62,966 nucleotides of DNA, filler included, from Cercozoa sp. M6MM (GCA_040357565.1; 14 parts of 14 records of this genome joined end to end with filler, not necessarily neighbours in it); one strand, 5' to 3'; positions 1 to 62,966 are shown, counted from the first letter of the whole stretch. A program made the numbers and translations. The notes: generated by a model not told the origin, from the letters alone.

Positions 1-55
1 GAGGGGGGTAAAGTGGGGGGTAAACAGGGGGGTAACGGGGGGGGGGGGGTAACTA

Positions 56-1469
56 CCAGGCAGCTTGCGAGACAAGTGACACAACTGCGCACACAACGAC
101 TGCACCACCGCCACCGGTACCGCTCTGTCCAATCCACGGTACAAACAGACAAAATAGCCACTTGTCTCCGGTCCTTTCTTAAGGCTGCGTCTACCTATGT
201 GAGCAGTCTGTGTCACTGCTCTCTGTCGACAGACCGCAGTCGCTCAGCAGACTGTGCAGCACCTGGGGGGGTGTAAGGGGGTGTAGGGGGGTAAAGGGCG
301 TAAAAGGGGGTTAAAGGGGCGGGCCAAAGGTGGGTAAAGGGGGTGGGGTGGGGTGGGGGGTAAGAAACCTGTCCGAACTGCGGCGCAGAGTCGCTGAGAA
401 AGCACAACAAAAGCACGCGCGTCGACAGCGCCGCATCGCGTGTCCACGCAGCACCTATGTATATTAATTAAGACTGCGTTTTCTTTTTTGTTAAGGCTGC
501 ATTGACAGACTTTGTTAAGGCTACGTAGAAAAGGAAAACACTCACATTCTTGATCGCTGTTTCGCCACTCGTCGCTGCAGAGTGCCTGCAGGGGGAGGGG
601 GTTAAGAGGGGGTAAAGAGGGGGGTAAACAGGGGTAAACAGGGGGTAAACAGGGGGTAAAAGGGAGTAAAGAGGGGGTTAAAGAGGGGGGTAAAAAGGGG
701 CAACACCTCCACACAGCTACTGATGTGTCGTTGCAGAATCACACTCGCCTTGAACGTCGTCGGGTCGTGCCACTGGGGGTAAAGGAGCGTGGAGATTAAA
801 GGAGAGCAAAGAGAGATTAAAGGGGAGTCAAGATTAAAGGGAGCTTAAAGGGGGGTAAGAACCAGAGTACCATGACCTGCAGCACTCGTTTCGTCAGCAC
901 ATCCTGACAACAAACAAACAACAATGCATCTGTTTTATCCCTCCCCCTACCCTTACCCCCCTACCAGCAGAGTCGACAGATCGTCCAATTTCGCATTTTC
1001 CAGACTGAAAAACGCATGCGTCGCCTGCACACACAAGGAAAGTGCGTTTCTCCGGTGTCACCCTTCCGCGCGGACACGGGCAGAAACTACGGCATCCAGC
1101 TTCGACACATCGCTGCGCAGGATAGCTAGAATCTCGCGATGGTACTCGTCGGCGCTCTTGCTTCGTCCACGCGAACGGATGCGCCGCTTGAGCGCTTTTA
1201 TTCGTTGCAAAACGCTCTGATCTCTCACTGTCGCTCCGTCCGCGCGGACGTCGTTTTTCGCGAAGTCAAAACACGCCGTTTCGCGCCGAATGCGCCGCGG
1301 CACGACTACCGAAACGTTAGGAGCATGTGCACAGTCCACAGTGAACACAGAAACGCGTACAAAAGTGCCGCAGATCGGCGAACTCGTGCAGCGGCGGCAC
1401 GGTGCCGCGCACAGCGCGCAGCACCTGAGATCGCCGCACGACCTCTCGCGCCGCGATAACCGTCTGCAT
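56..1469 (-). CDS. Hypothetical multi-exon protein, 3'-truncated at window start
   Basis: ATG at 1469 (MQTVIAAREVVRRSQVLRAVRG...). GC-rich exons are separated by GT-AG introns with CCCTTTA tracts. No family recognised. Confidence 0.55.
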
Positions 1470-1671
1470 ATCGCTTCTGATGTATCCGGCCACGTGTGCG
1501 CTCTAAGTTCTCCCAATCTGGCGCAGCCTAGCCAGCACGATAAACTACTACCGCCCCCTAAAATAAACACGAACGCTCTCTGAATGTCACAGTAAGTGTA
1601 TTAAGTAGGAAATCTCGACGCCAAGTGCACGCATGTTTATGCGCACTAGCAGGCAAGGATGGCAGTGTGCA

Positions 1672-3419
1672 TTAGTAGGAGTAGGCCGACTTCCAGATGT
1701 CATCGTCGTCGTCGAGCTGCTGACTGCGGCACATAATGGTGCACGTGAACACCACGGCCAGTGCTTCGAACACGCCGAGAACAATGGCCACGATGAGGAT
1801 CGGCTTGCTCAGGTCTACATGTACACGCATGTGTACACACACAGACAGACACACATACACACTAGCTCGCAACACAGAGGGTTCAAAGTACTCTCGAAGA
1901 AGTCGATCGTCGCATCGCGGCATGGCTGGGGGAGGGAGTAAGAGGGGATACAGGGGGGTAAATGGGGTGGGGGGGGGGGGGGGGTACCTGCACGACCTGA
2001 TCGTCGGAGGGATCGTCCGACAAGGAGGCCTCGCATTTGGCCAGGTCATTCGGCGTGTACTCGTCGTCCTTCCAGAAGCACGGCTCGCGTGTCAGACCCG
2101 TGTCCGGGTCCTCCCAGTACTACCAAGGGTTGAAGGATAAATAGGGGGTAAGGGGGGGGGCAATGGGGAGTAAAAGGGGGTATAGCACCTTGCAATGGTA
2201 CAGGAAGCCAGCGCGCAGAGCCGGATTCGTCTCGACATTGTGGTCCTCGCCGACCTTCTCTGCACCGAGGATAAGACAGGGTTAAACGGGGGGGGGGTAA
2301 ACAGGGAGGTTAACAGGGCGCAGAAGACACACACACACACACACACACCCTTGGTCTCGCCGAAGTCGAACCACGGGTCGAGCACCATGTCGTTGAGCGG
2401 GTGTCCCGGGATCTCCTTGTACCCGCAGCACTTGAGCTTGCCCTGGTACTGCAGGATCAACTGGCGGCCCCTGTGGGTGCAACACCATCAGACAAGACAA
2501 GACAAGACAAGACAAGACAAGACAAGACAAGACAAACAAGGCAGTGCAGCAGACACAGGGACACAACATACGAATCCTTGGGCAGCGAGCCGCTCTCGTT
2601 CTCCTCATTGTACCACTTGGTCCACTGTCCCAACCACAATACATATCTGAGATCTATATCGATCAGTCTATAAGTCAGTCAGTAGATTGGTCAGTTATCT
2701 GCCCTACCTTGACCGAGATAGAGTCGTCGATCTGCTGCGTCAGCTCAGAGCCAAAGGCAGAGCCCTGTACACACACACACACTTTTAGACACAGAGAGAC
2801 AGAGAGACAGAGAGACAGAAAGGTCTGGTAAGCTGCGGCACCAGAACAATGGCGATCGAGATCTGTAGCAGCACGATCAGGAACAGCGCGATCGAGTAGA
2901 ACGAGAGGAACTTCTTGTGACGCTTGATGGCGCCCACCAGGCCCACCTAGACACACACACGCACAAGCATTATCCTGCACCCCCCCCCCCCCGTCCCAAG
3001 GAACGCAGGTACCACAGCAATCCAAAAGAGCAGCACGCCCGTCGCAATGATACCGCCTGTGTATGTCAATAGTCTTTGTTCCCTTCCACGCGCACACAGG
3101 AGAAACGCTACCTGCGATCGGTCGCAGCGGAAAGTCCTTGAGCGCCTCGATCTCGTTTTCGGCGTCAGCCACCTTTTGTTGCAAACACCAATCACAATAA
3201 CTGATCACGATCGGTGGTGATTCTTGATTGACACCTTGGAGTGACCGATGCCGCCCGCAATCATGAGACCCAGGGCGAATAGCTGCACAGCACAGTCATC
3301 GCATCGTTCGTACCTGCCTGACTCTCAAACACGGACAAAGAAACGTGATGTACCAGAAAAATGACGTTCGAGGCGAGCACATAGGTGTGCGCCACCTTGT
3401 GCACGAACTCCCAGATCAT
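1672..3419 (-). CDS. Tetraspanin family protein (multi-exon)
   Basis: Spliced product has TM1 (MIWEF...NVIFLLFALGLMIAGG), TM2/TM3 (GVLLFWIAVVGLVGAIKRHKKFLSFYSIALFLIVLLQI), an EC2 with the CCG motif (LKCCGY) plus four more Cys, and TM4 (ILIVAIVLGVFEALAVVFTC). Confidence 0.92.
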
Positions 3420-3982
3420 GCTGCCTTTTTGTGTTTAGAAGGCAGTCAATTTGTCTCCAGTCGGCAGGAGAAGCCAGAAAAGCAGGAACGCGCGCGAGCT
3501 GTATTCTGCACACCAGAAACGGACTCATCAATCCACGACCAACGACACAGCGACAAACGCACCCCTGGCGTGTCTTGGCTCGTTTGTTCAGTAACTCAGA
3601 GCACCGTGCCTTGCTCCACGTAAACGGTAGGCCGGTAGGCAGGTCCAGGCGCTGGAAAAGCACGCCAGTCCTTTCGGCTCAAAGTGTCCGCTGCGAGCCG
3701 AATTTTCGATCCACTTGATTGCAAAAACTGGACGGTGTTCTGACAAGTCCCAAAACTGTACCCAGCTGAAGAACCATCTAAGTCTAGACCGATGATCAGT
3801 TCTTAAAGATGTCTTGAAAATTGGGCGGAATGGGCGGCAGTTTTGGCACATAGTCAGAGATTATTTTTGGCGCATCGTCAGAGATTATTTATTTTGGATA
3901 TGGCACCTTGTGAAATCTCTGGTTGATGCACAGTACAGCGCGCGCAGTTTGTGCACAACGAAAGGACACTGGTTTTTTTTTT

Positions 3983-4082
3983 NNNNNNNNNNNNNNNNNN
4001 NNNNNNNNNNNNNNNNNNNNNNNNNNTTAATTAATTAANNNNNNNNNNNNNNNNNNNNNNNNNNNNNNNNNNNNNNNNNNNN
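3983..4082. other. Artificial contig spacer N44-TTAATTAATTAA-N44 (first of 13; others at 7562, 11340, 12920, 25467, 28048, 36821, 40395, 41955, 47009, 48299, 50249, 59772)
   Basis: The same 100-bp spacer, with stops in all six frames, recurs 13 times. Genes are truncated at each one. Confidence 0.98.
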
Positions 4083-4162
4083 CCCCCCCCCCCTACCCCA
4101 TTAGTATTCTCATAATTTGTTTTATTCTGATTTCATCTTTATACCCCTCCCCCTACCCTCTA

Positions 4163-5123
4163 GGCCGGATGCAGTGGTAGCGGCCGAGGCCTGGCAGTTG
4201 CATCGGCGACGTAATCGAAGTTTCTTTGTCGACCACTTCCAAGGCCAGCTACGGTCGCGTATCGAATGTCCCAAGTGCAGTCACGTGTCCATCACTTTCG
4301 ACCCGCTCATGTACCTCGCTCTGCCGATACGTCGACCCGCGCGGAAGCATCGGCATGACACGTCACTGACACTGACTGACTGTCTTGAGGTATCACTGGG
4401 CACACTAGGTAGGGGGGTAAAGAGGGACTCAAGTAATGTGTGTGTGTGGTGCAGAGCTTCACGCAGCAGGAGCGACTGAATCTGGAGAACTCGTGGTACT
4501 GCGGCCGCTGCAAGGAGTTCCAGCAGGCGCACAAGAAACTCGACCTGTGGCGACTGCCCGATGTGCTCGTGATTGGACTCAAGGTGTGTTTTACCCCCTC
4601 TCCCTGCCTCCTATTAACCCCCCCCCCCCCTTGTTCTACAGAGATTCCGCTCGGGAGGCTATGGACACAAGGTCGAGAAGAAAGTGGAGTTTCCGCTCGA
4701 GGAACTCGACTTGTCGCGCTTCGTGCTGAGTGATGCCGACCGGTCAGACTGCCGTTTCGAACTCTTCGGCGTCTCCAATCACTCGGGCTCGCTCGGCTTT
4801 GGACACTACTTTGCTTACACCAAGCTACACGGGTATCCATCATGCTGTGTATATATATATATATGTATGTATATATATATATATATGTGTGTGTATTTAT
4901 ATATATATATATATATGTTTATGGTCACAGCAAGTGGTACCGCTGCGACGACTCGATGGTGGAGGCCATGCCGTCGACGCGTGTCATGTCGCGCGAGGCC
5001 TACATACTCTTCTACCGACGCAAGAAACAGTCGGTGTCGCTGCCTCCCGGACTGCCGTCTGTGAGTGCGACTACTAGTAGTGGTACTCCGACGCCCAGTG
5101 CCAGCAGTCTGAGTGCACTTTAG
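4163..5123 (+). CDS. Ubiquitin-specific protease (peptidase C19, USP4/15/8-like), C-terminal part
   Basis: Motifs: [25 protein letters not shown]; [26 protein letters not shown]; His box [17 protein letters not shown]; WYRCDDS; EAYILFYRR. Three GT-AG introns. Confidence 0.95.
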
Positions 5124-5345
5124 TCAAGCCAAGTGCATTGGTGCTGCGTGAGTTAATTCGCGTTGTTGGAGTCGTTGTTTGCATCCCTTGCAGTTGGGAG
5201 TTCTTAGCCTCGCATGCGCTGCCTCGGCTAGTTAATGTTGCGTTGTAGTATTTGAAGCTTCCAAGCAAGTCTGTTGCAAAGGAAGGTCGGCGTTGCTGAG
5301 TTTGCGCTCTTCAGCTATTCAACAGTTTGTTTGAGTTCCGCTCCT

Positions 5346-5867
5346 ATGCAGCATATGTATGGCACGCGGTGCCGCAGCTTTAATCCCGCAAAAGCTAAGC
5401 GCAATCTCGAACACGTTCTTGCGGCTTTACGGTGGCTACACGACCTCGACCATGTCCAACAAATGTCAACGTGGTCGGAGGAACTAGCGACTCCACTGCG
5501 CGACTTCCTGAACGGCGCAACCGTCATGCACGTGGACAACTTAGAGCAGCGGTTTGCCGTTGCAACGATGCACACATGGGAGATGCAAGCCAACACCGTC
5601 CTGGATCTCGAGTACTGGCTGCTCAACAACCTCCAGTTGGGTCTGCCGGAAGGTCCACTGCTGCGTGCACACACCGAACTCGCCGACTGGTACCGACACG
5701 TGTCCGCAGAGCACCGCATGCTGCTTGACTCCTCGGCTCAACGCCTGCTGCGATGTCCTCCAGTGCCGCCCGCAACGTTGCCGGGGATCTCTCTAGCACA
5801 GCTGAACGAGCTTTCGCGTGTGCAGACGACTGATAGTTCTAACCCGTCGACATCGCAGCAGAAGTGA
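5346..5867 (+). CDS. Hypothetical protein (intronless ORF)
   Basis: ORF of ~173 codons with GC-rich, coding-like composition. No motif recognised. Confidence 0.5.
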   Translation: MQHMYGTRCRSFNPAKAKRNLEHVLAALRWLHDLDHVQQMSTWSEELATPLRDFLNGATVMHVDNLEQRFAVATMHTWEMQANTVLDLEYWLLNNLQLGLPEGPLLRAHTELADWYRHVSAEHRMLLDSSAQRLLRCPPVPPATLPGISLAQLNELSRVQTTDSSNPSTSQQK

Positions 5868-6352
5868 AGAAACTCGAATCCGGCGCGAGCTCGAGAAACC
5901 AATCCGCGGTGGGGGGGGGGCAGGAAACGACCCAAATTCTTGCATTACAGCAAAGCTGGTGGTACTACCATGGCTAAATTTAATTTTCTACAGGGGTTAC
6001 CAACTGAATGAGTGAAGTCAGACGTCCAGTAAAGCAAGTGTTGGACAGGACACAGATCCGCCATCAACCCGGGGATTGGATACGGTGTATATAGCGACGG
6101 ATAGATAATTACTTCAGTCTATTCCGACAAGAGTCTAGGTCGGTGTCTAGAAACGTTAAAGCCATGTGTTATTTGAAATACAGTGCACGCCCCATACGCG
6201 ACGATACTGAACCGAACTGAACTGAAGGAAACTGTGCCAGTACAATTCGGTGTTCGTTCGGGTGTTTGTCGGAGAACCCTTCGTATTTTCACTCGAGTTT
6301 CCCCACCTTGGTCTTGGCAGTTTAAGCGACCAAACAGGCACCGTGAGTGAAG

Positions 6353-7402
6353 ATGAAGATCCTGTTGTCTACGTTGCTGAACCTTTCGATGGCGCGGCAC
6401 CAACTTGCTGAAGGTTAGTTTTTATACCACTGTGTCCCTGTGTACTGTCCTGTAAGTTTGCTGGCAATGACTAACTTATTATAATTTTTTATATTTTAAA
6501 ACTGACTTTTGACTATTTACGACTGTAAATTTACTGTAGCAGCAAGTGTCTATCCTGGAGGGAACACCGATTCCTTGGTCAATGGCGCAGGGGGAATGGC
6601 TTTAAAGTCGCTGATTCATTCAAACGATGAGATCGAACACGATCTACACAGCCTCACTGTCGTACCTAAAAGTTTAAAACTAAGTTAATTTACTTTCCCA
6701 TAAGATACACGCCTTTTTTGCATTGACCGCTGCAGCACATGGCCAAAGCAACCGACCAGTTGAAAGCATCGCTGAAAGAGCTGTGGTTTCGGCTTGGGCG
6801 CGTCGAAAATGTGATTGAAACCTCAACCACAACAACGACCACAGCGACCACGACTTCCAGTGCGACCACGACTTCAAGTGCGACCACGACTTCAAGTGCG
6901 ACCACGACTTCAAGTGCGACCACGACCTCAAGTGCGACCACGACCACGACTACAATGCCGTGTACAACTTGCACGCGCGAAGGCAACGATGTGCTTCCTC
7001 CTCCGGAAACATGTCCTGTGGCAGACATGCTTTCGCGAGGCAACGAATGCGAGTGCGATTTCCAGTGCGCTTCTACAGTCGAGACGCCTGGTACAGTGTC
7101 TGCCTGCATCGATACTTTACTACTTAATCCAAGGAGTGCCTCGGTACTATACAGCGTCTTGTGTTAATTTGAAGCGGCTTGCTCGGAGAACTGCTCCGTG
7201 GTTTTGTTGGATGGCACCGAGGGCACCCCGACAGACTTGCCGAATCGCTGCGTGACCACTGTTCCAGGCGGTGTTCCAGCAGAAGCCACATGTTACTGCA
7301 CCTCTGAGTGTGAGACTGGTTTAACATGCTTTGGCGGAAGCACATTCAACCCGAACACGCCGCGCACGTGCAGATGCAGCAATGAAGACTCTCTGCAATG
7401 CA
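6353..7402 (+). CDS. Secreted Thr/Ser-rich (mucin-like) protein with Cys-rich modules, 3'-truncated
   Basis: Signal-like start MKILLSTLLNLSMA, then (TTTSSA)n, then Cys-rich units (ECECDFQC; CYCTSECETGLTCFGG..CRC). GT-AG introns. Confidence 0.7.
6825..6953 (+). repeat. 18-bp coding tandem repeat (GCGACCACGACTTCAAGT)n encoding ATTTSS
   Basis: About 5 near-perfect units are directly visible. Confidence 0.9.
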
Positions 7403-7468
7403 CGTATTGTTCTCTGTTATTTTTCGTGCTCCAAGCCTTCAACGCACAGCCTTCTTTCCTTGTGCTAT

Positions 7469-7561
<93 letters not shown>

Positions 7562-7661
7562 NNNNNNNNNNNNNNNNNNNNNNNNNNNNNNNNNNNNNNN
7601 NNNNNTTAATTAATTAANNNNNNNNNNNNNNNNNNNNNNNNNNNNNNNNNNNNNNNNNNNN

Positions 7662-7707
<46 letters not shown>

Positions 7708-7719
7708 GGAACGGCAGTG

Positions 7720-10118
7720 CTACTTGAAGGCCGTCTCGAACGGGTCCTGCAGCACGTCGATCTGCTTGATCACAATGCTTTCGAGCGGCCGGTTCTTCTT
7801 GTCCGTCTTGAGGAACTCCATCTGACCAGGGTAAGGGGTGAGGGTAGGGGGTAGGGGGTAGGGATGGTAGGAGGTAGACAGGGGACACACCTTCTCAAGC
7901 ACCTCGGTGCCCTCGATGAGTTCGCCAAAGACAGTGTGCCGATCGTCCAGGTGTTCGGCAGCATCGAAGAGAACAAAGAACTGCGCGCCGTTGGTGTTGG
8001 CGCCGCGATTGGCGTAGGACAGCACGCCGCGGTGCGAGTGGCGCAGCGACTCGTGGAACTCGTCGGCGAACTTGCCGGTCTCGGAGATGCGCGGGTGACA
8101 CCTGCCGCCGGTACCTGGCTACACACACCACAAGTACAAGCACTCTTAACAAAGTACAAAAGCACCCTTAACAAAGTACAAAAGCACCCTTAACAAGGTA
8201 CAAGCTGACAGTACCTGCGATTGGTTATCACCGCCATTGACAAGGTAATCCGTGTCGCCGCCTTGCGCCATGAAGCCCGGGATCAGTCGGTGGATCGTTG
8301 TGTTCGTATAGACGCCTGCTCAGTGACACACGTGCTCAGTCATACGTGCTCAGTCATACGTGCTTAGTCATACGTGCTCAGTGACACACGTGTTCAGTGG
8401 CACACGTGCCAAGTGTGGTACCTTCGGCAGCCAGCAGGAGGAAGTTGTGCACAGCACGCGGCACGAGGTCGCTGTGCAGTTCGAACACCATCTGACCCAC
8501 CGACGTCACCAGTCGCACGTAGGCCTTGTCGCCGACCTTGCCACCTACGTGCGACTCAACTCAAACTTACGGGGGCGGGGGGGGGGGCCAGGAGTAAATC
8601 CTACCATGGCGACGATCGCGCTTGCGTGTGCGTCGCAGACGCAGGTACAAACGCTCGTCAATCTCACGTTGCGATAGCTCTCTCTGCAGGGGAATAACGA
8701 TAAGGGTAAGGATAAGGGGCAGGGTAAGAGTAAGGAGCAGGGGAGGGTAAGAGGAAGGGTAAGGGTAAGTAAGGGTAAGGGCAAGGGTAAGGGCAAGGGA
8801 AGGGCAAAGGCAAAGGCAAGGGTAAGGGCAAGGGCAAGGGTAAGGGTAAGCAAGGCAAGGGCAAGGGCAAGGAAAAGGGTAAACGGACTCGTTTCTGCTG
8901 CGTGACGGCAGCCATGCTGGTGCTCGTGAAGCCTGCGCCGAGTTTCGACGTCGAATCGGCGGCCAGGAACTTCACGCGGCCGTCGTCTTGATCACTCTTC
9001 TCGGCTTCGGCCTGCTTGGCCAACTCTCGGCGACGCTTCTCGTCTTGCAGCAACTTGAGTCGCTGTCACAAACGACATATCAACTTTGGAGAACAACAGC
9101 CATGTTGCTTACCTTTCTGGCACGCATAGCCTCGATGACTTCTTCGTTCAGTTCGGCACTGCGAGAATGCAAGGCACAAGGTATAAGAACAAAGTATCGT
9201 CGCACTGAACATGAGGTACTCGTGCTCGCCAACAATGCCGACGCCGTGCTTCTGCTGCCACTCGGGGTCCTGTGGATCCTGCAGCACCAGGATACACTTC
9301 TTCGTCACCGGCGCACCTGTCAACGGCTCTCGCAGCGTGCCTTTCTGCAAAGCCAAAACAAGAAAACTCAGCTTCAGTCAAAATTAAAAAGCTACAAAAA
9401 CTTGAGAAGTTGTTTTGAAAGCTTTGCACACACAGATGATACCTGGTCCGAGAACAACTCTAGCACGGCAGAGTACGAGTAGCAGTGCGCCGAGGCAGCG
9501 CCTTCTGGCACAACGGCACAGATGCGCGCGTGCTCCGAGAAGAGCTGCAGGCTCAGCGGACAGTGAAGCTGTCCGTTCGCATTGCGGTGCACTTTCAGCG
9601 TGATCTAAACCGAAAAAGCAACAATCAATTCCACAACCAATCAATTCAACGTCAATTCTGGACGGAAAGTCGGGATATGTTCCAAAACGCACCAAATCGC
9701 GAGGACGCAGCTTTTGCGACGGCTTTTTCGGGTGCTTGTCGCTGTTGCCTGCCTCGGCCTGCCACTCGAGCAGCGCATCGCGGTCGAAAATGTAACCTAC
9801 AAACACCCAACATTTTGAGAAACTTAAATTAAGCAAAGCCAAACAGCCACACACACACCATCGGGAGACGCAACGGGCTCCTTCCACGGTTGCAGCGACA
9901 ATTGACAGTGATCAAACGGCAGCACCTGGGTCAAACAAGAGCATCCGCGCGGAGGTTAATTACAAACCACTCAAAATAAAGTGGATTAGCTTCGAGAAAA
10001 ACCCAAAAAGGAGTACCGAGTGCAGCGTTCGCTCGCGCTTGGTTTGTTTACCTCCTCCGTGCTCTCTCCATTCCTTACTCGAGTAGAACAACTTGCGGCT
10101 ACTGCGCTTCTTGCCCAT
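7720..10118 (-). CDS. PPIL2: U-box/RING-type cyclophilin PPIL2 (CYC4)
   Basis: N-terminus MGKKR...LPFDHCQLSLQP..YIFD, HCPLSLQLF..YSYSAV and EPLTG..LQDP. C-terminal cyclophilin domain: HNFLLLA, HRLIPGFMAQGGD, FADEF, GVLSYANRGANTNGAQFF, HLDDRHTVFG. Confidence 0.93.
8701..8882 (+). repeat. Intronic telomere-like (TAAGGG/CAAGGG)n tract
   Basis: About 28 hexamer units inside a PPIL2 intron; C-rich on the sense strand. Confidence 0.9.
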
Positions 10119-10362
10119 GTTAAGTACTTGCGCACAACGCCACGCCACTCGCAGGAGTCGTAAGGCGCTCGACACGAGAGACTCTCGGCTCTCAACAAGT
10201 TGAGCCGAATTCAAGGAAGTCAAGCATTTGCAACGCAGAAAGAGCTCTATCCACTCAACTAGAGCACTACTTCAGAAAAGAAAGCGATCTAGAGAGGTTT
10301 CTTTGAGAGCTCTGCATTTGCCATTCCGATTTTGGCCAATCACGGTTGAAGAAGCACAGAGG

Positions 10363-11028
10363 ATGATCGTGCGCATTCGCACGTCGCGCGGCGCGAAGCG
10401 TTTCACGCTGCCGGAGAACGCGACGATGCACCAACTGCAAAAAGAGATCGAGAAAGCTTACAAGTACGTCAATCTGCATGCGTGATTGGTCTGTATGACA
10501 GGGTGTGGTGCCATCTCAGTATGACGCCGGACAACCAGATCCTGTCGCGAACCCCATGGTCCAATCCCGACGTGATGGAGTTTTCGCCGAGTCAGTCACT
10601 TGTATGCCCAGTCTTTCCTTTTGTCTTCCTTTGCCCAATAACTCGGACCAAAAAAAAACGAACCCTCAATCGAAACCAGGCCAGTCTCGGTGTGAAGCAC
10701 GGCGACCTGCTGCACTTGCTGCTGGACAATCGCGCACTTCCGCGCGGACTCACCTTTGGAAAGCCGGTATATGTGTGCCCTTTGTGTGGGACTGTTGTGA
10801 CTGTTGAGTAAGAGCGAGAAAGTCATCTGCGTGTGTGAAAGCAGAAGGAGCAGGATGAGAAGGAGCAGGAAGAGGAGGAGCAGGCCAAGGCCGAGCAGGG
10901 GAGTCAGAACAAGGGACCCAAGTTCTTGCCTTACGTGCGTTGGATGGCACGGCGACAACAGGCGTGTCACTGTCTTCGCAATGACGAGTTCTGCCCGGTA
11001 CACCTCACTCACTTCTCTCACACACTCA

Positions 11029-11085
<57 letters not shown>

Positions 11086-11311
11086 CGTTTCCTCTCCTTT
11101 ACCCTTACCCCATGAAGGCATGTCTGCCGCCAGAGCTGCCGAGTTACCAACCCAAGGCAGGCTTTGGTCACTTAGGTACCCTCTTGTGTTACCCTGTTAA
11201 TCTGAATCTTAGTTTAATCTGGACTGACAGGACGTTTTTCGTTGGCGCAGATGCCGCCAAACGCCGTGCTGGCTCTGCAGGAGTACCGTCATTTGGACAA
11301 CCTATCGTTTG
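10363..11311 (+). CDS. NPL4: NPL4-like protein, N-terminal ubiquitin-like and Zn-binding region, 3'-truncated
   Basis: MIVRIRTSRGAKRFTL...SLGVKHGDLLHL matches the NPL4 N-terminal UBL pattern, followed by CHC...C..CLP. Confidence 0.75.
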
Positions 11312-11458
11312 GTATGTCCTTTTCAGCCCCCCCCCCCCCNNNNNNNNNNNNNNNNNNNNNNNNNNNNNNNNNNNNNNNNNNNNTTAATTAATTAANNNNN
11401 NNNNNNNNNNNNNNNNNNNNNNNNNNNNNNNNNNNNNNNTTTTTTTGAAACTCCCCAG

Positions 11459-12677
11459 TTCGATGTGCCTGCGTTCCCTTGGATCACATCGATGTTTCCG
11501 ACTGACGACTCAGCCGAGGCGGCACACGAGGCCTTGGCGTCGCTCGAGCGTGTTCTTGCACTCCGTGCGCATGAGATCGCTGCGGTCATTGTGGAACCTA
11601 TCCAGGCCGAAGGGGGTGACCGACACGCATCGCCCGAGTTTTTTCGCGGTGCGTTTCCCCTTTCCCCTCCCCCTTGATTTCCTTAAACCCTACTTAGGTG
11701 TTCGCTCACTATCCGAGAAGTACGGAGTGCTCATGATTGTCGACGAAGTTCAAACTGGCGGTGGTGTCACTGGAACACTCTGGGCACATGAGCAGTAAGT
11801 TTATGCCCTCCCCTCCTTTCCCTTCCTTCCTCCGGAGGGTAAACACAAACCATATGTTTATGTTTGGATACATGAACAGGTGGGACCTCGAGACACCGCC
11901 CGACATGGTAACCTTCAGCAAGCGTCTGCAGCTGGCAGGTTTCTTCGCGCGCGAGGATCTCCGTGCTCCCCAACCGGTACAAAGGACAGTCTGCTCACCC
12001 ATATTGATTGAAAGATGAACCTAAATTTTACTGTCCTCATTGAATAACAGTACCGCAACTTCAACACGTGGCTCGGCTCGCCGATTGCGTTGCTTCAAGC
12101 CAATACGATTGTCGATACCATCAACAAGGACAAGCTACTCCAGAATGTCCAGCATGTGGGTAAGCTACTCCAGAATGTCCAGCGTGTGGGCTCTGCTAGC
12201 GAACTAATACTTGGATGGGCAGCACCCAAGCTGATGCGAGGCGTCAAAGAAGCCGCCGAAGCAAGTAACGGACAGATCACCAACGTGCGAAACCGCGGCT
12301 TTGTAAATTACCGCTTCTTTGAGTCATCTGAGATGGTGGATTGTGCTCAGTTTGGTGCCTTCGATCTCCCGAGTCCCGAGCAGCGCGACTACGTGCTGCA
12401 GCAGTTAGCGACACGGCGGGTGGCGTGCGGTGCCTGTGGCGACCGTTCTGTTCGGTACACCATCGATACACATCCGAATTGATGCAACTTCAGTTTCTGG
12501 GTGACGTTCGCTTTCTGGTGCAGCCTCCGTCCTGCGCTTGTTCTTGGCGAGAACGAAGCCGATGAGTTTGCCAATGCGCTGAAGGACGGGAACCCACCCC
12601 TTTCGGGCGGCCCAATTTTTGAGCCGAAAACCTTGATCCAAAAAATAGATTTTGTTTGGTCAGCACAACTAAGATAG
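11459..12677 (+). CDS. ABAT: 4-aminobutyrate aminotransferase (class III PLP-dependent), C-terminal half
   Basis: Motifs: IAAVIVEPIQAEGGDRHAS..FF; MIVDEVQTGGGVTG..WAHE; PPDMVTFSK (PLP lysine); YRNFNTWLG; CGDRSVRLRPAL. Confidence 0.93.
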
Positions 12678-13080
12678 CAGGTTTTATTTGTAGAGGCATT
12701 GTGCCTAAGTTACTGTGAGTTGCGGAGCGTTAAAATAAGCGCGATCGGCCTGGTGTGCGTTAAAATATCTTGATTCTTTATGAGTGGCAAGCCAGAAGCG
12801 ATCAAAACGCCTGAAGAGGCACTGGAGGCGCTGTATTCTGCGCGTGCGGCAACGCAATAATCGAAACTCAGCACCAAAACCCTGCTGACTGCGATACAGG
12901 TAAAATAACAAGTAACAACNNNNNNNNNNNNNNNNNNNNNNNNNNNNNNNNNNNNNNNNNNNNTTAATTAATTAANNNNNNNNNNNNNNNNNNNNNNNNN
13001 NNNNNNNNNNNNNNNNNNNTTGTAGGCACAGTGACACACAGACACACACACACAGACAGACGGACACACAAACAGGATAC

Positions 13081-24251
<11,171 letters not shown>

Positions 24252-24294
24252 TGTAAGTGACACGCGTGTGTGTAGTAGTGCACATTGTAGAAAA

Positions 24295-25417
24295 ATGGCG
24301 GCAGACGCCGGTGCGGCGTCGATCGAGCAGTGTACGTTTCTTGTTTGGAGTTCGGCCCAAGTCAGGTCTTTTTGTATTGTGTTCGTGCAGCCTGGATCTA
24401 TTCGAAAGTTCACGAGTTGCGTGAGCTCGACGGTAGCTTTCCTTGTCTCTGGAACTTGCGGGGAGCTTGTCTGGATCTGTTTGTATGTGTGCAGATGAGC
24501 TTTTCACATGCTCGGTGTACAAGCTCAAAGCCGTAAGTTGTGCCTCTCTCACACACAGACACACACACTCGTGTGTGTGTGTGTGTGTGTGTGTGTTGTG
24601 TGTGTGTTGTGTGTGTGTGTCGTCAAAAAGTGAGGAAGGAAGGAAGTAAGCTTGTTTGCCGCCTGTGCAGGACAAGGTGACAGGTGAGCGCGTGCTGGTG
24701 CTGACGTACAGTCGACTCTTCCTCGTGAAGCGCGAGGGCCGCGGCAAGCGCGAGCGCCGTCTCGTGCGCAACGAGGTGCGTTGGGGGAAGGGGGATAAAA
24801 TGAATAGGAAGGCAGAGTTGTACCTTCAACGTTCTTAGATCCATCTCGCTGATCTTACCGCAGTGCGCAACAAGCAAGGTATATATACACATACACATGT
24901 ATATATTTATATATTTATATGTATACATGTGTATGTGTGTATGTGTGTATGTACAGACGAGCATGACACGCGGTCGCACGAGGTGGTCCTGGAGGGTCGC
25001 AATCAGTATGAGCTGCAGATCATGGTGGATTCGGCGCAGGCCGACTGCCTGGTGGACCGTCTCTGGCGCCGCCTGCGGCACCTCACGGCGCAGTGGCCGC
25101 TGCTCGCCGACTCGGCGTCGCCGTACGTTTTTGCCCCCCCTCCGCCCCTCCCACCCATATGTTACCTTCTTACCCCTACCCCCTGTTGCCTCCCTTACCC
25201 CCTTCTACCCTTCAGTGAGACGCCAGGCGGTGGTTTTTGTTTTTTCGAGGACGCGCGCGACTTGGTGTCGCTGCACCGAGATGCGCACTGGGAGGAGGGT
25301 AGTCTGTTTTTGCTCCCTCCCCCTCTTTGCCCCCTATTCTCTTTGCCCCTTTACCCTCACACAACATACGTGTAGATATTGCTGAACGGACCGAGTGGGA
25401 CCACTTTCGTGTCTTGG
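24295..25417 (+). CDS. PH-like domain protein resembling the CARMIL/LRRC16 N-terminus, 3'-truncated
   Basis: Spliced ...CSVYKLKA DKVTGERVLVLTYSRLFLVKRE...NEIHLADLTAV resembles the CARMIL PH domain (recalled pattern, not searched). Confidence 0.5.
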
Positions 25418-25566
25418 TATATCCTTCACCCCTCCCCACTTTACCCCTTTACCCACCCCCCCCCCCNNNNNNNNNNNNNNNNNNNNNNNNNNNNNNNNNN
25501 NNNNNNNNNNTTAATTAATTAANNNNNNNNNNNNNNNNNNNNNNNNNNNNNNNNNNNNNNNNNNNN

Positions 25567-26408
25567 TCACACTCGCCGAGGTCAAGCGACTGGTGCGCAG
25601 CTGTGACACGAGCGAGCTGCGCGAGGCCGAGTTCGCCTTGGCGTGCGCACTACTCTGGGACATCTGCGGGCGAGCAGGCGCCATCTTTGGCGGCTCGCGG
25701 AAGCGCAAGATGCAGTTCAGAGACTTGACGCCTCACGGTGTGGACAAGTACCGGGTGAACATTCCCACTCCCAAAGCGAGGACCAAAGATGTGGCCGCCA
25801 TCCGATCGCGCCGCTCAGACGGTCTGGACGTGCCGAGCCTGCTCCAGCAGGTGTACACGATCCACAAGAAGGCCGGCACCTTCCACAACGACATGCCCAT
25901 TGTCTCGATGTCGTACATCGACATGCAGAGCGAGCTCAAGAAGCGATGCAAGAAGCTTGGCATCAAGGCACGGAACGGGCGGCGCATTGGCACGCACGGC
26001 TTCCGTCGCGGCAAGGCCACGCACCTGCACGCCTTGGGTGTGCGAGTGAGCGACATCATGCTGCTCGGCCGCTGGAGGTCCACGGCCTGTCTGCGCTACT
26101 TGGACCTGACATTGCAGGTGCGAGGCACGCGATCCTCAGTTCCGACTACTGAGCATCAGTCACTTACTAGCATCCAACCAGTCTGCCATAGGGCCACACG
26201 AAGCACAAGTATTATAGTGAACCGACGGAAGGAGCAACAGAACACTTGGCACACGTATCTCGGCATCGCGCCCATCACCGCCACGGCAGGCACAAGGCCT
26301 CGGGCACACTGGGTGGCCGCCAGGGAAGGGAACAGCCAGGCCTGGCGACCAACCCCGATCTGGGCCCGCCGCCTCGAAGAGATCAGTGGTGGGGCCCTTT
26401 CAGACTAG
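25567..26408 (+). mobile_element. Tyrosine recombinase catalytic domain of a DIRS/Ngaro/Crypton-type element (C-terminal half, starts at contig edge)
   Basis: Catalytic residues: R (ICGRAG), K (TPKART), HxxR (THGFRRGKAT), GRW and Y (GRWRSTACLRYL). The GRWxS..RY form is typical of eukaryotic YR elements. No introns in the domain. Confidence 0.9.
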
Positions 26409-26579
26409 CAAGGACTCCGCCAACGCCTGCACTCAACTACGGGAACGTTCTGCGAGTGGACTGTCCGACGCCAGGCCTGGTGTTACCCAATTGGCGTTGG
26501 CGACCTGCAACTGCCTGCCAGTGGCAGGACAGTTGGCTGTTACAGGCCCGCACGACCTTTCGGTGCGGTGGTGTGACCC
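26302..26579 (+). ncRNA. Putative structured RNA/ssDNA element downstream of the recombinase domain
   Basis: Complementary segments read by eye: 26328-26347/26469-26488, 26362-26372/26386-26397, 26418-26427/26493-26502, 26508-26520/26522-26535, 26548-26553/26563-26568, 26302-26309/26571-26579. Confidence 0.5.
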
Positions 26580-27040
26580 TCCAGTGATAACCTGAGTAAG
26601 AGATGATCAGCAAACCATAAGATACAGAAAATACAAAATTGAATATACAGATAGTATATTTCGATAAGCTAAGCTAAGCTTGTGTTGTGCACTTTTCGCG
26701 CTGTGCTCAGGGGTGAACTGAGCTCCCTGCTGTTGCTTGTTCCGCCGTGCGGTCTCGACGAGACTTGCACACAGGCGTTGTTGGGGTAATTACCGGCGGT
26801 GCGGGTTCGCGAAAAGTGTAAGGGCGCGCGAAGCGCGCGTGTGACATACCTGTGGCATCTCTTGAGTAGTGCTCCGGTGTTCACAGGTCTCTCAACACAA
26901 AGAAAAGTGAAGTGTGATTTTTGTTGTATGTTTTGTCACTCCGGCGCTCCTTCCGCATTTTTGCAAATTGCAATTGCAGATCTGATCGATCGGTTCTAGC
27001 TTTCTGTTTTGACTCAGAGATCGCTGATCGCGTCCAGGCC

Positions 27041-27185
27041 GAGTGATCGCTTTGCTTGATCACTGATTGGTTCCTGATCGCAGTGATCGCTTTGATTGAT
27101 CGCTGATTGGTTCCTGATCACAGTGATCGCTATGCTCGATCACTGATTGGTTCCTGATCGCGGTGGTCACTTTGATCGATCAGTG
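27041..27185. repeat. 40-bp tandem repeat x~3.5, each full unit containing CTGATTGG (CCAAT box)
   Basis: Units start at 27041, 27081, 27121 and 27161 (consensus cagtgatcgctttgcttgatcactgattggttcctgatcg). Confidence 0.9.
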
Positions 27186-27190
27186 ACCAT

Positions 27191-27248
27191 GACGGTTTGA
27201 GACGGTCTGCTGAACCGATCTACGGTTAGAGACGGTTGGAGACGGTTT
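27191..27248. repeat. GACGGTT motif repeated in 10-bp phase
   Basis: Copies at 27191, 27201, 27221, 27231 and 27241. Confidence 0.85.
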
Positions 27249-27382
27249 AATCGTTTTCAAGAATCACTTCGGGATCATTTGGGATTATTTTTGGTGATTT
27301 TGGTTTTGTTCTTTTGTTCTCGTACTCCCACTCTCTGTTTCGCTCGTCCGACCGCAGAATGTTGATTCTCACATTCCTACCA

Positions 27383-27724
27383 ACGGGTGCGCCTGTGTCT
27401 CGTCTCCCGGGCAGATTCTCTGTGCTCCGGCCAAGCAAGACCTCGTCGATGATCTCGCTGCGCTGCACTGGGATGGGATGCCTCGGTTGCGCAGGTCCGA
27501 GCATTCTTGATGGTGCCTGCCGACACGACCATGGTGCGGTCGGCGAGGAACTCTCCCGCGTCGTACTCGCGCACTTGTTCGAGTCTCACCTGGTTGTCTG
27601 TGCACCAGCCGTGGAATGCCTTGACCGATGTGGCGTAGGACTTGCGTGTGCTCGGCTTGACCCTCTCGAGTCTCACCGTGGCGAGGTACTTGCTCGTCGC
27701 TCTCGCTCGCCAGGAGTTCTCCAT
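27383..27724 (-). pseudogene. N-terminal (core-binding, SAM-like) half of a tyrosine recombinase; frameshifted and interrupted
   Basis: VKPSTRKSYATSVKAFHGWC...AGEFLAD...SAGTIKNAR is an integrase N-terminal pattern. After a frame change it reads PVQRSEIIDEVLLG...PGRRDTGAPV, then composition changes abruptly. Confidence 0.8.
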
Positions 27725-28147
27725 GCGGTAGTACGAAACGCAGCGGTCGACTGGAGCCGCTCCACTTGTCCTGCTCGTACATGGATGTATGTATGTGTGA
27801 GTGTCAGGACGTGCGTGATCTGCAAGGATGGGCGGTCCAGAAATTTCAAATAGTTAAAATCTCGTCTAAAAACCGAAACAGCTCCTTGGTTGCCTTTAGT
27901 TGCGTCTGTTGCAAAGTTCGATGAGTTGCGCAGCCTGCGCCAAAACTGATTGTTCTCAACCCTGCGGGGGCACATCGGCTCGTCTCGCAGCGGCATGCTT
28001 TTGTCGCGTGCACTTCGCACGGCTGCCGCCTTGTTCTCGGCGCGGCCNNNNNNNNNNNNNNNNNNNNNNNNNNNNNNNNNNNNNNNNNNNNTTAATTAAT
28101 TAANNNNNNNNNNNNNNNNNNNNNNNNNNNNNNNNNNNNNNNNNNNN

Positions 28148-28196
<49 letters not shown>

Positions 28197-28198
28197 AG

Positions 28199-28288
28199 AT
28201 GCTCGAGGGCCACAAGACCTCGGTGTTGACGCAGCTGCGGCGCAACCGTCTGCGTATGGTGCGCTCGCTGGCCGACTCGGCGCCGTAA
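28199..28288 (+). CDS. Terminal exon of an unidentified gene
   Basis: Follows a (TG)n...CAG acceptor and reads MLEGHKTSVLTQLRRNRLRMVRSLADSAP*. Confidence 0.5.
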   Translation: MLEGHKTSVLTQLRRNRLRMVRSLADSAP

Positions 28289-28651
28289 CTTGCACTGCTG
28301 CCGTGCTGACGTCCCATCTTGGTCGAGTTTTCCATCGGTTTCACTGCACGGCACTGGGTCAGCTGCCAGTGAGGCCGGTCTTTTCGCATCCATCGCGTCG
28401 TGTGTCTGTTCGCGATCGATTACTTCGCTTACCGTCCTGTACGTTCAGTTACCGTACTACAGCGTACGGTCAGTTTCCGTTCACGTCACGGTTGTAGCGT
28501 ACGGTCAGTTTCCGTTGTCGTGCGTTCAGTTCATCCGCCCGGCCAGCGCAGCGCGCCCGCCGTGCATTTCGCTACAGTAGTTTTACTGGAGTTGATCACC
28601 TTCGATCCGAGTCAACTACTAACTGGATACACTGATGGTGAAAAATCGGAG

Positions 28652-30015
28652 TTAGTGCATCAACTGCGCGAGAAGCAGAATCGAGACCGGCGGAACACCC
28701 TAAACAGGGGGCACATCAAGCAAGCGCGTTTGATATTGTTTTTGTACAGTACCATCAGTGTAGCCGAATTCGACGGCGGGTCAGGGCTTGGGCCGGCAGG
28801 CGAGGGTGAGGATCCAGGCGAAGATGAGCCAGCTGCAGAACCACCAGTGGAGGATTGTCCAGTCGGCGTGTGACGGTCAGTGTCGGCAGCTGCCGATACC
28901 GGTGGCGTCGGTGGCACTGCACGAACTGCTGGGCCAGGAGCAGACTGAGGCGTGTCGGGCACCTTGGCAGGTGCACCCTGCTGGGTCACTGGACCCGGGT
29001 CACTCGGGTTGGTGGCCTCTGTCTCAGTGATTGTCTCTGGTGTCGCCGTCTTTGGTGTTGCTGTCTTTGGTGCCGCTGTATTTGTTGTGGCTGTCTTTGG
29101 TGCCGCTGTCGTTGGTGAGGCAGCGGGAGAGTCGACCGACGCAGACGAAGGGTTCTTTGCCTTTCGCTGTGCCGCTTCTTGCTCAAACTTGAGTGCGTCT
29201 TGGGCCGTCTTGGGTAAGTCGACGCGAACTGCAACTGGTCTGGCAGGTTCCGGAGTCACATGCGTCGGTGTACTGTCCTGCTTCGCCGCCGACTGCTTGA
29301 CGGCTTGAGAGCGCCGAGCTGGAGTGGCGGCAGCGATCTTGGGAGCGTCTGCGGCGCGATACGCCTGTCCACGCGAAGTCGTCTACAAAGAAAACCACAC
29401 ATATTGACCTAGGGGATCAAAGTGAGGGTTGACCTTTTGTTCCTGATAGTCGTCTTGGTAGCCTTGGTAGTCGTCTTGGTAGCCTTGGTAGCCTTGGTAG
29501 CCTTGATAGCTTCGGTAGCTGGTCCACTTCGGTGCATGGTATCCTCCATACCCGGCACCATTTGCGTCCTCCTGGCTGCTTGTGAAAGGATGCTTTGGTA
29601 GGGAAACAATTAAAAACAACCCTACTATATATTTACCTGTCATAGCTCTGTTGGTAGTATAGATCGTGCGGGGTGCGTGCGCTCTGAATGTGAAATGCAA
29701 GTTGAACAGGTTTCCACAGGGTTGGGTGTTACGAATCTGTGCCGGTTTTGTTGATGGTGTTGCCCTCGACCTGCTCCTCCCAGGGCGCACAGTACTAGAT
29801 ATCACTAGCGAAAATGAAAGGGACTTGAGATAAATACCATGACGCCTCGCATTGTTGGAGTGCTTTTGATGACGGGAAGCTCTATGTCAGGTGGATGAGA
29901 AGTGATTTGGTGGAATAAAGGTCAAAGCAGGGTAAAGTAAAAAGTAAATTTCTCGATACTCTGCGTAGCCGCATGCAGCGGCACCAAGCAAGGCGAGTCC
30001 AAGCAACCACTTCAT
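28652..30015 (-). CDS. Secreted, probably GPI-anchored Pro/Thr/Ala-rich surface protein with YQG repeats
   Basis: Signal peptide MKWLLGLALLGAAACG; (YQG/YQDD)n; TAAPK/TATPK repeats; hydrophobic end SNSATLMGVPPVSILLLAQLMH*. Confidence 0.7.
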
Positions 30016-31285
30016 GCCTGATTTTTTTCTAAAAACAGTCTCGTATCAATCTCCAGGGGCGAGACAGTGTTTGAAGTGCCCCGACGTTTGCACACCTCTT
30101 GGATTCAACACCGGTACTTCTCAAGCTGGATGACTTTTCTGCAGCACGCTAGGTTCGTTGTTTTCAGCGGCGCATTCACCGAACACACAGCAATCCCAGG
30201 AGCCGAATCATGAAGTGAACGACATGCCTCGTGCACGTCACATGACTTTGAAGGCGATCTGCTGCCGGGAGGGTAATTTACCAAACCTAATTTATCCAAC
30301 TGTAATCTTTTTGGCATTCGACGGGCGGAGCAACAACGTAAGAACTCGAATATCGAAATACTAAGTTTATATGAATACTGGTATCGACGTCTCGAGGTTC
30401 TGAGGGTTGTACTGACTCGACCTACTGTCTGTTCAGTTTCTAGTTGTCGCGTAAACTCACACGTGCGGTATTTTTGGTCCTCTCGTATGAATTGATCGAA
30501 AAATACAATCATGCTTGAAGAATTGCTTGTTAACACAAAGTATCCGTTTAAGTGAAAGACACTGCAATTGCAGCGGAGTTTGACATAGCTTGAATTGCCG
30601 GGGTTCATTGTCATGCGAGATATTGCTTGCATTGCGGTGGCTTGGTCAGGTTGTTCTGTAAGTTTATGTTGCTTGTTGAGCGCGGTTTGGTGTGCTGTTT
30701 TATTTTCGGTAAAATAGTCGTTTAAGTTCAAACGCCAAAAACTAGCATGTGCCGTGCGGAAAAGTCACGTGTTTGCACGAAGTGTGCTCGGACTTGTGTG
30801 ACCCAGCTTCAGCGACCTGTTTGACTGTGATTCTACTGAGACCCATTCGGAGCTCGGCCAGTCACGTGTCTAAAGTCATCCAGTCATGTCAACTGACACC
30901 GGCAGCAACACGTGCACCCTTGCTTGTACCCTCAGCTTTGAAAGACAACGCGGTCGTTACAATTTTTAAACTGAGCAGGCGCACCGTCGACCGTGTTCCT
31001 CGAGTATGACGCCGATACACAGATCTACCGCGTGTCGGTATTGGTCGTTTCGATGACGCACGGTGGAGACGACAAAACAACCGACTCTTACATCTGCGTA
31101 TGCTTAGTTTAGTTTTGGTATTTTGTCAAATGTAGCTTAATTTATACTTGTACGGTTGGTGACAGCCTCGCGTCGAATTCGCGAGTAAGTTTCAAGAACA
31201 ACACGATCTGTTGCACACCATGGTAAGTTTCAAAGGACGACATGTTCTGTTGCACAACATGGTAAGTTCCTTGACGCAGCGATTC

Positions 31286-32906
31286 ATGCGTCTCCACGAC
31301 ACGCCATACCACGGCTGTCACGTGCGCTTCGATCGCTACATTCTTCGCGTTCCGGTAGACTGACCAGTCCTCTCCCGTAAAATCAACGCTTGACTAACAC
31401 GACTGTTCCCCTAGGTGGCGCATGCGCGCGCACAGGTGCACTACCAAGTCGCCGAGTACTTTTCCTCGAAAGAAGTAAAATAAGCTCTTGGCAGGTGAGC
31501 CGATGTAGTCTGTCGAAACCATCTGGGCAGGAAATGCAACTCAAGGACAAGTGGACCCGCGCGGCGCTCCTCGATGACGCTGCACGTGGCCTTGGCGAAG
31601 CTGTGCATATGCTCTCTTTATTTCTTTCTCCGTGTCTGTCTTCTGACAAGTATAAAAGACGTTGACATGCAAGCACAGGGTCTCTTCCACAATGGCGAAT
31701 TCAAGTCGATAGATAAAATGGTAAATGCACACAGTCGATTTTGCTTCTTGCTTCCTACTTTCATACTATATTTTTAGACTACGGTGGAGGAAGTCGGCAC
31801 ACCAATGGCATGGGCACTGGACACCATGACCGACGCAGCTGGTGCTGAAGGACAGCTGTGGCGCCGCATGACCTTTGCCCTGACGCTCCACGAGACGCCA
31901 GAGACGGCGCCCACCGTGATCTTCCACACGTGCAACGGACTGCAGAAACCCACCGACGTCAAGGATGTCGGCGGCGAGGCGCACAAGGAGGACATGTGGC
32001 GTAAACTCCTGGCCAGCGGTGGGGCACACGTGCAACTCGGCGGGGGCGACCAATTGTACAACGACTCCGTTCTTATGCGCGAGGGTACAGTGCCACAGTC
32101 TCTCTGGCTCGTCTTTGTCTGTCCTGAACGTCTGTGTTTATCCAGAAACCAAGCACTTGGACCAGTGGAAACCCGAGACTCACGGACGGCCAAGCACCAA
32201 GCTGGCACGACTCATTCTCGAATTGTACATGCATAACTACCTGCGACACTGGGCGGTAGAACAACCGAGATGCGAGCTTGTATAAAAAGTAAGTATAGCT
32301 TTCTTTCTATGTCAACTTGGCACAGATGCCGTTCTTTGGCGCTGCTGCCGCTCGCACGCCGGCGCTCTTTGCTTGGGATGGTACCACCACACGTTTGAAT
32401 ACGCGCATATATTTAAAGCATGCGATGACCCTGGTAGACCACGACATTGTGGACGGCTGGGGCAGCTACAACAATGGCTTTGAGACGTCTCCGCTGGGCA
32501 GACACATCTTCGCGTGTGGTACCTCCAGTATCAAAACAGAAATACCTCATGCCCATCCCATCAACTGTGTAGCGAGTGCCGGCTTTTGTCTGCTGCAGCA
32601 TCACGTGCCGCCTCCCGACTGGCCGCAACCTCAGCCGCTACCTGCCGGTAGGCCGCTCCAACTCGACACGTCAGTCAACAGTCAGCTGTTGGTAGAGTCA
32701 ACGTTGTGATGTGTGTAGAGCCCGAATCGGTCACTCCCAGCACGAGTACTGCTACCGAGAGTGGCCCAGAGATTGCCGAGGCCTCTCGCGAAAGCGGTTC
32801 GACCGGCAAGGACCTTCCCATGGTGGGTCAGAAACGCTTCCACGCGGACGATGTGGTCAAGCGATACTACATCTCTCGCCAGCCGGACAAAGTTGGCTAC
32901 AATAGG

Positions 32907-33004
<98 letters not shown>

Positions 33005-34325
33005 CCTCTCTCTCACACGCACACACATCCTTCCTCTCTCTACCTATCTCCCTTGCCCATTAGAGATTTTATTTTGCAAAATCAGACTGGTGCGCATCTC
33101 GGAGCATGCCTGGGTGCTGCTGCTCGACCAACGCACCGAGTGGGTTTGACTTCACCCTCACTCTCAGTCCTGCAATAAAAGAAGGTTATTTACTCTTGAT
33201 AGACGCACCTACACTCGGGTGTTTCGCAAGGCTTCATGGTGCAAGGTGCTCAACCTGTTGCACAACACGCTACTGCGATCCTCGTCCAGTCGTGCACTCG
33301 TGAATGCCTCCGAAAGCTCGAGTAGCGTGGTATCCTACCTTGCTGCTTTTGTTGTGCTGCAGGGTTAAATGACGGTTATTGCACAGTGGCATCCTCGGTG
33401 TCGTCTGCTTCGACGGTCGACTCGGACGCAGAGGACGTGTACGATCGTCTCTACGTGGTCAACCAGGTGCCCTTCTACTTCCCCATCATGGGCAGCATTC
33501 CGCGGGTACACTGTCTTCACATTCCCCCCACCCTTCCTTGACGGGTCGCAGCCATGTTTCAAAGGTCTCATGGGCTGCATCTCGGTCATGGACCAAGACG
33601 ATGCCGACGACATTCAAGGTGTCCTTCACTCCTTCTTTACTGTCCTTCACCTTTGCCTTTGAGTTGATGGCACTGTTGTGACACAGACCGTTGGAACGTG
33701 CCCGAGCACCGCAAGGAACTCAAACGTGTCAAGAGAGACCTGTAAAATACTTATTGTTAAACTTCGTAGACCCGTACCTCCAACTTTGGAGTGTATGTTG
33801 CCTTTTCAAAGGTTCAAACTGCTGCGACTTGGAAACAAGGGTCGTCGCAAGCGCTACAAGAAGTGGCACAGCCGGCGCCGGCGCAATCGTGCCGACGTGA
33901 AGGCTCCTACCAAGGGTCTCAAGATCGAGGTATTTAGCGGCGATGTGCACTGCGCCTACCAGAAAAGGTACAGTGTCACGACCTCTTCTTGGGTTCTGTG
34001 AAAGCACCATCTCCTGTGTGACAGACACCGACGCCTCCAGAGTGTAATGGACGAATACGTGTCATCGCCCATCCTGAATCACATCTCACCGCTGCTTCGG
34101 CGGTTCGGAGGTTTGTTTTCTTAATATGTCGATACTGTCTTCTGAGTGAAGAAATACTCGTCCTGTGCAGCTATCCAGGAGCGCAACTACCTGCAAGTCA
34201 AAGGCGACACGCACGTCCTCGTGACCGAACATAGTGGCGGCATGCCCTGGAACCTGTCGGATCGCTCCGAGCGCCTCAAGGGCAAGGCGCGGCGACTGTG
34301 TGGTTGCATGAAGTCCATCGGTTAG
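31286..34325 (+). CDS. PhoD-like metallophosphatase (eukaryotic PhoD_2 type), multi-exon; start uncertain
   Basis: Motifs: [59 protein letters not shown]. Confidence 0.88.
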
Positions 34326-34824
34326 AACTCCGCTTCCGGGTGTAGTAGTACAGCACTTGCCGGGCATTGATCAATGATTGAATCCGAAGAACTGAAACTG
34401 AAATTGTCACCGGTTCCATTGGTTCAACCGTTCAAGTTTATAGCTACCAAGGTTAAAATTAACCAAATTAACGAAATGAGTCTTCCAATAATTAATCAGG
34501 TGAAACGATCCCGTCGAACGATAATTAAACTACTGTACCTACGCGATGGTATCGTACTCGAACTGGCTGACTTCAATTTAAGTCACACGACAGCTTTCAA
34601 TTCTAAAAGTGACCGTTTACTACTGGAGATCGGCCACTTGCCGTCGGATTCAATGTGCAGTACAGTCTTCTGGTTTCGAGTTTCACAGGTTGTACTCGCA
34701 AGCGCACGGCGACGGTGACCAGCGTGATCATATTTCGCTTCTGCCCAAAACAAGCCAGAAGAAAGACATCAAACTTTTAATTTAATTCAAATACCGTGGG
34801 CTCGGATACCAAACGGACGGTGTT

Positions 34825-35340
34825 CTAATTTTTTGAAGATGAAAGGAAAAGTCGAGCGAGCTCCCGCTGACGCAGACGGCTTCGGACGAACTTCACGATG
34901 CAGTCGACGTTGAATCGAACGAGGCGAACTTGGCTCTCCTTGACCGACTCGAGCAGACGGCGCGGTCGTTGTTGGTGCTGGCGGCGGCGCCAACATGCTT
35001 CAAAGCTGCAACCGCGCTCGGCAATGCGCTCCAGTTGAGCTTTTGCCGCTTCTTTGGCGACTTCTTCGTTGTTGAGCAGGCGCAACAAGTGCTCGCACTT
35101 GAATGACACGGCTGCTTCAGGATCTGCAGACTGTTGCTGCTCTTTCTGCAGCTTCTGCTTGACGGTAGCATCTTGGGACACCCGCAAGCTCCCGATCACT
35201 TTGCTTATAACGTTTTGAGCACAAGTAACATACAAGACAAAACACAAAAAAGACAACAATACAAATACCAAAAACTCACAAAGCAAACACAAAATCACAA
35301 AGCCCATGCCACACGTATCTTTCCCGGTTTCAAAGCTCAC
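34825..35340 (-). CDS. Hypothetical protein with N-terminal hydrophobic segment and coiled coil
   Basis: 171-aa ORF with a TM-like N-terminus and a Q/K/E-rich helix. Confidence 0.45.
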   Translation of the reverse strand: MSFETGKDTCGMGFVILCLLCEFLVFVLLSFLCFVLYVTCAQNVISKVIGSLRVSQDATVKQKLQKEQQQSADPEAAVSFKCEHLLRLLNNEEVAKEAAKAQLERIAERGCSFEACWRRRQHQQRPRRLLESVKESQVRLVRFNVDCIVKFVRSRLRQRELARLFLSSSKN

Positions 35341-36777
35341 AGTGCACTCAAATTACACAACAGACACTGGAACAACTCACCATGGTTCAAACGCAAGACA
35401 AATCTCTCTCTGACAAAGCTTCTCTCCAATCTTGATACGCGAGGGCAGTAAACATTGATTCACGTGTCGTAAGTGTTGTGTGCACCTCACAGGAGGCCCA
35501 GCGCTGAAAGTTGAAATAGCCACTAAGTTGGCTACACATCCCTAAGTGAAACACCCTTTTAGCTTTTCGGTGTATGCACATGCGGTCTCATGCCGACCTA
35601 CCCATGCTGCACACAAAACGCTAAAAGCAACCTGTCGGAGGTCTCGTTGCTAGCAACCTCATTAGATAGATATCCGGCTGTGTGTTATGGCGACTAACAA
35701 CATATGAGACCCGCGTGACATCTCCAGGGACGCTCTCAGCCCTTGCCGAGAACACGCCCAGCCAGGTAAATTTGCGTCGAGTTTCTCCGCAGCAAGTCAG
35801 TGTCACAGTGACTAGTGACCGCTGTTATTGACAGCTGAGACGTTTCTGTTGCGTTTATGACTTAATTAACGTACCCAGGCATCTAATTGCTGTGTAGTCT
35901 GGGCAATTGGAGACCTGCACTCTCGAAGAGCTCTGCAATTTGTTGTGATGTGGGCTGGGGGAGTTTCGACACTTGGTGTTTTCTCAAAACATCCTGATGC
36001 ACAAATTGCGCACTCACCGAGCACACAGTCAGTGGTAGCTCGCATTGTTGTTCGGTAATCCGGACCACCGATCGTGACAGTTTCTGACCATTGGCCTGGG
36101 TTAGCTTCCACGCATTGCCTCCGAGCAAAACTGCCAGACTCGTGTTTCGTAAAATCAGTGTGCGGAAACCTTGAAAAAGGGTACACAGAGGCATGACGGT
36201 TGTTTCCCGTCTCACAGTCTCAGTACTAACAACACGGCGAGCGTCCAGTGGAGTTTCAATCGAATCCGCGTCCGCGGATTTGAGGATGTCCTTCGGCTTC
36301 CAAACAACCTCGACAGGGTCCTACAGCAAAACCATAAGTTACATGCGTACTTTTTGTTAAAGTATCCTGTACTTTCAATGATGCACACAAAAGCATTAAC
36401 CGAGCAATCTTTCGAGCGATTCCTTTAAGTTTTTTCTGTGCGTACGCATTCGTGACAAATCCATTGTACAACATTGGCAATTCGTACCAAAATAAACGGA
36501 TTGCCTAGCAACTTGTTAACCGTTCGGTGACTCGAAAGTTGATTCATTGCTGTCTGTGCGATACCTTCAATCGCCGGTTTTATTAAGTCGCCTTCGGCTT
36601 GCAGAAGCTCGCGCAACAAGCGACGCGTGCGCAACTGTGCTATAACGGTGGCTTTGATTGCCGGCGGACGTGCTTTTGAGAGTTTAATTCTCTTTGCACT
36701 TCCACCAGTCCAGTCGGAGGTTAGAACTTCGGTACTGGTCATGCAGAATTGCAACAAAAACCGCTACGTATACATGT

Positions 36778-36820
<43 letters not shown>

Positions 36821-36946
36821 NNNNNNNNNNNNNNNNNNNNNNNNNNNNNNNNNNNNNNNNNNNNTTAATTAATTAANNNNNNNNNNNNNNNNNNNNNNNN
36901 NNNNNNNNNNNNNNNNNNNNCCCCCCCCCCCCCTATGTCTGTGCAG

Positions 36947-37867
36947 GCAAGGAGGCCGGCGGCACGCGCACGCTGAAAATGTTCGACGACACCGGCAGCA
37001 GTAAGCGGCGGGGGAAGAAACGCTCACGGCGCGACGTCCGCGCGGACGGGGAGATAAGCGCGGACGCAGCAGTGGCTACCACCTCAGGCAGCGTCGGCGT
37101 CGGCAGCGTCACAGCAACTTCAACGACTGCTTCGACTTCGACGACAACGACGGCGCTGGAGGGCAGTGGCAGCAGTGTCGGCGCCAGCGGCGCAGGCGTC
37201 AGCGCGGAGGAGCCGCAGAACGTGGCGATGCAGCGCCTGCTGAAGAAACGTCCGCGCGCACGACCGGAACTGCTGACGCCGGGCAGTCTCGTCACTGATC
37301 GCGCTGGCTTTGTTGAGGAGCGCCTGCTGCTGCCGGCAGGGTACGCGGCGCGCGTGTACGCACCCGACCCACGGCAGGCCGGCAAGGCGTGTCTCTGGAC
37401 GGCCGAGCTGCGCGACAGCGGCGCCGATTCGCCCGACTTTGTGCTGTCGGCGCGCGGCCGACGCCTCGCCTCCAGCGCCTCTGTCACGTAGGGCTAGCCT
37501 CCCTACCCTCCCCCAGTATATCTACATGTACCCCTCCCCTTGCAGAGAGGCCTGGCGTGACGCTCTGCGCGAAGTGAAGCGGCAAAGACGGGCGGCCTCG
37601 CTGCCGACGTCAGACCTGCGCGAATGGTGCGAGTCGCGCCTGCCTGCCGCCGAGTCGGACGACTACAAAGCGCGCATGCACGCACTCTCGCTGTTCGGAC
37701 TGAATACCAAGGCCATCGTGCAGCGTTTGCAGCAGTTACCTGGCGTCGAGCGACTCGTGCAGCGCGGCCGCTACACGATGCGATCCTGGCGCTCCGCCAG
37801 TGCCGCCGCCAAGGCCAAGGATGCCAATAAGCGGTCCAAAAAACGTGCGCGCACTGGTCGATCCTAA
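36947..37867 (+). CDS. FYRN/FYRC (F/Y-rich) domain chromatin protein, C-terminal part
   Basis: GSLV..GF...LLPAGYAARVY..WTAELRDSG..PDFVL; EAW; LFGLNTKAIVQRLQQLPGV. One intron at ~37488-37544. Confidence 0.8.
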
Positions 37868-38189
37868 ATCGCGTGAGTTTTGTCGCGTTAGATTAATCTT
37901 TTTAGTTTTACCGACGTGAGTAGTTCTACCACAACAGCCCAGCGCCTGTAATTTCCTTGGCCCCTGCGTTGTTGATGGGGTTTTCTTTTTGCCAACTGGC
38001 AGGCTCAGTCTACAGGACAGGCTTTCAGACAGGTCCCGTCACAGCTCTGTAGAGCAGTACCGCAGAGCCACAAACTCATAAAAACTCTTCTTTGTCCTTT
38101 GCTTCAATAATAGTAGACCAACTGGTCTGTATGTCCTGGTGGAACTTGAAAAGGGGAGTTGCCGTGCGTTGGATGTCCCTACCCAAAGC

Positions 38190-39790
38190 GGGCGGTGGAT
38201 TACCGTATGCCATGCGCTTGTGACCCACCCCAGTCGAGTACACTGGTACAGGGAAACTAGCAAACTGAACAAACTATCGGTATTGCCGGCGACCCCGGCC
38301 GGGCAGTCTGACCATAATCAAGATGACAGCGATAGCGCGGCGTCGATGCGATGCTTGACGTTAATCCTCCTCCGGAGGAATGTCGCCACACCGCAGTACT
38401 GTGTTGCGCACGGGATGCGTCGCGACGATGCGCTTGCAACGAATCACGTTGACTGTGCTATTGTCGTCATCCGAGTCGTCGGTGCAGGCGTCGCTGGCGC
38501 TGCTGCCACTCGCGCTGGCACTGTACGGGTCGTGCAACTCCACCGCCACGCCAAGTGCCGGTAGCAAGCGTTGCGACTGCACCAGAGAAAACGCTTACTA
38601 TGTTGAGGTCATGAAGCCACATACGTTTCGTACGTACCAGTTCACTGAGCGTCAGTTTCGCCGGCACAATGTTCGTCAAGGAGCCACCTGACAATAGCTT
38701 AACTATTCGGGGGGGGGGGGGGCAATAAAGATACGTGAAAGAAAATGGCACTGGCATGGCGCAAACGCATGTTCTTGTACTGCTCCGTCGGCGTCTTACT
38801 GCAGACAGAAAACTGAGATGCGCATTATATCTTAATGTAAGCATATACAAGCAAGTAGAAGCTCACCCCCCATCGTCTCGACACACATCGATGGTGAACA
38901 CTCGGTGATCGAATCTACTCGCTGATGATATAAGCACAGACATGAAATATCGGTGCGTCAACAAGTACCTGCCGTAGTAGGCGCGATCGTAGTTGTCCCA
39001 CTGGTAAGTGCCTCCGGACGGATCACAAGGGAGTGCCAACGGCATTAGCGACAACGTGTCGGCACTCGGTCTCTTTGACACGACATACACACTTCACACA
39101 CAAACGTACAGCTATGTTTTGAGAGAAAGGTACAGGGCCTTCGAATCGGAAACCGTATCGCACGATGTGTTCGCTTCGATTCTCCATATTGATCGTGTAC
39201 ACTGACGTGCTTCCTTTCTACCGGCCAAACACAAAAAATAAGACAGGAGGGACAGCGTTTAGTCAAGTAGTACAAAAGTAATGTCGCTCAGCATGAGTTT
39301 CAACGGGTCCGACAGCTGTGGCGGCGTTTGTGTCTGTTTGATCGAGAGACTGCAATCCTGCTCAACGGACACACGCACACAGATACTCGCACCTGCAAGG
39401 TACCTACCAGGTTGAGGTTGTACACTGCGGTCCTCTGCCGACACTGCGCCTTCGTCGTGATGCAACGGACGCGTGACAAAGCTTTCCATACCTAGGGACA
39501 CACTTTAGTAGACATAGGTTTTGCAGTGTTAGATACCAGGTTTGACTCGCACGTTGGGGAAGGAATCGACACACGCCTCCAACGCATCGCATGCCTAATC
39601 GCTCAGCAGAGCAGTACACATACACACAACCAGGGTCGTCTAGTGTAAGATACCGAATTGCAAGCGATCAGGTGCGAGTCATGCGCAGCAGGCACGAGAA
39701 ACAACACCCTTGACTCGGGTCGCACAGCAATGTCGAACAGACTAAAGGGCGATTAAACATCACCGAGACAATGGAAAGCAAGAGGCTTAC
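38190..39790 (-). CDS. Hypothetical multi-exon protein
   Basis: A regular series of minus-strand GT-AG introns separates open exons. Boundaries are uncertain and no family was recognised. Confidence 0.4.
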
Positions 39791-40267
39791 GTAATTTGTC
39801 GCAAACCACTGTCGTCGCTTCCGACGACCTGTGTCAGACAGTAACAAAACTATATTTGACGCTTCTTCGGGGAGAACAACGACGAAACAAAACAGTGTTT
39901 TGCAAAAAATTCACTAAACAAGTGTTACAAGAGTTCTGACGCCACAAACAGCCCACTGGTGGGCATCACTGCTCTCTTGATTCAGCTGGAACCCCATATT
40001 AACGCACAAAACTGACTAGTTTGGACGCAGCAGATTGCCCGTTTATTGTCGCGCCTTTAAAATTCGCGCCCCGGCAGGCTGAGCTTAAAACGTCTAAAGT
40101 TTAGCTTTACTGTTGTGAGTTTCACCGATTATGAGCTTTTAGCGTGTCATGGTTGGTACGGTTGTTTCAGGGACAAAAAAGGCGTCCGGATGCGACGTGC
40201 AGGCAAGTGGTTGCAGCAAGAGAAACGTCGCGACGCTTCCTTCCTTCGCAGCGATCCCGTACATGAC

Positions 40268-40394
<127 letters not shown>

Positions 40395-40494
40395 NNNNNN
40401 NNNNNNNNNNNNNNNNNNNNNNNNNNNNNNNNNNNNNNTTAATTAATTAANNNNNNNNNNNNNNNNNNNNNNNNNNNNNNNNNNNNNNNNNNNN

Positions 40495-41954
40495 GCGCGG
40501 ACGCCCAGGGCCCGCCGCCCGGCCGGCACCGCGCGCCCGCTCCCCGCGCGGCCGCACCCTTCACCCCTCAGGCGTCCCCCACCGCGGTGCGCCCCGGGCA
40601 GAGACGGTGCCGTGTGTGCTGGAGACGGCGACGTCGGCGGCAGGCGAGTTCGTCCGCGCGGAGAGCGAGCGCGCGGTGACGGCCGTGCTGCGTGCACTGG
40701 GCGTCCGCGCGGACGGCGGCGTGCCGCCCATGGCGCTGGCGGCGGCGCAGCTGGCGGTGGCTCGGCACGGCGCGCGCACCGTGGTGCCGGACGCCTCCGA
40801 GGTGGCCTCTTCGGACCGACTCGTGACGAGACACGTGCTGGCGCTGCTGGCGGGCCGCGTGAGTTTTACCCCCCTACCTACGCGAGTCTTGACCCCCCTG
40901 CCTACGCGAGTCCTACCCCAACACCTACCTCCCCGACCCTTTACCCCCCATCTTACCCCCCTGTCTCTCCAGGTGCCTCTGGAGACACGGCCGCTGGGAG
41001 TGACGGGACGCCGCGGCGGCAGTCGGCGTGGCCGAGGCAAGAACAAGGCTGTCGGAGGCAGTGCCAACAAGGCGGTCGGACAGGCCAGTCGGCAGACTGC
41101 GGCGGCCTGTATGTCCGAGGCACCTCTGTCGACGCATGCGGTGACCACCTTGCTTCCTGTGCTCGCGGCCGCTGTTGCCTCGGTGCGCGTGTCGGCCAAG
41201 AAGAAGGTGCTTACCCCCCNNNNNNNNNNGCGCGGACGCCCAGGGCCCGCCGCCCGGCCGGCACCGCGCGCCCGCTCCCCGCGCGGCCGCACCCTTCACC
41301 CCTCAGGCGTCCCCCACCGCGGTGCGCCCCGGGCAGAGACGGTGCCGTGTGTGCTGGAGACGGCGACGTCGGCGGCAGGCGAGTTCGTCCGCGCGGAGAG
41401 CGAGCGCGCGGTGACGGCCGTGCTGCGTGCACTGGGCGTCCGCGCGGACGGCGGCGTGCCGCCCATGGCGCTGGCGGCGGCGCAGCTGGCGGTGGCTCGG
41501 CACGGCGCGCGCACCGTGGTGCCGGACGCCTCCGAGGTGGCCTCTTCGGACCGACTCGTGACGAGACACGTGCTGGCGCTGCTGGCGGGCCGCGTGAGTT
41601 TTACCCCCCTACCTACGCGAGTCTTGACCCCCCTGCCTACGCGAGTCCTACCCCAACACCTACCTCCCCGACCCTTTACCCCCCATCTTACCCCCCTGTC
41701 TCTCCAGGTGCCTCTGGAGACACGGCCGCTGGGAGTGACGGGACGCCGCGGCGGCAGTCGGCGTGGCCGAGGCAAGAACAAGGCTGTCGGAGGCAGTGCC
41801 AACAAGGCGGTCGGACAGGCCAGTCGGCAGACTGCGGCGGCCTGTATGTCCGAGGCACCTCTGTCGACGCATGCGGTGACCACCTTGCTTCCTGTGCTCG
41901 CGGCCGCTGTTGCCTCGGTGCGCGTGTCGGCCAAGAAGAAGGTGCTTACCCCCC
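40495..41954 (+). repeat. Exact 725-bp tandem duplication (40495-41219 = 41230-41954) of a very GC-rich internal gene fragment, separated by 10 N
   Basis: The two copies appear identical by eye and each contains two exons and a C-rich intron. Most likely a scaffolding artefact. Confidence 0.9.
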
Positions 41955-42098
41955 NNNNNNNNNNNNNNNNNNNNNNNNNNNNNNNNNNNNNNNNNNNNTT
42001 AATTAATTAANNNNNNNNNNNNNNNNNNNNNNNNNNNNNNNNNNNNNNNNNNNNCCCCCCCCCCCCCATCACTCCTTTACCTATTTGCCCCCCTCCAG

Positions 42099-43016
42099 AC
42101 CCGACACCAGAAGAGAGCGAGTCAACCGAAGGCGAAACGATGCTGCCGCTAGATGCATCGGAACGTGTGCACACAGGACCTCCCGAAGTGACGGGGGCTT
42201 TCACACGCATGGACTCCATGGTCGCCTTCTTGGGTAGCACTTTCTACTCTGACCCTACCCTACCCTACCCTACCCTACCCCCTTCCCCCGTGCCTCAGCA
42301 CGCTCGTTGCTGTCGCACTTCCGCGTGGCGGCGCGAGACGACGCCGACGATGTCGAGGACGCCGACGACGTCGTGGACGAGAAGAAAACGCACCTGGCCA
42401 CGAATCAGCAGATCTACGCTGTGCTGGCCAAGTCCATGCCGCGCTACCGGTACGCACACCTCTAGCCTATCTACTCATATATCCCTGTCCTAATACACTG
42501 TATTTTATTTATTTGCTTGTTTTGTTCATTTCTTTATTATTCGTTGTGATTTATTTGTTTGCTTTTTTCTTTTTTATTCATTCATTTCATTATGTCAAGT
42601 TGTGCACCAACCTGTGTATGCCTATCGAACGAGCCAACTTACGCGTGTTTCTAACAGGGGCAACCACCGGCACGCCGCTCGCTACGTGCAGCGCATGCGC
42701 ATGTACGAACTGCTCACCGAGCATGGCCGGATGGGCCGCGTGCTGCGCTATCGACTGCGTGCACGTCGCACACGACGCTGGTTACGCCGCACGGTGGCCA
42801 CACAGGTGCCCACAGCTACTTTTAACGATTTTTGTATAGCGTTTTTATTAAGGGGGTTCTCTGTAGTGCCTGGTGGATTTGGCGACCTATGACGCGACGC
42901 ACCCGCCACCACGCAACGCTTTGCCGGGCTGGACGCTTCTGCAGCTGCGTGGCGAACTGGAGGAAGTGGAGGAGTCGCTCGGGCGACGCTTAGGACCCGT
43001 CGTGTCGGCACGCTGA
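42099..43016 (+). CDS. 3' part of a hypothetical multi-exon gene
   Basis: GC-rich exons with GT-AG introns, ending ...LGRRLGPVVSAR*. Confidence 0.55.
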
Positions 43017-43244
43017 GTCATTTTGTCCGGTCCGCGCTAGCCGTCAGTTCAGTTTTCGTTTTTCGTTTCAGCAGCCGCTGGAACAGCATCTTTCTTGACG
43101 CATCGGTACAGTATCGTACAACGCCCCAGTCTTTAAAAAACATACGGGCGTCATCCATTCGTTCCGAGAAAAAGACTCAATTCTAATCCAATCCAAAGTG
43201 AAGCAGTTTGAGCACTAGTATACTTATTTGACTACTGACTCACT

Positions 43245-45552
43245 ATGAGTGCCCTTTGGCGCGATCTGAGCGACTGCTCGGGTTGGTTTGATTGTAGTTC
43301 TGTGGGGATGATGATGTTTCACACCTCTGTGTGTAGACATCGAAGAAGAAGCCTCGGATAGTCACGAGGAGAGACATCAGGATTTAGAAGATGAGCCAGA
43401 CAGTTTTTTGAACTTTGAGAAAGAGACGAACGAGCCAGAAAGGCCGGCAGCAGCGGTGCGTTTCTTTTCTTTGTCCGCTTGAATGGACCATGCGATCGCT
43501 TGGACAGCAGCAAAAGGAAGACGAAGAAGACGTGCCCCAGCTGGAGTTCAAAGTGCTGCGTGTCACAAATGGAACCGTCGAAACAGTTGAAACTCCAAAT
43601 GTAAAACCTCAGTTTATCCAGTTCCCCAGGTTGTATTTGTGTATCCACAAGACCACAAAGGAGCCGAGTGATGTAAACGAGGACCCGAATTCTGTGCGTC
43701 GGTAGCGTTTCTCCCACAAAAAACAACAAGACACAAACAAGGTTGTTTGTGAAGGTATATGCTGGACCGGACTGACGGTGCCTTGTTGTTCTTTCGCTTC
43801 CTCTCGATCAAAGACGTCGCTCTCAACTGCTGCAAGGGTACCTTGGGGGGTTTAAAGGATGGGGGACAACTGAGGGTAAACTGGAGGGTAAATGCGTAGT
43901 GAGCACGCTGTGGTGCGAGCTGTCGCAGCTGCATTTGCAGCATCGGTGGCGCCTGCCGTGTCCTCTGCTGTCGCGGCACCTGCAACTGCATCCGCAGCAT
44001 TCGCAGCAGGCCGTCTTGCTGTCCCAGGTACACGCGTTTCCCCCTGTACCCTTCCTTTTTCCCTTCTCCTTTACCCTTCTCCTTTCTCTTCCCCTTTGCC
44101 CTTCCCCTTTACCCTTTCCCTTTACCCTTCCTCTTTACCCTTCCTCTTTACCCTCCGTGTTATTCGTATTAGCGTCAGTCAAAAGCCATCGTAGGCTTAC
44201 TTGTATGATTACCCCCCTCCTTACTCCCATGGTGCAGCCGACTGTGGCATGGCTGCCGGTGCCGAATGCGCACAACATGCGTGCGTCAATCTCGTAGGCT
44301 TATCCCCTCTCCGTTACCTTTTTCTTCTCTTTACCTCCTCCCAAGTAGACACTTACCAGAGGACACACGCATGATGCTGGTGCGACCATCGCTGCAGCAA
44401 TCCGGACAGTGGCAGGTCGATATTGTCGACTTCACGGAGCGCACGACCGCTGGCTTCTTGTGCTTTCAACCCTTTTACCCCCTTACCTCTACCCCTCTTG
44501 GATCTAACCCATCACCCCCTCCGACAGTCCAAAAACGTACCGCCGACCGGTGCGATGGCAGCGACGACGACTGCACCGAATGACGCATCGTGACGACTTT
44601 TTTGTCGATTGGAGAAACGATCGCTACGGTCTCGTCTCCGTCAATGGGGTGCCGTGCTTTACCCCCCTCTCTTACCCCCTTAATCCCCTACTTCATTCAC
44701 AGGAAGGAGAGTGCACGTTGGTGTGGCACTCCATGTACGACGATGATAGGTAACTTTACCTCTCTGATTACCCCTTACCTCCCTACCTTTCTACCTCCCT
44801 ACCTTTCTACCTCCCTACCTTCCTACCTTCCTACATTCCTGCCTTCCTACTCCCTTTACCCCCTTTACCCCTTTACCCCTTGAGTCAGCGAGGAAGCGAA
44901 CCGACTGCGCATGCGACTCGGCTACGCCGTACACGCAGACTTCCGCACCAGCGTAACCTTAACACACACAGCATAATATTAAGGGTGCGGTGTGTGTGTG
45001 TGGTTAAGGGTGCTTTGATTAAGGCTGTGTTTGTAGCCAGGCGGCAGCCTGGTGGCAGTGACGCCGAACCACGTGTTTGTGTCTCATGGTGATGCCACTG
45101 TCGACACGGCGCGATCGGCCGAGCTGCGAGTGTCACCGTGCGGCACCGTGCTAGCACGTGTCAGTGATCACGTGATTAGTGTGACACGTGTCAGTGACGG
45201 TACCGTCACTCGGTACACCGTCGCTGACTCGGAGCGGTCTGATCACACCGTGCGGGACGTCTGCATCGACGACACCGGCGTCTACGGCCTGGTACTGTCC
45301 CCCTGACCCTTCCGCGCGGACACTGAGTGACTGAGTGACCGGACCGCTGGACAGACACGTGCCATTGTGAGTGTCGAAGGCAAGAGAGGCACCGCACGAG
45401 TGCTGCGACTGCTGGCGATCGCACTGGACCACACAGGCGACGTTGATCTCGACGCGGCTGCTGCGCACGTGGTCACTCTGCCACTGCGACCGAAGGAGAA
45501 CGTGCCACGTGTCCGACTCGACTCACTGACTGTACTGCAATGTCAACACTGA
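43245..45552 (+). CDS. Probable F-box protein with beta-rich C-terminus
   Basis: LLFFRFLSIKDVALNCCK|VSTLWCELS matches the F-box pattern. Downstream exons are beta-strand-like. Confidence 0.55.
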
Positions 45553-46943
45553 GGGCGAGAAGGCGATCATTGTGGTACCAAACACTGTCTCTGTGTCTGC
45601 TTGGACAGGGCAACTTCCGCATCAAGCTGGATTCGAACCAGGCGGCCAAATGGACGACGAAACTGTACCACTTGCTTCCTCCCCTTAATCACTTTCTTAA
45701 TGATATTAAACCCTCCCTAAACTAGCAACGGAATCGATGTCTTTGTGCACGAGGATGACTGCGATTTCAAACTGCCTTCTGGGTATCTCATTCACTCAGC
45801 TGGTTTATCCTGAGTGTACAGCTGTGTTATGTAGCTACATCAAGGGAAGCTACATGTCGCCTGTGCTTCGTTTGCATGGTATCGATATTGACAATTTTGT
45901 TTTGCCTCAAGTTCTGAGCGAGCTGAGCCTGACTAACACTGAATGTGTCCATCCAGATCACGAACTTCGCCCGGTTCTGCCTTTTTCCGCCTTTGTCAAC
46001 GTAAAATTCAGTTTATTTGGCTCACAAATAGGTCATTCCGTCCGCACGGATTGTTTTAATCGTGCAGAATCGCAATGTGCGCAACGGCATTGCGTTGGAC
46101 GGCTCGGTCGTTGCTATCGGTGGCACATGTCTCGTTGTGCCCGTGGCCTTTGGTTCAGGGGTACAGCTATGCTGAACTGAAAGTTGGGGCGAGTTTAAGC
46201 TGAGTTGCAGTTTTTTTTTTTCGTTTTGTTGTTTTCCAGTGAAGTTGCGTTACAGTATGTCTTTTGAACTGAAACATTTAGGTTGTCGTGCTCGTTAAAG
46301 ACGTTGCTGTTTTGAAACAAGACGCAGCTGTCGTACATTAACTGACTTTCGGGTGTTTGTGTTTGTTTGAAAATCGTTTTGTTTGTAGCCCTTCTCACAG
46401 CGACACTTTTCGACGATTTTCTCCAAAATTGCTCAGCACGAAACTGCCTCTCGGCCTTCCGACACATTGGTTTGTTTTGCTTTTGTTGCACTGTTAATAT
46501 GCAATGAAAAAATGTAATCATTTCAGCCTGAGCTCGATGAGAGCCCCGAAGAAGCGGAGCCGAAAATGACGCGCCGACAGCGCGCGCTGGCGAAACGCAA
46601 GCATCAAGAGCACAAGCGACTGTGCCAAGTTGGTACACACTCGTGTCTTGTGTTGTGTTTCGTCTGTTTTGACTTGCTTTCGTGTGCTTAGGGAAACATG
46701 TGTCGAATGCAAAGGTCGAAAGAATCCCCCAGACGCAGGAGTACTTCCGATCGACAGAGCGCCCTGTTTTGTCTCGCAATGATGTCGATGCACTCCGGTA
46801 TAACTCTGTTAGTTGTTATTGTTTCAAAATGTGAAGTTGAGGCACAGACGATGCGGTGATCGGTCGGGTTTGTACTCGATTCACCGTGTGGTTACCACCT
46901 ACGGTATGCGCATGCTAAACAAGGAAACTTAGTCAGTGTGCTT

Positions 46944-47002
<59 letters not shown>

Positions 47003-47112
47003 CACACANNNNNNNNNNNNNNNNNNNNNNNNNNNNNNNNNNNNNNNNNNNNTTAATTAATTAANNNNNNNNNNNNNNNNNNNNNNNNNNNNNNNNNNNN
47101 NNNNNNNNTTAG

Positions 47113-47327
47113 CCACAGCAGTGCGAAACGTGTGATCTTAAGCAAAGGTCCGTGCCGCTGTGGCGCCTTAGTTCGCACTAAGAGCCGGATCACAAGACAA
47201 AAGTATTATTTTTGAAGCCCAAAACGGCCTCTGGGGTCGGCGTGGGTGGGCCGAGTTGCCCCCACGCACTGGCACGAAGACCGCCGAGGAGACCTCGGGG
47301 TGCTCGAAGGAGTGTGCAGTGCAGTAG
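47113..47327 (+). CDS. Last exons of an unidentified gene ending in a CaaX prenylation motif
   Basis: Spliced reading ...AQNGLWGRRGWAELPPRTGTKTAEETSGCSKECAVQ*. Confidence 0.45.
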
Positions 47328-47556
47328 TGCTTGGAATCGAGGAAGTCGACCGAATCCAGAAACAGTCGGGGAATGGGATCATGGAAGTTCCCGAGAAGTG
47401 CCCCCGCCGCCAGGGACACGTGCCGACTTTTGGCGCTTTTGGCGATTTTTGCGTTTTTCGCGTTTGACGGATTTTGTGACCCGACGCTTGAGCTCCTGCA
47501 CGCTCCAGCGGCCTGAACGCCCTTAGACCCTCCCGAAGGACCCAACTACACTTGTC

Positions 47557-47963
47557 ATGCCCCGTAAGGTACCACGACGCTGTTTGGCGTGTTGTGTTGT
47601 TTTTTGTCCCGTGGGTATTTTTCGCGTCATCGCGCGTGGCGACCCGGAGTGCGTTGCTGAGGCGTTTGACGGTGTTTGTGGCCTCTTCAGAGCACACGAA
47701 GCGCCGCGGCTGGCCAGAAGCGCTCCAAGGCCCAGGTATCGCACATTCACTAAACGGGCGATTTTGCTGATTATTGCTGGCGTTATTGCTGGCGATTATT
47801 GCTGGGCGCTTTTTCGATCACACCGGGCACACGGTCACCTGGGCTGCTGCAGGCCGGAGCCGCGCCGAAGCGCCGAAAGACCCAGGCGGCCGAGAAGGTG
47901 ACGGTCGAGGTGACGTCCGACGCGCTGCAGGGCATGCGTGTCGCTCTGTCCGGCAAGGTGAGA

Positions 47964-48032
<69 letters not shown>

Positions 48033-48270
48033 CACGTTCTCTCGATGGCACTGCACTGTATTGTATGATGAACACTGACTGAGTGGTGTGCGCCCCCAGG
48101 TGACGGGCCAGACACAGAAGGCGTTCGAGGCACTCATCAAGAGCGCCGGCGGCACGCTGAGCAAGTCGGTGACCAAGAGCTGCGTCGCTCTGGTGGTGGG
48201 CGCCAAGGGCGACGGCACCACCAAGTTCAGCAAGGCGCAGGAACTCAAGCTGCCGCTCGTCACTCCTGAG
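47557..48270 (+). CDS. BRCT-domain protein, N-terminal part
   Basis: LQGMRVALSGK|VTG..FEALIKSAGGTLSKSVTKSCVALVVG...KFSKAQELKLPLVTPE is a ligase/PARP/RFC-type BRCT pattern. Confidence 0.88.
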
Positions 48271-48429
48271 TACACTCGTGTTGTCTTCAGTCCCCTCCNN
48301 NNNNNNNNNNNNNNNNNNNNNNNNNNNNNNNNNNNNNNNNNNTTAATTAATTAANNNNNNNNNNNNNNNNNNNNNNNNNNNNNNNNNNNNNNNNNNNNAC
48401 ACACACACACACACACACACAGGCAAAGC

Positions 48430-48548
48430 ACCCGTCTTGGCGATGAGGAGCTGCCACTCGCGAGCCAGTCGCTGGCATCGCGCCGCACGCGCAGCCGAGT
48501 GCAGTCGCGTCGTGCCTCTGCATGACATGACATGACATGACATGACAT

Positions 48549-48592
<44 letters not shown>

Positions 48593-49455
48593 ACAGACAC
48601 GGACAAGGGTTGCTCTTGTTGTAATACAGACAAGCCTACCTCGGCAGCAGCGCAAACAGGTGCACCATGCACAGAGGGTCGTCCAGGTCGTTCAGCGCGT
48701 CGGCAAAGCGCGGGTACCGCTCTCGCACCAGGTGATCCACGGCCAGATCCGGACGCGTCTGTGTACACACATACACATACACATAAACAGCGAGTTGTAA
48801 ACCTGCCGATACACTCGGGGAAGCACAGGGCAGCGTACGTGAACCATAGACTGCACGCGCGTGTGATCACCGCGGTGGTAGGCACGCGAGCGCTTCTTAA
48901 GCCACGTCTTCATGTCGCGGAACTTGTGCAGAAGCGGCTCGTGCATCAGGAATTTGATGTCCTGTGTGTACACATACATCTTACACACACATCCACACAT
49001 CCACACATTCACACACATCCACACATCCACACCCACACACCCGCACACACACGCACAAGCACACGCACACGCAAGGCGTACCTTGACATGATAGTACGTC
49101 TTGTCGCGACCCTGACGCTTCTTCCGCGGCTCACGCGGGTAGACACCCTGTTTAAAATAACACATACACCAGCATTCTCAAGGGCTTACCTTGACGTACC
49201 TTAAGAATGCACAGGCGACGGAAATCCTTCAGCGACACCTGTGGAGCACAGAAAAACACATTTCCATTGGGCGGAAATGGAATATTAAACGGACCTGCAG
49301 CGTGCGAATCGCCTTGGCGCGCGTCACATACTGCGTGGCCTCACCCTTGGTGCCCTTCTTGGTCATAGCGGACTCATTGCCGCGCTTGTGCTTCTTCTAT
49401 TCAGACAAAAGACACAAATTACTGTAGACCACATTAAGTTATCTCGCATAACCAT
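48430..49455 (-). CDS. PES1: Pescadillo (PES1/Nop7), N-terminal part
   Basis: [54 protein letters not shown]; [27 protein letters not shown]. Confidence 0.97.
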
Positions 49456-49714
49456 GCTCAAAGTACCGCGCCCATTGTGTTTTGCCGCACGCACAACTGG
49501 GAGAAGTGCTCGCGCTACGCTCAGCACCTGAGTTGCCCGATCAAAAAATTAAACAAAATTCGGCGCTCACCAGAGAATTTTCTGTGTTGGTTGGGCTCAA
49601 AGCGTGTGCAAAGGTGCTCGAATGGACTTACACTAAGATAATTCCTTTGCTGTGTGTGATTGTCTTCTTTGCTCGCAAGAGTATTTTGGTTGTGCGAACT
49701 TCGCCCGTGGGGTG

Positions 49715-50180
49715 ATGTATCGTATCGTGACGACCTCGTCGCGCTTACGAAGGCGACGACATTGGGCCATTGGCAACGTTATTGTACCTTGCTTGTTTGT
49801 ACACGTGATATGGTCTGCACATTGCTTGTCAATGCACAACAACAGGCGCAAGGTGCCTACGGCGTGGTTCGCGAAGCTCGGGATTTGCGCACTGGAGAGC
49901 GGTACAGTCGTCTGTTTCACCGTGGGTAAAAGTACTCCTTTTGATGCCTGCGTAGAGTGGCGGTGAAGATTCTGGATCGACGTCGACTGAGCAAGCTGCG
50001 CGGTGCCACCGACAATCTCGCTCGCGAGGTGCGTGCGTCTGCTGCATGCGTGTGCAAGTGTGTCTGCCATGTGCTTCATGTGCGCAGGTTGACATTGGAC
50101 GCATGCTACGGCACCGCAATATTCTCCGCGTTATCGACAGTTTTGGTCTCGGCAGTAAGCTCTACATCGTTCTTGAATTG
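49715..50180 (+). CDS. Ser/Thr protein kinase (CAMK group, LKB1-like), N-lobe only
   Basis: AQGAYGVV, VAVKILD, NLAREV, LRHRNILRVID, KLYIVLE. Confidence 0.9.
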
Positions 50181-50200
50181 GTACCACGACTGTACTGGGG

Positions 50201-50248
<48 letters not shown>

Positions 50249-50348
50249 NNNNNNNNNNNNNNNNNNNNNNNNNNNNNNNNNNNNNNNNNNNNTTAATTAA
50301 TTAANNNNNNNNNNNNNNNNNNNNNNNNNNNNNNNNNNNNNNNNNNNN

Positions 50349-50670
50349 AAAAAGCCGGTGGTCGCGTTGTCAGTATCAAGTCGGGTACTTTACTCCCTCC
50401 CCCGCGCCCCCTGGCGTTCTGACCCCCCCCCCCCCCCGGACAGGAGGCGACTTCCCGATGCTGTCGCGGCATGAGGAGCTCTCGATGCACCTGCTGGTGC
50501 ACCTGCGACGCGTGCAGCAGCGGTCATCAGAGAGTGCCGAGAGTGCCAGCACTGAGGACACTGAGGACACTGAGAACAATGAGGACACTGAGGACACGCA
50601 CGTGTCGCCTGTGCCGCTGCCTGCCAACGTTAACACTCACTCGCGGGACAAGGAGCTCGCCGATCTGTGA
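50349..50670 (+). CDS. SPG21: Maspardin-like (SPG21) alpha/beta hydrolase, C-terminus
   Basis: IKS|GGDFPMLSRHEELSMHLLVHLRR matches the recalled maspardin C-terminal motif. Followed by an acidic tail. Confidence 0.7.
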
Positions 50671-51200
50671 ACTAACAGTATGGACGGCTACAGCACTGTT
50701 GTGGGTGTACGTACGTAGTTACGCTACTTCAAAACGTATACACGCACACTCCCAAGATTCCTGGGCAACACACTTCAGTTCGGTTGGAACTTCAACTACG
50801 ACAGCTCTGCCCAAATGCCACGCAATGACTGCTATGCCAAAGGCAGGCCCAGGACTCCCTACTGTAAGAGATGCAAACAACGACTCTACAAACGCGAATT
50901 AAACGAGTGCCCTATGAAGTGAGTTCGCTAGGTAATCCAGATACAGTAAATTTACCCTCTCTTCCGCATACTGTGAGCACAATACAGGAGACGTAAATAT
51001 CTTGACAGAGCTATCATACTAACTAAAACTATGGTGCATATGGAAGGCCGGCGTGACGTGAAGGCAGCTCGTAGAGTATTGTCGGCCTAGTGTCAGCTTA
51101 CTGCGGCTCCTGGTACACGAGCTTGTCTACAGAGACACAACAAAACGGGCAGGTATAGTCAATTTAACTTAGATGAAAATACGCGAAGATAGAATACTGT

Positions 51201-51667
51201 TTAATCTGATGATAGAGTATATATACCACGGCAGAAGCAGTCGTAGGCGTTGCACTCGAAGGGCGACGCAACGCCCTGCGTGTTGTCGATGTGATCGGCG
51301 CCGCCACTCTCGATCACGAACTGGAACAGCAGGAAGGACAGCGTGTTGAGGCCGCCCGACTGGCCGTTCTTGCCGTAGATCTGTCCAACACACACATACA
51401 CACACACATACACACACACATACACACACACACACACCATATTGTCTAGTTACTCAGAGAGAGCTTACATCATCGATGAGCAGGCAGATGTCGATGGCCA
51501 GTGCGTTCACTTGCTCTGGCTCGGGTCGGTTGCCTCCCTGTCGCACGCAACCCTCGTGCAGTACCCTCCCTTTTCCTTCCAGGGGTGCTTTCTATATACC
51601 TTCATGCGACGCACAGCGGCGTCAAAGATGTCAGCAGTCTCGCGCTGCTCGGCGTCCAGTGTCTGCG

Positions 51668-51715
<48 letters not shown>

Positions 51716-51818
51716 NNNNNNNNNNNNNNNNNNNNNNNNNNNNNNNNNNNNNNNNNNNNNNNNNNNNNNNNNNNNNNNNNNNNNNNNNNNNNNNNNNNNN
51801 NNNNNNNNNNNNNNNATA

Positions 51819-51881
<63 letters not shown>

Positions 51882-52314
51882 CTCCTACTTTCCTCCTCCT
51901 GGAGCAAGTGTACAGCTTCCTGCTCGGTCAGTCCGGCCTGCTCGCGGCAGCGGCTGTCGCAATCGAGTCGCAGCGATGGCGAGTCAAAGTAGAACTGAAC
52001 TCGCAGTGGATAGGTGCACTCGCATTAAGAGATGCCTGCCAAACGTACCACCAGGCGGCCGCAGCGACCGACTCCCGGACTGTGCAGGTCCACGTGGATC
52101 GTGCTGATGCGCCACCACGGCTATAGAGTACACACACACATGTATATTATATATATGTATTTACGGCATGTCTAGCAGTAGGAGACCAGGAAGGGCAGTC
52201 GTATGCTGCCGAGACTAAACACGCGTTGTTGCACCTCGGCATCGATGGCACGCAGAACCGTGTGCGGTCCGCGCTGACCGGCGATCCACACGGTGCGCTG
52301 CAGGGGACTGTGCA

Positions 52315-52401
<87 letters not shown>

Positions 52402-52855
52402 ACCCCAGTATACTGTAGTATAAATAGTTGAAGGCAAGTCTACTGATAGGCATTAAAGACGCGGTGCAGTGCCGGCACAATCTCTGGCTGGAAGGGCGAG
52501 TTGATCGTGCCACTCAGCGTGTAGGCCGGTCCACCGTAGAGGTGGATGGTGTCGGACAGGTGACTCGGCACCCAGGCCACGCCGCGATGATCGACAGTGA
52601 GATCGTTGCCGCCGTCGACGTCGCGGTTGTTGAGACCCGGCTGGAGGATCGAACACACACAATATACATATATATATATATATATATATGTATATGCACT
52701 GTTTATACTACATACATATTTGTAAATTAATGTATCTAGTATAGACAGTGACACCTGCACGAGCTTGTCGTAGCGCGCGTTGTTGCGACCGACGAGTTCG
52801 AGTTCGACCAGTGTGCGCACACTCGCACTGTGGGTAACAAAGGCGAGGTCACACA

Positions 52856-52894
<39 letters not shown>

Positions 52895-52904
52895 NNNNNN
52901 NNNN

Positions 52905-52952
<48 letters not shown>

Positions 52953-55468
52953 CAGTACTGTCAGTGGTGCAGTACTAGACCCTCGGGTACCATCTTGGGA
53001 TGGAAGGCAGTGCGCACAAAAAAGAACGGGTCGACAAAGTCGCTCGCGAACGGTGCGTTGAAGGTCGTTAGCACATTCGAGTAGTCTGGGAAGTCGCGCA
53101 CCTCCACCTGTCATACAAGACCTCAGATAAAGGTAGGCGGGGGGGGGGGATGGAATCAGTTGGAAGGTTCAGTCCAGGAATCCAAAGGTCACAGTACGCG
53201 ATTGTTCATGGCAACCCAGACGCGTCCGAAGTGGTCGGCTGCCAGGTCCTTGGCCGAGGGCGACAGCTGCTGCGCCTGGTTGGGCGCTGTGTCCAAAGGC
53301 CCCAGAATTGGCACGTCGGCGGCATTGTTGTTGTCGGTCTGTGCGCATACATACATGCACATGCACCGCTTATCAGACATGATTGATGTACGTCGATCTG
53401 CTCCAGTGTGGTCAGGAAGCGTGCACCAAATGGTACTATCCCAGTCAGCCCAAATAAACTGCAGAAAGGTTGAGAAGGATCTCTACATGAAACATACAAC
53501 GACGACAGGGAGTGGCAATCGTGAGGAAGCGATTGGCGGCACAGGACCAGGTCAGGCCCAGCAGCAAGGGCACGCGTCGCACAAGGTCCTCATCCTGCGA
53601 GTCCGACTCCTCGCCTCTGCGCACAGTGAGTGCAAGTGCATGCACGGTAGGTGGAGGGTGCACAGATCGAGTACCCGCCATTCGTGGCCGTTTCGAACTC
53701 TGCTTTTAGTTGGACAAGTCAATCTTGAGTAAACACTTGTATTGTGCCGGGAGTGAGAGTAAACCTACGACCGGGCAGTCCAACGCCCTGGTCGATAAAC
53801 TGACTGGTGGCCTGCAGTGCCTGCATGGCGGCAATGTACTGTTCCGACGACACGTTGAACACCTTGGATGCCTGATGCAAGCACTCGGCTAGTACAGTAC
53901 ATGTATGGTATCCAAGGCATGGGATCGATACAGCAGGAGGGTCCTCCTGAGGCATGCCGTCGTTCTCGGCTTCTGCCAACAGCACGGCAACGTCGCGCAC
54001 CAGGTCCTGGTTCTCAGCGAGGTTGCCGCCCTTGATGCCTGAGGTGCACGACCAGGTATTCAACCGGGGAAAAGATACCCCTGTACAGTATCAGTATCTC
54101 CGGAATACTACTAACTGTACCCCCATCCAACAGCGAGCAGTATCGGTTGTCAGGACCACCGACGAGATTGTCGGGGTCATACACGGCTGGCAGAAGAGCG
54201 GGGAACTCTTCCGAAACCTCATCGGGCGGAATCGGTCTGTCCAAATCAGTCAGTCAGTCAGTCAGTTCACTCAGGCTTTGACTGGCAGAGAGACTCACCC
54301 CGGCGACGGAGTGTCCAGGAAGCGGAAGGCCATGAGACGGTTCGGGAACGCGAGCGAGAAGATGCCCAGGAAGAACTGCGGCAACGCCACACAGGCACCG
54401 CCCACGCAGAAGGGCTGCTTGGCCTTGAGGTTGCCGGCTCGCAGATCGGGCAGAGGCACCTCACACGCCTCGAAAGGCTCCATCACGTCGTTGCCGCAGA
54501 TGGCGCTTGGTCCATTTGGTGTTGTCTGTTCACCGTATATACGACTCCCAGTTCTGCGAGTGGATACAGCAACTTACAAAGTCCGAGGGTGCCACACAGG
54601 TGAGTGTGCTCGTCGTCGTTGCTGTTGCCGTCGCAGTGCCTGGAACAGGCGCATACAGCATATCACGAGTACTTCTACAGTATCAAAGCATCAATCCTTA
54701 ATATATATATATACTTGTGGGAGTCGGCGTTCCGGTGGCAGTGGAAGTCGGCGTTCCTGTGGCAGTGGTAGTCGGCGTTCCGGTGGGAGTAATAGTCGGC
54801 GTTCCGGTGGCAGTGGAAGTAGGCGTTCCGGTGGCAGTAGAAGTCGGCGTTCCTGTAACAGTTAAAGTCGGCGTGCCCGTCGGTGTCGCTACAGGTCACA
54901 GCACGAAACTGCACTGAACACTGCACGAACCTGTCCCGTAAAATCATACCCGTGCCAGAAGGCGACTGGGTCGCCGTGGACGTTGGTGTCGGACTCGGGG
55001 TCGGAATCGGGGGCGGAGGTACCTGTAATGCACTCTATTCGTCCCAAGGCACAACAAAGCACACTGGCACAATGAAGGAGAGTAGATTACGGGTGGGGGA
55101 GCAACTGGTGCAGGAGGCGGTGGCAGGTCTGGGGTGGGTGCAGGAGGACTCGGCGAGTCCTTAAGACCCAGGCCGAGTCCAAGTCCCAGTCCGAGACCAA
55201 GCAGGAGCAACAGACACAGTGCAGTCAGTCCGCCGATCGCGTGGTTCTTCTTGTTGGCACACGAGTAGTCGCTCGCATCGCAGCTGCTCTCGCAGCTGGC
55301 ACCAGCATTTCCGAAGTGCGCAGGAGGCCCGCGGAACGGCACTTGCGGGGGCTACAGTAAATCAACAGATCTCTTCAGTTTTATAGACGAAGGCAATACA
55401 GCTTGCTGAATTCCATAGCTCGGCGATCGCGGAGGCGTCGGAAAACGAGGAGCTGGCCCTCCGTACAT
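51201..55468 (-). CDS. Large type II membrane protein: TM, Pro/Thr stalk, Cys-rich repeat, beta-propeller-like ectodomain
   Basis: TM (LCLLLLLGLGLGLGLG); (TPTSTATG)n; ICGNDVMEPFEACE; propeller-like blades DLAADHFGRVWVA and DLTVDHRGVAWV. Many introns; 3' end approximate. Confidence 0.65.
54715..54885 (-). repeat. 24-bp coding tandem repeat (GTPTSTAT-like) x~6-7
   Basis: Unit agtcggcgttccggtggcagtgga is visible on the + strand. Confidence 0.85.
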
Positions 55469-56351
55469 CGAAGAAGGGGAGCCCTAAAACTCTAAAACTC
55501 GTGCCGCTGACAGTCGCGATTGCTATGTGCAACAAAGCAAATCAGCATTGAGATTGCTAATATGTCCGTATCTAAGATACAACCAGCATTCGAGGAAGTG
55601 CTTACCAACTGGCGACTCGCAGATTGTGACTTGTGACTGTGCTACTTGCACTTTCACAGGGAGTGAATACACTACAGCGGAGATTGAAGTTGCGCAAACT
55701 AACTTTCGGATTTTTGTGCGCAAGTTGCGGTCAAGCCTGATTGCCACGTCATGCGACTTTCCTTTCATGTTGTGCCATGACTAAAAAAGCTCGATATGCT
55801 GTCACTGCTGTTTCAGAAGCCGGTAGCTCTGTGTAAAGTCGCCTCGAAAGTCTGTGTGGGTAGTCTGAGCCCCACGGCTGAAAGTACTGGACTGTATTCC
55901 ATGTGCGATCGCGGGGCTGCTGATGCAGCATTGTGCCACCATGACTGTGCTGTACATGACTGTGCTGTACCCCCTACTGTCCCGGTGACGGCTGCCGTGA
56001 GTACTAGTAGCCACGAGTGCAGTGTTCTTTACCAGCCTTGAAGAAGATGTCCTGGAGAACTTTAAAAAGGGAGTTGGACCGCAACGTAGTTGGACTGAAG
56101 TACTGTTCGATTGTGTACTGCAGACTACAGACGGTACGTATACAGTCTACATGCGATGATACAATACAGTGCGGTATTGTACTACAGTACAATAAGTAGT
56201 ATACTCAGTACATGTACAGTACTGTCAACCATTGGTGGTGTAAAAATACACCGGGCCAGGTCGTACTCGCAAACAAAGTGTGCAGACGGTTTGGTAAAAC
56301 CACAGGTTCGACTGCCGGCCAGTGAGAAACACCGGGGCAAATGTCGCAGAG

Positions 56352-56780
56352 TCAGCGACGACGATGGAAGTGTCGGTGAGGCGAGCCGCATCGAGCTTCC
56401 AGAGCGCACGGCTGCGCACTGCTGGCGCGAACGGCAATGGCATGCTGCAGGCGCAGTTCGAGCAGCTGACGGAAGATCTGGCGTGCGCGGCAGGCGATGC
56501 GCACCACCCTCGCCTGACGTTCGAGCTCGCGTGCTTGGAGTCGCTCGCGCTCGAGTTGCTCCTGTCGCTCACGCACGACAGCAGCAGCTTCGGCGGCGAC
56601 TTTTCGCAGCTGGAGTCGCTGCTGCTGCCGCCGGCGCTGCCAGCACACGCGGAAGGAAGCACCTCGCTCTTGCTGGCGTTGCAGCTGCAGACGCCAGCAC
56701 TCGCGAGCGGCCGCATCGCTGTTCAGCAACAGCAGCAGGTGCTGCTCACGCTCACTTGGCGGCGTTTCAAGCTTCGGCAC
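56352..56780 (-). CDS. Hypothetical coiled-coil protein (frame and strand uncertain)
   Basis: R/Q/E-rich ORF in a GC-rich island; overlapping ORFs exist on the opposite strand. Confidence 0.35.
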   Translation of the reverse strand: MPKLETPPSEREQHLLLLLNSDAAARECWRLQLQRQQERGASFRVCWQRRRQQQRLQLRKVAAEAAAVVRERQEQLERERLQARELERQARVVRIACRARQIFRQLLELRLQHAIAVRASSAQPCALEARCGSPHRHFHRRR

Positions 56781-57780
56781 GGCCGATTCCGCGTTGCGGG
56801 GTGCATCAAGGCACCCAAAGAACTTGCGCAGGAAATTCTGCGCACAAATGGCACAAACCCATTGTCATTATCTGAAAAATGCACAAAAGACAGAAAACGA
56901 CACGACAAAAGAAAAAGTAAAAACACACAAAGCAGCCCCGAAAACCACCCCCCACAGTGTTCCAACGTGCCGAACAACAGTCTTGCGCAGTATTGCGCAG
57001 GGACACTGAAACGCACCATTTCCGGAGGCGCAAAAAAGCGTTGTCTTAGTGCACAATGCACTCAGGTCGTTCTGTAGTCACTAGTTTCACAAGTTTCTAA
57101 CTCACACAATGCGTGGTGAGAGAGCAGTGCATTTTTTGTAACATCACGCATTCGGCACTCATGTGGCTACCACAGAGACCATGTGGCATTCCGACGTGTG
57201 CCAGAGTGTCGCAGCACTACCTCGGCCACTCTACACACGCCAACCCGAAATGCCCAGAGCCAGGGCCCAGAGCCCAAAAGTGCTTAGATTAGATTTGGGG
57301 CATGTGCAAGGGAGACTCAGAACTGCAGAAAGCCCGTTGCACACCTTCCGACACGCTCTCGTGCTGCAACAAAATTGCTTTGCAAAACAAAAACAGTCAC
57401 TTGACGCGCGTTTCTCCACACACAGCATGGATGACTAGTGACGCTTCTAGCATCAGTAGCATCTAAACAACATTTTCCGCCCATTAGATTGAGCCAAACC
57501 TCTAATTGCGCTACTGTACAAGTACACGGGGAGGGGGTGCGCTGGTACTGCTTCTGTGCACTGAACAGCGTGCTCAGGCATGTGCTAGGTGTGCGCAATG
57601 AGAATATTTAAGCGAAATAGACTCTAATAAACTACTTTGAGGTCTATCAAGTTTAGTTATTTTTTCAGTTGATATTTTCAGCGTACAGTAGACTCGATTG
57701 GCTCCAGTTTTATCGGCTCTATTTTACACTATTTTTCGTCAGGGAGGTTGCCTCAGTGGCCGACTACGCTACTGACGAAA

Positions 57781-58392
57781 CTAGAAATAGTCCTTCTCCC
57801 ACGGCGCTCGATTGTGCTCCTCGTTACTCGTACTGCGCGCGGCAGGCACACCGTCGTGGTCGACATGTACAGGCCGCGGTTGCTGGCGTTCCGGCAGCGA
57901 CGACGAGAAAGGCGAGGACGACGACGAGTGCTGTTGCTGTTGGGGTTGTTGTCGAGGTTGCTGCTGGGCTTGCTGTTGGGGCTGTTGCCCTTGCTGGTGC
58001 TGCTGGTAATGCTGCTGGTGTGACTGGTGTGAATGGTACTGGTACTGCTGCGTGTACTGTGTGGGTTGCGTAGCTTGCATGTACTGCGTGGGTTGCGCGT
58101 ACTGCGAGTGCTGCTGCGACGGTGCGAACGGTGACTGTGCATGTGCATGTGCATGTGCATGTGCATGTGCATGTGGGTAAGTCTGCTGCGGCACGTCGAC
58201 CGACGACGATGAACTCAGCACCAGAGCGTCATTGCCCTGCTGCAGCGAGTACTCGATGCGCGACAGCACTACACGTACACATATACACCCACCCACTATA
58301 TATACTATATATACATATATATTTATACATATACATATATATACGCATATACATCTATACATATATAGATATACATATATTTATATATTTAT

Positions 58393-58430
<38 letters not shown>

Positions 58431-59575
58431 CTGTACCACCAGGGTGCACAAGGCTCACTTCGAACACTGCGTCCTTGTTGAGACACTCCAACATCTGCTG
58501 TCGTACCGTCGGGGCTGCAATGTATAAATCTATACATTCATACATTCAGATACAAGATACATATATGTCCATATATACTTATATATCTATAAATGTCTTC
58601 AGGCAGGGGATAAAAGTACAGCAAAGTCGCTGCCGCAGCGAGTGCGCCTCTGTTGGTGTCGCGCACTGCAACAACAGCGCCGTCGAGTGCGACGACGGCA
58701 CCTCCAGACACTCTACACACACATTATATATATATATATGTATCTATACATGTATATATATATATCTATGTATATATATATATATATGTATATTAACACA
58801 CACACACACACATATAAACACACACACAAAGAGGCAGACAGGAAGGGTATACCCAGACGAACGAGCTCCTGCCGCGTGGCACCCAGACTGTGCAGCAGGT
58901 TGCGCAGGTAGCACAACTCCAGGTTCGGCAGCAGCGAGATCGCGACGCACTACACGGGAGCACGGAGATTAAGGGGGTTAAGGGGGTTAAGAAGATGAAG
59001 GGAGTTAAGGGGGACAGCGTACCGAGGACGGCAGGTCCGCGCGGAAGACCTGCGCACGTGTGACCGGACGGTGCAGCAGCAGCGTCAGCGCACACAGCGG
59101 TTCGTTGTCGCAGAAGGGAACTGCGCCTGCTGTAGCCAGTCCCGTTGTAGCCAGTCCCGTTGTAGCCAGTCCCGTTGTAGCCAGTCCCGTTGTAGCCACC
59201 TGGGCGGTCTCTCCTGTCGTCATGGCCGACGAGAAACGTACGCGCGGATGGACGCACTGCACGTCGCGCACCAGCAGCGACGCGATGCTCAGTGCCTGTT
59301 CATGTGGCCACTTGAGCCTTTACCCCCCTGTTTACCCCCCTGTTTACCCCCCCCCTGTATCCCACAGAGAGTCTATACAGTAGAGGCGTCCTTCACAGTG
59401 ATGACCATGCAGTCGACAATGCGATGTTCCGTCGCACTGACCAGGGGGTAGGGGCAGGAGGGTAGGGGTAGGGGGCTAGGTACCGCACACGCAGTGCCTG
59501 CGACTCCAGAATGACGACGCCCATATCGACCAGTTGCGCCTGCACCTGCGTCAGGTCCTGACTCAAGTCCAGTGC
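57781..59575 (-). CDS. 3' part of a hypothetical multi-exon protein with Gln/His/Tyr-rich tail
   Basis: GT-AG introns with TA, TC and CCCTTA tracts. Last exon contains (HA)n, QQPQQQ and ends ...PWEKDYF*. Confidence 0.6.
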
Positions 59576-59871
59576 TGTGGTACACATACACATGGGGGGT
59601 AGGGGGTATAGGCGGGTACAGGGGTATGAGATAGGAATATAGACAGGTATAGGGGACAGGGTATAGGGGTATAGACAGGGTATACCACTATAGCCTGCGA
59701 TGTACCGTCGCGCTGATGGGCGGGTTGGGGGTGGCGGGCCGGCGTCGGGGGCTAGGTACCGCACACGCAGTNNNNNNNNNNNNNNNNNNNNNNNNNNNNN
59801 NNNNNNNNNNNNNNNTTAATTAATTAANNNNNNNNNNNNNNNNNNNNNNNNNNNNNNNNNNNNNNNNNNNN

Positions 59872-61036
59872 GTGCAAGCCTTCGTGAAGCACGCGGTGTG
59901 GCTCAAGCAGTCCTGCGAGCGTTTTGCTCGCAACGAGCAGCCTGAGCCGGAGCCTGAGTCTGAGCCGGAGCCTGAGCCCAAGTCTGAGCCGACGTCTGAG
60001 CCCGTTGCTGTAGCCATTGCGCACCCTTAACAAACACACAGTGCTCTTTGGTATGCCTCCTGGTGTGTAGCCATCGCCGCGCAAGCGAACGCGCGCCCAG
60101 ACCTCGTCCGACCACGAGGAGAGCCAGCAGCTGAGCCAGCAGCAGCTGAGCCAGGAGGACACTGACGGTGACACCGACGGTAACGCTGACGGTGACGACT
60201 CAGAGGAACCGGCCGCCAAGAGACGCCGCAAACTGGCCCGTCCCGAGCTTTAGTTACGTTCTCTCCCCTACTGAGCCTAGTTTACTGCCAATCGAGTGGA
60301 ATCACTGCGCATTTGCTCTGCCTGCACCCTCTTTCCTATTCTTTAATAATCACACACCTTAGGAGCTCCGACCTGGGGGATCATGATCGATTTGCTACCC
60401 CACGGCCATACTGACTCTGACTGCGCCCGCCATTCGGCCAACGAGGTATCAACATTCCTCAACTGGCAGATCTTAGCGCAAACGATGTCCGCGTGTTTTT
60501 TGCTTCTTTCTTCAGTCCGAGCTCGGCGTTGCCTCGGGCACCCGCGACATCGTTCGCGGGATAATTCAGCGTCGGCTGCGCTTTGCGACGGATGACGCTC
60601 GTGCGCGACTACGTGGAGGACGCGGCCGCTGAGTTCGAGCAATCTCGCGTCCCGAGCGTACGAGGCCGAGCGATACGCCGCGCGACCAGATCACTCAAGT
60701 ATGTTTCTGTCTGCTGTCACCAGCGCCAAAATCGAAGCGTTGGCGTCATCGCAGACTCGCCGAGACCGAGACGCGTACAAGAGTGTGTCGCAGCTGCGCC
60801 GCCTGCTCCATGCCCTGCGTGTCTACGTGCTGGACAAGCAACTGCAAACTGCGTGTCCTCAGCACAAGTGAGCTGGGTTTGACTACTTTTACAGAGTCTG
60901 TATTTCTGCTCACTGGGAGTGTGCGCGTAGAAGAAAGCACGCAAGGGTCGTTGCAGTATCACCACTGCAAAATCGACGTGTCGGACAAGGAGGATGTCGG
61001 CGAGAAGCGCCGCGCTGTCCTGTCTCAGTTTTCTGA
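59872..61036 (+). CDS. 3' part of a hypothetical protein with (EP)n acidic region and NLS-like PAAKRRRK
   Basis: Open GC-rich exons separated by GT-AG introns. Confidence 0.55.
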
Positions 61037-61299
61037 CCGTGAGTTTCAGTTTTAACCATCGCCATTGACTGGAGTTCGAAGTCACAAGCGCCGTGTTGCA
61101 GAAACAGACATTCTTAAGTTCAACCAATTGAACAACTCGAAGCCGAGACTAAACTTAATGTGTATAGTACTAGAGAGTGGAACTGAGCATAGTAGTAGCG
61201 CACCGCTTGCAATTGAGTTTGAGCTTTGGTGCTTTATCTGAAGTCGCATTTGAGAGACTGCAGTAAGTTTAGCTGGAGTCCATTTAATACAGCCGAGTA

Positions 61300-62130
61300 T
61301 CTATATGTACTGAAGCTGCACTGCTCATTACTGAGAATGTCCTGTTTCCTGTGCCGAGTTGCGATCGGGCACAGCCGGCAGAGCGAAGCGATCTTTGAGA
61401 ACTCCGTGGTCGACGAAAAACACAGCGAGCACGGTGAGCGCCGCCATCTGCAAAACACTGTGACACGCGAGTCAGATTTTTGCACTGAAGAAACGTTACG
61501 TTGAGCGCCAATTCGCAGCAGTCGCGCAGACACAGCAGTTTCAGTTGTCGCAGCTCTTGGCTCGTGGTCGAGCAGCCACGGAGTTCCGCGCAGTCGATCT
61601 CTGCGGCGAAGGCAGTCAGCGAAGTGGCCGAACTCAGCAGCGCAAACAAAGCGCCCAACGTTGCCACCAAACGCAGCACGTAATGCGAATCCGCAGCTAC
61701 AGGACAGTACAACACAGTGCTGAGACAGCTGAGTGTGTCAGTTTACCCATGCCAGCAACTGCGGCAATGAAACTGATCACGATGCGGTACAAGACGTATG
61801 ACCCTCTGTTGGAAACGTGAATAAGATCGTGCGACTTAGTGATCTACAGCGCAAAAAACGAGCATTTAACTCACAGCTACAAGTCAACACAAAAAAGAAA
61901 GCACACACCAGCACCGGCTCTGCCACACGAGTCGCCAGCAGCAGCGAAAGCACAAAACTGGTGGCCAGAGTGCTTTGCACTAGCACTCGCGCCACCGCGG
62001 GCCGCCTGCCTTCACTGTTGCTCACGAACGGGGGCACAAAGGCACCGATGCTCCCGCAGACGACTCCCGCCTGCCCATAAAAAAACTGACGAGGTCGGAG
62101 TCAACTGAGAGCAACCTACGACGATGCACA
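61300..62130 (-). CDS. Hypothetical multi-pass membrane protein
   Basis: Several hydrophobic exons (SFVLSLLLA; IVISFIAAVAG; LVATLGALFALLSS). Ends are uncertain. Confidence 0.45.
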
Positions 62131-62391
62131 CGGCAATCCAGGCGGTATGTGGTGTTTCGTACACCTCATATGTGCGAACCATACCACAAAAGAACGCTAC
62201 CTCTCTCTGCGGCAGTTTTGCATTTTCTTAATTTCTAGCTGACGTCAAAATCAGCGCTCCGCGGCAGTCGTTGCTGGCGCTATTGGTAGCTTCAAGTAGT
62301 GCCTGCGTGTGTTTTTTGTTTGTTCTGGACATTAGGAAGTCGGGAAACGCGCTGAGCGAAGCACGATTATTCCAATCATCGCTTTCTAAAA

Positions 62392-62843
62392 ATGATGTGG
62401 CGGCTGCTGGGCATGTGCTGCTTGTTGTCGCTCGCACTGGCACAAGAGGAGCCCGTCACGATCGGTTCGGCTTTTCGCTTGCAGGTAGAGATGTGCCTGT
62501 CTTCGACTGCGTTATCGTGTGGCTACACATGTTTTTATGACACGCACAGCACGAGAACACGGGGCACCGACTGCACTCGCAGGCTATCAATCTGCAGGGC
62601 GGCAGTGGACAGCAGTTGGTGCTCTCTTTATGTTTCCTGCAGTTTGGGTTATCACACACACACGCACACACCATGCATGTGCTTGCACAAGTGCGCACAT
62701 TCACAGGTGACAGGAGTGAAGGAAGGCAACCTGGCCGAGTCGCTGTGGCGCCTGCAGAGTGCGCACGGGCAGAAGCAGCTGCCGTTTGGAAGTGCCGTGC
62801 CGTGTGACTCGGTGGTTCGACTCACGCACGTCAGCACTCGCAG
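62392..62843 (+). CDS. SDF2: Stromal cell-derived factor 2-like MIR-domain ER protein, N-terminal part
   Basis: Signal peptide, then VTIGSAFRLQHENTGHRLHSQ....GSGQQLVTG....SLW and G..VPCDSVVRLTHVSTR. Confidence 0.9.
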
Positions 62844-62966
62844 GTAGGCTTCTACACTTTGTTCTTATTTTTATGTATTTATACATATATATATATATAT
62901 ATATATAATATATATATATATATATTTATTTATTTATTTATTTATTTTTTAATAGATATAATGTAT

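Follow-up and report, generated by a model that had tools for sequence, protein, structure and literature searches.

A tyrosine recombinase (YR) gene lies in two convergent halves in the genome of Cercozoa sp. M6MM, and the split is most likely the commonplace debris of nested transposons, in a copy that is dead, not a genetic switch. Intact copies of the gene were found in the same organism, the two halves abut exactly when read against them, and the N-terminal half has decayed. From the sequence, it appears probable that a younger copy of the element stands in antisense orientation next to or within an older, dead copy, with the YR gene of the latter interrupted in codon 135. Two members of a single small Crypton-like (YR-only) family would then lie tail to middle in opposite orientation. 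The younger copy (25567–27381), made up of the YR catalytic half and a 1.2-kb 3′ region, would adjoin an older copy whose gene was broken where the core-binding domain gives way to the catalytic domain. In the simplest history, the younger copy, whole or in part, would have inserted antisense into the YR gene of the older one. The two halves would come from different copies, the remainder of the old copy would lie beyond the young one, and the younger copy would have arrived by transposition rather than by capture of a fragment.

The window is the whole stretch of DNA that was analyzed (62,966 nucleotides, filler included), and the split gene occupies a 2.48-kb piece of it (25567–28047), in which the catalytic half on the plus strand is followed by 1.2 kb of noncoding DNA and then, on the minus strand, by the SAM-like half with 265 nt upstream of it. 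The source organism is a marine amoeba, now named Lemnamoeba sinaloensis (PMC13746701), whose draft genome was assembled from 10x Chromium reads by Supernova and ARBitR (PMC11069148; PMC13746701). This draft assembly is stated to be fragmented, and simple-sequence repeats are reported as unusually abundant in it (PMC13746701). Both halves were measured against P0070, an intact homologue that occurs naturally, and broken frames were searched piece by piece. Evidence from the sequencing runs (X1, X2, X3, and X5, of which X2 is a gut metagenome from a different study) was drawn from Logan contigs, each with a single depth figure; summed depths are noisy, and contig depth is a rough measure that is unsafe for ranking gene parts.

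Position and fit of the two gene halves

P0070 is an intact, full-length, 331-aa tyrosine recombinase of M6MM, encoded on a 2938-bp contig and 98% identical to the C-terminal half in the piece. In a tblastn search, its residues 136–331 aligned with positions 25569–26156 on the plus strand (E 9e-130), and the catalytic half (25567–26156, plus strand, part of residue 135 and residues 136–331) opens at the first bases of the piece, as had been read from the sequence. Residues 1–134 aligned with positions 27782–27384 on the minus strand (E 2e-47), and the Pfam domain Phage_int_SAM_4 was detected there (E 9e-6, compared with 3.5e-7 in P0070). This agrees with the earlier placing of the N-terminal half on the minus strand up to 27384/27383 and identifies 27384–27782 as a SAM-like core-binding YR half, now a pseudogene. 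The old copy's upstream region (27783–28047, minus strand), which has no Pfam domain, is cut by the end of the piece; one X2 contig extends 123 nt past 28047.

The junction is at 27382–27383, where AA on the plus strand corresponds to TT on the minus strand. The T at 27383 belongs to the old N-half, and the T at 27382, which equals the T at 25567, can be assigned to either side. Codon F135 (TTC) of P0070 is split into T (27383) and TC (25567–25568), without a gap or an overlap. At 95–98% identity to P0070, the two halves fall in the same clade, so that an alignment with this homologue revealed neither a missing or doubled stretch at the junction nor halves of different families. The natural join, CCCGTT/CACACTC, translated AHP-F-TLAEV, is present in P0070, in a second annotated relative (P0002), and in two X1 contigs, which carry CTCGGCGAGTGTG directly before 27382, that is, the reverse complement of 25568–25580.

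The sequence-only reading had claimed that the convergent halves rejoin exactly in frame; the exact, gapless split held in the tblastn comparison with P0070, but the details of the join did not. The proposed end of the N-half, RRDTGAP, is out of frame and is a product of a 4-nt duplication at 27432–27439, the true frame being ICPGDETQAHP. The proposed join, GAP/VTLAEV, contains one T where the natural junction, in P0070 as in the X1 contigs, has two, and it is in frame only through the dropped T. A flipped segment would end at 27382 or 27381, one T being ambiguous, and not at 27383. The placing of the break at the opening of the catalytic domain was borne out, since it aligns to Cre F137, a residue that, counted along the Cre sequence, lies just after the interdomain linker.

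At 27381/27382, the microhomology amounts to 0–1 nt, and the flank showed no similarity to the intact site beyond 1–2 nt. There was no inverted-repeat recombination site at the one visible boundary and no pair of arms centered on the break.

Decay and copy number of the halves

The N-half carries four frame-breaking indels in 399 nt, where the sequence-only reading had seen the broken frame correctly but counted a single frameshift, near 27490. These lesions are a 4-nt insertion at 27731–27734, a replacement of 21 nt by 5 nt at 27498–27502, a 5-nt tandem duplication at 27470–27479, and a 4-nt tandem duplication at 27432–27439; in addition, 6 of 127 amino acids differ from those of P0070. By its sequence, a copy with four such frameshifts is predicted to be unable to make recombinase. 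The N-half contigs of X2 contain the indels at 27498–27502 and 27731–27734 and match the piece with 0 gaps and 2–3 mismatches, and the decayed N-half is thus a real, old allele, because a run from another study carries both indels. We interpret the N-half (27384–27782) as belonging to the older copy.

The catalytic half contains, in order, R (CGRAG), K (TPKAR), HGFRRG, GRWRS, and the catalytic Y (LRYLD), and up to LRYLD, 176 of 180 amino acids are identical to those of P0070 (four changes). The single indel in its 588 nt is a 7-nt deletion at about 26106 (26103–26110, between GAC repeats), 3′ of the catalytic Tyr codon. The frame shifts there, with the true stop codon, tga, lying in another frame at 26150–26152, and the deletion costs a conserved 17-aa C-terminal tail, EDADIAGARHAILSSDY, which is kept in P0070 and in the 70%-identical P0002. 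We interpret the catalytic half (25567–26156) as part of the younger copy, which may itself be impaired through the loss of this tail. The excess of lesions in the N-half over the C-half gave a pooled binomial p value of 0.03 (indels alone, p = 0.09; amino acid changes alone, p = 0.33). The asymmetry of decay is modest and is suggestive of halves of different age.

Contig depths in X1 were compared for the two halves. The exact N-half version of the piece was present in two contigs at depths of 1252 and 1465, and N-half versions without its two 4-nt insertions were present at 2140 and 3100. The exact C-half version had a depth of 2803, and this value of about twofold comes from one 98-nt contig (25653–25750). 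Exact matches thus stand at about 1x for the N-half and, for one C-half contig, at about 2x. A distinct, decayed C-half variant was found at 1296–1365. It carries tandem 4-nt duplications, CGCA after 25645 and GGGA after 25656, which are the same type of lesion as in the old N-half. At about 1300 per locus, the depths can be read as one old and two young loci for each half, which is what insertion of a young copy into an old one, together with a separate P0070 locus, predicts. The earlier model of an antisense insertion into a sister copy, with a break introduced by the assembler, therefore fits the unequal decay, the depths of about 1x and 2x, and the decayed C-half variant at about 1x.

A one-off, non-programmed inversion in a single copy was weighed against these data. 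The DNA would have broken in codon 135 and again where the 3′ region ends, to be rejoined in inverted orientation, and the gene, killed by this event, would then have decayed. An inversion would leave exactly the local structure observed, 0–1 nt of microhomology is as in end joining, and the C-half has one frameshift as well. However, in a single copy, neither an N-half more decayed than the C-half nor one exact C-half contig about twice as deep as the N-half version would be expected, and the decayed single-depth C-half would call for a further odd copy that combines a clean N-half with a decayed C-half. We regard such an inversion as unlikely.

Two further features of the variation among copies were observed. 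The decay of the old copy consists mainly of 4–5-nt tandem duplications, namely CAAG and GGGAT in the piece (27432–27439 and 27470–27479) and CGCA and GGGA in the X1 variants (25645 and 25656), and a slippage-prone background may have been at work in the old copy, given the repeat-rich draft genome (PMC13746701). In the X1 variant contigs over 25629–26209, 9 of the 15 positions that vary between copies are G>A on the plus strand, a strand-biased set of transitions.

The contig start and the junction in the assembly

The contig begins at the very base that matches the break, and this start can be explained by the arrangement itself. In an intact copy, the sequence to the left of the 25567 equivalent is the end of the N-half, that is, the reverse complement of 27382–27431; this stretch encodes 16 amino acids identical to those of P0070 and contains none of the X1 variants listed. 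The younger copy would run on to the left of 25567 into its own N-half, and the last 50 nt of that N-half would be the reverse complement of 27382–27431. The assembler would stop at 25567 because 50 nt of inverted homology form the same de Bruijn nodes, on which the path folds back. In general, if the 3′ end of a full copy lies antisense to a sister copy truncated at a given point, the contig begins at that point. The exact rejoining is accordingly a by-product of arrangement and assembly and is not independent evidence for inversion. This calls for caution with similar finds, since a short-read contig of a repeat that lies antisense to a truncated sister starts at the truncation and mimics a perfect "flip and rejoin."

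It is improbable that the junction itself is a Supernova/ARBitR artefact within a repeat family, such that the 3′ region does not in fact end next to the old N-half in the genome. The family is repeated, X1 contains only 69% of the piece's sampled words (Logan contigs), and no junction-spanning contig is among the X1 matches listed, all in keeping with an error in a fragmented draft (PMC13746701). The two sides, however, share only 1–2 nt, too little for a walk along shared k-mers; because such sharing cannot create a join, the k-mers of the junction must have existed in the reads. In addition, the X1 contigs of the old N-half end at 27387, close to the junction, as expected of a sequence with two left contexts.

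Sequences resembling the piece were also found in other runs. X2, X3, and X5, which are labeled gut, marine, and wastewater metagenome and come from three other studies, contain stretches of 70–183 nt that are 95–100% identical to the piece at a depth of 2–3 and fall in 26120–26191, 26235–26394, 26849–27187, and 27477–28047. These matches suggest either that the amoeba or close relatives live in varied habitats or that there was carry-over between samples.

The recombinase family and its relation to known elements

The protein has the marks of the tyrosine recombinase superfamily, in which, judged from the sequence, we place it: a SAM-like domain precedes the catalytic domain, and the catalytic R, K, H-x-x-R, W, and Y follow in the usual order. 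R170, K204, H278, R281, W304, and Y312 are invariant in a 9-protein alignment (A1), and all six are present in the C-half of the piece. The Phage_integrase domain was found in the C-half and its relatives, and the family profile matches Cre over both domains (E 1.4e-8). P0002, annotated in Cercozoa sp. M6MM on a 16.8-kb contig, is 70% identical to the catalytic half. Among the 5.8 billion proteins searched, the family members were only P0070, P0002, and P0001, the ORF of the piece itself, which lies on a 2481-bp NCBI contig, and a metagenome scan with the P0070/P0002 alignment, in which 143 patterns matched, returned no relatives. A JGI contig (Ga0255058_10026147; L001) retrieved in a metagenome scan with a 19-mer from the end of the 3′ region was rejected as a chance match, not a relative; it shares a 20-nt exact match (1610–1629 against 27362–27381 in the piece) and nothing else.

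The noncoding 3′ region of the younger copy (26157–27381, plus strand) adjoins the old N-half with its last base. Seven ORFs in the noncoding parts (26157–27381 and 27783–28047) yielded no Pfam domains, and Rfam and tRNA scans of the piece found nothing except a chance miRNA match. At about 26400–26980, the summed contig depth in X1, noisy as such sums are, was 40,000–170,000, compared with about 6,000–16,000 over the YR parts. This segment is a far commoner sub-repeat; it may be a separate high-copy element that has nested in the 3′ region, or else a non-autonomous derivative. At 27042–27186, a 40-bp unit is repeated in tandem 3.6 times, flanked by partial units at 27019–27035 and up to about 27190. 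Three of its four units contain a perfect inverted repeat of 7–9 bp at a spacing of 7–10 bp (for example, AGTGATCG-7 nt-CGATCACT), and the fourth has one mismatch; arms and spacing together match a YR core site in geometry. In three units, a CCAAT box is present in inverted form (CTGATTGG). These motifs are candidates for binding of the recombinase or for promoter function in the family.

The 3′ region also differs among copies in X1, with presence/absence variants at 26472–26774 and 26976–27353. One contig skips from 26471 to about 26775. In another, whose depth is 1541, position 26975 is followed directly by 27354, without the tandem array. A third departs from the piece at 27318, and 27381 may accordingly not be where copies of the family naturally end.

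The closest likeness is to Cryptons, YR-only DNA transposons that typically have 4–6-bp terminal direct repeats (PMC3212892). The sole coding capacity seen is a YR of about 330 aa, no terminal inverted or long direct repeats were seen within the piece, and the noncoding part is commoner than the gene, as in non-autonomous Crypton derivatives (PMC3212892). Unlike some Crypton groups, the family protein lacks the additional GCR1_C and DUF3504 domains, and 0–1 nt is shared at the junction, in contrast to the usual 4–6-bp repeats (PMC3212892). The element would work like a Crypton and may be one, in a comparison that covers the gene and its flanks within the piece. With Cre and XerC/XerD, it shares the two-domain architecture and the catalytic R-K-H-R-W-Y set, but here these belong to a repeated, decaying eukaryotic gene family and not to a phage or chromosomal resolvase.

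DIRS-1 of Dictyostelium preferentially targets its own copies (PMC5633606), and the insertion proposed here would likewise be into a copy of the same element; it is one event only, so no preference can be claimed. Pfam searches found no RT, RNase H, or MT in the 2.48-kb piece, which is incomplete and ends at 28047. The piece contains no ITR/ICR and no split direct repeats either, the longest inverted repeat being 16 nt and the only direct repeats being those of the 40-bp array. These observations bear on a reading in which the two sides of the junction are long inverted arms, either inverted terminal repeats of the DIRS type, with the first 134 YR codons inside them, or an inverted duplication of the 5′ part by template switching. 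We hold this to be quite unlikely: the topology (arm, 1.8-kb spacer, inverted arm) would be the same, and DIRS elements possess inverted terminal repeats (PMC13465315), but like arms predict an arm deeper than the spacer, and the opposite was seen. Depths of about 1x for the decayed arm, about 2x for undecayed N-halves, and a total of about 3x for C-halves indicate that the arm is not in every copy, and RT, RNase H, and an internal complementary region are all absent from the piece.

It is very unlikely that the recombinase cut its own gene at the domain-boundary codon, whether by inversion of the 3′ part or by a site-preferring self-insertion, of which this copy would survive as a decayed remnant. 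Bacterial invertible switches such as Fim and the shufflon, in which a YR inverts a segment, depend on a functional recombinase and on inverted sites in pairs. Neither is seen here, with one boundary visible and the N-half frameshifted, and a programmed, reversible inversion of the 3′ part as an on/off switch, the other model of the sequence-only reading, is very unlikely: the break does lie at a domain boundary and intact and rearranged junctions do occur in one organism, but the N-half is a pseudogene whose four frameshifts leave this copy without recombinase, the intact junctions are accounted for by other copies (P0070), the flank of 27381/27382 is unlike the intact site beyond 1–2 nt and has no inverted arms around the break, and the two halves seem to be of unequal age. 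In SSV1-type integration by archaeal viruses, the halves of the integrase gene are in direct orientation, one at each end of the element; a two-part recombinase gene is common to both cases, but the halves here are on opposite strands and converge, for which reason this type of partition was set aside, as was a 2-micron/ITR reading.

The words DIRS, Crypton, and tyrosine recombinase are absent from the main text of the L. sinaloensis chromosome-level genome paper (PMC13746701). As nested copies of one element, the split gene matters little alone; what it adds is a small YR-only (Crypton-like) family, apparently not described before, in this rhizarian amoeba. A site-preferring self-insertion, if true, would disable resident copies and so amount to self-limitation of copy number, and repeated hits on this codon among other copies would be a sign that a eukaryotic YR element targets itself.
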